A DNA stretch of 64,000 nucleotides. It comes from Ophelia neglecta. Taxonomy: Eukaryota. The notes beneath the pieces were generated by a model that was not told the DNA's origin, ran no database searches, and was given only the letters and a program-made list of their open reading frames with translations. Made by a program: the position numbers and the translations under genes. This document shows, in pieces, positions 1 to 64,000 of the stretch (positions are counted from its first letter, which is position 1; every line of letters starts with the position of its first letter). The stretch covers positions 10,106,001 to 10,170,000 of the forward strand of contig OZ260667.1 of NCBI GenBank assembly GCA_965285935.1, written 5' to 3'.

Positions 1-1764
1 ACTGAGCGCAAAATAGTATTAGTTTCAACGGTTGCACGAGCTCCCTCGCCGCTTGTCCATATAAGCCCAGAATCGTGTTTATATGGTACGAAATTCTTTT
101 CCGCGATATTTATTCGATTAACTATCGTTTTTTAATAGTTTGCATAGCAACGCATTATCCAGGGCTCTAACTTCATCATATTATTATTATAGTTGACTTT
201 TATAATATTCATTTTTATGGAATAATTACAATATAGCGGGTACCAATGAGAGGACCACAAAGGGATTTTATTTCGATTGCTAGAGAAGACACAGCTTTTA
301 TTATTTGCCCATAGTAGATTTCTAAGAATGTATTAATTTCCCTTTGCGATATGATTTTTAATTGTTTTGAATCTTTGTGCTACGTGTTTTTCTTTGTGTC
401 CTGCGTCACAATTGGCGACCGATGACCTAGCATTTATTTCTAAACGGCGCCCTGGGAAATATGTTTCATTTCATATTTATGTATAATGTCGCAGTGTTTT
501 CCTATGGACATGTGGGCCACTGAAATGGGCCTAGTGTGCTCTTATTTCTTGACATTTAACTGATAAATACACTATTCATAATGAGCAGTACCAGTGGGAA
601 TGATTCTAAGAATGGAAACCATTGACATTATATCTGAGACCCAGCCGCTTATTTGTCAAAAGACTTCAGATAAATTTACAATATACAGGTGCTAGATGTC
701 CGGGATATAATTATGAAACGCAAAGAAATCCAATAGAGAACATAACCCATCTTCATAAAAAATTCTTTAACCGCTGACCTTTGGAATAGGACGCTGCCGG
801 GTAACCTGAAATAAGAGAAATCACCTAATTATGGTAGACGCTATCATTCAGTCGCATCCGTCACACGAGACTGTCTTGTTTATCTGGAACACAACTTAAC
901 GATATGATCCCTTTCCTGGGTCACCGTGATCACCGTGACTTTGAGGACCAATCAAAACAAGTGGTTCATACACCAAATGTCAAGTCCTTCACGACATCAC
1001 CGGAGGAACACATGATTAGCATCATTGTAATCTTCGCCTACTCCATTTGCGTCCCACGATAGTAATGAGATATCCAGACCATGTTGCATGCATTTTTCTG
1101 AGTGAATTAAATCTAGCTCTGATTTCTCGCGAAAAAAAAACTAACTCTTATATTTTAAAGAAAGGAATTAACTACACTTAATTTCAAAAGAAGCTGCACA
1201 GCACAAAAGGTTAGGCACAAATGCTAGAGACTGAAATATGGAAATATATGACCTTGAACTTTCTATTAAAAAGGAATTATACTAAAGATTCTTCCGATAA
1301 ATGAATCTGGCTCGTTGGCAACCAGAGTGCCACCCATCACGCCCACCACCACACCACAGTTCGGAAATCAATTAGTCACTGGATAAGTGTATTACACGAG
1401 TCGCGTGTGCAATGGCAAAAACTCACCATGAATTTAACATTTGCTCAGCTTCATGTACGTAGTTTAATTCTGTCTTTAAACGTGAATAACAGACGAAAAA
1501 GCTGACACGTCACTTATGTTACACTAAATTATATTTAGGGGCACCATGAGTGAAAACGACCAACCCGCCTGATGAAGAGAATCATTCAGGAGTTAATTGA
1601 AAGAAACCACCTGTACGTCCATTGTTACGCGTCCCTATTGCCATTTGATATTGCTTAGGTTCGAATTAACCAAAGAACCAACTGGGGTTGATGCTTGTGC
1701 ATCATAATATATATTATGATATTATGAGCATCGTTTAAGGCGAGCATATGATAATATCTATTAA

Positions 1765-2550
1765 ATTTATTGAAGTCGAGGCAGGATATATTTTCTCATT
1801 ATTGGCTGGGCCATATAGGCCTTTTTAAACCTACAGCGGTAATCCATGCGACAATTTCAATTTTTTATTTTTTTTGAAATTTCAAATGTGGTTATGACTT
1901 GGCTGGGACTCGAACCCACAACCATTTCCGTATCATCCACCTAGCCCAGCGATACCGGCGACTCTATCCATTTAGCTACATCCCCAACCTAAAAAAAGGT
2001 TGGTTCAATAGCATTGATATAGTCACCGTCATCACTAAACACAGGGTCTATGGGTTCTATTTGGCAGCCAGAGGTCATAGTAGTATACATTTATTGAAAT
2101 CGAGGCAGGATATATATTCTCATTATAGACTGGGCCATATAGGTCTTTTTAAACCTAAAGCGGAAATGCAAACGACAAATTTTTGTTTGAAATTTCAAAT
2201 GTGGTTGTGACTTAGCTTGGACTCGAACCTACAACCCTTGCTGAACCATCCACCTAGCCCAACGATACCGGCGACTCTGATATAATCACCGTGAGTGCTA
2301 TTGAACCAAGATTTTTTTTGGGGTGGGGGGTGGGGGGGGGGGGGTTGGCGATGTAGCTCAATGGATAGAGTCGCCGGTATCCCTGGGCTAGGTGGATGGT
2401 ACCGCAAGGGTTGTGGGTTCGAGTCCCAGCCAGGTCACAACCACATTTGAAATATATATATATCTATATATTCTGATTATAGAGGTGATCTTTAAGGCAA
2501 GTTTTCACTGGATATATATATTACGTAAATAAATATCCTGCGTAGAGCCT
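1765..2550. repeat. Cluster of three tRNA-derived (SINE-like) units: two tandem on minus, one inverted on plus
   Basis: Units ~1765-2030 (-), ~2090-2278 (-), ~2295-2452 (+). The plus copy shows a Pol III A box TAGCTCAATGG and B box GGTTCGAGTCC but no acceptor-stem pairing. Confidence 0.75.
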
Positions 2551-2629
2551 GGAATGTTGACACCGGGCAGACATAATCGAATGGCTTACAATGGTCTTAC
2601 TTCATGAACATGTTTTTGACCTATGCGAT

Positions 2630-2810
2630 ATAAGTAAGTTAGTTTCACGCATTTTCTCAGTCTGGACAATGAGTAGGTTATTTAATACGCCGCATTGAAC
2701 TATCCGGAAACTGCTCGTCTGTATAAAGTGAGTAAGCCTACTTCTTGCCCGGCATTAGCCAACTTCCCTCGGGTTATTAAGCCACCGCGAAATTAACCGA
2801 CTTAGCTCGA
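2630..2810 (-). repeat. Dispersed MITE-like repeat family B
   Basis: Reverse complement AAGTTGGCTAATGCCGGGCAAGAAGTAGGCTTA..AGACGAGCAGTTTCCG matches 13281-13350. Confidence 0.5.
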
Positions 2811-3984
2811 TAATAAGCATCTTAGCAAATAACTAGCACATGCTCCTCTGTGCTAAGGTCTGTATTATCAATCTACTTCATTATCTATTATATTACTAAA
2901 ACGAATGTGCTTTTGCTATTCTGAGGTCTATACTGAAAAAGGATAAATAATGAAAGAATTCCTTCATTGTCTTTGGTCGGTCCGGAGTCTTAAGTTAGCA
3001 ATGATTTAATCACTGTGTACAAAAATGCAAATTGCTATTGATATCTAAGTAGTCATCTGGAGAAAAAACGTTCTCCTGATTGTCCCAAATAACCACCAGG
3101 TTTTTCAGCAAGCTTTTATCTGTTTTGATAGATTGTGAAATTGCTTACAGTAACTACCATTCGGAATTCCATTGATTCCTTTGTTTACGTTATGTACAAA
3201 GCGTTTATCGCAATTAGGATTGTATCTAATTTTGATTTTAATCTGAATAATTGATGCAATTTGCGGTAGAAGGGTATAGACAAGATGATTAAATGAACTG
3301 TCTCCTTTACTTCCGTCTACTCCTAAGTAATCTTTTGCATCCAGTTAAAGGTTGACATGTTCATTATTGTTGGTCGCTTTAGCTCGAAATAAGAAGGAAA
3401 GAAATCACCATACTTTACAGAAAATATAACCTCATTAACAAAGATGAAGCTCCTACAATGACATCAAGGCACACCCGCTAATGAGATTGCTCCGCGAATA
3501 ATTTGTCAATATCCTTCCCTGTGTATCTGGAAGGGAAATTAATCCAAATAAGCAAAGGCAATTTGCTCCTTCATCATCTTACATTGCTCAAGGAAACAAA
3601 AGCGGACACTGAATTGCCAAATCATTGTATGTAGATCTATGTACGATTTCACCATCGACATATCTTCTCGTCATTTGATCGATTCAGTTCCTCGTTGATT
3701 ATTGACATTGATCCATTTCATTGCTAGGACAGGTATTTAGTCGGTTGTCTTTCATTGTTTTTTGTTCTTTCATTTCAGTGTTTAAATGACAATTCCATAC
3801 TAGAATTCACTGTTTAGGCCCTTAACTCGCACGGTCACTTCTGTCCAAGTCAACTTATCAGTGACTAATGCCATTCTATTTTGCCTCATATTTTTTTTCA
3901 TTTCAGTATTTAAATTACCTTTAGTGAGAAACACTCAATTGGTTCTAGTCTAAAGTATACACTCTTCAAGCTCTTCCCACCCGA

Positions 3985-4036
3985 GGCGATATGACCAGAT
4001 AAGTGTTGAAAGCCACGTAAAACCCCTTACATACAT
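3985..4036 (+). mobile_element. 3'-terminal fragment of the same SINE family
   Basis: GGCGATATGACCAGATAAGTGTTGAAAGCCACGTAAAACCCC matches the 3' ends of the copies at 14.7 and 61.7 kb. No clear TSD. Confidence 0.65.
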
Positions 4037-5559
4037 CCGACCAACACATCCTTCCTCGTCACACCCTTAAACTAACATACTTAGACATAAGTACAATCTT
4101 TTTTTTTATGATTCCATATTATGGCTTTTGTCGAAATATCTGGGGCCTGTTGTGAAAATATTCTTGACTTGAAGTACAATTTTTCATTAATTAGACCATA
4201 AGCTTCCCTAACAAAATGAAGGCTATTTATTTAAGATTTTGGGTCCATACATAAGAGGATTTCTATTAGGTGGTATGGGGGACGGAAGGCGGGGCCAAGT
4301 ATTCAGCATTCCGTCCGCTGGATATAGAACTTAGGGAAAGCAGGATTCAACGGTCTTTTGAAATTACGGTAGATGCTTCTCCTCCTGGAGAGGGTAAATC
4401 TTTTGCCTCCTTTGGGAGGTGACACTTTAACAGGCATACTGGAAATTCTGCTACGAAATACCAGATACGAGACACAGAAAGGAGATAGGTGTTTAGAACA
4501 TTGCCATGTGGACAAGGTTTGGGTTAGGGTAACTGATGGAACCTTGCTTGCTTAACCCTATACCTAACCTTGTCATAACCCAACTCTATCTTATTTTTTC
4601 GTATCTGTGTATCTTGTATTTCCCTGGTATTTTGTATCAGGTTCTCCGGTATGCCCATTTTAAAATAATTTTCATTTTAATTTACTACATCACCAGCTCA
4701 CTCAATAGCTTATTTTTAGGTACCATTTGTGGTGTGATAAGTATTACCCCGCTTGAAATTATAAACTAGCATGTGTTGACTTTGTGAAATAAACGACTTG
4801 TAAGCCCATTCTTCAGTGGTAAAGGAGTCGTTCAATCAATTGGCTTTTGTTATAACATTGGTTCATGGTGACTTCAAGCCAATCCGGACTGAAGCTTTTG
4901 TGCTTAGAGCTGGTAGTGTTTGACTATTCCGGGCCGCTTTAATAGACAGTTTTTTTAAATGCCAATGGCGCTGGCCAGAGCCATTCATTAAAGATTGGCT
5001 ATTAAATTACATGCCAAATTCCTGCAAAAGTGGAATAATCTTGGCAACGATCCTCCTTGTGTTAAAGTGCCCATTGACATTCATGTAAATAAATTCCAAT
5101 CAGACCGTCTGCTGAATAGGTTCAATTTAAAGGAACGCCTAAAAAAACCAGATTGAATACAATAAAAAAGCTAATACGATCCCTGCTGTTGCTAAAGCAT
5201 GTCTCATTGGCCTGGATGCTTATTGAACGTTCGAGGGACACAACTCCCGGCTTCTAGAAGCTTAAGGTAAAAAATACATAAGATGTTTAGTGTAAATACA
5301 AAGGAGGCAGGTATATCATGTATCACATACGAAACAGGGTGACATCATAGTCTCAAAACGAGTTCAATGATGGTCTCTGTAAGACAAAATAACCCACATG
5401 CCAAGTGAACAACTGAGGATACATATGCCGAATCAAATAAACAGAATGTGAAATATCACATAATAACTATGGAAATACAAAATCCGATGATTCACTACCA
5501 TGCATGCGAGTCATATACAATCTCTTCAGAGTGAGTTTAAATTGAGATATCTCAGTTGA

Positions 5560-7190
5560 AAATTTCATATTCACCGGCAAACTGTTCTAAATGCTCACTG
5601 CCCCAAACTGCGGTGCGAACGATTCCCCCTAGAGTGATTAGACGGTTACTCGGGGGCGTTACCAGATATGCACTTAATCATAAAACATAAAATATTGCAA
5701 TCAACTCAACTTTGGACCTTCAACCAGTTTAATTTGATAAAATTCCATAGTCTAATATGCTGCCTTGACCCAACGTTATCAAGAAATCGAATAACCTTAT
5801 TCAAGGCCGTATGGACATAACTTTCGTCTTTTTATTAGTCCCATTAAACCAATAGCATTACGAATGATCAGAATGGGCTGAATAAGGGCATTACAAAGAA
5901 TTTACAGTTCAAATAACCCTTCTTTCTGAGTACAAATTAAAATCTCATGTTGATGTATGGACCGCTCCTTTGATCATCCAACATGGAACCAAGATATTTT
6001 CCCTGGATTTAGCCGTTAAACAAATACCTTTATGCATAACATTTGAATTTGCACACTGTTGACAATTTCCTTTAAGAGCTAAACCGGGTGCTCTCTGTTT
6101 TATCAATGTGTAGAGACAATTTATTTAATAATAGCCAGTTGTTCAATTGCAAAAATATCTTTGCTAGATACCATCAGCGCCGAGTCATCAACACACAAAA
6201 AGAGCTTACACTTAATAGAACCTGGCATGTCATTAGCATAAATTATAAATAAAAGGGGTCCCTGAATGGACCCTGTGGCATAGCACAAATTTTTGACTTC
6301 TGACTAGCAAAATGTTCCGTTTAAAATACCCTTCGACTTTGGTTTTTTTTTTAAATAAAAGGAAAACCATGTAATAGATACACCATCCAAACCGACAACC
6401 ATACAGGATATTGTGATTTGCAGTATCGAATGCCTTTTACATATCTATTAACAGAATTCCAGTTAAATCTAAATTTATATCTGCTAAACTAAGAAAAGCT
6501 TCGTCTTAATCCTGATTGATATTCTTACATAACATTTATATCGATTATGAATTTATCCAACTAATTATAAATTACACGTCCAAGAGTCTTAGACAAGGCA
6601 GACAATATGGTGACAGGTTTATAGTTACCCACATCACAATAATCTCCCGTCTTATAAAGGGGGATGACCTTACCGTTTTTCTACAGGTACACTAGATTTC
6701 TCAAATGACATATTCAGATTAAAGGGAATGAATCAGTTACTACATCACTAGCGTCTTTCAAAAACCTAGAAAGAATGTCATCAATACCAGTTGCCTTCTT
6801 AATATTTAAACTTTAACAGATTGCGTACCATTTCACCACCAACGTTTCACGAACCTGTTTCTTTGTGTACCTTTTGAAATATGAACCATTTCATCAAATT
6901 TCAGCATGAAGAAAGTTTAAGCACCAGGCTAGAAACTACTTTTCAAAAATGACTTAAAACGACGGCCTTATCCAGCATTAACAAATATCAATCTGATGAT
7001 AGCACCGCCTTCGACCGAGCGCTTTTGGATTGTGCAGACAAACCAAGGTTTTTTTCAACATGTGTTCGGTCGTTCAAGATGAATTCGGACGAGCTTAAAG
7101 AACTTGTCTCGATTAATGATTCACTGATTAAACGTTCTGCGCTCCATAGATAGTCATGTTTGCCAGAGGACATCATTTTAACATTCTAAT
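5560..7190 (-). mobile_element. Decayed LINE (L2/Crack-like) RT region
   Basis: Minus-strand motifs in correct order: KKATGIDDI..RFLKD (~6790), DVGNYKPVTILSALSK (~6620), LLIDMxKAFDT (~6440), QGSIQGPLLFIIYANDMP..KLFLCVDDS (~6270-6180), LNKVIRFL..SRQHI..LNWLKV (~5800-5715). Many stops and frameshifts. Confidence 0.8.
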
Positions 7191-10100
7191 ATTATTACTC
7201 ACTCCTCCGTGAAAAAAATATCTTAGATGTTGTCAAGTGGTCCGCAGTGTTTAAAGGGAGCTTTTGATGAGGAGAGGGGTTGAATTTGAATCTCAGGCTA
7301 TAATTGATTAACTGAAATAAATTACTCACGCTTGTCTTAATGGTGAAACCGACGTGTGTCTACTGTGATTCTCTGTCCCCGTCTCAAAAAAAAAATCCTT
7401 GTTATTTCAGCCTATTTTCTATGATTAAAGATGCTAATATAATCATACTTCAAAGCGAAACTTATTTGTATTCCTACATGACTCATTTGTCAATTAACTT
7501 TCGCTGTGTGTCTAGACGAGAAACAATAACCCACAAAATCACATTTGCCGTGTTCCAGCATACTAATTCACTGTTTTAGGAAAGTAAGTAGAAGAGAAAA
7601 TTGCCTTATTACGTCTGGAAGACCCAGGTCCACTTTATCAATAAGATGTTTTCTGGCTGGTCGATATCCTAGTAGGCAAATGAAAAGCAGACTCAAAGTA
7701 TAAACAGCTCTCTGGTCCATGCATTTGATGGTTACAACAAGAACAAGGAACGCGTGTAAACTGTAGAAATTTATATATATTAATTTATTGTTATTTATTG
7801 GCTTTTACATATAGCGCATTTTCCATAAAATATATGCTCAAAAGCGCTTTGCAATTATAAAAACATGACTAGATTACAGCTTAAACAAGGAAATGCATAA
7901 AACGTGAAAAATATATAAGCGTGAGGAATGTCCAGGTTGATTACCTAATATCAATATATTACTGGTGGTCAGTTTGTAACCTTTGATTCTACATTCCTTT
8001 ATCAATCCTGATGTCGTGGACAAGTGAGACATTAGCCATAAATTCTATTTTTTTTTTTAAAGGCAATTAAAAGAACACTATTCTTCCCCGCAAAAAAACA
8101 CAATAAAAACGGGGTTGAATGCCCGCAGACAAACCAAGAGACAAGGAATTCGATCTCAACTTCTTTATCACTCCGGTGGGGAGCTGGCTGGGGAGAAGCT
8201 TGGGGATAGGAAGGGGGGCTGAAAGATTACCTTTGAATCGTTTAATTTGAATCAAATTTAGTCGAAAAAAAAACGCATTCCAAAGAGCGAGGGGGGGGGG
8301 CATTTGAGATGGGGACTTTTACACGTTTTTAACATAACCGGACGCTGGTGAGTTGTCCTATCATGTGCTATCCACGGGGATGAACGGTGTCTTTTTCACC
8401 GATTTCTTAAAAACCAAGGGTTTAAATAGTATACAATATCCTGAGGAACACGAGGGCCTTGATCTTGGCAATATGAAGGGATAGTGTATTGGTTTCACAG
8501 CAGCTTTCATGGATTTATATTATTTTTAAATTAGGTTGCCGTTTTTTTCCTTTTGCCATTACCCATCTACTATCTGCCTTCAGGGCCCTTCTAGTCAACG
8601 AATTACTTAACGAGCAATAAAAAATTACATGCACAGAAATAGCAAGAAATTGAATTTAAACCTGAAAACATGGGATTAACCTTTGCTCCTTTGATACAAA
8701 ACATACGAAGTTTGATTTAAACATTGGTATATCATCAACTTGTAGAATTGGCAATTCATTTTGACAAACTGAAAATTCTTTTTAACTTATCTCTGCAGTT
8801 TAATATCCTGAGAGCAGTTCAAGTCCTGGTCAGACAAATCAAGGTCCAAGTTAAATACAGGCATTAAAACATGGCATATACACTATTATATTAATATGGA
8901 CTATGGACATTTGCTGTCCCTGCAGGATTATAAATCTAGTCGAACTTACGGGAAGGAAGTCAACAAGTTTGGATATACGCTAAAGTTAGCAATACGTGGG
9001 GAAATGGCTTTTTGGTTGAATGCATTTAATGGAGTTGTTTAGGGCAATAGGCCACCCTAGCCGCCAAGCTGGCTACGTATAAACTGAGGCATTGTAGACC
9101 AAAACCAATATGCTCATCAAGTCCGCCTGCCCTATCACAGTATCACATCTGACTGAAGCATTCACCTATGAGCTAGAACTATTTCCTCTTATAAATATCA
9201 TAAATGTACATTGTGGTGAAAATAATAAATCACCGGAATGCGGGGAAAAGGTCAAAGTCAATGAATACATGGGAAGCGAATAAACTTCCTTTATTCTTAC
9301 GCCTCATTGAAAAAGATAGGCAATACGGGGAATGTCGTGGATTAGCTATAATACATGTTTGCCAATGTGTTTGCTGTGACAGCCACATTCCACTGTTGTG
9401 CTGCATCCGCTTCAATTGTCTTTACGCTATTCACTATGGCCCTTTCAACCTGGTTTGTAGGAATGCACCGCATTGTATCAAGCTTTTCATTCCATACCCC
9501 AATGCAATACTCAAGCTGACATTGAAGCATGTATCTTGAACAGACATGGTCAAAAGGTTCTTAAGACTTATGCATGTATGTGGGGACACGTATAACAACC
9601 CCGCCGCGTTGCTGCATTTGAGTCAAGTGTCAATATCTGGGAAAACTCTACGTGCTCCGATAAACTCTATTTCCGGATGGGGTATTTTATTGTGGCAACA
9701 CACACTGGCTTTCCTCTAAATAACGTCTGTTTCCAATCTAAACTGAATTTTCTTTCCAACAGGAATGGCCTTCAATTGACATTGCCTTGAGCAAATTCTT
9801 ACGGATGCTCTGATCACATGTTCCACCTATCATATATGATTTGCACGTTTAAGATAAGATTTCTATAGCAGTATGCATCGAAATATTGCTTACAATGATT
9901 TAGGGAGTTAATTGGACACATGCATTTAAAAAAATAAGTATATTGCAAGACAATAATTAATGGAAAAAAAGGTTTATATGCCCGTTTGTGTGATATCGTG
10001 GTAATGTGAATTGCTGACTATTTGAATCTGATTATGAATCTGGTGGCACTAAGAAGCATATAATAAAGTGAATGGTCACTTTGGCTTATTTGTTTAAACA

Positions 10101-10889
10101 TATTTGACAATAACATGATCGTAAGGTTCTCCAAAATACATTTGTGTAATAGGTAAATTCCTCTGGCGATTAGTTCACAAGGGGATTGTCTCGGTTTATG
10201 GTGTTTGTGTAAATAATAATTGATATATGAATTTATATTAATATAGTAACAGTATTTTTAGAAGTTGTGAAATGCGTTTATTGAGGAATTCAAAGCACGG
10301 TTTAAGTGACATAAAAATAAAGATAATAATAATAAGAATAATAATAATATTAATAGCATTTAGCGTATAGTGCTGAGTATCATAAGTATATCTAGTTCAA
10401 AGGCGCTTCACAATAAAATATGACAACAAGTTATGGATAAAAAATTAGCATTTGTTTATTTTTAACGTTAGTTAGATTTTAGAAAAAATGTATTTTCCAA
10501 TTTAAAAAAAAGTGCAATTGAAGTACAATTATCACAGATAAGCAGTACAGATACACAGGCATTATTGATCACTAAAAGCCAGCCAAAACAAGCTGGTCTT
10601 GAGCTGCGTTTGAAACGAAGTCACAATGTAATGTGGTCACGTGTTAACAATCTTGCAGCGAAGCTTTGCAATTTCTGCAACCGTTTAAGCACAGCTGCAT
10701 AGGCACCACACAGTCAATTCGGGATCTCATTCGTTTTTGTGTTTTCTGATTAGGTACTGTATGCCAGTAATTTTCCTCAAATTATACTCTGATCAAACTG
10801 AGGTTCTTGTTCTGGGCACGCAAAAAGGCTTTCAAAATCCAGCATCATGACAATTTCAACTCTTGGGTCATCGGTCGTCAGGTCATATA

Positions 10890-11087
10890 CAGGGAAACCT
10901 GTGAATTAAGACCACCAAAGAGACTGGAAAATGCTGGTCTGATTTCAGAGGTGGTCTTTTTAAGAAAGATTATTCAACATTGAAAGTATGCAGTATCGGC
11001 CTCATAATAGTGGTCTGAATGGTTAAGGTAACCAGTCGTTTTGTACAGTAATTAAGGAGACTTGTTGTTTTATACTAGATTCAACTA
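10890..11087. mobile_element. Tc1/mariner(pogo)-like MITE
   Basis: TA-CAGGGAAACCTGTGAATTAAGACCACCAAAGAGACTG..., internal GGTGGTC repeats and a degenerate right end. Homologous to 45800-45943. Confidence 0.5.
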
Positions 11088-11649
11088 TTTTTTAGGAGTG
11101 TTGTTTCATTCGGCTTAAGTGAAGTAGCTTATGTAATAATATAGGCCTTGGAAGTTGTGCTGTAGCTATAAATCGGCACTTTTATATGATTGCGACGGGC
11201 TTATTAGCACAGTGCTGAGGCAAAGCATTATTGTCACTAGAATGTCTGATCTCCAATAATATATTTGTTGCCAGAAATAAGCTCAAATTGTACTTAGATT
11301 ACGAGGCAACACTAACACGGTGATTAACACGAGACGTAAGTGACTTGTCGCTGCCACAGAAAACCCCGGTTATGCTCCGCTCTATTTATCCAGTACCCTG
11401 ACAATGACAATGAATGTTACCAGCCTCCAGTACAACCTAGGCTAACCTAGATTCACAGCAGTTGATCATGTCAAGATAGATATGCAACTATAAATCCTGT
11501 GCTCCCTGGTCCTTCAGCTTCGTAAATATTTAACCAAAGATGAAATATACCTTAGTTGTTAGTTTAATGAGAACAGAATATTGAAACCTGAGAGTAAGGA
11601 AAAATCTCCATTCTGGTTCCATGAGGACCTCGTTTCTAGAAGCGGTGTT

Positions 11650-11960
11650 AACTTTTACATAAGAATATAAAGAAGCCACTTTAAAAAGTGGATACTCGGC
11701 AGACAAAATAAAATCATTAATAACGGAAAGTTGATTTATTCGGTCCGAATTCATCTGGAACCAGTAGCGACAAACTCAAATAAACCAGTCCCCAGCTCCC
11801 GAACCGTAAATAAACTTGCGATGCAATAAAAAATGAAAACATAATCTTGAAGAACACTTGCAATGAGAAGTAGCCAACAGGATTCCATGATGTGTCCGAC
11901 ACAAAACAAACGAGTTAGTGTTCAACGTAGGGCAACTGTGAATTATGTCCCAGGAGACTC
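11650..11960 (+). mobile_element. Ancient repeat, possibly a Penelope-like thumb/linker fragment
   Basis: DNA homology to 31135-31270 (-). Translates LKSGYSADKIKSLI, with GNCELCP downstream. Confidence 0.3.
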
Positions 11961-13214
11961 TTTGGAGGTCTCTGCTCTCATAATTTGAGGGCCTTAAGGT
12001 GAAATAGTCTCACTAAAGTATACGGTATCCATCTTTACAGCAACTATTCCAAGGCCAATACGCCAGGTATACAGCTATTATTGTGGCAGTAATAAAAGCT
12101 CTCGTCCACGCAGAAGGCTTTATTCATTTGTTTTGTATTTCTTAATGTCGTTGTTAATGGAATGGCGGAAAAACAGCGGGAGATCCAAGCCATCTTTAAT
12201 TTCTACTAAGAACCGTTCAAATGGATTTCAACTTTGGAGGCGGTCAAAAAACAGGAACTCTGAAATTCCATTTTATCGAGCCGTTGTTTTCTAATTATTA
12301 AAAAGAGGAACTTGTAAACAACAAATTAGTTCATATCACGCCTAGAATGTTTTGTAATGAAACAGATATTGTCATGAATTTGTTCTTGTAGCGGCGAAAG
12401 AATTTTGCGGCCTGGACGCAACAATGCATGCTGTATGTAGGAGGAAGGTATAATCATTATGTCAATATGGTACAACTTCCATCCATCACACAGCACCAGA
12501 GACCTGCTTGCTCAGCCAACATATCATTGTTTGGCACTGGTCATACATAACCCATCAAGCTTGCTACCCTGAGTGTCAACCGGCCATAATGCGTTCACCG
12601 ATTTGCTCAAGAAACACAATCACTAACACATGATTTCCCACTAACATCAAGTCATCTCACCGAGTGTATTGAACAAAGACTAAAATAACAGCGCATGAAC
12701 TTATAACATTGGAACTCGGGGAACTGTTTTTTTCTTAATGGAATTTTGCCCACAGGCGAAGGAAAAGGCAACCCACAATCCCTCATTTCATAATGGACAG
12801 TCTAGTCATTTATACTCATGACATTATGATAGGATATGGTCCATTTGTGTGAATTATTGTGAGGTTGGGAATTAGGGTCTTTACATTCATTATTCGTAAC
12901 CACACGTCCCTAGTCAACGGAGGTCTATATAAGAGCATCAAATCATGTCTGAGACTGAATTCCAAAATCTAATAACCCTACCTCGATTCTTCTGAAGCAT
13001 ATTTGATGGTTCTGTGTGACCATCCTTTGATGTGACTAGGCTCTTGAGTCGATAATAAGACATTGTCTGCCCGAAAAGTAATCCTTATTCTTTGGTTAGA
13101 GTAATTGTCGTTCTAATGTCACTAACAGCGAAACCTGAGCCTGCTTTGAATCACGATGCTTTCATGTGGTCCCATTCCATTGAGCAAGATCGATGAGTGG
13201 AATAGGCGTAGTAA

Positions 13215-13435
13215 CGGGTAAAGTCTGGTTATTTCGCGCACATTTCAATTCCCCGCAGAAAATCACATAATTCCGCGAATAAGTTGGTTAATACCAGACA
13301 GGAAGTAGGCTTATTTCCGCGCATAGTGATAAGACGAGCCGTTTTCCGCATCGTTTGATTCCTTGAAGCAAGTACAAAACATGCAAAGGATAAGATTGCT
13401 TACTGCGTCCAATTAATCAATGCGCGAATTTTACT
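13215..13435 (+). repeat. Dispersed MITE-like repeat family B
   Basis: GGTAAAGTCTGGTTATTTCGCGCA..AAGTAGGCTTATTTCCGCGCATAG..CTTACTGCG. Homologous to 63185-63390 (-), 2630-2810 (-) and, more weakly, 25505-25610. Confidence 0.55.
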
Positions 13436-13976
13436 ATACATTATCCTATATAAATACAAGGTATGTCTTTACAAGAAATTGATGAGAAGACACCATTTAA
13501 TTAATGGGTAATTTATGATCCATAATTCTGTTTTGTCTCGCTGGTATTCATTCCTTTTCTTTTGGACTATTTTTTATGCAGAGACGTACACCGGATGTTT
13601 GTTTTTTGGTCACAATCAAATTTCAAACTCTAAAACTGTGCTGTCTTTGACTAAGGCGATTCGCATAGTAATGTTTTCATAACTATATCTTTAAGAAAGC
13701 AGAGCTCAATATTGCAAACTAATATTAGCCACACATCTGTGAATGAAACAGTGTCGCTAACAAACGATACCCAGGCGTCCATTATAGTCGTTTGGTTATG
13801 TGATAACAACTGAAGTAATGGCAAATTATTCAAATCAGCTCCAGGAATTGCACAATGGCGTCCTACTGTATGTTCGGTTCCAATTAATCAAGATAGCAGT
13901 ACTTTTAGTTCTTTTGCAGAATGCTCTTCCATGCATCTCAATGATTATCTTTAGACTCTAAAGGGGAAATCACCGG

Positions 13977-14210
13977 GACCCGGTTTATGGAAGCTTAAGT
14001 GTGGGGATTAGATAAGCCTGTTACCGATAAGCAGAGACCACATTAAAAGGTGTTTTATATTGAGGATAGAGTTTAAGGCCTACGAGAATGGCTTGGTTTG
14101 AGACCTAATCGAGCTTCCAGAAACCCAGTTTAGGGAGATAACACCGACAGAGGACTTAAATTCTAATTTCATTGCAATTTAGATTTAGGACCACTTCCAG
14201 AAAACGGGCC
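13977..14210. mobile_element. MITE, PIF/Harbinger-like (GGCCC-type TIR, 3-bp CGG TSD)
   Basis: GACCCGGTTTATGGAAG ... CTTCCAGAAAACGGGCC, flanked by CGG on both sides. Related copies at ~22344-22480 and ~46640-46780. Confidence 0.6.
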
Positions 14211-14682
14211 CGGCTTTCCGCTTATATCCAAGCCATCTATGAAAGGTCCAATCCGTCTAACAAATCATGAATACCCCATCATTTATGTGGCCATCTAGGG
14301 TATAATCACTAAGCCCGTTTATAACTGAACGGTCTACAGTTTCCAATCTTTTGATCAATTACACATGCTACAATGACGAACAACGCTATCATTACTACAT
14401 GCCTGTCGATAATTTGGATTTCACTTTTATAAAGTGTCATATATCTACAGCAAGCCCAATCGCAGATAAGGATGTATCTTTACAAGCGATACTATAGGAG
14501 TGGGAAGCGACCTGCATTGGCAGAAACCTACGACCTGCTTCTAATGGCATAGAAATATCATACTCATCCAAAGCAGGAGTCTGGTACTCCTTTAAAAAGA
14601 TTAATGGGATATCTAAGGAAAATGTTCCAGTGCGGTCAGAGGCAAGCTCGTTCACGTTGACCCCGTTAGTCTGTATCATAGC

Positions 14683-14836
14683 TGGGTGGGGTTCCCTGTC
14701 TGGTGTCTACGGCAGGTACTCCAGTGAGGCAGCACTATAAAGAGGGCATTGAGCCCACTGTCACAAGTAAGCACAGTGGCGATATGACCGATAAGTGTTG
14801 AAAGCCACGTAAAACCCCAAACAACAACAACAACAA
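14683..14836 (+). mobile_element. 5'-truncated SINE with (ACA)n tail and perfect 12-bp TSD
   Basis: Closely similar to 61662-61791. Flanked by CTGTATCATAGC at 14671-14682 and 14837-14848. Confidence 0.8.
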
Positions 14837-17800
14837 CTGTATCATAGCACTTTTTCGTGTTTAATTGTGATGCATCATTAGCCAAAAGAACAGAATGGCG
14901 GTTGGGTTTATCACTTTTTGGAGACTAACTGCTTGTCTGGAGTACCAATAAACCGCTGTATCGGTGCGCAGGTTCATTTTCTGGAAAATCTGCATATGCA
15001 TTCTCAGACATTTGTAAGCCCCTGCGCGAGCTAGATTGCGCGCTCTCGGTCCTACAAGTTTATTGAATGACCAGGTCAGCATGATCCTTAACATTGAAGG
15101 TAGGGTCTGAAGTGGCTACTAATTCTAAACTAGATCAAAGCCTCCCACTTTATAACCGGAAAGAGCCATCCGTGTATGCAGATGGTCAGCTTGAACCCAA
15201 TCAGACTAAGTGGTACCCATTGTTGGTTCTTTGGTTGGATATAAGAAGGTAAGAATAGACAAACGAATTGGTCAAGTACTTGTGTTGATCTGATGCACTT
15301 TGCTACCTTGGATTTATCGATTAGTCGGTTTTGCACGTAGACAATCGTGAGTGGTGCGGATCTGTAGCAAAGCCATTACGGCCATGAACCACCACAGTGT
15401 CTCAGGCTTCTGTAGTAGGCCTCTCGGCGCATGCGCCCGGGTTTCTTTTCCAAGAGTTTGCTCGATTGGGAGATTATTATCACAAATTTCCCACTTTGTA
15501 AGAGAAACAGTTCCTACACCACTGCCATGCTTTACCACACACCACCACCTCTCCCCTACAGTCTCCACCCCTTATCGATCCTTACCAACCGAAAAATGGT
15601 TTTTGATCATATGATTCGATGGAAGTATTATTGAGGGAGGTTATGAATGGTTTTGGCGGCAGAAGTCCAATGAAGGAACTTAGGGGCATATTGCCTTGAT
15701 AAATGTCCACTTACACTCCCCAAATAATAACATGTAACCGATAATAACCTACTTAACCAGGTAATACGGATAAGTGGTTTCTTCCAATTAAAAAGTCATC
15801 AATAAGAACATTTAGAAATGATATTTTGAAATACTTCAATGTCTTTGATATGCCATCTCTATGGCTAGAAGATAAATGTACATTGTTAGTATTCCCGGCA
15901 TCTCTGTGGATATAAAGTTTATGTCCATTCCCTTATTCTTAGTATTCCGTATGGCAACAGGTTGCATTATACGCTTCTGACAACGAAAAGTGTCAAATCT
16001 GAATGAAATTCAATTTGTACGGAGTTTAGTAATTCTTTTTATGAATAGCTTGCAGCATTCCTATTTTGTCTTATTTCTTTCATTGAAGGTGTATTGTATG
16101 CTACCTCTTTTGTTTATCCTGTTCTTCTGAAGAGAACGAAGATTCGGTGCCCACACATAATAACCTCATTCCATCGTGGCCGTAGAATCCTTAAGACTCC
16201 TAAGCCGTTTTCGATATTACCGCTTCCAATGGTTCAGTTATATAATACAGCCGAGGCTGCTGGATTATTGGCAAGAATTATTGGAATTGATTATTCCGTG
16301 TAACATAGTCCCATATAGGTTAATACCCTTATCTACTTAAGGCACTCTGCGTTACGTACTAATTGGATTTACTGGCCCATGTTACAGCTTTGGTGAAATG
16401 AACATGACGAGTACCCTTGATCACGACATGTGAGGGCAGCATGTCACTGTAGACAAACACACTCCAACCATCACCTAATCACACTGGTCTAACCTTGAAG
16501 AATGAATGCGAGGCGTCAGGTCCAAGGATAGGCGCCACCTGTGTCAATCTCCCTTTCATGCCTTGTTTTTCATTAATGCAGCCTATAAAGCTTACGGTGA
16601 CAAATGGATGTACTCTGCTAAAAAAAAGTTCAAAGGGTACTTACTATCTCCTTCTTTTTGACCCACTTTAAATAAAGAGAGAGGGGGATTGAGGAAGGGA
16701 AGAGAGGGAGGGGGGACTAGTTATGGTTGCACTCTGTCTTTGCTAATCGTTGCATATACATAATGGATGTATGTTAAAAATCTCCATAATATTAAATGAT
16801 ATTGGAAGCACCTGTCGTATTTAATAGTAAAAATAAAAATAAAACAAGGTACATGGCTTATAGTTAATTTATACCGGCTTGCGGGAATTACAGATGTTTC
16901 CTTGACAATTGCAGTTGCCCAACTGTTTATGACGTCTCATTCTGTCATAAGCACGTGCTGCTAAATAACTAATTATACTTCTTTCTCTAAGTCACATGTT
17001 TCTCTTTCACTGCAGATACGCTTCACTTGTTTCGTCTGTCCCTTTGCTATACGTTTTTTATCAGTAATTCAAGGTGATCCGAGTCAATCCTGACATACAT
17101 TTGTTATCGAGTACACCGCGGTAGCAATTTAACCACCTCTGAAATTTGCATTGTATGTAAGAACTCTACTTTATTTCCCATAGCGGAGTTCTACAGTGAT
17201 ATTTGGATTATACTGTTCGCAAATTTACAGGAATCGTAAAAATCCTACTCGGAGTGAATCCCATAGCCTCCATGTATCTCCAACATAATCGAAATGATAG
17301 ACTCTCCTAGGACATATTTCATCTCTGCTAAGTTGACCGATGATTCCCTGGTTTGTGTTCTGACTCGCATCAAGGAACACTGTTGAATACTCGCTCTTGC
17401 TAGTGGAATCAATTTCATTTTGTTTTTATTACTGTTTGGGAGCTGGGGATTTATATATGTAGGTTTGTGACACGTTGGACCAGTTCAGGCCGACTTGATA
17501 ACCGGTTTTTCCTTCCCTGTCAGGTATCCACCCCTGTATTTCTAACCCAGATGGTATGGAGTAACCCGCACGTAAAGTACACCCTAAAAACAATTCAGAC
17601 GCCAACGGCTCACTGGTTAATTTATTGATTATACTGCATGGGTTTGACATATATATTTTTTTTGTTTTGGTATTATATTCTTGTAGCGTGCCATTGATAC
17701 AGCACCACGCATATCGTGCCACCCCAAGGTCTCATCTGTCAACTCACATCTGTCCACCTTGTACATAATTCACAATAGAATCAGAATGGCTTCCCCTGAG

Positions 17801-19708
17801 CATATTTTCAGGAACAAACCGTTCAGGTAAATGATTTGGCTAATGTCACGGTCATTCATCTATTTTAGACGCGAGTGAAATTATGAGTTTGAAACTCTCG
17901 GCGACAAAAAAAGGAAGGGCTTCTTTTTTGTTAATCCTGTTCTTCTGAAGACGACGAAGATAGTAAAGCAGTAAAGATACTGTAATATTGAAAAGAAACG
18001 CTATACAAGATAGACGGTTTTTAGTCTCTTATAACCCTTCTTGTTTACAATATTTATTTATTTATCATGTATACTTTCATTTATTGAAATATTTAATTTA
18101 TTGCTTATTTCCTTTCAAAAATTTGAGCTGGAGAGCTGCCAGCCTCTGCGCGCAAACACCGGAGGCAGATATTGTGGAGGAATATGCATTTTATACCCTT
18201 TTGAAAATAAGCTAGAGACGCTTGTTTGGCTAGTTCACTGCTATGAATAAATAAAAATTATATTTGGGTCACCCCGATTTTCACGTACGCGATACGGACA
18301 GATTGTTTTACTTGGCTTTGAATATCACGTAGCTTATGCAACATATCACCTTTCCCTGCAGCATGAAGTGTCAGATTTATGAGGTACATGTAACAGAAAT
18401 GCCTCCTTATATTATGAACTGATGATATATAAATTTTAATTCCTGCAAAAGAGCTTATGTCTTAATACATTATAGATTTATAAATTATCTGCCAATGAAT
18501 GACTAAATTAGATGAAAACATAAGGGTGAATTTACTTATTTTCTATTTCAAATTGCTCCATGAATTACTCTGGAAAAAAGGGCTCTCCGAAATCTATGCA
18601 TGCAAAGCACACTTCCACAGCTGCTGTCTATAAATGAATCATTAAAAATAATTCAGGTTACATTTTTGTGTCATATTTCGTATATACACGTAGTCGACAC
18701 GTCCGCGATAATGTCTTGTGAAACTAACATGGAAAAAACCTGTGATTAAGACTCGCATTTGGACTTTTTTTTTGCTGTTGGCTTGTTCATCCACCACTGA
18801 AAAATTAAACACATGTTTGCTTTCATAGGCAAATTACTTTTATCCCAATAAATTTATTCACTCAAAAAGGATGTGTCCAAAACCATATTTAATGATATGC
18901 AAGAATTCGTCTCCCTTTTCATCTTAATTAATTTAGTTCAATTTTATTATTAAAGCACGTTAATAAAGTTTTTAAAATATCATTTAACAGCGGAGTTATT
19001 AATTATCTTATATTTCAGTCACGTACGTGATATACTTTAAAGGGACCTACAATTTAAAACTTCTTTTAATAAATATACTTCAAAAAATCCACGAACTAAA
19101 CTATATGGCTGATAACCTAGATATATTACTTAACCAAAATTGTAAACCTGGTTCTAGTTTGGAATTTTTCCCCAAATAAAACGTTTTAGTACCAATTTAT
19201 TTGGAAAGCGTCATATAAATGCAGTAGAGAGTGAACGAATGAAATTTCTTCAGTAAGCAATTAGGAATCTTAAAATATTGTTATATAACAGCCAGGGCTA
19301 GGTACAAAAGACATTATCAGTAGATTCGTATATACAGAGATGAGACTGGGTACTAATCGACTGCAAACAGTAGATTCGTGCGTCCGAATCCACTGTGTGA
19401 ACATTGTTATGACGCTACACAAATATTTTAAAACTATATAATGGCCGGATGGGGTTCCATGTCAATAGTAAAGCTTATAAATGGTTTGAACGCCGGCATT
19501 GTTTTGTCATATATGTGCGTGGAATTCCTCCTGCTCATCGTCTCTATGCAAATGGCAAGAGTCCTTAACAAACCAAGCATTTTCACTAGAAAAACTTACT
19601 TAATGAGGATTCCGAAAATACCAATAGGATGGTGTAAATCACTTAGTAGAGTATTATCAAATAGAAATGTTGGATGTATTTTGGGAAGCTAAAGTCTGAG
19701 CAAATTCC

Positions 19709-19711
<3 letters not shown>

Positions 19712-19795
<84 letters not shown>
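19712..19795. repeat. (TC)42 microsatellite
   Basis: Perfect dinucleotide run. Confidence 0.97.
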
Positions 19796-19798
<3 letters not shown>

Positions 19799-20303
19799 AA
19801 TATTAACACTTAGGGCATGAAGCTGGCTTCAAGGTATTAATGGAATTGAGTTACTTGTGACCATGTACTGGCGGTCAAAGACACGTGTACTAGGACACAA
19901 TTACACCTATTACGCATGCAGTCGGTCGTTCCTGTTAGCCAAAGGTTGCTGCACAAACAACTCAAATTCTTATTGTTGCAAATCACCAACGAACCAGGAT
20001 GTGGGGATTGACCAGTACTTCATCACGTTGTAAACCGATCTAGAATAATGCATCAAAGGCTTCTCGCAAAATGACAATCAGGAGTATGAAATAAGCATGG
20101 AATACAAATTTGTGAACAGGACAACTGTGGAATCAAGTGGAGAATTTAGAACTAGATGAACAATAAAAAACATGCTTTTGATGTCTGATCAAGATCACGA
20201 TATCAATCCATATCATTTTTACTGGACGTATTGTTTGTATTGAGAACATATTGCTTGTTATATTGTTGTAGACCCAAAAAATGTCAAACATTTTGTTAAC
20301 ACC

Positions 20304-20369
20304 CTGATTGATTGTTTGACTACTGATTGATTGATTGATTGATTAATTGATTAATTGATAGATTGATTG
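20304..20369. repeat. Imperfect (TGAT)n microsatellite
   Basis: Visible directly in the sequence. Confidence 0.8.
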
Positions 20370-20729
20370 GTTCTTAAGCACTTACCTTTTGAAAGCTTCA
20401 GGATCGAATTTAAAATGAATTCTCTCAGTGTTTGCGCTTCAATGAGATTCTACCAATTTCCTGTACGTTAAAGCCTTCTTGATAGGGTACTTGGTCAGAT
20501 TATTCCACTGTGTATAGAAAGCAATGGATACTTATATAATGGTTTTAAAAATTTCAATCAGATTAGCTGATCACACGAGATAGGCTCGTTAAAACGGAGG
20601 GTCATGTATAAGTAAGTGGTAAATGAGTTGGCTGGAAGCGAGACATCCGGCGCTAAGGTATTTGATCGAGGATTAATATAGAACGTGATGCAAGGAACAC
20701 GAATGTTTAATTGCAACGCTGACTTAGGT

Positions 20730-21600
20730 GAAAATTGGATTCAATGAAGTATACAAATGACGGAAACCATTATGGGTGTCAATGAATGTCATGGCCTTCT
20801 CCCAGCTTAAAACACAGTCCAAACAAACGTTAAGGTTGAATTATACATGCAGTAGAGGGCAGTTATTATTAATCATACGGAGAGCATCGGGATACAATAT
20901 ACACCATGGATGATCTTTATAACTGATTGGCTTCTGGGTAAGCTTCATCACACACCGGGTAATGAGTATTCATTAAAAGTGGTGACTAGTCAGAGGCGGG
21001 GGTCGTAGACGTTTCTGTGCACGAGGGGGCATGAAAACTATTATTTAGAGAAGGGTTAGTAGTCTTGGTGGAGTTCATTGTACGGTTGCTTAGGGAGAGG
21101 GTAAGCATCAGTTGTTTTGTGTCCAGCGTTGTGCTATAATCACATATTTCATCTCCGCCATGCATATACTATGTTACCTATGTTATTGGTGAAACGGTTA
21201 AGTACGTGCCTGCGAGATTTACTCTTGTGTACGCTATTTACCTCTACCCAGAATGAATTAATTGACTTCGAACATGAAAGTCATCGAACGAGGAGCATGT
21301 TGAGTCGTAAAATGAGCCCAACTTGTCTCCACCTGATTACCTTTTTCCTTAGCTGCCGTTACCGGTTTGAGCGGTTGGAGGCACCCACCACCAATTACAC
21401 TCATGTTTACGAGAAATCTAAGCTGGAATTCTACCCAGTCATTGGCCGCAGCAGCAAGCCCGCCACAGATTGAGGCTGCCGCCTTGGGTAGACGATGGCT
21501 TAGCAATGCGTCTGTCTTGGTTGAGTAGGCGATCATCAAATCAGGTGAATATGAATAGAATATAGTTGAGGGGCTTCTTTCATAGATCATGTCATTGACT
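20730..21600 (-). mobile_element. Highly decayed RTE-like LINE 3' half
   Basis: Minus-strand NDWVEFQLRFLVNMSVI (resembles post-YADD W..L.FN) and LSWEKAMTFIDTHNGFRHLYTSL (resembles the RTE C-terminus W.EA...A.DR..WR.LV..L). Weak similarity only. Confidence 0.3.
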
Positions 21601-22343
21601 TTAACGGTAATTAAGTTGGCATTCGACTAAAAAGCATCTAGGTCTTTCATACATGACAATCTGTCAGTTTGCCCTTGTAATTTTGACTCGAGGCCCACGC
21701 AGACAAGTAACAAATATATGCATATACAGGGAACTGCTTCGCTATTCAATTGTGAATAGGGAACAAAAATACGCTTGATACCTTTAAATATATAGCACTT
21801 CTTTGACAAAATAATGATGGTCCATTGGAATTTTGCTGCTTCAGTGCGCATTTATTTTAAATAGCCATTCGTATGTGCACTCTTTCCATTATTTAGTTAC
21901 ATGAGCAGTTTAGAGTATCGTAGGCAGACTTTGTCCTTTGTGGGGCTGAAACGTGGTTTTTTTTAGTGTCATACGAGATAGGATATGCCTTCTTTCTGCT
22001 CGCTCGTTTCTATTCATTTTGGTAGCCGGAAAAACCATGACCACGAGTTATCCTATACATCAGAAGAAGCTCAACAAGACTTGTATTAGAAAAATAGGAT
22101 CGATTTGCATCGGGTCTGTGTATTGTTCACTACGTCAGATCCTTTAACATATATACTATCCAGATATCGAGATCTTTTAACATATGACATAACATATCAC
22201 ATTGACTGACACTTGTCCTTATGCACGAATGGATCGCTAAGTTAAAAGGTATCGGTATCGTACATCAGAAAGTTTTAAAACCCATCACCATTTTATGCCA
22301 ACAAGCATCACCAAAAGTTGACCACAACTCGATCCAATTTCCT

Positions 22344-22480
22344 GTGCCCGGTTTTTGGAAATGGTCTTTATCAGATTTAAATCAACATTGGAGTGCTTAA
22401 TCGGTCTATAATTGCTAAGCAGGGTTTCTAGAAGCCGGATAAGGTCTTAGACTGAGCCAATGTGGTCTAAAGTCGTCTTA
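22344..22480. mobile_element. Partial copy of the Harbinger-like MITE
   Basis: GCCCGGTTTTTGGAAATGGTC..GGGTTTCTAGAAGCCGGATAAGGTCT aligns to the reverse complement of 14085-14210. Confidence 0.5.
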
Positions 22481-25400
22481 CAAGGTGTTTACCATAAACG
22501 GGTTTCCATGGTGTTATTTTGACGAGTTGCTTACAAGATAACCCGCGTACACGTTTCATTGAACTATTTCAAAAGTATAAAAACATATCCATTTTGTCAA
22601 GCAAGTCCACTCTGAAATCGAGTGAAATCATAAGATTAGTGAACTATTTTTCATTCGGTTCCTGAACATATGGTTTTATTGAATTTTAATTTACTTTTCT
22701 AACGAATAGGTTTATGTATAAAACGAAATTGAAAAAAAAATATAAAATTATACTTTTGACATAGTTCATCAAAAATGTACGCAAGTTATCCTGTAAGCAG
22801 CACATCAATTAAGCATCATGCCTCTCACCAGAGAACTTGTAAGACGACGGTAGGACTAACACGATGTAATACTGAATAATCGCTCAATCTACTGTGTCTA
22901 ACCTACCCTTGGTAATGATCCCTGCTTTGGTACAGACGCCATTTCCTTGCACTCATTCCTTTTCTTGGGAAAAAATTGATTTAGCACTTAAACACGTGAC
23001 TTTGAGGCGGAAAACACATTAGTAGAGAATAAATGAAATCCGACACTCCGGCGTCCCATAATTACACCAGCAGATGTTTTATAGCTGGAAATCATCTGTT
23101 AAGGATGGGTGACGGAGACATCGAGTTTGTCACTGATATAACTTTGTCGTAAACTTGGTCATCCTATTTGTGAAATGAGCTTACTGTTAACCAAGAAATT
23201 TTTCGAGCAGCATAAATTTTCTGATCTTATTAGACGTTTATTTTTAGCATTAAACCTTATCGCTAAGTGATGCGAAAGACTGAAAACAAATCTGTGGAAA
23301 GTATGGCTTCAAAGGGGAATAGAATAGAGAAAATGATCCCAATTGTTCGAATCGTGAATCTCTTGTCCATTAGTGTTTTACCCTAGTACAATTCAAACCA
23401 ATGTGGGTGGTTGGTTTTTAAAAAGTTTGGAATTAAATTGAATTATCAGGCAAGTTTATTTAATGTCATAGTGTTAAACCAGGTACGAACACAAGACACA
23501 GATACGAAATATTAGTTGTTTTAACATAGCTAAACGGATTAAGCTTGGGGTAGGGATTAGGTTTAAGGAAAGTATCTCTTAGGAAAATTCCACGTGGTCG
23601 ACGGAAACTCCTAAAAGGGTAAGCAGAGACGTGCCATAATGTCGCTGATGAAATTCACTAAATAATGAGTTGTCTACAAGTGTAAACTGTTTCTGTTTTT
23701 TCTTAGACCACCCTTTATTGGCATCCAGGTACTTTGATTTGTTCATCTCTCCTCGTAGGATTTATTAGTTAATAGTTTTGCCTGCTCCTTGTGAGTTTGC
23801 AAGGATATTCTTCCACCACACAATGCGTTTGACTGTAAGCTTTCTAATTGATTTGCGCCTTATCTCATTTATTTCTGGTGCAGACGTCGACGGAGTTTAA
23901 AAAAATTAATAGATTTACTATTTTTGTAGCTAAGAACTGTAGCCATTTTTCTTCCTCGTGTGAATTATGTTTTCCTTCTTGATCCTGAACGTCAACCGCG
24001 GTTTTACGCCGGTTAAATGGAGTGGCTTTAGTGGTGCCTGCCCATGCTCCAACCCATGACATCCGCAGTAATTAGAGACATCACATTACCAATGTCCGGC
24101 CTGGGTAGCTAAGCTTTTATCTAAACACTGCCGCATTAAAGCGCGTCTCATGTGACCTGTCGTAGCAATAACACTCCATATATTAAGCTGCATATAAATA
24201 TTTATACTGGGGTATCACCATTAGCACTAACCGGAAAGTCTGCTTCCTACATAGAGCCATTAAAGTCCAACATTTTTATTCAGTGGAAGGAGTGCAAAAC
24301 CGACCATTCGTCCTCTGAAACATATTTTTATCTTTAGAAGTAAGGCAAATTCATGACACAACTGCAGCATTTTGCAAGCAGACCAGAACGCTGCAGTTGT
24401 GCGTTACCCGTGGATTGCATTGGTGGAAAATGTAGGTGGTCACTGTTTGGCAAGGGACTACATTATCTGGGTTAATCTGCTGACCAGGGCGGTTGAGACC
24501 GTGAGATAATAAATATACCTGTAGGATGACTTAAGCCTCATACTCTTTTACACCATGGTAGGCTGGCTTAATGATGTGTTACCATTAAATTCGATATCTT
24601 TAATTCATTCCTGAAATTACATTATTTCACCTTAGCAAGGAAAGCACTTTAAGATAATTAAGGTTGGGGTGCTGGGGGTGTGAGTGGCTAGACAATTTCA
24701 ACAGAAGAAAAATAGTTTGTTTAGGTCAATGTTAAGAAAAACAGGCTTATATTACAACATCAAAAATTGTCGCCATACAATTCGATTTGTTTATTGTTTT
24801 GACTAAATCGTCTAGCCCCCCCCCCCCACCCCCCCACCCACCCACCTATCCTAACCCCGGTATTAAACCCGCTGAAAATGTTCACTTTTCCGGTCGCTGA
24901 AGATTCTTTTATTTACTTTAAACTATATTGCATGGAAAGTCATTTCCTTTCTTCAGTTAGACCCTTTTAAGCACGTGCAAAGTCTACCTAGAACAATGTG
25001 TCACGTATTATTCATTCCTACGAAAAGTGTTTGCGTTTTAACTACGTTACACCTTCTTTGAAGCAAAATCTCCTTTGGGTGGTTTCTTAAAAAGTCGGTA
25101 TAGGTCACTGTATCATATTTCTTATCTTTTAGACCACATAAACAGTCCACTCCTTTGCGTGGTAGGATTATATTTCATTCGACCTTTATAATGATCTGAT
25201 TGCAACTTTCCAAAATGAGCATTTTTTTTCATTTTGTCACGACATACAGTCTAGCCTTATATATGGAAATGCCAAGCCAGTCAGTTGATACTACTACGAT
25301 TGATCTTCTGAATCAATGTCCTAAATTTAAATAATGGCTAGTGTACAGTGTGCCTGCAACTGACTGGTAGGGTTGTCTGGGTGCCATTTCATTGAATAAT

Positions 25401-25504
25401 CTCGACAGATGATTCAGCTATGCCTGCCATGTAGTTGTTTTCTACATCAGACAATTTTTGGGAACTTGAATTAAAACTCCTGAATTTCATAGTGTTAAAT
25501 CGCC

Positions 25505-25610
25505 TACGGTTACGTAACCTTTAATTCCGCCCAGTAAGAAGGCTAATCCCGCGCAATAGACAAGCTAATACCGCTCAGAAAGTAGGCTAATCCGACACAG
25601 GAAACTTTTA
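25505..25610 (+). repeat. Possible family B fragment with ~23-nt subrepeats
   Basis: Iterated AAG(T)AGGCTAATCC/ACCG units resemble the subterminal repeats of family B. Confidence 0.3.
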
Positions 25611-28600
25611 CCGCTCACAGTCCAAAGGCAAGAAGTTTTATTCACATTTTAGCAGGTTCGAATATTGCTGGCTGTATTTTTTTTCCGGTAAGTGTTTAAA
25701 CTTTGGAATATGTTACTTGATGGGGCGCCCTGTCTCAAGTCGGCTATATTGAAATAAGTCAGTGCATAATGGATGACCTTTGAGTGCATCATCATTCATA
25801 CATCAGTGTCTGCGTTTTTTGTTTGCTTCAGGCTCTGTGCGAGCCTCCTTTTTCACCTTTGAGGGACAGTACACTGGACAAAAACTCAAATTACAAAGCT
25901 GAAATACCTGTTAGCAGTATCCGGTCATATTAGTGAAAATGACCGGTTCATTTTATTCGATACAATGCACAAATAGATATTTTGGTTATTGTCAGTTCAG
26001 TTAACGTCTGTATATAGTGTAAATAGTGTAGAGAGCTTTACATTTTTCAAACGTGTCCTTCCGCGAACCCTGGGTCCCGGCAAACAAGGCCAAAATAAAG
26101 TCTTAGATGTGCTCACACAGTCGTGTGGCACATTTATGTAGATTTTATTGCCTGTTTGTCCGGACCCCAAATGTCGCCGACGGCTACATATGAAAAGTCT
26201 AAAACGCTCCAATGTCAAGATTATGTCTCCTTCTAAAGCTACTGTGTCTTTGCATTTTTTATGACCCTTTATGTATTGTCGGGGAAAATTGTTTCTGTAC
26301 TGCATGGTGTGTTTGCTGCAGGCTTTATGGCCGTCTAGCCTACCTACACCATGGCTGTGCTTTCAGTGTGCCCATTTCTCAACACTTGGTATTTGTAGCC
26401 ATAATTGCATCAATATCTGAGCAGAGGCTCCCCTTCAGTATGAAACATGTCACTTGATTGAACGCCCTGTCTCAAGTCAGCTCTACCTATATAATGGATG
26501 ACAGGCCCTCATTTTTACGTCTTCGCCATCCACCCTGCGCGCGCAATTATTTTTTACCAGACAATTTCTGTTGACAGTGCTTTTCATGTTCCTTAAAGCC
26601 CCTAAACATCCGGGAACAAACTCTGAAGGAAATGTTGTACGATAAAGTACACATTAAGAAGAAACCCAATTTAATCAAAACATAATTTATTGAAAATTAA
26701 ACCAGAGGTTCTATCTGCATATGAAAGTCAAATGCCATACCAACCAGGCAACAGAATCGTTCATCTCAAGCAATATAAATGATACTCACTCAATGATAAA
26801 AAAAAGACATTGCGTTGACATTTATATATGAAATGCTTTTACCTAACTGCTACCGTTTATCCTGTGTTTGAGTTGTGATATTATCGTCACAAGCAAATTG
26901 GTAGATGTGCATTTAGCACTAATACTTTCAAGTTCACGATTTGCTAAAAACAACAGTCATTGTTGTCCTTTTCATAACAAAAAATCCTTTAGTATCTATC
27001 ATTAGTTCTACACATCAATTTCCTTTGAAATGAACAAAAAAAAAAAAATCTCTTTGAATAACTTTTGATACGATAAATAGTTGATATGAGTTATAAATCT
27101 TTGAACTTTTACCTGAAATAAACTGCTAACTAGTCTCAATTCATTGATTCTATAGTCATCATTGAAATAGCTATATACCTTGTAATTTCAAAAGAGTTTA
27201 CTGCCTCCTCAAACAGTGTAACACCGACCAACAAGGCCATGATAGAAAGCAATAGTGTTGATTGTTATATATATATAAATGTACAGGTAGATTATAAAAG
27301 GGAAAAGGATCGTAATAGTAGCAGTGTCGCATGTCTGGTTATTTTGTCACACACCACATTTTTACAATAATCATCAATAAATATCAAGTAAAAACGAAAA
27401 ATGCATTTTCATTTCCCAAGTACATCTATGCTTACCCTAAGCAAGCATCAGCTAGACCCATAGGCTTACATGTACTATAGCACAAAATTTTTACTTTTTA
27501 CGCGGTTTGTGATATTAAATATTTCATAATTAGTCCTCTCTGGTAATGATTATATTTTTGATATTATTTGCTTGTGATTACTTTTTTATTTTAGAGGGTA
27601 TTATTTTGAGTGAATGCTTAATGGGAAAGGAATTGAAAATCAATATTATATTTTAGTTCACAAATCGCGTAACTAGATACAGCTGTATATATCCGGTTAG
27701 TTCTCACTTCCCAGATGAAAGAACACGATACGTTTGCAGTTCACCAAATACCGCCCTTCGTGTACAAATTTCACTCTTGGTAAAACATGTACTACGGTTT
27801 CCCATGGTTACATGACCACCAAACTGCGTTAAAGGTTGAAACATTTGCTCTAGTAAATGGAATATGGGTCTAGCAGACAATTGCATGGTTAATAGGAACA
27901 GAGAAAGCCTCTGGCAGTGAACGGTCGCTTGTAAAACGCGATAGTCATATATTTCGTTTGGAATTAGGTTCGAGTATCAGCTGAGAGCTCTGAGTAACTG
28001 CAATTAAGAGTCGTTCCTAAATCGGTGGCTTCTTGAGGGCTTCGGTGGTGTAGTGTTACCCGTGTAAATGTTGTCACACATTTCATGAAATGTGACCAGA
28101 AAAAAACGCATGATTCTTTATCATTAATATAAATATGTTTATGAAACCAATTTCATTTGTATGCTCAAATTTGCATGATAGTACATTTCTTCTTAGACTC
28201 TCTTAGCGAAAAACAACTATTTTCGCCTAGAAATTATGGTGATTGATCTTTTATTGTCTGCAACAGACAGATCTTTATGATTTCAGATCGATTTAGTTTC
28301 GATTCCAGATCAATGATTGTATTTGTGCATCGGGTATTCATTCCCTTTTTGAATACATTTCATCTTTAGCCTATTATTACAATAAAATCATGTTATCTGT
28401 GGGATAAGACTCTCGTAACAAGTAGCATGTGTCGTACTTTTCTACTTATTATTCTTTTATTTGTTATATGTTTGCAATTCCGATTTGCAGATTTCAGTAT
28501 TTTATGTGCCAGTGGTTGTCCTTTTCCGAATATTTGCTCATTTATTCGCTACATTCTTGTTCTCCCTATGTTTTCCTTCTTCCGGCTTAACTTAATTCCA

Positions 28601-30899
28601 GCCTCAATCTACTCTCTTCAACAAACCGCCTTCCCCCATATAAGTAAAAATATGCGTCTGGATCAAATAAAAACACTATAGTTCGAGGCCTAGCATTTTC
28701 TGGACTATGTCACTGTGATCCAACTGAAGTCAGGATATTACAAATCAGACACGGTGAGTTGTTATTGTGCTACTGTCCGACTATGGAATCTATCTCAGCC
28801 CGTGGACGAAAGGGCAATGCTTAGCTGAGCTTGGCCAGGGTTCGGTACAATCGACATTATTACTTTGTATTCAACATTAATCTTTGAGTGATCAGTTTCG
28901 CCCATCCTAGGGCTTAGGGCCATGTACATTAGCTTCATACTGCTTCAATATCGTCTGTCGCAGATAGATGTATTCTGTCACAATACAAGTGTGACTGGTG
29001 CACTTTATATATTTAATGTATACTGTAAATTTATAGTGTACAATTCAGGATATTTTATACCATTTTCCTCTTAAGTATTCATGGACATTTTACAAGTTTT
29101 TTGGCCCTGTTTTAGTTAGGCCAGTTTGAATTATAGCCTAGGAATAGTATGAGAGCTTACACCATCAAAGCCTTTCTTGGGAAATTTTGACCCCAGTTCT
29201 ACTTTGTGCATTATCTCGTTTATTTTATGATCTGACATACGTCATGGATAACATTGTACTACTTCCTATCAATTTTACCTATGGACTATGGTATTTTGTT
29301 ACATGTTTAATTATTGTTGGGGTGCAGGCGTATTATCGGTTTTGACTAGTCTTGATCACTGATTTGGCTTTGTCTGCTGACTATCCACTCTCGTTTGTTT
29401 TAGTGATCAACGTACTTTACTAATTCAATAAGTACATAACTGCGTTATTCTTTGTTAGCAAACACGCCCTATATAATTGCTATTTCATCGGTCATTAATC
29501 ATCAGAGAACAAAGGAATCAGTATTCAAGGTAGAACAGAGGCAAAATCAGTAGTAAGAATAAAAAGTTGTTCCTAATAGCAAAATCTTTATCATACTAAA
29601 ATATTAATGCAAACCGTAGATATTAACCTATGTTTATTAATGATATTATTTAGAATTTAACATCGACAATGGTGTATTGGAGAAGCCAGGACAGCTTATC
29701 TGACCCACCAGTAAAACAACTAATTGTGATATTATTGGATTAATAAGGAATAAAAACAAAACAAATATGTGCATCGTTCAAAGTAAAAATACATTTTCAT
29801 GAAAGGAACTTATACACGTGACGTTGATCCATTGCTAGGAAACAATCAACTGCTGAAGTCGGCATTCAGTACTTTGTGGCCTTAAGATATGGTGATTTAT
29901 GCAATAACTTCACGACCAGCCAGTCGATCGATTCCATTTAGGATAATAATGTTTTTTCTTCTTCCAAATATAGCCAAACCAGAACCTTGTGCACTAAAAA
30001 GCTATTATTCTGCTTCTATTGTTCTGTGCGTTGATTAATTAGAAACCTAGCTTTATAATTCTTCAAAACAATTGCACATTCGCCGAAAATACACCACTCC
30101 CTCCCCCCCCCCCCCCTCCCACATATAGTTCTTGTAAGACACACTTCCAGATAGTTTAAGCACTATCCATCCCCTACATGTTTCATAATCAATAGTCGGA
30201 GGCTCATAAGAACCCAAGGGATGATTAAAGACATCATCAATCCTTTTCAAGTTGTCATTGGATGTTATGCCTTTTAAACGCGGCCTTGGCTTTTCATTAA
30301 CTCGCAGGGGTTGCCTTTATATTTTTCATCTAATGGTACTGAAAAAAACTGACATTTCAACCTAGGCAGACGGATTTTAAAAACATAAGGTGAAGTCCAT
30401 TTATTTTTCACATCGTTTAATTCCGTCCACATTCTGTGTAAACCTACTATCTGCGTGAAATACGCCTCCATTCGGCTCGGAATTAACCTGAGGCTATCAG
30501 ATTGACAAACTAGATATCACTCATGTTTATCATGTTGAATTTGTATGAGGTTATTTATTGATTCTCTCCTAGTATTATCATCATCATTTTTATTTAGAAG
30601 TATTGAGATCTTATTTTCCATAACATATACATTAGACAACTGGACATACACAATTTAGGCATTACAAGCAATATATTTGCCGAATCATATCATGACTTTA
30701 TGTTGGCTATTCATACTAATAAAGCGATGGAATATGTTTCCTTTGTATACATTTAGGACTTTTAATTGGAATATAATTATGGGGAGGTACTGGTGGTTTG
30801 AATGGTGGTGTCGCCAGCTCGTTTAGCTGATGAGGGAATGGTCGGTGAAGCAGAAACAATTTTGTTCATTTTGCTGATGAGGACACATTGGGTCAGGCA

Positions 30900-31320
30900 G
30901 AAGAACATTAATGATTGGTGTAACTTTTTATATGTTATTAGACAACGCCAAATACGTTAGGAACTGTAAACCATGTGGACAAATTATAATCTGGCTGTCT
31001 GCACAGTTATTCTCATTGCTGTTGAGGCAAAAGTAAGAGTCAGGCAGGGACTTTTATATTTTGTGTTCTGCCCGTGACTAATCTCATTGCAAGTGATATC
31101 TCGTTTATGTTTTTATTAACAATTATAAGCTTTAAAAGTTTATTTACTGTTTCGGAGATTGATTTATCATTGAGTTGTCGCTGCTGGTTCAAGATGCTTT
31201 CGGAACGACTTATGGCTTATTATGGAATAAATAATTGCCTTTGGCCGCAGAGTATTCACTCCCGTTTGTGCAAAGATTGTGTTGATAATTTGTGATGTGG
31301 TTATTTCTGCCTAGTGTAAA
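30900..31320 (-). mobile_element. Second copy of the ancient (possibly Penelope-like) repeat
   Basis: Reverse complement GAACCAGCAGCGACAACTCAA..CTCCGAAACAGTAAATAAACTT matches 11758-11818. Translates ISETVNKLLK. Confidence 0.3.
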
Positions 31321-32766
31321 CGTCTGTGTTTGCGATTTTGAGGCGAAACAACGCCAGTAAAAATGGCAAAGCCAGCGATGGCTTTCAGCTAGATTAAGAC
31401 TAAGTGAGTGAATTACACTTCCCAGCTTTCTCGTCTTGGGTTCATGAGTGTGACTTTAACACGAATTTCTGCCTAAACCATTGAGCCTTCATCTTGTCAG
31501 ATGTCATCTTAATCCAATGTTGTCTCGTTATGGGTTTTTTGATTCATTGTGTTGAGCGAAAGAAATGAATGAAGCGAAATAATTCAGATAAAACCCAGAG
31601 GACAAGCTGTAAATTACCCCAATCATAGATCTTGAAGTGAGAACGGATGTAAATAACTGGCAGGATTACAAACTGGTAGACCGAGAAAAATCGCTCGAAT
31701 GTTCTCAGGTACCGTAAGCCTCGTAGTATATAAGCCTAGCATCACACAAAATGGTTTGATCGTCAATGCATATTTTGCACTGTTAGCCTTTTAGTTATGT
31801 GATATGGACACCAACAATAGTGCAATTCTTTTAAGGATTATAAGTTTTATTTGTGATAATTGAAATGACTAACCCGCTTTTAACTAACAAATATTATTTG
31901 GTGGTTTTTGGCGGGATTTAGTGAAAACTAGGCGTCGATAAATCTGTGCATGTTAATTATTACTGGATCATCATTAATCAGTCGTAGCGGGGCTACTTTC
32001 ACGTCGTGTGATATATAATTTTATTGCTCGATGGTGACTTTCATGGTAAATTCCCCTTTATGTAAATCCAGCATTGTTATGCAGCTGGAAATAGTATTGT
32101 AATTTTTTTAAGTATACTTTACAGTAGCCGGAATATGTAGTGATTCCCTGTGGAAAAAAAAATGTAAGAAAATATGATCCAAGACTTTCTAGCGAGCAGT
32201 TAATGTTCCGGATGACATAAAGTTACGGACTAGCTGTCACAGGTCTATGTGGTCGGGTAACATGTGATATCAACGAACAAGTTATTAAAGCTGGTATTTG
32301 ATTTAGGGTAGTCTCGATAAAAAAGCTAAACAACGGCAATAAGTCTAAGCGGGACGTTCTCCACATAAAATCTAACCTTATAAACGACATAAAATACCTT
32401 ATCCAGCACGTTTAAATCAGCACAAATTTTAAATCTTTAATTGTCATGGAGCCAACCTCGGCACTCATTCACTATAGCTACTAAAAATAGAGCATATAGC
32501 GCACTGATTTGCCCTACTTTTCGATACAAAACAGATTATTTAAGCTAATTAAGTGGAAGACGACGTGCCTGTACTGCCTTTGGAACGGCCATGAGTTATC
32601 ACTCCAGTGTGTCCCTGTATGCAGCTACGTGACCATAGACTGCGTCGTTTTGTAATTCAGCGTAATTATTTTTTTCGATTACCACCATTCAAGTGACTGT
32701 ATCGTTTAGTTTCTTGAAACCTGACACACACGCAAAAAGTGTGTGCTACTTTCAGTTGCGGCATGC

Positions 32767-32881
32767 TTGAACCCGGCTTCCGGTGTGATACACTGGCCTA
32801 GCAAATTGTATGCCCTGAAGCAAAAGTCAAACAAGTTGCTAGGCCAGTGTACTACACCGTATACCGGATGTCAGGGTTTAA
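32767..32881. repeat. ~115-bp imperfect palindrome (piggyBac-type MITE-like)
   Basis: Arms TACACTGGCCTAGCAA/TTGCTAGGCCAGTGTA are a perfect 16-bp inverted pair and extend imperfectly to TTGAACCC.../...AGGGTTTAA. Confidence 0.6.
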
Positions 32882-34861
32882 GGTTTTATATATGCAACAT
32901 ATTTATATATATATGGATTACCAGTAGCTACGAGCTACGATAAATGGATTTCCGGGGGGGGAGGGGAGGGGCACACACGGCGTCACAGACCAACCAGTGA
33001 CTAGGATACTTGTTAGGAATATTATAAGCAACATTATCAGCGGTTGAATCCAGATTAAAATCAAGAACATACAACAGTACTTTTTTGCTATATTTATTCC
33101 AGAAAGGCACACACGCTGCGAACTCCGAACACATAACCAATCATAGAATTGTATTGCAAATCGACATTCATTATACACATTGCAATAACATTGTTAGTCA
33201 TAGCAATTAATGAGTACACTTAAACTCCAAAATGTACTTTAACAAATTTGAAAACATCTTAACTCTATCAAGCTTTATTGGCATTACCAAGTAAAGTAAC
33301 AGCCAGATTTTTCCTTTTCCCTCGGATAAGACTATTTATCAGTTAAGATCACACAAGACATAATAATTTACATTTTTCCTTGCACACAACAATCAAACAC
33401 GTACAAAAACTGTTATTTTTATATTTACAGAGCAAATTGACACATAAGCGCTCTGCTTCATCAAACCTTAAGGCATTTAGCTTAGTAAGTTGGGACTCAT
33501 GAGTAAACGAACAGCAACCTGGAGTAAATAGGCTTAATAATATAGAGATTACGATTTGTTGATGCATCTGTTCGCGAACAGGTGGCCCAATCTCAGCAGG
33601 CCAAAATGATGCATACGATGTTTACATACCGTCCTCCGATAAACTCAATTAAGACCTTATTTCCCGGTTTGCCGAACCCCACCTGTCGCAGGTAGACAAA
33701 TATTTACGTCTACTGGTAGTGTACAATTATCTGCCTTATCACATACATCACCTCAGATGGTGTAGAAACAAATAATGGTCATCGTAAAACAAACATCCTA
33801 TGTTACACTTTTTGATTTTATTTATCAAATTATTTCCGGCGTTTCGTATATATATAATCAAATAGTCATTAACCGCCGTAATCGATGTTTTTTGTTTCAA
33901 TTTGCAAATTTCGGAGAATTATTTTGGTGCCCACCTTCCTTCTCCCTTCCTCGTTCTGCCTCGAATTCCCCTCCCTCCTTCACACTTTCCAAACAAAATG
34001 GAATTCTACGACAATATTCACCTGCCAACTGTTGCCGTCTTTTTTCAATAGAATCTGCACCGATCCCTCCAGGGTAGAATTGAGTATTCAAACTTTCAGC
34101 ATCTAGCCTAAATGTTTCAAAATTGGCCAAGGTTTCAGGGGAGATCGTTTGGATTTCCTTTCAAGGAAATTAGGACATTTAATCACATTAACGCCCACTA
34201 TCAGGTGTAGTGCATGAATATTAATGTACGGGGAGCAAATGGGCATGGAACAGCAAGGTTTTGCTCCAAAATATTTTGCTAATTGATCGCAGTATTTGTT
34301 CTTGGCCTCCTGCTGTTTCACTTTATATAACATATCCAGGTACTTTTATCAAAGAGCTACCTAAGTACCAGATTTAAGAAGGAAGCCGCTCTGGACAAAA
34401 TCATTGCTATTCCACTTCATTGATTTGGCAAAGAAATTGTATTATACAATGTCTTGTCACATTAGGCGTTCATGGAAGAAATTGAAGTCGATCATAATAT
34501 TATTATCATTGGCAGTTTCGAGAAACCCTTGTTATAGCCAACGCGTTGATATGTGTTAAACCAGCCAATGTCCAATCATATGTTGATCTTGTCGTTCGGT
34601 GAATCAATATATTGAAGGAAAATTAAACCTACCTAGGCGTTGCTTGGATTCAAGCCAGCCTGTACCGCATTCTAGACTGAAGAAGATCCGGCCGCTGTGA
34701 CATAACTCAAAATATGAAATTCACATTATCAGAAGCTTCAGGTTCATATCATATTGCAGAATAGTTCTGTATTGATTGATCATGAATCTGATATTTTTTT
34801 CATATATGTGCTTTAAAAAGCGTAAAACGTTAGTCAAGAATGATTCAAAAATCTCAGTGAG

Positions 34862-34867
34862 TTTATT
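34862..34867 (-). promoter_or_regulatory. Candidate polyadenylation signal for the globin mRNA
   Basis: AATAAA on the minus strand ~900 nt past the stop. An alternative lies at 33274-33279. Cannot be chosen without transcript data. Confidence 0.25.
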
Positions 34868-35766
34868 ATCTAGTATGGCTGAGTTGTTATATACCGTTTT
34901 TAATCACAAACATTGCAAATGTCCACAAACATGGCAAATATGAACGCAACAAATTAAATATTGACCATCGATATATTTTGACTATTGACTATCGATTACT
35001 TGAGCTTTAAACATTTAAGGATAAATGTGTCCTCCCATTTCCCGCCATGTATAAGGTGACACACACATACCGATATGTTGATAAATCACAACGTTAACGA
35101 CAAGAAAGAAGTACATCGTTTCTTAAGGGGGAGGGAACGTATTCACCCGCAATTGGCCATAAAAAGGCCTTTGTTGAAATGAGGTTTAAGCAGACTCAAG
35201 AAAAGTCGAAAAAATAAGAAGGCCGGTCTGACGGTGGCAATTTTCTATTTTTCTTGCACCAGAACTATGTTCTGCCCTAAATGAAGTTTGTTAATAGCCC
35301 TATGTGACAAGGTCATCACTTTTTTTTAAAGACTATGGCACAAACTCGGTTGATTTCATGAGTTCATGCGGTGAGAATTTCCCGTCTTAGTTCGTAAGGA
35401 CACTGCAGGTGTCGTCTTTGTGGCTTTGTAACAAACTGCGATAAACAAGTCTCTGATAACATCAACTGCTCATTTGCGACTCTCCCTTTGGAACCAACGC
35501 CTTTTCTTCATGGACTTTCCACTTGCATTTATAACATCGAGATGGGCATTATTCTCTAGCATTAGTTGTTTTCTCTATTTGCACTATCATGCTCTAGCCC
35601 AGGTTTTAGAGTCCTTCAAAAAGTGCTACTGGAAGGTGTGAGCAGCACATAACGTTACTGTTTCCAAGAAGTCCTGCTTTCAAAAAGCAGACTTTAGAGG
35701 ACAATGGCTGTTCTCATAGATGCCCCATCCCAAGTGATGGCTCTTTCTTCAGTATGACCAGTATCT

Positions 35767-35898
35767 TCAGAGAAGCATCGCCTCCCTCATGCAGTGGGCC
35801 ATGAATTTGAAGAGCATTGCCCATGCTTCTTCTACTTCCGGGTTCCAATGATTCTTAAGTACAGGCTCTATGGCAAACAAGAACTGTTGTCCCAGAAT
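35767..35898 (-). CDS. Globin coding exon 3 (G/H helices, stop)
   Basis: Acceptor TTGTTATTTCAG|ATT. Translates as ILGQQFLFAIEPVLKNHWNPEVEEAWAMLFKFMAHCMREAMLL*. Too short to appear in the ORF track. Confidence 0.92.
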   Translation of the reverse strand: MLGQQFLFAIEPVLKNHWNPEVEEAWAMLFKFMAHCMREAMLL

Positions 35899-38800
35899 CT
35901 GAAATAACAAAATACTTGTTAAGTATTTCCTCTTAGGCACAAAATATTAAGATGTTATCTACGATCGATATTGCAAACTCACACCCCCTTACTGTACGTA
36001 TCTGTAAAGTCATTCACTGGCGGTAGACATGTACTAGATAGGAAGTTCCCCGGTTATATTTTTAAAAAAATCTACTCCATTCTTCTATCCTATAAGAATA
36101 TATTATAAATGATTTTCTGATTTCCACACAAAAATGAAATGGCACTCGGAAATGTTAAATAAAAATACATAGTTGTTACGACTAACTGCGTGAGATAAGG
36201 TTTAATGATCACAAACCAGTCGTCTTTACATATAAGGAGAAGATTAATAACATATTTTGTTAAAATCAGCCTAAATAATTTATTAGTCAGGAACTAGTTC
36301 TTCTTAAGCAAGCAATGCAGTACGAAATCATTAAAGACAGCGCAAATCCGACAATGCTCTAGTTATTGAATGTATAACATTAACGTCTAAAGTCCATTAG
36401 ATTAAGCTATGCAATGTAATTTTGGTTATTTGTTGTTTTTTCCTGATGTGGAACTAGAAGCAGCTTACGTCGAGATATTCCACCTTGGCATTGAATATGA
36501 TGTGTTTGCGGCCCAACTCATGCAATGCCCTGACTGCTTTATCTGGGTCATGCCGCAGGTCCACCAACATCTCTACTGTGTGAAAGACTCGTTTGCCATG
36601 CGCGCGCAGCTCTTGGCTATACCGGGTATCCTCCGATGATAGGTTTTTGAATGGTCCAAATGCACCCTTTACATCTGGGTAGGTCTCAAATAATCTACAA
36701 AACACAACGATGCCAAAGAACCGTGAAGTGATTAATTCGTGTAAATGGGACATTTTGTCAGTAAACAAATCCAGGTGATATTTAAAGTTAATAATTGAAA
36801 TATCTTTTGAATACACTGGCCTTTGACTGAGTACAATATTTCAATTGGCACGTATCCGTACATTGACTAAAAGAAAGAGAGATTAAACAATTTCTTCAAA
36901 TACAGGTACCTTAAGTATGTTCATCTAACATATGTCCACTTATACGGTTTGAATTTGCCTTAGGCCTAAATAAAACTAATTTAAATTTCGTACTTATTTA
37001 GGTCTTCTTGGAAATGATCCCGGCATTAAATGGGTGGATTAACTACGAAGTAATGTATGCCAAAATATTTAGCCATCGGACTAATCATATTCCACGCACG
37101 TATGATGTACGGACACGCTTACACACACAACTTACTGCAAAATGGTCGCCTGCCTGGCATAGACAGACCATCGCAATTATTGGGGATTGAGGTAGGGGAT
37201 TTTTCATTAAGAAATTAATCGGCAACTTTCAGAGAAAAGGCTGTTTTCTGCTCTAGAAATGTTTGTTTTGGCCAAAGTTGAAAAAAAAACAAATTTATGT
37301 TTATAAATGAAGTTTTTTTAAGTTTTTTTTTCGAAAGGAATCTTGTACTTTTTTTTATAAATAATTAATGGATTAGTCTTGAACATCGGGTTTGGTTTAT
37401 CTGCCTAGTGTCTATTCCAGTATAAGTAGTAATGGTTCACCGTCAAGTCCTGGTTGTATGTAGACAATCTGTGCTTTATCTAATGGCAGAGCCATCGGTG
37501 CATTCAGAGCTTACCTGCCTTTTAATCCTTATGTTCTGCAATCTACCAAAATTGCGTTATAGATTGCCGCGCTTTCTTGCAATTAATTATTATCGCTTAA
37601 TTTATTGTAAATTGATGGGGTAGGCGAAAACGGAAGGAACGTACTTTTGTTATTTGGCTAAACATGGAAACTAACGTGTCCAAAACTTGGGGTTTCCTGA
37701 CCAGTCGTTTTACGTTAAAATCTATATTGCGCACCAAAGATGATAATTGCTTTCCTTCGTCCAATGCATCATTAGTGAAATTAAAGCTCTTAAGCAAATA
37801 AGATCAGCCCGAAAGCGCTAAATCGGTCAAAGCGGAGGTAATTGAGACATTAGTGACATGAAACACTAAGCAAATAGTCCTGGCTGTTATTACCTATGTT
37901 GTTAGAGGCAAATTTTTGTGTATAGAAACTTCCGTCACATATATAAATTATTATAAGACGTTCAGGATTGGCCGTTCGCTATGATAATTATCAACCACGG
38001 CCATTACAAGAACGAATTTTCAGGGGAATAGATATTATTTCTTTTACCGGTTTATCACGTTAGCCAAACCTCATCAAACGTTGGTAACCGGAAGGTAGAC
38101 GGGAAGTGCTAACATCGCCAGTCTATGTCGTTTCTGGGATTGCATACAGTCAGGATATAAGATGGATGTCATACGACACCCACTATAGTCTCGGTCTGTC
38201 GTATTGGAGAAATAAAAGACGAGTGACTCAAAAGCAGAGAAATCTAATTACCCACATCGCGTATCTTTCTTTTAATTTGATATTTTGCAGCACTCTAAAG
38301 GACCGTCTCCTTCTTTATAATCCCACGCGTGTCCTTGCCTGGATACAAGTTCCAACAATCCTTATTAATAATGTAGCAAATGCCACAGTAAACGAGTTTA
38401 CCTCAAACACATCGCTGAGAGTGGCTAAACCCTATAAAAAAATCAGTAATGTATAATATTTATTATCCTTATTAAATATCGCAATCTCTTCAATGATCAG
38501 TATAATGATCTGGTCATGATTAACGCACCTGTGCCTTCTCGGTCGTTGAAAATACTCTACTGTGACAAGAAGCGTGCCTTTTTGCCTGGTATTCATTGCA
38601 TGCGCAGAGGAAATTGACAAAGCAAACAACTAACAGCAAAACATCTGTTCGTTGGCCAAATCACACATCTGTATTAATACTGGTGCGACAAAAAGAATGA
38701 GGCAGCAAAACAACGGACGTGACCAAGAGAAACATTGGACATTTATTTCTTAAGCCACGTGAAAGGAATTGGCAAAAGGGAATGAGTACCGAAAGAAATT

Positions 38801-41800
38801 GTCCTTCCGACAAGCCGACAAACACACTAAGAGCGTAGCAGGACAACAGAGCAGCCCATTTCTTAATATGTAAAACTTTAGCCAATAAAATAACAATAAA
38901 AAAATATAAAGGCAGCTCAGATAATTCTTCACTCTATGATTTGTCCATCTCTTCCATCTGCGAGATTCAATCTCGCTTGGCAGATAATAGCTGTAATTAT
39001 TGTTGGGAAAAACCGGTATGATTCACAAATGGAGAGTGCAGCACCGTGAGCAGGAATTCTCTAAAGAGTCCGCAGAAGAAGGTAGGCAATTCTAAGCAAA
39101 GGGGCAGTTGGTTTCTACAGACGTAAAATAGCACAACCACAATTGATTCCCTCGAATAAGACGGGCATTGATACCAGGCAGAAAGAAGTGTTTGTAACAA
39201 GCAAACTCCATACTATTATGGTACAGGAAGCAATTGACAAATATTTGTAGGGGAGGCTGCTGTTTAATTTCCAAGAGTTATCTTTCAAAAGAGGCTTAGG
39301 TTTAACCGATTTTATCTGCCATTGGAATAATTTTGTTATTTAACTGAATAATTTGCAATTTAGTGAAGGGCAGGCGGCTTTGCAAGGTTCTAACCGGTTT
39401 TTATAATTTCTTTATGTCAGTCAATATTATCCCAAATAGATTATTAGGTTGGATTCTACTGAACTTCATCTTGCATTACTTATATAGCCCTTATGATGTA
39501 TGTAGACTGATTTACTTTGTTAGAAAGGTTCTCTTTCGCTTACTTACACAATAGCCTACATGCATGGGTTTCAACGCGTAAATTTGTGCATCGCAGACAA
39601 TCGTATGCACAAAATAAGTGATAGCCCATACAGAAGCCGTGAAAGCTGTAATAAAGGGTCGGTCATCTAAGCAGTCTACAAATAAAATTATAGAGGTCAC
39701 AAAATACCAGGAAGAGTACGAAAAGGTCGAGCAATATACCATGAAAGTCTTTTCTATGTGGACGAACAGGCCTCATGAAATCCTACTTGTCTGGGTTGAT
39801 AAGTTCATTATGTTGGTACGCCCGCAGCGGTCGGTAATAACAATTGGCTTAAGTACGCAGGTGCTTCAATAAAGCAATTGCATTGCCCTGTAGATTAATC
39901 TGAGGTTTGGTTTTGCCGAAGACGATATGTTGACGCTGACATGTACTTTGACGAGGAGTCTAGCTGTGGCCAGCAAGCGGAGGGAGGGGGGGGGGGGGTA
40001 AAAGGGGCTTTTAAAGGGCAATGGTTTCCATTTTACCTTGATTGTAAAAGGTTGATAGCCGAAAACTTCTGTTTACGAAAGAAATGACCTGCCTGTGAGT
40101 TTATGTGTTTGTTCACGTCATATATTACATATATTTTCCGAGAACTATAACTATAAATATCTTTCTCAGTCAAATGATGGATTGTTTAGGAATCGTACTC
40201 AATAGTATGTATCGCCATTTACTCTCCGGAGTTCTAGGAATGCAGCCATATATATTATATTCACCGACATTGAATCCGTCGTCTGCCGTCGTCTCTTGGG
40301 AAATTTGGCAGCCATGGCTACAGAGTGAAATTGGACAATAACGGATTAAAAATTATATAAAGACGGATCTTTAGGAAAATTGTAAATTTCAGAAGCATAT
40401 ATATAAAAGAATAAAAGTCAGGTGCATAATAGGACGTTCAAGCAACATATTATTGAAAACAACACCAGTCAAGATGCCGGTAGGATCGACCGGCTAATTT
40501 CTATGTGTTTTAGAAGACAGTGGTATCTGACTATATGAGCCCTACATATACCAATATGGTCAGATATTATCGGACAGATCCAAGAAATGCTGTGTGCAGG
40601 AAGCTCTGGCCGATAACACTCAAAAGCACTGGTTGTCAAGTGACTTCACCAAAGTCATATGACCAGTCACCTCCCAAGAGCGGACAATGGTGCAGATGAA
40701 AATGGCGTGGCGTAGTGGCGGTAGATTTCTACAAAGCCAAGATAAGGTTACAAAAGTGTCAGAGCAGACTTTCATGGTAGTTGCTGGTCAGACTGGTCAG
40801 AATGTTTTATATATGCATCTCGTTAATCTTCTTTTTGCAGTTTTGAGTAGGCCTATTGGTTTCTTGTTTGCCGTTTACAAAGGAATCTGTCTGATAACCA
40901 CAAATCCGATCATTGTTATGCTGCCTCAAGGAACAACATAAGCCCAGAATAGCTAACCATATATGGTAGTGTCGCATGCATTCCGACCAAGGCCACATAG
41001 AGCTACTGGGTTAGGCGTTGTCCTGCTGCGTAAGAAAAGGTAAATTACTGCAGGTGCTTAGTTATTAGTATTTTACGGATACAAACATCGTTAAATTGTC
41101 TTGTAAGTTGCTTTTGTTAGGATTTATTGTCGTTTTCCGGTAAAAGATATGTTGGACAAGATTGAATTTATTTGTGGTTGTCATAACTAATCGTGCGACC
41201 CCAGCAAGATATCTTAAGAATGCCAATGTTTGTGAACACACATTATTATTCACAGAGTCGAAGAAGGCTTTTAAAACTATGTGTCTGTGCTTGAGGTGTT
41301 CAAGAATCAAACTCAACCACTGACAAGCTGGGACATTTCCAGAACTATGTGTAGTCCATTCTCTTTATCAGAGTTGTAAATATTGGCGTCTAGTTCAGGC
41401 CCCGAGTAAGGTTTACCTTAGCGTCATATGTGCAATTACCTACGGGTAAGACGCCGCGGTTTTGTCGCGATTTAGCCGCGTGTTTTTGCGACCGGCACTT
41501 GACGTTGTGCAGTACAAGGAAGATAACCCACATCCCATGAGGGCAGTGTAGTAAGAATCTGGAAGGCAGCCACATTAAAGCGAATAATCTTAAAACAAAT
41601 TTAGAATGCAACTTATCAACATAAATTAAGCATCTTTTTCAAATATCAACTGGCGCCTTTGCATTCGAAGCAACGTTAATGTCAATTTGATAAAACTTCC
41701 ATCTTAATTCCATTAACATAATGGCATAAACAACATAGCACAATTCCTCAAGATATTAAATTGGAAAGCATAAAACAAATCTAGCGCATGTTTTCCGAAA

Positions 41801-42969
41801 AGTGATTTTTTTTTTACTTTTTATTTGAAGGACATTCTAGTGTTAATTAAAAGTCTGCACCCTTGCACAACGAATAAAAGGGCAGAATATTCTGCAGTAG
41901 GGCAAAAGAACATACCATGTGTCTTGTAAAATGGCCAAAATAACTGATGTAGGTTAGACATTAGGATTAAGGCATTGGCGTGCAAGAGAGCAAATAATTC
42001 TATTTGGCAATGGGTATAACAAACTGTTGAACCGTTTTTTTTTATTCACTGCCTATTTTTTTACGGATGACAACGACGCACCTCAGGATGAGAGAGGCAA
42101 ACGCTAACAACATCGGCCAGGTCTTGAGAGCAGGTAATTATACGATAAGATCCATTAAATAAAACATTGACTTGTGACTTAGTTCAGATTTATGGGAGTG
42201 ACAGCATCACATTTGTTCGACTATAACACAATTCAAAAGCGACATTGAATACCCGACAGAAAAAGCATATTCATAAATAGTCTATTAAATCGATACCTCC
42301 AAGAACCACTAGCCACTGGCCAACATATATCAATCCTCAGTTCCCAGCAGTAAATAAATATAGAACGCAATTAAAAAAACCCTGAAACGTCAGTCATAAA
42401 AGATTGCCAGAGCTTTAAAGAAAATCTACATAAAACGACAGTATAGACCATCACGATTTGTCCAATCTAGGTATAACGCGATATTTCAAATGTTTAAAGC
42501 AAACATCTGATTAGCTCTATTTGGTGGTGATATCTTACCTTGTAAACAATTCGAGTCCCAGACGGCTGATGTCGCTTTGAATGACTGCCCATGTATCCAC
42601 CACGATGGCCAGCTGGCGGTCACTAAGACACGGCCGATTGGCTCTAAGCTGCTCCAGCTCCTGGTGTCTGATGTCCAGGGTGGTGGGCAGTCCATCGTCC
42701 ACCAGCCTCTTCCTTTTGAAGGGCTGGAGGAAGTTACCACAGGGTGTGCCGTGCTTGGGGCTGCGACTAGGAGTGGTCGCTTTAGGGGAGCTTGAGCCCG
42801 GAACCCACTGCTCCATGGGTTCATGGAGAGGCGAGATGGGATAAGCCGAGGCCCGCAGGGAGGAGGGTATGTTCCGGGAGGATAGGAAGTCCCGTGGGGG
42901 GCCAGGGCGGCCGCCCCGCCCGCCGTCGTCCATTGGGTGAAGCCCTTGGGTGGACTCGCCTGCGCCCAT
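35767..42969 (-). CDS. Spliced globin gene (neuroglobin/globin-X-like, putatively N-myristoylated), join(complement 42539..42969, 36469..36694, 35767..35898), 262 aa
   Basis: Three exons (431+226+132 = 789 nt) join in frame with canonical GT/AG sites. The product has globin helices A-H: LSDRQLAIVVDTW (A), GLELFTRLFETYP (B/C), Phe CD1 (F156), distal His E7 (ELRAHGKRV, H176), proximal His F8 (LGRKH, H208), and G/H helices ILGQQFLFAIEPVL..WNPEVEEAW. Introns fall at the conserved globin positions B12.2 and G7.0. Confidence 0.93.
36469..36694 (-). CDS. Globin coding exon 2 (B-G helices, heme pocket)
   Basis: Acceptor TTTTGTAG|A, donor GAC|GTAAGC. Encodes LFETYPDVKGAFGPF...LRAHGKRV...LHELGRKH...VEYLD. 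Confidence 0.95.
40450..41400 (+). mobile_element. Highly decayed LINE RT fragment in globin intron 1 (antisense to the gene)
   Basis: Ordered remnants: QYG (~40553), GVVAVDFYKA-DKV (~40710-40750), MLPQGTT (~40920), and LNLFVVVITN (~41165, like K-LLGV-IS). Possibly CR1/Zenon-like. Confidence 0.45.
42539..42969 (-). CDS. Globin coding exon 1 (N-terminal extension plus A/B helices)
   Basis: ORF MGAGES...LGLELFT-R ends at donor AG|GTAAGA (phase 2, B12.2). An in-frame TAA 60 nt upstream (43030-43032) fixes this ATG as the N-terminus. Confidence 0.9.
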
Positions 42970-43050
42970 AACTGGGCAGGAATTAAGACTGCTGAACGTT
43001 TCCCGGGCAAAAGTTATATCACAGATAGTTTACGGCGTAATAATACCTCC

Positions 43051-43360
43051 CCTGTAAAGTAAAAAGTAGTACCTCTGTGAGTTATAAGCACAGGTATAAC
43101 ATACATGGGTCAGATTCAACGCTCTGAGCTTGTGAAACAACCAACTAGACGCGCGATGAGGCTCAATGACAACTGTCCGTGGAGAGTTTAACCGAGGACT
43201 GGTAGGGTGAGCCGCAACAGAGCCTAGCCTAAAACACCATCGGACCAGCCGCCTCGCGCTCGCTGCCTCGCCGTCTCGCTCTCCGGCTCTCTCTTTCCGC
43301 ATCCCTCTCGCTTCCTTGCGCTTTCCGCCTCAATCATTGGCGCTATAATGTGGGGGTACC
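43051..43360 (-). promoter_or_regulatory. GC/CpG-rich putative promoter / 5'UTR region of the globin gene
   Basis: Local CpG- and purine-rich tract (43240-43330) immediately upstream of the ATG, with CCAAT at ~43335-43339 on the minus strand. A strong acceptor-like TTTTTACTTTACAG ends at 43052, so a 5'UTR intron is an alternative reading. Confidence 0.4.
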
Positions 43361-44783
43361 AAGGTACGCTGAAACAGGATATCCTCCTTCTCTCACTGCA
43401 TAATATTTCTCTGACTTTGTCTACGTCGGTGTTTAAGAGCTAACCTAGATTTTTAGACCTTTTTGAAAAGGCCAACATCGGATCTTGGCCTGCAAAGTGT
43501 GGCACAACTTCCTATGCATCTATTTTCACCATTGTACTCACACTATTTTATGATACCTGGTGATGACTGGGCGGGGGGAGGCCTTTTTGATAGTAAACAT
43601 CGCAATGTTTAAGTAATTTAGTTTGAAAAGGATAATATGAGAAGTGCTTACAAAACTAGCATTTTTATTTTTTGCAGTTTAATGAACTAATGAACCATAT
43701 ACGGTGCTTTGGATGAATAGTCTCGTAAACTGATAACTGAGAGATAAGATGATTTATTAGACGATTAGACAATTTATTATATGCTAGATTAGCCGATGCC
43801 CGAGAGATGGAACGATAACTGAGAGATTAATTGAATTATTCGTTCCGTTTTAAAATTAATACCTTTTAGTGGGTGTTAGGTAGCATCGTCTCGTATTTAC
43901 ATTATTCAAGCGATATGTGCAAGAATAAATGTGATCCTTTTTGTTTTTCACAGAACGGTGTCGCATTATTTAAAAGTATGATTTGACCTAGAGAAACTAC
44001 TTGTCATATTGACGAACGCCTATATGACCTTTATGACGTTTATGATTTTGGAAGTCCCTGTATGCCTCGCGATCTTTTCAACGTTAAAAACCATTATGGG
44101 GTTCTTCGCTTAAATTTATTCCCAATTAAGGTGATGAACGAGGCAAAGCATGATGTATAAATTCTGAATTGGCTAAAGTCTTCAGTTTTCATAGGTTTAA
44201 CGCCAACAAAAGAACGCACTATGAGTTGAACGTGTACTCGTTATAGAGATAACAGTGTCGGGTTCAGTGCTCTTAGATAACTTGGAGCTCTTCACACTGT
44301 CATAGAAATTGCTTCCTCCTCATTTCCTCTGGGTATGTTATGGCGTCTTTCTTATTTATGATTAGTTTGCGATTGAAGTGGCTTGGCTGCCTCCCCCCGT
44401 CTTGGGTCGAGGCTAGTTATTTACTCACCTTAGGAAAGCCTCCGTCATTAAATATATGCATTGTGTTACTAATAGAAATAAGTGGGATAGCTATCTAGAG
44501 CGGTTCATGGACACTGGCCATAGACATATGGTGTTCAAACACCATTGTACCGACTTTTTTGTATCTATTTTAGGCATTAAGCATTCTGCCTACGCGGAAT
44601 TAGCTGTCTTACGCCGGAATCTCAAAATGCGCGAAAAATCTCAACCTTACCCTATATTTTAGTCACATTTCCGTCCATTAAACCAAGAAAACCAGACTGA
44701 GAAGCAGGCTATACACGAATAGACTTGAAAATAGTCTATAGAGGATAGCGTAGTCCTTAGGTTTTACCATTTCCCTTAATATA

Positions 44784-44994
44784 CAGGGGCGGATCCAGGA
44801 ATTTCCAGGGGGTTGGGTGCCACTCCATGCATGTGGAGGAATGTGAAAGCGGGGGGGGGGGGGGCGGGAGGGGGGTGGCCACAAGAGTTACATACTAACG
44901 TCTAGTCGCATATGTGCTTATGTTTTGGGCGCCTGTTGGGGGTAGGGGGGGGGGGCAGGCCCCCTGCCACCCCTACCCCGTGGATTCGCCCCTG
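44784..44994. mobile_element. hAT-like MITE
   Basis: TIRs CAGGGGCGGATCCA ... TGGATTCGCCCCTG (13/14 match) with G-rich interior. The 8-bp TSD is degenerate (TTAATATA/ATATAATA). Confidence 0.65.
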
Positions 44995-45799
44995 ATATAA
45001 TACCTTTTGACGGAAATTCATTATTCGCCCTACATAAAACCGGATTATTAAACAACCCAATTAGTAGCATGCCTTGTCTAAGGTATAATTACGGATAAAG
45101 AAGCTTTGTCTTGTTTACGGCATAAGGTGACAATCAGCACTCCAAGTGTTGTCTCTTTAAGTGCAAAATGTGAATGATATCAAAGTTTTCACACGACAAC
45201 CCTGCCTTCCCCATTAGAGCGGGTGAGAGTTAGGGGTATATCCGATCCTCGAGAACAGCTTTTTAATTATTCTAGAATTTTTGTCCGTGATTCGAGATCA
45301 GTGATTTTAATTTAATGTGACCTGGGAATGTTCTGTTTAACTTCCTGCGATTAGGGAATCACTATTTCACTTTAATGAAAGAGCATGCAGGAAAGAGCTT
45401 CTACCTTATTGCATGAAAACCCTGGTTTAAAGATTAGTGATTTGCCTATTTCATAAAATGGTTACTGGGAATAGGGACCCCTACCCTTCACTCACTTGTC
45501 ATTAATTGTGCTCCCTAACTGCGCTAAGCGATTGGTTTTCTGAATTTGCGCTAAATTTATTTAAAGCCAAAGCTTGAGGGCAGTAAATCGACCCACGCAG
45601 ACAACTGGTCCAGGTGCCCAGCGCTCATTGAACTGACGTCATCCGTAGTCTAACGGCTGTCGTCTGCCTCAATCGTGTGGTCTCGGTTAAGATAAAAACA
45701 GGAGTAGGTACCCGGCAAAGAAAGCAAACTCGTCAGGAATATTTCATTTATTTGGTCCGAAATCATGAGGAACCATTAGCTGCATACTGACAGAAAATT

Positions 45800-45943
45800 T
45801 AACCTAAAGTTATATATATGACCGCCCAAGGGACTGAAAAATATTGATCTGATGATAAAGGTGTTTACACAGGTAATTATACATTGAAATTGCACCTCTT
45901 TAGCGATGTGCATCGACAGGTGAACTTTGAGGCAGGTTTCAAT
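45800..45943. mobile_element. Decayed copy of the Tc1/mariner-like MITE
   Basis: GACCGCCCAAGGGACTGAAAAATATTGATCT versus GACCACCAAAGAGACTGGAAAATGCTGGTCT at 10910. Ends in CAGGTTTCA. Confidence 0.4.
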
Positions 45944-46639
45944 TCACGTAATTACTGGGGTAAAATAAGAATGAAAACAATAACCTATAATACTATATTG
46001 TCCCTGGCTTAAGGCTTGGGCCTATCTTGAACGCAAGACAGTTATTGAGAAAATTATAATATGACCCGTGTATTAGGAGTTCTTAATGCAAATAGCTGAC
46101 AGGAATGTACAAACCCAGAAACTCATTGAGGCATTTATGCTCTTCACGTTCCTGGCTTGCAGCTCGAGGCCGGCGATGCTCCTCGGGGATTACTCTATTC
46201 AGAAATAGCTGCGTTAGGGAAATGAATGGAACGCTATTAAGGCCAACTACCGATTTAAAAATACTTACAGATTGCGACTAAACTCTACTGGCTCCCACTT
46301 GCGCCTTAGGGATCGGGAGGTGAATGTAACAGCCACAATATGTCGAAGGCCTAGTAGTCAGACCTCAACTCTTACAATGCTTCGAACTACGGACCCGGTT
46401 GGCCCTTTATACTCCGTATTGCTGCATAGAAGTGTTAGTCTGTATATAATAGACATTCCCTCTGATTGGGTGAAAACGCCATGAGCTGTATAGTGAATTC
46501 ATCTCTCAATACAAGTAGGCTCCATGGGTCAATGCACTGATGGGAAAAGCTCATAAGCAGCGGAATCACATTCCATATATTAAAGCTGAATCATTTGTAT
46601 AACACGCAATTTGAATACATTGTTCATATAAATTCTGCA

Positions 46640-46780
46640 GGGCCCAGTTTCTGGAAGCGGTATTCCCTTTTGAGATTAGATTACCTAATTTCGGTTTAGG
46701 TAGACCGCAAAAATCGGTGTTTTCATTGACCAGAGCCAAGTTAAAAGATTGAAAAGGTTTAATACCAAACCAAGCTTTCA
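46640..46780. mobile_element. Partial Harbinger-like MITE end
   Basis: GGGCCCAGTTTCTGGAAGCGGT matches the TIR of 13977-14210. Confidence 0.35.
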
Positions 46781-47924
46781 AAAAAGTTAAAAATTGGTAT
46801 GAATAAAAGCTAACAAATGCAAGGGTACGAGTAAATAAAAGGGTTGAAAACCATGTTATTCACACGTTTCCCTTTATACAGCTTACAACTATCTGCAAGG
46901 CTCACATTAGTAGCTACAATGGAGACAGATAAAAAAAAAGTCGTGGTAAGATGAGAGACGCAAATTAATCAATAGCTCAGCTTTGGTGTCAAAACAACAT
47001 TTATATGCCTAAAAGCCTGATTGGATAAGTACTGGATCTTGTTTAGAACTTTTTTATTATTAAAGACCCTTTACAGTGCAGTGAGGATTGGTTTAACTAT
47101 ATAAAAATTAATGTAAAAGGACACTGTGGCATAAGGTTAATGGGAAGTGCTATGTAAAATGGGCATAACGTTTTACGACTGTGCCGATATACATATACAC
47201 ATAGCGGGCGTCATAGTGCAATGGCCCCTTGAATGCTTTCATGCTGGATGAGGGCGAATCAGTATATAAAAGAGATTGGGGGATTAAAACCTTAGTCAGA
47301 CTAAGTGATTGAGAATACCTTGAAAGCCTTTTGACTGCTCATTTTCTTTGTCATCGCGAAAAAATAAAGCCGGTATAACTGCTCTTTCATTGTTGTTCGG
47401 CTACTTAAAATATTCCACTTAATATGCACCTCGTTCCTTTCGAGGGATTGCTTTCTTAAAGCTTTACGAAGAGGAAACGAAACAGCCGACTTGTTTTAAA
47501 TGCCAATCACTTGGAGAATCAGCTTCATCTGGTTTAGCAATCATAGTTCGGCTGTGATCAAGCATACAGTTTGGTATCTGTTGAAGGCTAGACGTTCAGT
47601 GGACGTGAAATGTCTTATTGATCAACAACAACTGAATGGCACATCATGATAGTATGTATGTGATACAGAATAGCTCTTCACGCCCAGATTAGTAATCATA
47701 ACAAGCCTTGACCAATGAGTGAACAACGCCCAGATCCATAAGTTAATAACGCTCAGGTCAATTACTCTTATTCATGGACGATTAAATACTAGCAATGTGA
47801 TCTGGATTCTACCAAAGTAAAACAATGCAGGGTAAACAAGAGCATGCAAAGTAGACCTTTATTTGATTATTTGTGCCGCTTTCTTCTCTACTACCTGGGC
47901 CATAATAAAGACCAAAAACAATAA

Positions 47925-48280
47925 AATCGCCCCCTGGGCTGATAAACATACTGACCATACACCATCAACCCGACCCTTAGACTGATAAACAAACTGACCA
48001 TACACCATCAGCCCGACCCTTAGACTGATAAACAAACTGACCATACACCATCAGCCCGACCCTTAGACTGATAAACAAACTGACCATACACCATCAGGCC
48101 GACCCTTAGACTGATAAACAAACTGACCATACACCATCAAGTCCCCCCTTAGACTGATAAACAAACTGACCATACACCATGAAGTCGCCCCTGAGACTAA
48201 TTAGCATTCCGATTATTTACCATTAACTCGCCCCGAAAAATTATAAACATACCGACTATATACCATTAACACGCCCCTAT
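47925..48280. repeat. 43-bp minisatellite
   Basis: Unit GACTGATAAACAAACTGACCATACACCATCAGCCCGACCCTTA. Six well-conserved contiguous copies (47937-48195) plus about two decayed copies. Confidence 0.92.
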
Positions 48281-49869
48281 ATAATAGACATACCGAGCCA
48301 CAGTTTTTATTTTCTACCCTTCAACATTTTAGTCAACAGGATAAAAGTTGGGAGTACCTGTCACTAAACTAATGTATGTGTCCAAATCTGTAAGATTTAT
48401 AGAATTCAAACTAATGAATTATCTCTGAGCTAAAATTGAACTTAATTGTACAAACGTTTTTTTTTTAAAGGATGTTCAAAGAGCACCTTTTGCGTTATGC
48501 TGCATCATTTACTTAAAGAAGAATTACTTTCAATATATCAATCTAATCAGTTGATCTATCTGTCATGATCCCTTTTTTCTTTGTATTTCCATGTTTATTT
48601 TACCTTTTTGTATTATTTATTTGTTTTTAAATACAATAGCAATGTGATCTGGATCCTACCAAAGTAAAACAATGCAGGGTGAAAAAATAGCATGCAAAAT
48701 AAAACATAATTTGAACAATATATCTGTCATGTTTCCTCTTTTCTTTATATTTCCATGTTTATTTTACCTTTTCGTATTATTTATTTGGCAATGACATATC
48801 GTGTTAATACGGACGGGTTGTATATTCCACTTGGAATATGTTCCTTTTGGCTCAGTTTGAGTGACAGGTAACATATCTTTCTATTATTTAGCTGCTTGTT
48901 GTTTCTGTAATTTTGTTCTGTCTTATTGCAAACTCAAGGGTCAATAAACAAATTTGCCTTGAAATTTGCTTTGAAAATATTGAATTTAACAAAAGTACAA
49001 GCATCATATACTTAGGCCCACAACCCATGTATTCTTTCATCAGTTTTGAGTGGATAAAGAATGTCGTCGCTTTATCAGTAATATTAATCACTTTGACATT
49101 AAACCTGCTCAAGCTAATGGTTGTCAAGGTTTCCAATATGCTTTAGACACTCCGTGATCTTGTTACCTGCTTAGCTCATTTGTGACAGCTAAAAAGGAAC
49201 TCATCCAGTAGGAGGGCTTTTTGAATCGTGCGATGAAGAAGGATTTTTTTCTATAATACGTTACCGTGTTCTTTATTCACGATTTTGTCGTTATTAAGAC
49301 TTAGTGGTATCTGGAAATAGTTATGGACTTAAGGTTCTAGGAATATAAACTGAATTCATTCATTTAAACGAATTTCCCTTCCATTAGTACGTTCTTTGAC
49401 ACTGAACAGTTCTTTTATTTGTGCTAGTAGCCATTTATTTTTTCAATCGCGATATGTATAAATTATCGCTGATCATAAATAACCTTTTGCTACACAATTA
49501 CAGATCACTACTGCATTTACTCTGTTTTAAGCCGGGCACTTTTTTTAATTCCTCGCAGTTAAAAGCTTATTCCGAGAACAACTTGCACGGATGAAGCCTA
49601 CAAACTGCATGGGAGACATTGTGGCTTAGAAAAAGGCTTAATCCTGCCCGAAAGGTAGCCAGCTTGTGTGCGGTTTTTATACCCTGTATTATGTAACTAC
49701 CATATATACGCATATACGCATATAAAGGCAGAGGTTCTTGCGCGCAAGAAAATACCATATCGCCAAATGCATGCTAATTTCTTGCATGCCAAACCTTTCT
49801 ATGTGCAAATTTACTTTCCCTTGCTCGTAAAAGCTATTTACACATTTTAACTGTAAATGTTCACCTAGT

Positions 49870-51250
49870 CCACAGTATACAATGTGGCCCACTGCCATAC
49901 TTTTGTGTATAACGGGAGCCCCCTTTGATGGTTCTTTGTCTCGCTAGTTGATCCCATTATGACGAAAGCCCCTTTTGGGTTTTTTCTGCTAGTCATTATC
50001 ATTTTTATTATTTTGTATGAAAGGAGCCACTTTGATGAGGCTTTGTCTCGCCAGTTGATGCCATTATATTCCAATTTGAGGTGTAATGATGTTCTTGAAA
50101 TACACACATCCATATTCTATTTTGAAAGCAAAGCCGTATTTAGTCAGCTGTCGGTTTTTGAAGTTGGCTTTCTTTCTGTCTTTGCTCAGGGTGATTTCAG
50201 AAATATAGGCCAGTGAAATCTCCCCCTGGAGTCTTATTTATTTGATATAATACATATATAGTGCTTTGAGTCTCTCTTATTTGCGGAAATGTGCGTATTT
50301 GATGCATATAATAGACATTCGGAAATGTTCGGACTGGATTTTCTCTCTCGTCTCAGCATTGGTTGTACTTCCTGTAAGGCGGATCTCACTAAAAAGCCTC
50401 TTATAGTAGATTAATTCATCGCCCAAATCAAATCAGGCTTCGATATAACTTGGGTTGTGATAGTTGCAATAGTTAATATATTTCACTTAAGGAAATACGT
50501 TGTTTTGGTTCTAAGTATCGCTCATTTCTTGTACACTTACTTCAAAATATACTCCCCTTTGCCCTGCTGTGTCACTGCTCTGCTGAATGGACAATTGGTG
50601 CACTGTTTACTCTTTGAAGAAAAAGTACCATGGATTTTTTGCGTGCTTCAAGGCTAAGCAGGCCCATTTGGTTCCTTGTGTTACATAATAAAACTCGATT
50701 TACTCTTCCCCAGCCAATTTAAACGGTTGTTTGGCTGACGCCAGACATAGCACATAGATTACCAAATGTATAATTAGAACGAGTCTTTGTATGAATGATG
50801 GGAAAAGTGCGCATCCTGAAAAAGGAGGCTACACTGCAGAAAGGAAACATTTGCCTTCCTGTAAATCATTTTCATGGTTCTGGGAATTAGTCGAAGGGTC
50901 CCTTTTTCGGAAAGTGATGCTTTGCGAATGAGCAAAACCTGGACCCTTTTCGAAGTAAAAGAGGGTTCCATCTTCTGTTTACATTTTATATCATATTAAA
51001 AGGTGTTTCCTCGTCTCACTTAATACTTTCAGCATGTTCCCAATTAGTAAAAAAGAAAGAAGCACCCCCATTTTGTTGCTGTTGTGCAGCTACGGTTGGC
51101 TAGATTGGAGCATTCTGGGTATTATCATCATGTCTTGGCGGCCGTGTAGAAACTCCAAGGAATTAACCGTCTCCATGACCCCAACTCCAGTGTTATTCAG
51201 GTTCAGGAGGTTCCTTCAGTCATCTCTGTACATCACCATTATTTGTGAGT
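49870..51250 (-). mobile_element. Decayed RT remnants upstream of the young LINE
   Basis: PPRHDD-IPRMLQ (like APGxDGI..ML), VQVLLIRK..TLRLIP (like V.LIPK..YRPI) and GINWRDK (like RTE ILGIxWxDK), in plausible order. Weak. Confidence 0.28.
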
Positions 51251-51531
51251 GACATACTTGATAACAGAGAGAACAACGACTGGTGTGATGCGCACTCTCA
51301 ACTATATTTCCGTTTTATTTTTAACTTAATCATATCGTACAAATCGCCATACTATTTACCAAAACGTTGCGACGACTGTCCAAGGTTAATGTCGGAATTG
51401 CATTAGGACAAATAGTTTAATTAGGAACGAGGGCGTGCACGACATGAAGTATACACGTATGAATAACAGACGAAAGAAATATTAACAAGAACTGGGAACC
51501 GGGAACTGCCATTATTATCTCGATCCTGGCC

Positions 51532-54500
51532 ATGAATTTTTCCGTTTATTGGATGAATTCAATACAATTGCCAAACAAGCAAAAGGAATTAACTATCCCT
51601 GATGTCTCGGACCTGCTTTACTGGAATGGGACTAAAACACACAGCCTGACGATCTTGTACAGGTCAGTCGGTGCCGGCGGGCCCAAGTATGTTGCCAAAG
51701 GCACTGTAAGCAGTACTAGAAGAAAAGTTCTGTACTTAGCAGCCATACTACTTGCACATGACACAGAATTAAACCCTGGTCCTGGTAAGAGAAACTACAA
51801 ATACCCCTGTGGCTCTTGTGCCAGGCCAGTAAAAATAAATGACAAAGGTGTATGTTGTGACAATTCTTTATGTCAAACATGGTACCATATCAAATGCCAC
51901 AATATTGGTGATTCAACATATGAACATCTAGGTCATAGTAATGTCTCATGGTATTGCACCAATTGCGGGGCTACTAATTATAGCCCCACACCACCAAACC
52001 CAGGTGACATCTCCACACCAAACTCTTTCAACTTACTGAGCGACTATAGCTCGTCCCCTCTGCACGCGGGAGATATCTCCACACCAAGGTCTCTGAACTT
52101 GCTGAGTGATTTGCACTCACCACGTCACAATGAACTAGATGCACACTCAACCCCAATATCACCTGGCCCACCTGTTGCTTCTTCCTCTCCTATAACTTGG
52201 GGTAACAAAAAAGACCCTAATGTCAGATATACTAGCAAGACTATCAGACTTCTTAATATTAACTGTCAATCACTTAGGGACAAGAAAGCCGAATTCCAAC
52301 ATATTGTCGATGACTCTGACCCTGACATTATAGTAGCCACTGAGACATGGCTAAAAGAAAACATATCTGATGGTGAAATTGGCCAAACAAATAAATTTAG
52401 CACTGGTTACAAAATCTACAGGAAGGACAGAGCTGATGGCTATGGAGGTGTACTTATCGCAGTTAAATGTCACCTTACTAGCACTAGAGCATTGGAATTT
52501 GAAACTGAAGGGGAAATAGTCTGGGTAAAGGTTGATTTGTATGGCTCCAAAACACTTTATGTTTGTGGATGCTATAGACCCCATACAGGGGACATATCTG
52601 GACACGAGGCAATTATGAGGTCCATAAGTAGAGCACCTCAGTGCACTAACTCCCATATTTGGATTGCAGGTGACCTAAATTACCCAGGTCTTGACTGGCA
52701 GTCCAATACAGTTAAATCAGGCTGCAACTATGCAACCATACATCAAGAATTTCTTGACTTTCTGAGTGATAATAGCTTAGCCCAGTTAGTTAGAGAACCA
52801 ACTAGAGGACAAAATATACTAGATTTATTCATAACAAACAACCCTACTCTTGTAAATCAAGTATCTGTTGGACCTGGAGTAGCAGACCACAGCAAGGTCC
52901 TTGCTGAAATAAATGTTAAACCCATCACCCTGGAACAGGAACGAAGGGAAATATACCTTTACAACAAAACAAACTGGCAGCCCATGAGGGATGACCTACT
53001 AAATGCTCTTAATACTTTAGACACAGAAACTCTCACAATAGATCAGATATGGACAACACTAAAAAACAACATTGAGATATGTATCAAGAAATATGTACCA
53101 CACAAACTAGCTAGAAAGAAAAACAGTCTACCCTGGCTATCAGCAAATACCAGAAGAATCCCGAAAAAGAAGTATAAACTTCACAGTCGTAAGAAAAAGA
53201 GTGGCAAACCTGAACATATTACTCACTTCAAATCAGTCAGTGCCCTAGCCCAAAAAATGATCAGGCAGGACTACTGGCAATATGTCAACCAGCTGGTGTC
53301 TCCCGCAGAAGGAGAGACCAAACTGGTGAGCACAAAGAAATTTTGGACTTTCATTAAGCACTGTAAAAATGACACTACCGGTGTGGCACCATTAGAGGAT
53401 GAAACTGGTACAGTTCACTCCGATGGCGCAACCAGGCAAACATACTAAATAGGCAATTTAGTTCTGTATTCTCTAAACCTGCACCACTGAGCCTGAAGCA
53501 GAGCTGTTTGCGAAATACACCTGCACACCTAATTCCAACTAGCATGCAGTCCCCCCATCCTGACCTTATTGACTTCGACATAGGCCTGGAAGGGGTGCAT
53601 AAACTACTACAAAACCTGAGGCCACATAAGGCGGCGGGACCAGATGGACTCAGACCTCTGATCCTCCAACAACTGGGGAGTGTCATTGCTCCCACTCTCC
53701 AAATTATTTTCCAGAGATCTCCGAGTGAGGGTAAACTGCCTGAGGATTGGCGTCATGCTAATGTTGTTCCCATCTTTAAGAAAGGCCCTAAACATGCACC
53801 TGCTAATTACAGGCCTGTCTCTCTCACATGTATATGCAGCAAATTAATGGAGCATATTATCTCCAGCCAGGTTAGGAAACACCTAGACTCCGATAATATC
53901 TTATCTCCCTTTCAGCACGGATTCCGCTCTAGGAGATCCTGTGAAACCCAGCTTATCGAATTTGTCCAAGACCTACATACGACCTGTGAAAAAGGTCGAT
54001 ACACTGAAGGAATCATCATGGATTTCAGTAAGGCCTTTGATAAGGTCTCACACCACAAATTGCTATTTAAACTAAACTGGTATGGTATTAGAGGCCAGAC
54101 TCTTGATTGGATTGGTGACTTTCTGGCAGATAGGAAGCAGCGAGTAGCCCTGGACGGAATTTTCTCGGACACGTGTAGTGTCACTTCAGGCGTCCCACAG
54201 GGTTCGGTCCTTGGACCAATCTTGTTTCTAATATACTAATGACCTTCCTGACTGTGTATCATCCAATACCCGGCTATTTGCTGATGATACCATAATATAC
54301 AGAGAAATTAACACTGTCCAAGACACAATTACCCTACAAAGGGATCTGACTAAACTTGAAAACTGGTCAAACCTTTGGCAAATGGAATTCCACCCTAAAA
54401 AATGTGCTGTCCTTAAAATTGGCCGGAAAAGGACACAATTCAACTCCACTTACATACTTTACAATCAAGCCCTGGAACAAGTAGACACCGCTAAATACCT

Positions 54501-55083
54501 CGGCATTACCCTCTCCTCTGACCTCTCTTGGAACACACACATTAACAATATTTCTAACAAAGCCAACCAAACACTCGGATTTCTCAAACGGAACTTAAAA
54601 ATTCATTCTCCTGACATTAAAGCTAAAGCCTATATGGGTCTGGTTCGTCCAAAGATGGAGTACGCGGCAGCAGTGTGGGACCCCCATACAGCAAACAATA
54701 TATACAAACTTGAGCAGGTCCAGCGCAGGGCAGCCCGCTGGACACTCAACCGTTTCCACAACACCTCTAGCGTCACCTCCATGTTATGTCAACTGGAGTG
54801 GCCAACCTTACAACAACGTAGATACACAGCCAGACTCACCATGATGTACAAAATGGTGTACAGTACTGTAGGTGTCAACCCCTATCAATATTTACAACCT
54901 ATCTCTAGACCCACTAGATTCTCACATCCTCTAACTTTCCTTCAGCCACATTGTTCAACCACCGCTTATAGCATGTCCTTTTTCCCCAGGACAGCAATTC
55001 AGTGGAATGCGTTGCCCCAGAGCACAGTCCAGGCACCCTCTGTAGAGGCATTTAGGTGCCAGCTACTGGGGCTTCACAACTAA
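51532..55083 (+). pseudogene. LINE PHD-endonuclease-reverse transcriptase ORF, split by two frameshifts
   Basis: Track ORFs 51532-53448, 53508-54239 and 54382-55083 are consecutive parts of one ORF. There is a 1-nt loss at ~53434 (DGAT-K-ANILNRQFSSVF) and a 2-nt loss at ~54237 (FLIY-I-NDLPDCVSSNTRLFADDT). Confidence 0.88.
51718..51783 (+). other. 2A-like (StopGo) ribosomal-skipping peptide in the LINE ORF
   Basis: RRKVLYLAAILLAHDTELNPG|P: a hydrophobic helix followed by D-x-E-x-NPGP (codons 51760-51783), directly upstream of the PHD finger. Confidence 0.7.
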
Positions 55084-55299
55084 TATAAACACATCAGCAT
55101 AACCTGTACATATATATATATACGTTCTATTCTTCCGTCACTGTTCTATCGTCCTGACAAGGACTCTATACAGTTATGCACAATCTTTGGTTTTTGTTTT
55201 TTTTAGCATGCGCACCCTACGTGGAGCCCTCAACATTGAGGATCCGTAGTATTGGAAGAAAGAAAGAAAGGTTTGTACGCGTTCATGAATCCATAAGAA

Positions 55300-57400
55300 G
55301 CATTTATAAATTTCATAGTGTTCTGACCGGTCGCACAGTAGCTCGCAATGTCTGTGAAGTTCACGGTCAATATGTGACAAACAAACACAATGGCCAGTGA
55401 CCTAGGTTTCTCTTGCTGTATTGATGACCGCCACAAATTAGGTGAAGTTTATATATGGATTTAGTCAAATTAGTGTTGACAAACAAAATGGCTTGCCCGT
55501 GACTATGCAAGGGCAGGAGATATTCACCAGTGTTGATTGTAAAAGGGGTGAGGGGCAGAGTGTACTCGAGATTGATCCGGGGTAAGGTGACAGGGCGAAA
55601 GACCGAGCAGAATAAGAAAATCTCCGGACGGAATGGCAGACGACACTTGAGACTGAGGCCCGCGCGTCTTGACAAAACTAAGCGGCGTAATTTGCTGTGA
55701 ATCATATTAATTCACTGACATTACCATTATTTGTGAGCAACATACTCGATAACACAGGAAACAAATAACATATGTAAAATTACAGTTTTATTTTGAAGCT
55801 AATTATAACGTGCAAATCGGCCAGACGTAGGGAGTCCCTGCGCCACCCTTAGGGGTATGGAGTTACTCACCGTGTTTACGCTGAAAACCTGGGAATGTCC
55901 GAGGGAAGGGGGGGCGGGAGGGAGCAGTGATCCCTTTGAAAGACTTGGAGGACAGTTCGCAGATTCCTGTGTATTGCATCGGAGCGCCATGCTCCTTGCC
56001 TCATGATGGCATCAAGCCCAGATCCACCATTATATGCCAGCTAGAAACCGCCGTGTCCAAGAGATTGGAGATTTAAAAGGGTGGTGTCAAGACCGATGCT
56101 GAAAACTGCGCCGGCCAGCATGGCTCAGAGTGTGGGGTGGGTGACTAAGAGTCGGGGGCCTTACAAGTAGCAGGGGGTCTTATTCTGTCACCCAGGGAAT
56201 AGCCCGCTGCAATGCGAGAAGGTACTCAGTGGGCGGGAAGAGGCAGGGGAGGGTGACGTGTGTGAGTTGGCCGGCCATTGAATGGATTTCGTTCTCTTGT
56301 TTCTAAGACGAAATCCAGATAGGTCCTGATGAACCGTTATATCGCTCCACGTTTATAGGGGTATGAAATTGGAGACGGGAGTGAGGAGCTATGAGAAAGG
56401 CTCTAAGCATGCCGACGAACCAAGGGTAATAGCAGCCTGAAGAATGACCTCCTTGTTGGTAAGCACTTGATCAGAGTGTGAACGAGAACTTTAGTTCTAT
56501 TGGGCGTCTCACCGCTATGTCGACAGCTCGTGGTAATTGAGTTTTGGACGCTGCAGATTGGAATGCTAATGCTGAGATAGCGTTTCTTGTAGAGACTGTG
56601 GCATACCCAGACTTGGTGGACAGTTCGTTGTTAACCAACACCAGGTCTAGGTAGGGGTCATGTAGAGGGCAGTGGGGGACACATAGAAAACTGAGAAAGA
56701 TGAGCGTGGTGATTTTATATTTACGCCAGGTTCCCGGGCGAAGAAAGTGTCTCCTTCATGTGTTAGCTTGGTCTAGCGAGACCTCAAGGGAGTCACCTAA
56801 AACAAGGGTGATCAGAGTTAGAGGGGAGTAAGTATATGATGAGTGAGGGAGGTTTCTGTGGCCCTTAGCGAAGCTATCAGGCTATCGACTTTGTCTTTGA
56901 ATGCTGCTTTGAAGGAGCCTGCGTGATAACGGGTCTGCCAACATTTCAGCGCCTGCCTGCTGCTCGATTGTTACAGATATGTCAATTAAAGCACAGATAA
57001 ATGCTATGTTTCCGGCGCAATTAAATAGGAAGGGTGCTGAGAGGGCCTCCTGTGTGGCAATAAGACCCAATCGGGTCTATATTTCTTTGATTGCGACGGT
57101 TGCCGTGATTGTCCGAGAACGTGTTTTCAATTTCCTTCTTGGCAAGGTGCGATTGTTGTGTGGTTGTTGCCACATCTCATACACTTGCATTTCCTTTTGC
57201 CAATTATTCTTTGGATTACATAATTTAAGGGTAAGGAAGACCGAGCCTATTCGAGTGCTCGATAGACAGAGCAGAAAATGAAAAACTCCGGGTAGAGTTG
57301 CCGACACCTTGAGACTGACGCCCTCGTGTCGTGACAAATGTGAGTTTAGTAATGGGCTGTCCGGCATATTCATGCGCTGACACGACCATTCAGGCCAGGC
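55300..57400 (-). mobile_element. Decayed GC-richer retroelement relic (ORF1 zinc-knuckle and endonuclease-like remnants)
   Basis: CMRCGNNHTTIAPC CCHC-like knuckle at ~57140-57185. LVLGD (~56800) and YLDLVLV (~56645) resemble APE motifs. There is an internal ~80-nt duplication. Confidence 0.35.
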
Positions 57401-60400
57401 CTTCCCACGCCTGCAGATTGGCAGGTGATTCAGTCCTTGCTTTCATCTTATTGGATTGGAATGCTTTGTTAATAATAGGAAAAATGAATATGCTCTCTAT
57501 ACACACAACGAAATTTGGACTTGATAAAAATTCAAATTTTGCAATGTTAAAAAATCAAAAAAACACAACCAGGCAACAACATCTAGCGAAGTATTAAATT
57601 CCAGTACAGAAAGTAAAACAGCTCATTTTATGATTTCACCGACGAGTTGGGAGTTCGAAGACCTCATATGACCTGTGCTCAGGGTGCTCAGTACCGAGTC
57701 GCCTTGGTAACGACCTTGCCTATAAAGATCTGGACATCTCTTTTCTTTGTAATAAGCAGGCACGTGATTTAAGATAGGAGTCTGCGGTCATAACGACTCG
57801 ACCATGGAAAATGGGAGTGGACAGCAGTGGATACGAGAAAGACAAAGCAGGGACAATAATCGTAGATATTTTAAAAGCGGTCCGACTGTAACAGGGATAA
57901 ATAAGCAGATCATGGTCCCTAAACCATGATAGACCACACTCCTACTAGCTTGGCTAGAGGGGTTACCCCTTTGGCAAACTTGGTAGAGCAGTAGGCTGAG
58001 ATCACCGGGTGTTTCACGAATTCATCTAGTGCCGCCACACTGCCCAAAACACATCTTACCCGATAAAGAACCCGATTTTATACTCTGATGCGATTTTTAA
58101 GACTTATATTATGTTAATTTGCTTATAATTGAAACTTTCACTTCTGATTGCAAAAAAAAAATTAACTGCTCTAAAGATGTTTATAAAATGTTCTTTCAAA
58201 AGAAGAGGTCTATAAGACATTATTTCCTATTATGAGGTTGTAACGTTTTAGTGAAGATGAGCCTACTGCACGCTTAAAAATCATATACTGTTTCACTGTT
58301 TGGATATTGTATTCGCAAATAATGTTTTCGAGGTTGGTGAACGCAGGCACCTACATAAAGATGTATGGCCAAATAACTGGTAGCAAGCATGGCATTAGAT
58401 AGCAGTTTTACTGAAAGACAGCACCATTTTGTTGAATTAGATCCAATGTTATCAGCTGTAATAAAAGCAATAAGTCTCAAATTCATCATTGTAGTAATAT
58501 ACACTGACTGACTCGAATGAAAGGTTTTATTAAATTACCGATATCGCTCTTCAAACAGCAAATGATTGAAAAAGTAGATTCAACTGTAACATAATATAAT
58601 GCTCAGACATAGAAACAATATTGTTTGGCAGGGAGTAATACGATCATTGAATGGACATTCACCTTAACAGAGCCTTGAACAAACCTAAGATATTACCCGG
58701 GGGTTTACTGTTGACTGCTTATAAATTCGTAACATAGGTGTTATAAGAAGAATTCGTGTTTAGGAACATGTTCTTTCAATATCTCTTGCAGCTGATTTAA
58801 ATACAGGTTCAGTCAGGATTGAGCTTGAAGTGCATATCAGCGGCCCTTTTTAACATTGTTTTAAACTGGTCGTACCAGTAAAGGAACCCACAACCTAATA
58901 CCCTTCACACGGGATGGATGTTGGGCTGGTGTAACTCAAAGCGGGTGCCTCTCCATAGTACGTGGTTAATAGTGACATGGATTTGTGCTTAATTTGACAT
59001 TGGAGAAGCACTTAAGGCACAAAATGACATGCCACTACAATATCTATGCTCGTAGCAACAACAATCGGCACATTAAGTCATGGTACAAGGGATCAATCAC
59101 GGTAGTCTCAACAAATACTGAGCTGCTGGTAAGCTTCATCATATTGGTGTGCGGAACGTGCATGAATGTGAAAGGTTGTCCTGTTCCAAGTCAGGAACGG
59201 GCGTTTTCGGCTAACTTACAAGGCTGGGTGTTTATTTATTTCAGTTGTATGTATAGCCAGACAAAGCGTGTTTATACTACCTGAAGACTATTCAACCGTT
59301 GCTTAAATGAGTGTCTCCATACATCACTTCACCACTTTACATGAAGGCATATATTATATTTAATAGGTACAATCGACAATGTTGGATTGGGTTTTCAGAA
59401 TCCAAAAATGTTCCTCTACGTCAACATATTGTAGACACCCCCTTCCCTCCACTCCCTCTACACGCACAAACACACACACATACTTAAGAGAAACCGTACA
59501 AACACGCGATTTATGTAACCGCCCATGGTGTCGGGTTGTGAGTTTCATTGTGAACTAGAAGTCCTAATTGGATTGCCGTGCGAGACTAAATGCCCATTGC
59601 CCTATTTGCCATAGGCGTTCATTACCCCGTGCTGAATTTAAAGAAGCGGACATTGACACACAATAACAGCATTAAAGTTGGCTGTAAGTCGGCAACAAGG
59701 CCTGCACTGCGCAGTGCATCGCCAAGGCCATTTACAAGAGTATATGTTTCCAATGGGGTACTATCTGTTGACACAAGTTCCATAAACTCATGGTTCCTTT
59801 ATGACGGCGTTTTACCTTGTAGCTACAATTACAAGAATTCCTGTAAACTGAATGTTTATCTTTGGCGGCACCTTGTTATAGTCTCCTTTATTATTCATTG
59901 CCTTTGAGGGAAGTTCCTGTAAAAATCCAATAAAGGTAATGTCTTTCACCCGAGAGATATGTTGAACCGTATTACTTCAAATCGGCATAATGAATTAACC
60001 TTGCAATTTGCCACAACAACAAAAAACTTGCGCTACTCGGTCAATCCAAATAAATATGTTTAAACCAACAACAAAAAACTTAGATACCGCAGTCAGTAAC
60101 CGGACTTTTGATTAACAAAAGCTTAGGTGTTGTGAGAAAAAAGTGCGGTAGTTTGACCTATTATTGATGATTATATATTTGTTTACCCTAACGAAAATAA
60201 CTGTGTTCCCAGGGGTTTACTGCTTAACCTAAAGTACCTACCTTACTGCGCCAGATGTAATGGTTTCTGCGTCTGTAATAACAATTAATGGAGTGAACAA
60301 AAAGATTTATAAAAATCCAACAGAAATATTAGTGCTTATTGAAAGTGTTATATATAGGAATATTGTGACACCTGCAATCTGCACAGCAAAAAGTGTCAAA

Positions 60401-61661
60401 CCGACTTCTCTAGCTAGATTTTCCTTTGATCCACGACTGTTTCACAAATTTCGTTGGTGTTAAACATTTTAAACTGTTACATCTGCACTGGCAGATAGCT
60501 GACACCTGACATTTTCAAGACACGATATTCTGCTTAAGAGAAAACGCCCTTCTTGGTTGCCATATCATTTGATGTGGTTGAAGCACCTTGCTGTAGGTCT
60601 AAGTACTATTCGCCTTATATGCAGGATGAAAACCAACAAAAGGCACAGCAAGGCAAGAGGCAAATAACAACGCACTGCAGTTGCAAATTACTCCCTTGAC
60701 GGTCCTTGATTCACGCTGTGTTTCTTACCAAATCTTGATGTATTGAATTTCTAAATGCCAAATCAAGATTCTCCATGCCTCCCTCTATCTCATTTTCGTT
60801 CTAGGCGATGTGTTTATCTGGGTGTCATTATAAAGGATATACAAGTGAACATTTTCACCGCAGGCAGGCGTTTTGCTGTTGAGAGTTATTGTAAGTTCAG
60901 ATAATTACTTTCTTCAGCTATTGATTAAACACGACGGGTAGGCAGAGTTCATTGACATAACTGAAAGGCATGAAACCTAATTTCACCTGAAGAAATAGTG
61001 TTACTGCGGGGAGAATTTAAGGTTATGGGGAGAGACGACAGTTAGATCGAGTGTTGTGCGCTTATCTGAAGTGTTCGTCTCTTTCGTGACTCAGCGCCTG
61101 TGTGGTTATTCAAAAACATTTCTTCTAAGCAACGATTATTACAAAAATGCATATGGCATACCGCATACCAAACGTAGTTCTTTCCATGGACATAACCTTG
61201 TGCTATACGTAACCATTAAGATGAGGCGGTTAAAAGACTGCAAACAGACGAATTAAGCTCTGTGCTACAGCTTTGATTAATGTTTTATTGAAATCAAAGC
61301 TAGCGGGTATAATGCAAACCTAATATATTGTCAATTGGAATTGTTTAGAGGCTGATATGGAAAGCCAATTTACAGGAACTCTCTCCAATTAAGCTCTTGG
61401 CAAAAGGTTTACATTTCTTGTCTGACAATCTAAATTCAAGATCCTTCCTTGCATTTTAAATATATCTACATAACATGCATCCGTATACTTAGCTCACATT
61501 AGGATAACTTGAATACAGGACTTTTTGTAATATATATTCAAAAGCTAGTTTAAAACAATTACACGTGTCCATTTTGACCCATTATTGATATAGTATTATG
61601 CATAATATGTTCTTTTTTGACGTTGTGTTTGGCTTTTGTGGTTGTCACCGTCAGTCTCATA

Positions 61662-61791
61662 GTCTACGGCAGGTACTCCGGTGAGGCAGCACTATAAAGA
61701 GGGCACTGGGCCCACTGTCACAAGTAGGCACCGTAGTGATATGACCAGAAAAGTATTGAAAGCCACGTAGGACCCATTAACAACAACAACA
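61662..61791 (+). mobile_element. 5'-truncated SINE, same family, with 15-bp TSD
   Basis: GTCTACGGCAGGTACTCC..GTGAGGCAGCACTATAAAGAGGGCA..GATATGACC..TTGAAAGCCACGTA plus (ACA)n. TSD ACCG[T/A]CAGTCTCATA at 61647-61661 and 61792-61806. Confidence 0.8.
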
Positions 61792-63184
61792 ACCGACAGT
61801 CTCATATAACTAAGAGTTGCCTTCCACTGTTTCATGCTGGGTTTATCCCTGCATACAAGGAATATTATTGGCCGCGAAAGGTTAGGAGAAGTTTCAGAGA
61901 CAAGCAATGTCTTCAGGGGAATTAAAAATATGAATTGGGTTTCTTAATGGCAACAGACTGAATTGCCTCAAGTTTACATACTCAGTGCCAGTGTTTACTA
62001 GGAAATTGGACTAGAAGCACGTTTATGCTTTAAATTGATTAACTGGTGAGTTCTTGCTTTTGTCTACGACTGGATAGCCCTAAGCATAACTGGGTTAAAA
62101 CTACTAGGTCGTAGACTTCACAAGACACCATTGAGTCGTTAATAAAACACTTTTGACATAAAACCATGCACCGAATGTGAATGGTCGAATCAGTAGTCTC
62201 AGGGCATTTAAATAAAAAAAACTATTTGACAGGACAATCTTTACCCCATGAACTGCATCTTTACCAACGATAGGGTTTAAACACGACACTTCTTTAAGTC
62301 TACAAGTACGTTGTCAATCAATAAGCACTTAGGACACTTGTGATTATTAAAGCTAGATACCAATAAAAGATATGTTATGATGATCATAAGAAATTTAAAT
62401 ATACTGGGAACTGCAAAATTTCTAAGAGATTTGTGTCTCTGGATGGAATTTTGTTATTGTTGTAAGGTAAATATTGACAGTTGTTTTATTGCTGTCCCTC
62501 GCTTTGGTTTGAATGAAAAAAGATAATCAAGTATTTACAATTACCTGCTTTCAGTACAACCCCTGCACATATTTACAATTATTATGTTTATTTTAATTGC
62601 ATAGAAAGCGGGATACCTGGCAGACAAGGCCTAATCATTGGTCGAAAATAGTCCATTAAATCCTTCCGAACACATCAAGAACAAGCCAGCAGCCACAGCA
62701 ACACATACAATAATAAATCAATTTGCAGCTCCAAAATGGTAAATAAACATTAATCAAAATAAAACATTCGAAAATAATAAATAGACATAACTTGCAATAA
62801 TAAGTTGTCAACAGTGTTCGGTAATTTTGCTGAGAGAAATCCCTTTATTTGTTATGTTGTTCTGCAATTCATGAACAAATATCCCATACACCTAAGTATT
62901 TTGATACTGTACTTGGTTGTTATTTTCCACTGCGAAGATTCTTATTATGCTTTTACATCTGCTTGAACCTGATGTTTGAAAGATTGCCATTATTTTGCCC
63001 CATCGAAAAGTAATGGGACCACGGAGAAACCTGCATTGCCTTCAGTTAATTTTGCAATTGTTTAACTGATTTCAATATTTCGGGGAGCTTTCACTGGGTA
63101 ACAATTGGTCTTGGTCTTCAACATATGCTGTACACACTGATAATGGTCTTTATGTGCTTCAAATTATGTTATAATGGTTTTGTC

Positions 63185-63390
63185 GGGTAATTTTACACAT
63201 TGTTTAAAACTGCGCAGTAAGTAGCCGTGCTTCGCGCAGGCTATGCGCGGAAAATAAGTCTTTTAACTGCCCTGATGATTCGGAAGTCTGCTTGACTTTC
63301 ATTGCGTGCGAAATAAGCCCTGTTCTTGCAAAATTAGCCGAATTTCTTCAGGGAATTGATCGGTGCTCAAATATTACCCGACTTTACCAT
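63185..63390 (-). repeat. Dispersed MITE-like repeat family B
   Basis: Reverse complement GGTAAAGTCGGGTAATATT..TCAATTCCCTGAAGAAA..CTTATTTTCCGCGCATAG..CTTACTGCGC matches 13215-13435. Confidence 0.55.
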
Positions 63391-64000
63391 ACATACTTGC
63401 TTTCGTCTATTATAAGAGTAAATACTACGTATCTGGCACCAGTTTGAACTCTTGTACCAATGTTTTCGAGTAAATGACCAGTGGGAATTTGATGGACCTA
63501 TTGGACCCATACACAGATGCTAACCTTCGGGGCTCTTTCCATCTAAGATTTATACCTCCAAGCTATCCGTCTGGCATTTGTTTTTCACATAACCTATTTT
63601 CCTTCTTTTACATGGGTCTCTGTTGGGTATTTAGGGCATGTCATTTGCCGTGCTCATACATCAAACATGAACCGATGGGGGAATGCTGATGTTAGTTTAT
63701 GAAAGGCAATCCCCGCCGAGACGGCTTTAGGGATTGCAGGAACTCGTTAAATTGGGTCCTGTTACCAACGAAGTATCTGTTAAGACACATATTGTGACAT
63801 AAAAGCGTTATGATTGACACCCATGTAGGTTCGGCACGGTTATTTTAACTTTAAGGACAATGCGATTTATACGAAAAATATAGAAAGTATAGATGGCATT
63901 TATGCAAAAGTCTTAACTTTTTTTAGTTTTTGTTTTAATTTTGAACCCAACTTTTATCATGTAAGAATGACTATTATTCAAACGTAAATCTGAAAAATTG

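What the first reader, a model, noticed from the sequence alone, without database searches (positions are those of the whole stretch)
42628..42969. Putative membrane-anchored globin with a long disordered N-terminal arm and myristoyl-only anchor
Seen: the protein starts MGAGES (Gly2 + Ser6), and an in-frame stop 60 nt upstream shows this is the real start. About 114 Pro/Ser/Gly/Arg-rich residues precede the A helix. Known: MGxxxS is the N-myristoyltransferase consensus, and globin X and several invertebrate globins are acylated and membrane-bound, typically with a palmitoylated Cys near position 3. Here Cys3 is absent. Inference: a lipid-anchored globin held on a long flexible tether, more suited to redox/NO/O2 sensing or signalling than to O2 transport, and possibly only weakly or reversibly membrane-bound.
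Basis: partly seen in the sequence, partly recalled or inferred. Interest (0 to 1): 0.75.

Follow-up and report, generated by a model that had tools for sequence, protein, structure and literature searches.

The report
Lipid-anchor-type globin gene, known kind
This is an intact three-exon animal globin gene whose protein starts with a conserved fatty-acid attachment signal and carries a long N-terminal arm, an ordinary new member of the already described group of probably membrane-tethered globins.

Summary
On the minus strand an ORF starts MGAGES at 42969, and about 114 Pro/Gly/Ser/Arg-rich residues precede helix A. The gene has three exons (42969-42539, 36694-36469, 35898-35767). Its two introns lie at the canonical globin positions, and the model is 262 aa.

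The upstream in-frame TAA (43032-43030) is heterozygous TAA/TAC in the sequenced sample. A stop in genomic DNA also does not exclude splicing.

The start is better supported by an ancient paralog on another contig. It has the same exon structure and starts MGSGDST. It has no other Met before helix B, and no DNA similarity was detected upstream of the ATG.

The arm is not uniform. It has an acylation motif, an indel-rich linker (residues 21-58) and a module (59-114) as constrained as the globin core. That module holds four S/T-P sites, KRKR and two conserved Cys.

Among 28 relatives with intact helix A/B, 23 start MG and only 8 have Cys3. Their arms run from 26 to 144 aa. Myristoyl-only, long-armed globins are in print for arthropods and C. 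elegans.

Verdict: a new member of a known kind.

The scan also noted another lipid-anchored (MGC) globin elsewhere in this genome.

The parts
42539..42969 (-). Exon 1 coding part: 143 codons plus 2 nt. It starts at the ATG at 42969 and ends at the donor AG|gtaaga (phase 2, the canonical B12.2-type position).
   Evidence: The paralog has its donor at the same place.
42910..42969 (-). Residues 1-20, MGAGESTQGLHPMDDGGRGG. This is the N-myristoylation-type motif (Gly2, Ser6, Thr7). Kozak context is G at -3 and G at +4.
   Evidence: 10/20 residues are identical to the paralog (MGSGDSTLGIEHLDHSGRGA), with synonymous changes at G2, S6, G9, G17, R18 and G19.
42796..42909 (-). Residues 21-58, a variable, indel-rich linker.
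   Evidence: Against the paralog, 7/17 alignable residues are identical, 21 columns are gaps and pN is 0.49. Charge-hydropathy places residues 1-58 barely on the disordered side (0.415 against a boundary of 0.419).
42628..42795 (-). Residues 59-114, a conserved pre-A module. It holds SPKA, TPSR, SPKH and TPCG sites, Cys77, KRKR, and TTLDIRHQELEQLRANRPC.
   Evidence: 47/56 residues are identical to the paralog and pN is 0.094. The last ~25 residues align with Capitella P0005 and P0009.
42706..42717 (-). KRKR basic cluster, residues 85-88. It could be a second membrane signal or an NLS-like motif.
   Evidence: The paralog has KRKK. Capitella P0005 has KKR plus further basic residues at the equivalent place.
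36695..42538 (-). Intron 1 (5844 nt).
   Evidence: Even DNA depth across the part that was laid (38500-42538) shows that the runs are genomic.
36469..36694 (-). Exon 2 (226 nt): the last base of the Arg codon plus 75 codons, LFETYPDVKGAF...AKVEYLD. It holds Phe CD1, His E7 and His F8. The donor GAC|gtaagc is phase 0, the G7.0-type position. No central intron.
35899..36468 (-). Intron 2 (570 nt).
35767..35898 (-). Exon 3 coding part: 43 codons ILGQQFLF...MREAMLL plus TGA.
   Evidence: (Pfam Globin, E 0.014). It is 42/43 identical to the paralog.
43030..43032 (-). Upstream in-frame TAA, heterozygous TAA/TAC in the sequenced sample.
   Evidence: (table 3, place 43030).
43033..43302 (-). Upstream 90-codon ORF in the same frame as the globin. 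It is not conserved and is probably 5' leader or promoter.
   Evidence: tblastn against the paralog locus gave only a 17-aa match at E 3.6. blastn found no similarity upstream of the ATG.

Best explanation
This is a functional, heme-binding single-domain globin gene of a spiralian-type (probably annelid) genome. It belongs to the broad assemblage of N-terminally acylated 'globin X / X-like' animal globins.

Translation starts at the ATG at 42969. After Met removal, Gly2 is co-translationally myristoylated by N-myristoyltransferase (inferred). There is no nearby Cys for palmitoylation, so stable membrane binding would need a second signal.

The N-terminal extension has three parts:
- an acyl motif (residues 1-20);
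- a variable linker (residues 21-58);
- a strongly constrained module (residues 59-114) with four Ser/Thr-Pro sites, a KRKR cluster, two conserved Cys and a conserved segment directly before helix A.

The likely working mode is a globin held at a membrane surface by myristate plus the basic cluster. It would act in redox/ROS/NO chemistry rather than O2 transport (inferred from relatives). Shown here: gene structure, globin identity, conservation of the start and motif, and the constraint pattern. Inferred: acylation, location and function.
For: - Globin identity: Pfam PF00042 E 8.6e-15 on exon 2 and E 0.014 on exon 3. The best solved relatives are cytoglobin (E 7e-8) and a nerve hemoglobin, with His E7, His F8 and Phe CD1 aligned.
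- Start codon: a paralog on contig C8 has identical splice positions and starts MGSGDST. Its only Met before helix B is M1, and a TGA lies 27 nt upstream in frame. M13 and M52 of the window copy are not conserved. blastn found no similarity upstream of the ATG.
- Selection: synonymous sites between the paralogs are saturated (pS 0.75-0.85). Even so, residues 1-20 are 10/20 identical and residues 59-114 are 47/56 identical (pN 0.094, against 0.098 for exon 2).
- Motif across relatives: of the 150 best of 156 hits to exon 2, 28 are single-domain with helix A/B intact. Of these 28, 23 start MG, 21 fit the recalled PROSITE pattern and 8 have Cys3. Arms among the MG-starting ones are 26-144 aa.
- Nearest full-length relatives: Capitella teleta R7URJ5 (242 aa, MGTEISS, no Cys3, ~94-aa arm) and R7TLW3.
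- Precedents (passages read): zebrafish GbX is membrane-bound through acylation (PMC3176823). Arthropod GbX mostly keep myristoylation only and have long N-extensions (PMC7457136). Song et al. mention myristoylation combined with a basic motif (PMC7771090).
Against: - No RNA run holds the locus, so the transcription start, splicing and expression are unproven.
- One allele removes the upstream stop and opens the frame to an ATG at 43302. AG dinucleotides after pyrimidine-rich stretches lie just upstream of the ATG, so an upstream exon cannot be formally excluded for the window copy.
- The motif test is a weak pattern that I recalled. The dedicated predictors (NMT predictor, Myristoylator) could not be run.
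- In zebrafish GbX the myristoyl-only C3S mutant showed no membrane association and sat in the nucleus (PMC3176823).
- KRKR lies 84 residues from the acyl group, unlike the classical N-terminal polybasic signals.
- The disorder estimate is only a charge-hydropathy proxy and is borderline for residues 1-58.
Confidence: 0.75

Rival explanations
1. Myristate plus the KRKR motif target the globin to the nuclear envelope or nucleus rather than the plasma membrane. KRKR would act as a classical nuclear localisation signal, as proposed for C. elegans GLB-26.
For: KRKR (KRKK in the paralog) fits the recalled monopartite K-K/R-x-K/R pattern and is conserved. GLB-26 is myristoylated, has a predicted NLS and sits in the nuclear lamina, and its G2A form is nucleoplasmic (PMC3520999, passages). 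The myristoyl-only zebrafish GbX C3S mutant was exclusively nuclear (PMC3176823).
Against: No NLS predictor was run. GFP fusions of small proteins enter nuclei passively: GFP alone was also nuclear. Capitella P0009 lacks a basic run.
Confidence: 0.15
2. The real N-terminus is different, either an upstream exon or ATG or a downstream Met. The MG motif would then be internal or absent and the protein would not be acylated.
For: There is no transcript evidence. The upstream stop is polymorphic, and on the TAC allele an in-frame ATG at 43302 becomes continuous with the globin frame. Acceptor-like AGs lie just upstream of the ATG.
Against: The paralog starts with the same M-G-x-G-x-S-T and has its own in-frame TGA 27 nt upstream. 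It has no Met between M1 and helix B. The upstream 90-codon ORF has no counterpart at the paralog locus. 23 of 28 relatives start MG. Both copies have a good Kozak context.
Confidence: 0.07
3. The locus is a decaying or unexpressed duplicate, so the features have no present function.
For: No RNA run was found.
Against: All three exons are open, with consensus splice sites, in both copies. Non-synonymous divergence is low against saturated synonymous divergence (pN 0.01-0.10 in residues 59-143 and exons 2-3). The only listed coding variant in exon 1 (42586) is synonymous by my reading, but 68 further differences were not shown.
Confidence: 0.03

Closest known systems
Capitella teleta globins R7URJ5 (ELU06021.1, 242 aa) and R7TLW3 (ELT94512.1, 210 aa)
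   Same: They are the nearest full-length relatives: 52% and 49% identity over exon 2 and the same clade in the exon-2 tree. They start MG and lack Cys3. Their arms are ~94 and ~62 aa. They share the conserved pre-A segment (..L.IR...L.QL...RP.L) and the C-terminus MKE.MVL. R7URJ5 also has S/T-P sites followed by a basic cluster.
   Different: The middle of the arm is not alignable. R7URJ5 has Cys10, and R7TLW3 has no basic run. Neither has Cys77 or Cys114. Both are database predictions labelled 'hypothetical protein'.
Vertebrate globin X (zebrafish GbX; the turtle relative P0139)
   Same: An N-terminal extension that starts MG with a myristoylation motif, on a globin core related at E ~1e-4. 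Membrane binding through acylation has been shown experimentally (PMC3176823).
   Different: GbX has Cys3 palmitoylation, which its membrane binding requires, and a shorter arm (48 aa in P0139). It has an E10.2 intron (PMC7457136), which is absent here. In the exon-2 tree it falls in another group.
Arthropod GbX and GbX-like globins
   Same: Most arthropod GbX keep myristoylation but have lost palmitoylation, and they carry long unexplained N-terminal extensions (PMC7457136). Hits P0053, P0054, P0059 and P0074 start MG without Cys3 and have arms of 59-144 aa. GbXL has only the B12.2 and G7.0 introns, as here.
   Different: They fall in a different clade of the exon-2 tree. The arm sequences are unrelated.
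C. elegans GLB-26
   Same: A myristoyl-only globin with a basic NLS-type motif. Its G2A mutant changes location, and a redox-sensing role has been proposed (PMC3520999, abstract and passages).
   Different: A nematode-specific lineage. It was not among the hits that I looked up by name, and no homology of the arm was shown.

Membership tests
Globin (Pfam PF00042) | Profile match above the curated cut-off | tested here: met
   The exon-2 ORF scores 55.7 bits against a cut-off of 22, E 8.6e-15. Exon 3 scores 16.3 bits, E 0.014, below the cut-off on its own.
Globin (Pfam PF00042) | Heme-pocket residues: proximal His F8, distal His E7 and Phe CD1 | tested here: met
   In the phmmer alignment to cytoglobin 1umo, the His of the query's RAHGKRV and the His of GRKH align with the cytoglobin His residues, and AF aligns with YF. 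The helix labels are recalled.
Globin (Pfam PF00042) | Canonical introns at B12.2 (phase 2) and G7.0 (phase 0) | tested here: met
   The splice sites were read directly and lie at identical places in the paralog. The position names come from alignment and from PMC7771090 and PMC7457136.
N-myristoyltransferase substrates | Gly at position 2 of the true N-terminus | tested here: inconclusive
   Gly2 follows the ATG at 42969. The start is supported by the paralog and by relatives, but there is no transcript evidence.
N-myristoyltransferase substrates | Sequence context G-{EDRKHPFYW}-x-x-[STAGCN]-{P} (PROSITE-type pattern, recalled) | tested here: met
   The window copy, the paralog, P0005 and P0009 all match. 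This is a weak pattern.
N-myristoyltransferase substrates | A positive call by dedicated predictors, and actual myristate attachment | not testable with these tools
   The NMT predictor and Myristoylator are not available here. Attachment needs labelling or mass spectrometry.
Globin X sensu stricto (clade III of Song et al.) | Central intron at E10.2 | tested here: not met
   Exon 2 runs uninterrupted from the B12.2 position to the G7.0 position. The criterion is from PMC7457136.
Globin X sensu stricto (clade III of Song et al.) | Dual acylation: Gly2 plus Cys3 | tested here: not met
   Residue 3 is Ala (Ser in the paralog). The first Cys is at 77.
Globin X sensu stricto (clade III of Song et al.) | Grouping with vertebrate GbX in a tree | tested here: not met
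   In the exon-2 tree (75 columns, 92 rows) the window copy groups with its paralog (SH-aLRT 94) inside a 21-row group with the Capitella proteins (support 86). The turtle GbX sits elsewhere. Resolution is low.
Globin X-like (clade II), clade IV or Sp-globin of Song et al. 2020 | Grouping with named reference members such as Pdu-gb-II, Pdu-gb-IV or Pdu-Sp-gb | not testable with these tools
   No named reference sequences were at hand. Clade membership of the Capitella globins is in additional files that were not opened. The clade-mates that I looked up carry no taxon names.

The most novel reading that the evidence does not exclude
The conserved pre-A module may be a regulated switch rather than a tether. 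It holds four Ser/Thr-Pro sites next to KRKR, and two conserved Cys. Phosphorylation or thiol oxidation beside the basic cluster would toggle a myristoyl-electrostatic (MARCKS-like) membrane contact, or unmask an NLS. The globin would then shuttle between a membrane and the nucleus or nuclear envelope, coupling heme redox, NO or O2 state to signalling. If so, this spiralian globin subfamily would be a distinct sensor class, retained as two ancient paralogs here.
Probability: 0.15. Interest if true: 0.5.

Novelty: new member of a known kind. Interest (0 to 1): 0.28.

Why it matters
N-terminally acylated globins are thought to reflect an old, non-respiratory, membrane-linked globin function that is still poorly understood. 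This locus adds a well-defined spiralian example with two ancient paralogs.

The paralog comparison splits the long N-terminal extension into a hypervariable linker and a module as constrained as the globin fold. That gives concrete mutagenesis targets (G2A, the KRKR cluster, the S/T-P sites, Cys77 and Cys114) for asking what the 'unexplained' long extensions of GbX-type globins do.

It does not change the current picture. Myristoyl-only globins and long N-terminal arms are both already in print.

Tried and rejected
- Word search with exon 1: 70 candidates, none scored at E <= 0.01. Word search with exon 2: no candidate at all. Neither found close orthologues in the length windows those queries allow (90-287 aa and 70-224 aa).
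- Pfam on exon 1 alone: 0 families at E <= 10.
- RNA evidence: no RNA run is listed. The three holders come from one DNA sample. Laying them showed even depth over intron and flanks, so they are genomic. They gave only polymorphism data.
- The bacterial-type promoter/terminator scan of 42900-43700 is irrelevant for an animal gene and was discarded.
- The ESM Atlas lookup of the Capitella homologue gave only 'globin' by features (best 0.92) and no structural match above TM 0.33.
- Naming the clade-mates: 10 fragments looked up, and none carries a taxon name. The clade name in Song et al. therefore stays open.
- Neuroglobin membership was considered and dropped. Database labels such as 'neuroglobin-like' on mollusc relatives are automatic names. 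The best solved relatives are cytoglobin and a nerve hemoglobin. I recall the neuroglobin central intron, and no central intron is present here.
- The pseudogene reading was rejected on open frames and low pN.
- The 78-nt similarity at 74% between intron 1 of the two paralogs (window about 42299-42375) coincides with contig breaks at 42303 and 42335 (table 7). I read it as a dispersed repeat, not a conserved regulatory element. This was not tested further.
- Blank and Burmester 2012 (Mol Biol Evol) is not held. What I say of it comes from citations in PMC7771090 and PMC7457136.
- Supplementary files were not opened. The additional files of PMC7771090 (clade lists and acylation predictions, including Capitella) could settle the clade name.
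Full report
**What is there**

The flagged stretch, 42628-42969, is the first 114 codons of a minus-strand ORF, 42535..42969. The ORF reads MGAGESTQGLHPMDDGGRGG.... Its last ~29 residues, LSDRQLAIVVDTWAVIQSDISRLGLELFT, look like globin helices A and B. The frame then meets a consensus donor (ACA AG|gtaaga) after 42539.

A stop-to-stop scan of the minus strand found the rest of the gene:
- Exon 2 is 36694-36469. Its acceptor is ttgtag|A. It encodes LFETYPDVKGAFGPF...HGKRV...GRKH...AKVEYLD and ends at the donor GAC|gtaagc.
- Exon 3 is 35898-35767. Its acceptor is tttcag|ATT. It encodes ILGQQFLF...MREAMLL followed by TGA.

Counting codons exon by exon gives 143 + 1 + 75 + 43 = 262 residues. Every search was made exon by exon, and the joined model was never written or searched.

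**Globin identity**

- Pfam PF00042 matches the exon-2 ORF at E 8.6e-15 (55.7 bits, cut-off 22) and exon 3 at E 0.014. Exon 1 alone matches nothing.
- Among solved structures the best relatives of exon 2 are cytoglobin (E 7e-8) and a nerve hemoglobin, 8oup (E 2.2e-7).
- The alignment places the query's His in RAHGKRV and in GRKH on the distal and proximal His of cytoglobin, and a Phe on the CD1 position. The helix labels are recalled.
- The two introns are phase 2 and phase 0. They lie at the positions that the literature calls B12.2 and G7.0 (PMC7771090; PMC7457136). There is no central intron.

**The genome**

The window is contig C12:10106001-10170000 of a 762-Mb assembly in 223 contigs. 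The assembly holds at least 50 globin-exon matches. The nearest named relatives are annelid and mollusc proteins. A spiralian host, probably an annelid, is an inference.

**Is M1 the start?**

That stop is real in the window, but the argument is weak for two reasons.
- The only public runs that hold the locus are three DNA runs of one sample. Their contigs carry T>G at + strand 43030, which makes the codon TAC. The depths are 21.5 of 37.4, 13.6 of 24.2 and 10.6 of 10.6. On that allele the frame stays open to a TGA at 43332 and includes an ATG at 43302.
- A genomic stop cannot exclude an upstream exon.

The better evidence is a paralog. Searching the window's own genome with exon 1 found a second copy on contig C8, with 81% identity over residues 54-143.
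- Its exon-1 ORF reads MGSGDSTLGIEHLDHSGRGAGPSR....
- Its exons 2 and 3 are 83% and 98% identical to the window's.
- All of its splice sites are in the same places.
- M1 is its only Met before helix B, so the window's M13 and M52 are not conserved.
- It has its own in-frame TGA 27 nt upstream.
- blastn finds no similarity upstream of the ATG.
- The window's upstream 90-codon ORF has no counterpart there; the best tblastn match is 17 aa at E 3.6.
- Both ATGs have G at -3 and G at +4.

I take M1 as the start with about 90% confidence. Transcript proof is missing: no RNA run was found.

**Anatomy of the arm**

Between the paralogs, synonymous sites are saturated (pS 0.75-0.85). Amino-acid conservation therefore reflects selection.

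| Segment | Identical residues | pN | Note |
|---|---|---|---|
| Residues 1-20 | 10/20 | 0.28 | M-G-x-G-x-S-T kept; synonymous changes at G2, S6, G9, G17, R18, G19 |
| Residues 21-58 | 7/17 alignable | 0.49 | 21 gap columns |
| Residues 59-114 | 47/56 | 0.094 | about as constrained as exon 2 |
| Residues 115-143 | 24/29 | 0.082 | helices A and B |
| Exon 2 | 62/75 | 0.098 | globin core |
| Exon 3 | 42/43 | 0.010 | globin core |

The constrained module (59-114) contains SPKA, TPSR, SPKH and TPCG, Cys77, KRKR (KRKK in the paralog), and TTLDIRHQELEQLRANRPC directly before helix A. Its last part aligns with the Capitella relatives. An R-P-x-[LF]-[ST] motif before helix A also recurs in the mollusc relatives.

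A charge-hydropathy proxy puts the whole arm on the disordered side, but only barely for residues 1-58 (0.415 against a boundary of 0.419). So 'a long disordered arm' is half right: half of it is a conserved module of unknown structure.

**Relatives and the acylation motif**

The word search found no close orthologues for exon 1 or exon 2. I therefore ran the exhaustive search once, with exon 2. It gave 156 proteins at E <= 0.001, and the best 150 were listed.

Among those 150, 28 met all three of my criteria: a single domain, an initial Met, and a helix A/B signature (W-x10-G) directly upstream of the exon-2 match. The other 122 rows were left out of that count. They are multi-domain proteins, exon-sized fragments or mis-spliced predictions.

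Of the 28:
- 23 start MG;
- 21 fit the PROSITE-type myristoylation pattern (recalled);
- 8 have Cys3;
- 9 start MG with no Cys in the first 12 residues.

The 5 that do not start MG are P0016, P0050, P0062, P0129 and P0134. Arms of the MG-starting ones range from 26 to 144 aa, so the window's 114 aa is long but not the longest.

The nearest full-length proteins are Capitella teleta R7URJ5 (242 aa, MGTEISS) and R7TLW3 (210 aa, MGNTSSH). An exon-2-only tree (92 rows, 75 columns, low resolution) joins the window copy to its paralog (SH-aLRT 94). The pair sits inside a 21-row group (support 86) with the three Capitella proteins. That group is apart from the groups that hold arthropod GbX-type proteins, the turtle GbX and the mollusc 'neuroglobin-like' proteins.

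**What is known**

All of the following rests on passages that I read.
- Zebrafish globin X is membrane-bound through Gly2 myristoylation and Cys3 palmitoylation. Its C3S mutant, which has myristate only, was exclusively nuclear with no membrane association (PMC3176823).
- Most arthropod GbX have lost palmitoylation but kept myristoylation. Their N-terminal extensions are long and 'unexplained'. GbX carries an E10.2 intron that GbX-like lacks. A myristoylated crab hemoglobin binds membrane (PMC7457136).
- Song et al. report many predicted acylated globins in their clades II, III, IV and Sp-gb. They note that more of them may bind membranes by myristoylation combined with a basic motif (PMC7771090).
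- C. elegans GLB-26 is myristoylated, has a predicted NLS and sits at the nuclear lamina. Its G2A form is nucleoplasmic (PMC3520999).

**Membership**

The gene is a globin. It is not globin X in the strict sense: it has no E10.2 intron, no Cys3, and does not group with vertebrate GbX. Whether it belongs to clade II (X-like), clade IV or the spiralian Sp-globins of Song et al. could not be decided. No named reference sequences were available, the clade lists are in supplements that I did not open, and the clade-mates that I looked up have no taxon names.

**Mechanism**

The most likely reading has these steps, and only the gene-level evidence behind them is shown.
1. Met is removed and Gly2 is myristoylated co-translationally.
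2. Myristate alone binds membranes weakly, so binding is probably helped by the conserved basic cluster or by a partner.
3. The heme domain then works at a membrane surface in redox, ROS or NO chemistry, as proposed for GbX.

The main rival, at about 15%, is nuclear-envelope or nuclear targeting through myristate plus a KRKR NLS, as in GLB-26. My most novel reading is that the S/T-P sites and Cys residues next to KRKR form a regulated switch. Nothing here tests it.

**Verdict**

This is a new member of a known kind. The useful additions are the paralog-based proof of the start, the three-part dissection of the arm, and the finding that the upstream stop is polymorphic.

The scan's earlier notes list another predicted lipid-anchored (MGC) globin elsewhere in this genome (s1-747452). 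I did not check it.

Noticed in passing
window 51532-55083 (+): A non-LTR retrotransposon. The 638-aa ORF carries a PHD finger and endonuclease domains (Exo_endo_phos_2, E 2.9e-9). The next ORF carries a reverse transcriptase (RVT_1, E 8.5e-24). The third ORF (54382-55080) has no Pfam match.
   Followed up: partly
G000:C8:79974324-79983985 (L002 1499-1866 minus; L003 4324-5152 minus): An intact ancient paralog of the globin gene, with the same three exons and splice sites. Its arm is 21 residues shorter, intron 1 is 8464 nt and intron 2 is 475 nt.
   Followed up: yes
L002 459-1276: A 43-bp tandem repeat, 19 copies at 88% matches, inside intron 1 of the paralog. It creates long spurious ORFs on the opposite strand. 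Further 30-123-bp repeats lie upstream of the paralog's exon 1, at L002 2206-2673.
   Followed up: partly
window 40300-40499 and 42299-42375: Intron 1 shows a depth spike (127-184 against ~25) and a 131-nt joint at 40400/40532 in all three DNA runs. A 78-nt stretch shares 74% identity with the paralog's intron 1, and contigs break there at 42303 and 42335. Both look like dispersed repeats.
   Followed up: no
window 42970-43540: Allelic differences are dense just upstream of the ATG. There are substitutions at 42980, 42990, 43009 and 43030, a 6-nt insertion at 43304, and more. Within the 431-nt coding exon 1 only one difference is listed (42586, synonymous). 68 further differences were not shown, so the contrast is only suggestive.
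   Followed up: partly
G000, several contigs: At least 50 globin-exon matches genome-wide. There are clusters on C7 3.02-3.23 Mb (13 matches, 12 of them covering nearly the whole domain in one open frame, which suggests intronless copies), on C8 25.36-25.52 Mb, on C9 13.86-13.94 Mb and on C5 53.89-53.90 Mb. The scan also noted an MGC-type lipid-anchored globin elsewhere in the genome (s1-747452).
   Followed up: no

Follow-up and report, generated by a model that had tools for sequence, protein, structure and literature searches.

The window, that is, the whole 64-kb stretch of Ophelia neglecta DNA that was analysed, contains a copy of a LINE retrotransposon at 51500..55270, which lies with all its parts on the forward strand. 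The copy belongs to a family referred to here as A, is truncated by 238 nt at its 5' end, and is about 99% identical to four other copies (98.6-99.3%). Its leader coding region (51500..51780) covers residues 3-95 of a leader that is 95 aa long in full-length elements. The leader ATG was lost at the 5' junction, and an internal in-frame ATG is present at 51532. Near its N-terminus the leader has a hydrophobic segment (AIIISILAMNFSVYW, 51508..51552) that resembles a signal peptide by Kyte-Doolittle hydropathy. Further downstream, 51718-51783 translates to RRKVLYLAAILLAHDTELNPGP, and the motif found there, RRKVLYLAAILLAHDTELNPG|P, is positioned just N-terminal of the PHD-APE-RT part of the LINE. 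A hydrophobic helix together with the 2A-like core makes up a 17-mer, YLAAILLAHDTELNPG|P, at 51733..51783. The core itself, D-T-E-L-N-P-G|P, occupies 51760-51783, and the predicted skip point falls between the Gly codon (51778-51780) and the Pro codon (51781-51783).

The core is contained in a 661-codon open frame (51463-53448). Pfam places a PHD finger at residues 116-168 of this frame, starting 8 codons past the core (51808..51966; PF00628, E=2e-5), and an APE-type endonuclease at residues 265-479 (52255..52899; PF03372 and PF14529). The reverse transcriptase (53787..54513) is split over two shifted frames. It is followed by a C-terminal domain and stop codon (54514..55083) and a 3' UTR (55084..55270) that ends in a (GAAA)n tail at 55255-55270. 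Besides DTELNPGP, no other NPGP is encoded in the six frames of the 64-kb window. The original prediction was right about a 2A-like motif at the front of a LINE polyprotein, adjoining a PHD finger, and the position is a known one in APE-type LINEs.

The prediction that this copy would give rise to a PHD-EN-RT protein did not hold. A private 1-nt deletion at approximately 53433 shifts the frame between the endonuclease and the reverse transcriptase, and a private 2-nt deletion near 54236 interrupts the reverse transcriptase. With the start ATG lost and both of these private deletions shifting the frame, the window copy is dead; the insertion is a recent one. It carries 17 private substitutions relative to the other family A copies. 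In the 5 copies of family A that were examined, the window copy included, there was no convincing target-site duplication.

Several repeats are found in and around the copy. The PHD-EN linker contains a 66-nt tandem duplication (51979-52109) that yields two GDISTP..NLLSD units 72% alike, whereas the linker of a sister family, B, has a single unit. The LINE is flanked by diverged copies (73-85%) of another repeat (51230-51346 and 55718-55819; 55646-55728 and 57308-57390), and an array of 43-bp tandem repeats occupies 47867-48296.

LINE families of the genome

A search of the 762-Mb genome to which the window belongs returned 7 matches to 51450-52050 and, with split copies counted in, at least 22 matches to the 3' end of family A. 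Two family A copies share a 5' end that lies 238 nt beyond the window's junction. The element they define is 4.01 kb long, with a single long reading frame preceded by a 5' UTR of 234 nt and a (GAAA)n sequence as its tail. No copy that is both full-length and unbroken was present among the 5 examined. Family B has an uninterrupted frame of 1168 aa behind a 247-nt 5' UTR; two of its copies likewise share their 5' end before the ATG. The leader up to the Gly comprises 95 residues in both families. ORF1 is absent in both, and their 5' regions contain only uORFs of at most 44 codons. This layout, backed by the 1168-aa ORF of family B, is that of the 2A-bearing APE-type LINEs described by Odon 2013 (PMC3708506), most of which lack ORF1. 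The LINE likely belongs to the CR1 clade: compared by eye, its reverse transcriptase resembles those of CR1Y_SP, CR1-1_BF, and CR1-3_NV from the data file of that paper, with ~52/90 residues identical to CR1Y_SP.

The 5' ends of family A (L008:6417) and family B (L050:1323) begin with GGTGCGCATGCG. This word resembles the palindromic NRF-1 site and may be a promoter word. A GCATGCGCACC-like word, reverse-complementary to it, lies ~55 nt before the 3' end (window 55206-55216). The idea that the 5' end pairs with the 3' UTR was rejected, as shuffled sequences paired equally well in 30/300 and 22/300 cases. The family A copy on G000:C8 (L009:4410-5889) carries a hAT-like, non-coding insertion of 1.47 kb that has terminal inverted repeats and is flanked by a target duplication of 8 bp. 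It is inserted directly 3' of the NPGP codons and separates the leader from the PHD finger.

The canonical pattern D(V/I)ExNPGP has 277 matches in the genome, 73 of which come from one duplicated minisatellite. Most of the first 30 matches, read by eye, stand before an APE-like endonuclease, and 2A-bearing LINEs are therefore common in this genome. The minisatellite has a 27-bp unit repeated ~185 times, the unit consisting of the 2A core codons (DIEVNPGPE-like). The array is frameshifted, starts from the 2A core in a LINE-type leader, and is present in two copies 13.5 kb apart (L087:1849-6901 and L088:5338 to L089:390; G000:C1, near 140.745 and 140.758 Mb). Another LINE family (L058/L059, L082-L086; G000:C1) has a duplicated 5' region: its two canonical 2A leaders are spaced by 281 bp and lie in different frames, and its endonuclease frame opens only from the second leader. 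At G000:C1:66499308 (L069), a LINE-type leader ends in canonical DIELNPG|P, but the long open frame behind it is, by eye, unlike an APE endonuclease. Finally, family D is represented by two near-identical copies (L053 and L054; G000:C9 and C12) with 1214-codon open frames, in which a signal-like leader and a GDIQVNPG|P core (E to Q) precede PHD-APE-RT.

Conservation of the 17-residue peptide

The DTExNPGP-coding pattern has 7 matches in the genome compared with 0 for a reversed control and with 0.2 expected from base composition (about 2e-5 per window). All 7 sites are located in three sister LINE families, 3 in A, 3 in B, and 1 in C, and all 7 encode YLAAILLAHDTELNPGP. Between families A and B, 17/17 residues of the 17-mer are identical although 13/17 codons differ silently, and the A-C and B-C comparisons also give 17/17 identical residues. 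Elsewhere, A and B are only 31% identical in the leader upstream of the peptide, 68% in the PHD finger, 71% in the endonuclease, and 72% in the reverse transcriptase, and their silent sites are near saturation (pS 0.77-0.94). Between A and B, no identical stretch in the N-terminal half exceeds the 17-mer in length, and between A and C the 17-mer is the longest. Judged by these substitution patterns, the 17-mer is under purifying selection and its Thr has been fixed by selection. Conservation shows that the 17-mer has a function without telling which one.

Conservation across genomic copies had been proposed as a check, and the motif is kept in 3/3 family A copies that reach that far as well as in two sister families; a family without the motif, the outcome that would have refuted the prediction, was not what was seen. 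The Thr that had been taken for a variant of this copy is indeed present; a copy-specific mutation is ruled out for the Thr/His spelling, which is the same in all 7 sites of the three families. Likewise, the His described as a departure from the usual Gly is real, but it is a recognised alternative in the core (G/H)D(I/V)ExNPGP of Baral 2026 (bioRxiv 10.64898/2026.09.24.754024).

Measured against class A 2A peptides, the sequence has NPG|P with D at position 12 and E at position 14, His at position 11 where Gly or His is expected, and a hydrophobic, Leu-rich helix at -19..-10 (KVLYLAAILL, with 4 Leu and Ala-Ala at -14/-13). Position 13 is Thr in 7/7 genomic sites instead of the Val or Ile of the canonical and expanded motifs. 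With Thr at a position that is strictly V/I by definition, the peptide is filed, by its sequence, as a variant class A 2A-like peptide and not as a canonical member.

The Thr core extends beyond this genome. A profile of the 2A and PHD region matched 6305 library proteins, and among the best 150, which were examined, 137 had the motif before CxxC (13 were dropped by the pattern used). In these 137, position 13 was Ile in 63, Val in 37, Thr in 25, and another residue in 12; DTExNPGP occurred in 24 and HDTExNPGP in 13, shares that are inflated because the profile query was itself HDTE and biased the sample. The key Glu was kept by 24/25 Thr variants versus 64/100 Val/Ile ones. Named members were present in 3/10 clusters looked up (Mytilus, Acropora, and Apostichopus), the Mytilus one with a Thr core. 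With a profile built from HDTE sequences, Thr13 was found in 1/81 Gly-led cores versus 24/56 others. Co-evolution of Thr13 with a non-Gly residue at position 11 was rejected: only 1 independent pair emerged from a tree of 139 rows and 86 columns in which 11/136 inner branches were starred, so that the association is indistinguishable from shared ancestry. With the N-terminus of family B as query, a word-index search of proteins gave 201 candidates, none of them significant. A literature search found no paper on the DTE variant together with retrotransposons, and DTE terms had no match in the Rao 2025 supplements.

The leader and its hydrophobic start

Full-length leaders open with an uncharged hydrophobic stretch whose h-region ends early, near residue 13, a signal-peptide-like feature that the original prediction had missed. 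The best 10-residue Kyte-Doolittle mean, compared with shuffles, was 2.58 in family A, 2.68 in B, and 2.47 in D (L053), with p values of 0.015-0.023. In A and B, the hydrophobic core lies within the first 25 residues at p of about 0.02 each. A fourth, PHD-less family scored 2.57, and two other leader types in the genome were without a hydrophobic start (1.34 and 1.24). The family A start gave p=0.019, and its other reading frames only 0.78 and 0.20. T-rich DNA was thus rejected as the cause of the hydrophobic start: the other frames are far less hydrophobic, and T accumulates at the second position of the codons.

The same tendency was observed in the homologues. Among the 137 motif-bearing proteins from the best 150, 78 have leaders of 70-125 aa with a Met start, as assigned by the gene caller. 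In 63/78 of these leaders, hydropathy reached at least 2.0 in residues 1-25, as opposed to 6/78 in residues 26-50, and 52/78 beat their own shuffles at p<0.05. By hydropathy, the leader N-terminus is a predicted export signal. The leaders of families A and B have two N-x-S/T sites at aligned positions. General glycosylation of the leaders was rejected, as sequons are not enriched in the 78 homologues (37 seen versus 43.5 expected). No paper on signal peptides in LINE leaders was found in a literature search that took in few of the subscription journals, and the subject is absent from the passages of Luke 2013 and Roulston 2016 (PMC4981915) that were available. The peptide upstream of LINE 2As is not known to have been given a function before, and a signal-like start is present in about four of five homologous leaders.

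Does the peptide cause ribosomal skipping?

Published mutagenesis and reporter data point in both directions. In saturation mutagenesis of P2A and F2A, V13 tolerated only Ile, G11 only Asn or Ile, and L6/L7 were intolerant of change (Baral 2026); the LINE peptide has Thr at position 13, His at 11, and Ala/Ile at 6/7. Thr at position 13 is also outside the over-represented viral variants of Li 2026 (PMC12846837). Several CR1 2As with near-canonical cores are barely active or inactive (Odon 2013). All these papers stress the context dependence of 2A. Highly active retroelement 2As are reported to number only 43/580.

Closer analogues come from a table of Snell and Matreyek 2026 (PMC13405545, media-7.csv), which has 19 rows with DTE, 10 of them with full DTExNPGP. 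The classes in this table were assigned by an SVM, at 86% on training samples, to data obtained by pooled sorting of human cells. With Leu counted by eye, DTExNPGP peptides with 4-5 Leu at -19..-10 were in skipping classes in 3/3 cases (rows 2948, 3600, and 3601; one HDTETNPGP and two GDTELNPGP), and of those with 1-3 Leu, 6/7 were non-skipping and 1/7 was classed as fall-off. The LINE 20-mer has 4 Leu but carries Ala-Ala at -14/-13, where all three skipping DTE peptides have Leu-Leu; table peptides with Ala-Ala at -15/-14 are both skipping and non-skipping. The Leu-rich helix may grip the nascent chain in the exit tunnel firmly enough for Thr to stand in for Val/Ile. On this analysis, the balance tips modestly toward partial ribosomal skipping at G|P in intact copies.

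A model for the 2A-like site and its alternatives

The best explanation, which is probably correct, is that a single-ORF LINE, likely from the CR1 clade, here carries a 2A-like site common to its whole family and unchanged in three sister families, and that in intact copies part of the ribosomes skip Gly-Pro and free the 95-aa leader from a PHD-endonuclease-RT protein starting with Pro. In an intact copy, the ribosome would start at the first strong ATG. The hydrophobic leader start would likely engage SRP and so bring the translating ribosome to the ER. Once codon 95 is reached, helix and core would together stall the peptidyl transferase centre, the stall mechanism of 2A given by Li 2026. 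A fraction of the ribosomes would then release the leader and restart at Pro, leaving PHD-EN-RT in the cytosol. Without a skip, the product would be carried along with the leader into or onto the ER and be mis-sorted and lost, which would limit enzyme output. Such a limit is in line with the idea of self-restraint in 2A-bearing elements (Odon 2013), and N-terminal signals can inhibit 2A skipping (de Felipe 2010).

How else could a selected 2A-like peptide act? Its main effect may be to lower output or to make ribosomes drop off, few of them restarting productively at Pro. Reports that 59% of tested ORF2p-associated 2A-like peptides cut protein abundance, and that at least 3 Leu lowered reporter output (the LINE peptide has 4), are in favour of such a throttle, as is the classification of one Leu-rich DTE peptide as 'skipping, reduced' (PMC13405545). 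However, the reduction was tied to Leu at -13/-14, where the LINE peptide has Ala, and 2/3 Leu-rich DTE peptides skip without reduction in the same table. Moreover, family A spread recently, as its 3'-end matches indicate, and the enzyme was therefore made. These results render a throttle unlikely.

Another reading does without skipping: the helix and core would serve as a membrane stop-transfer segment or a signal-peptidase site after the N-terminal signal, leaving the enzyme either anchored or cleaved by a protease. Precedent comes from a sea-urchin 2A-like peptide that acts as a signal sequence and, once its skipping is disabled, is cleaved inside the core (VET|NAG; PMC4981915). The inhibition of skipping by N-terminal signals seen by de Felipe 2010 fits as well, and the 2A helix equals the N-terminal segment in hydrophobicity (2.80 versus 2.58). 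Nonetheless, the hydrophobic run is only ~11 residues long, natural peptides close to this one skip in a cytosolic reporter (PMC13405545), and the exact D-x-E-x-N-P-G-P that has been held would presumably be unneeded for stop-transfer. We regard this reading as quite improbable. A decayed or chance look-alike without present function, which the non-canonical Thr and the dead window copy might suggest, is highly implausible given the zero amino-acid changes across three families with near-saturated silent sites and the excess of sites over expectation, all of them in LINE context.

A wider picture is offered only tentatively. A widespread group of marine-invertebrate LINEs may combine a signal peptide and a 2A in their single ORF, such that the mRNA is translated on the ER or nuclear envelope, the skip drops PHD-EN-RT with its own mRNA on the cytosolic face, and the unskipped product goes to the ER; H-D-T-E would be a distinct working 2A subclass that breaks the V/I rule. 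A signal-like leader, if real, would link an ORF1-less LINE to the ER.

Comparison with known systems

LINEs with 2A occur in the Rex1, Crack, L2, L2A, CR1, and Ingi clades (Odon 2013). Among the groups named in the original prediction, CR1 and L2 are therefore in place, and RTE-X was not encountered in the available parts of that paper. Single-ORF elements with a 2A-PHD-APE-RT order have been published, some of them active, and the PHD subtype includes CR1-1/17/26_BF, STR-24/25/34/35_SP, and Crack-17_BF (Odon 2013). The LINE families described here share with this subtype a single ORF without ORF1 and a short leader with a 2A-like site followed by PHD, APE, and RT. They differ from it in the core, which is H-D-T-E here and G-D-V/I-E there, in the position of G|P, 95 residues from the start here and about 40-80 there, and in the signal-like N-terminus, which the parts of Odon 2013 at hand do not mention.

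The DTExNPGP peptides of Snell and Matreyek 2026 (bioRxiv 10.64898/2026.06.17.732966) have the same combination of a Thr core and a Leu-rich helix, one of them with His; the skipping ones have Leu at -14/-13, unlike the Ala-Ala of the LINE peptide. Thr is not singled out as a class in the available text of that study (PMC13405545). Viral class A 2As (F2A and P2A) similarly place DxExNPG|P behind a LLLLSG-like hydrophobic helix, but the Thr at position 13 is outside their expanded motif (D/G/C/N)(V/I)ExNPGP, and the LINE peptide has Ala at position 6. A selected Thr core is thus a natural test of the Val/Ile rule at position 13. It also widens the motifs to be used in 2A searches, as V/I-restricted searches miss these families.

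The sea-urchin NLR 2A-like signals (Roulston 2016, PMC4981915) resemble what is proposed for the LINE leader in coupling ER targeting with a 2A skip, in their case giving cytosolic and secreted forms. In the sea-urchin proteins, which are encoded by host genes, the N-terminal 26-aa 2A doubles as the signal; the LINE, a retrotransposon, has its hydrophobic segment apart from the 2A helix and ~65 residues N-terminal of it. A 2A ahead of PHD-APE-RT is already known, and a Thr variant under strict selection adds to it.
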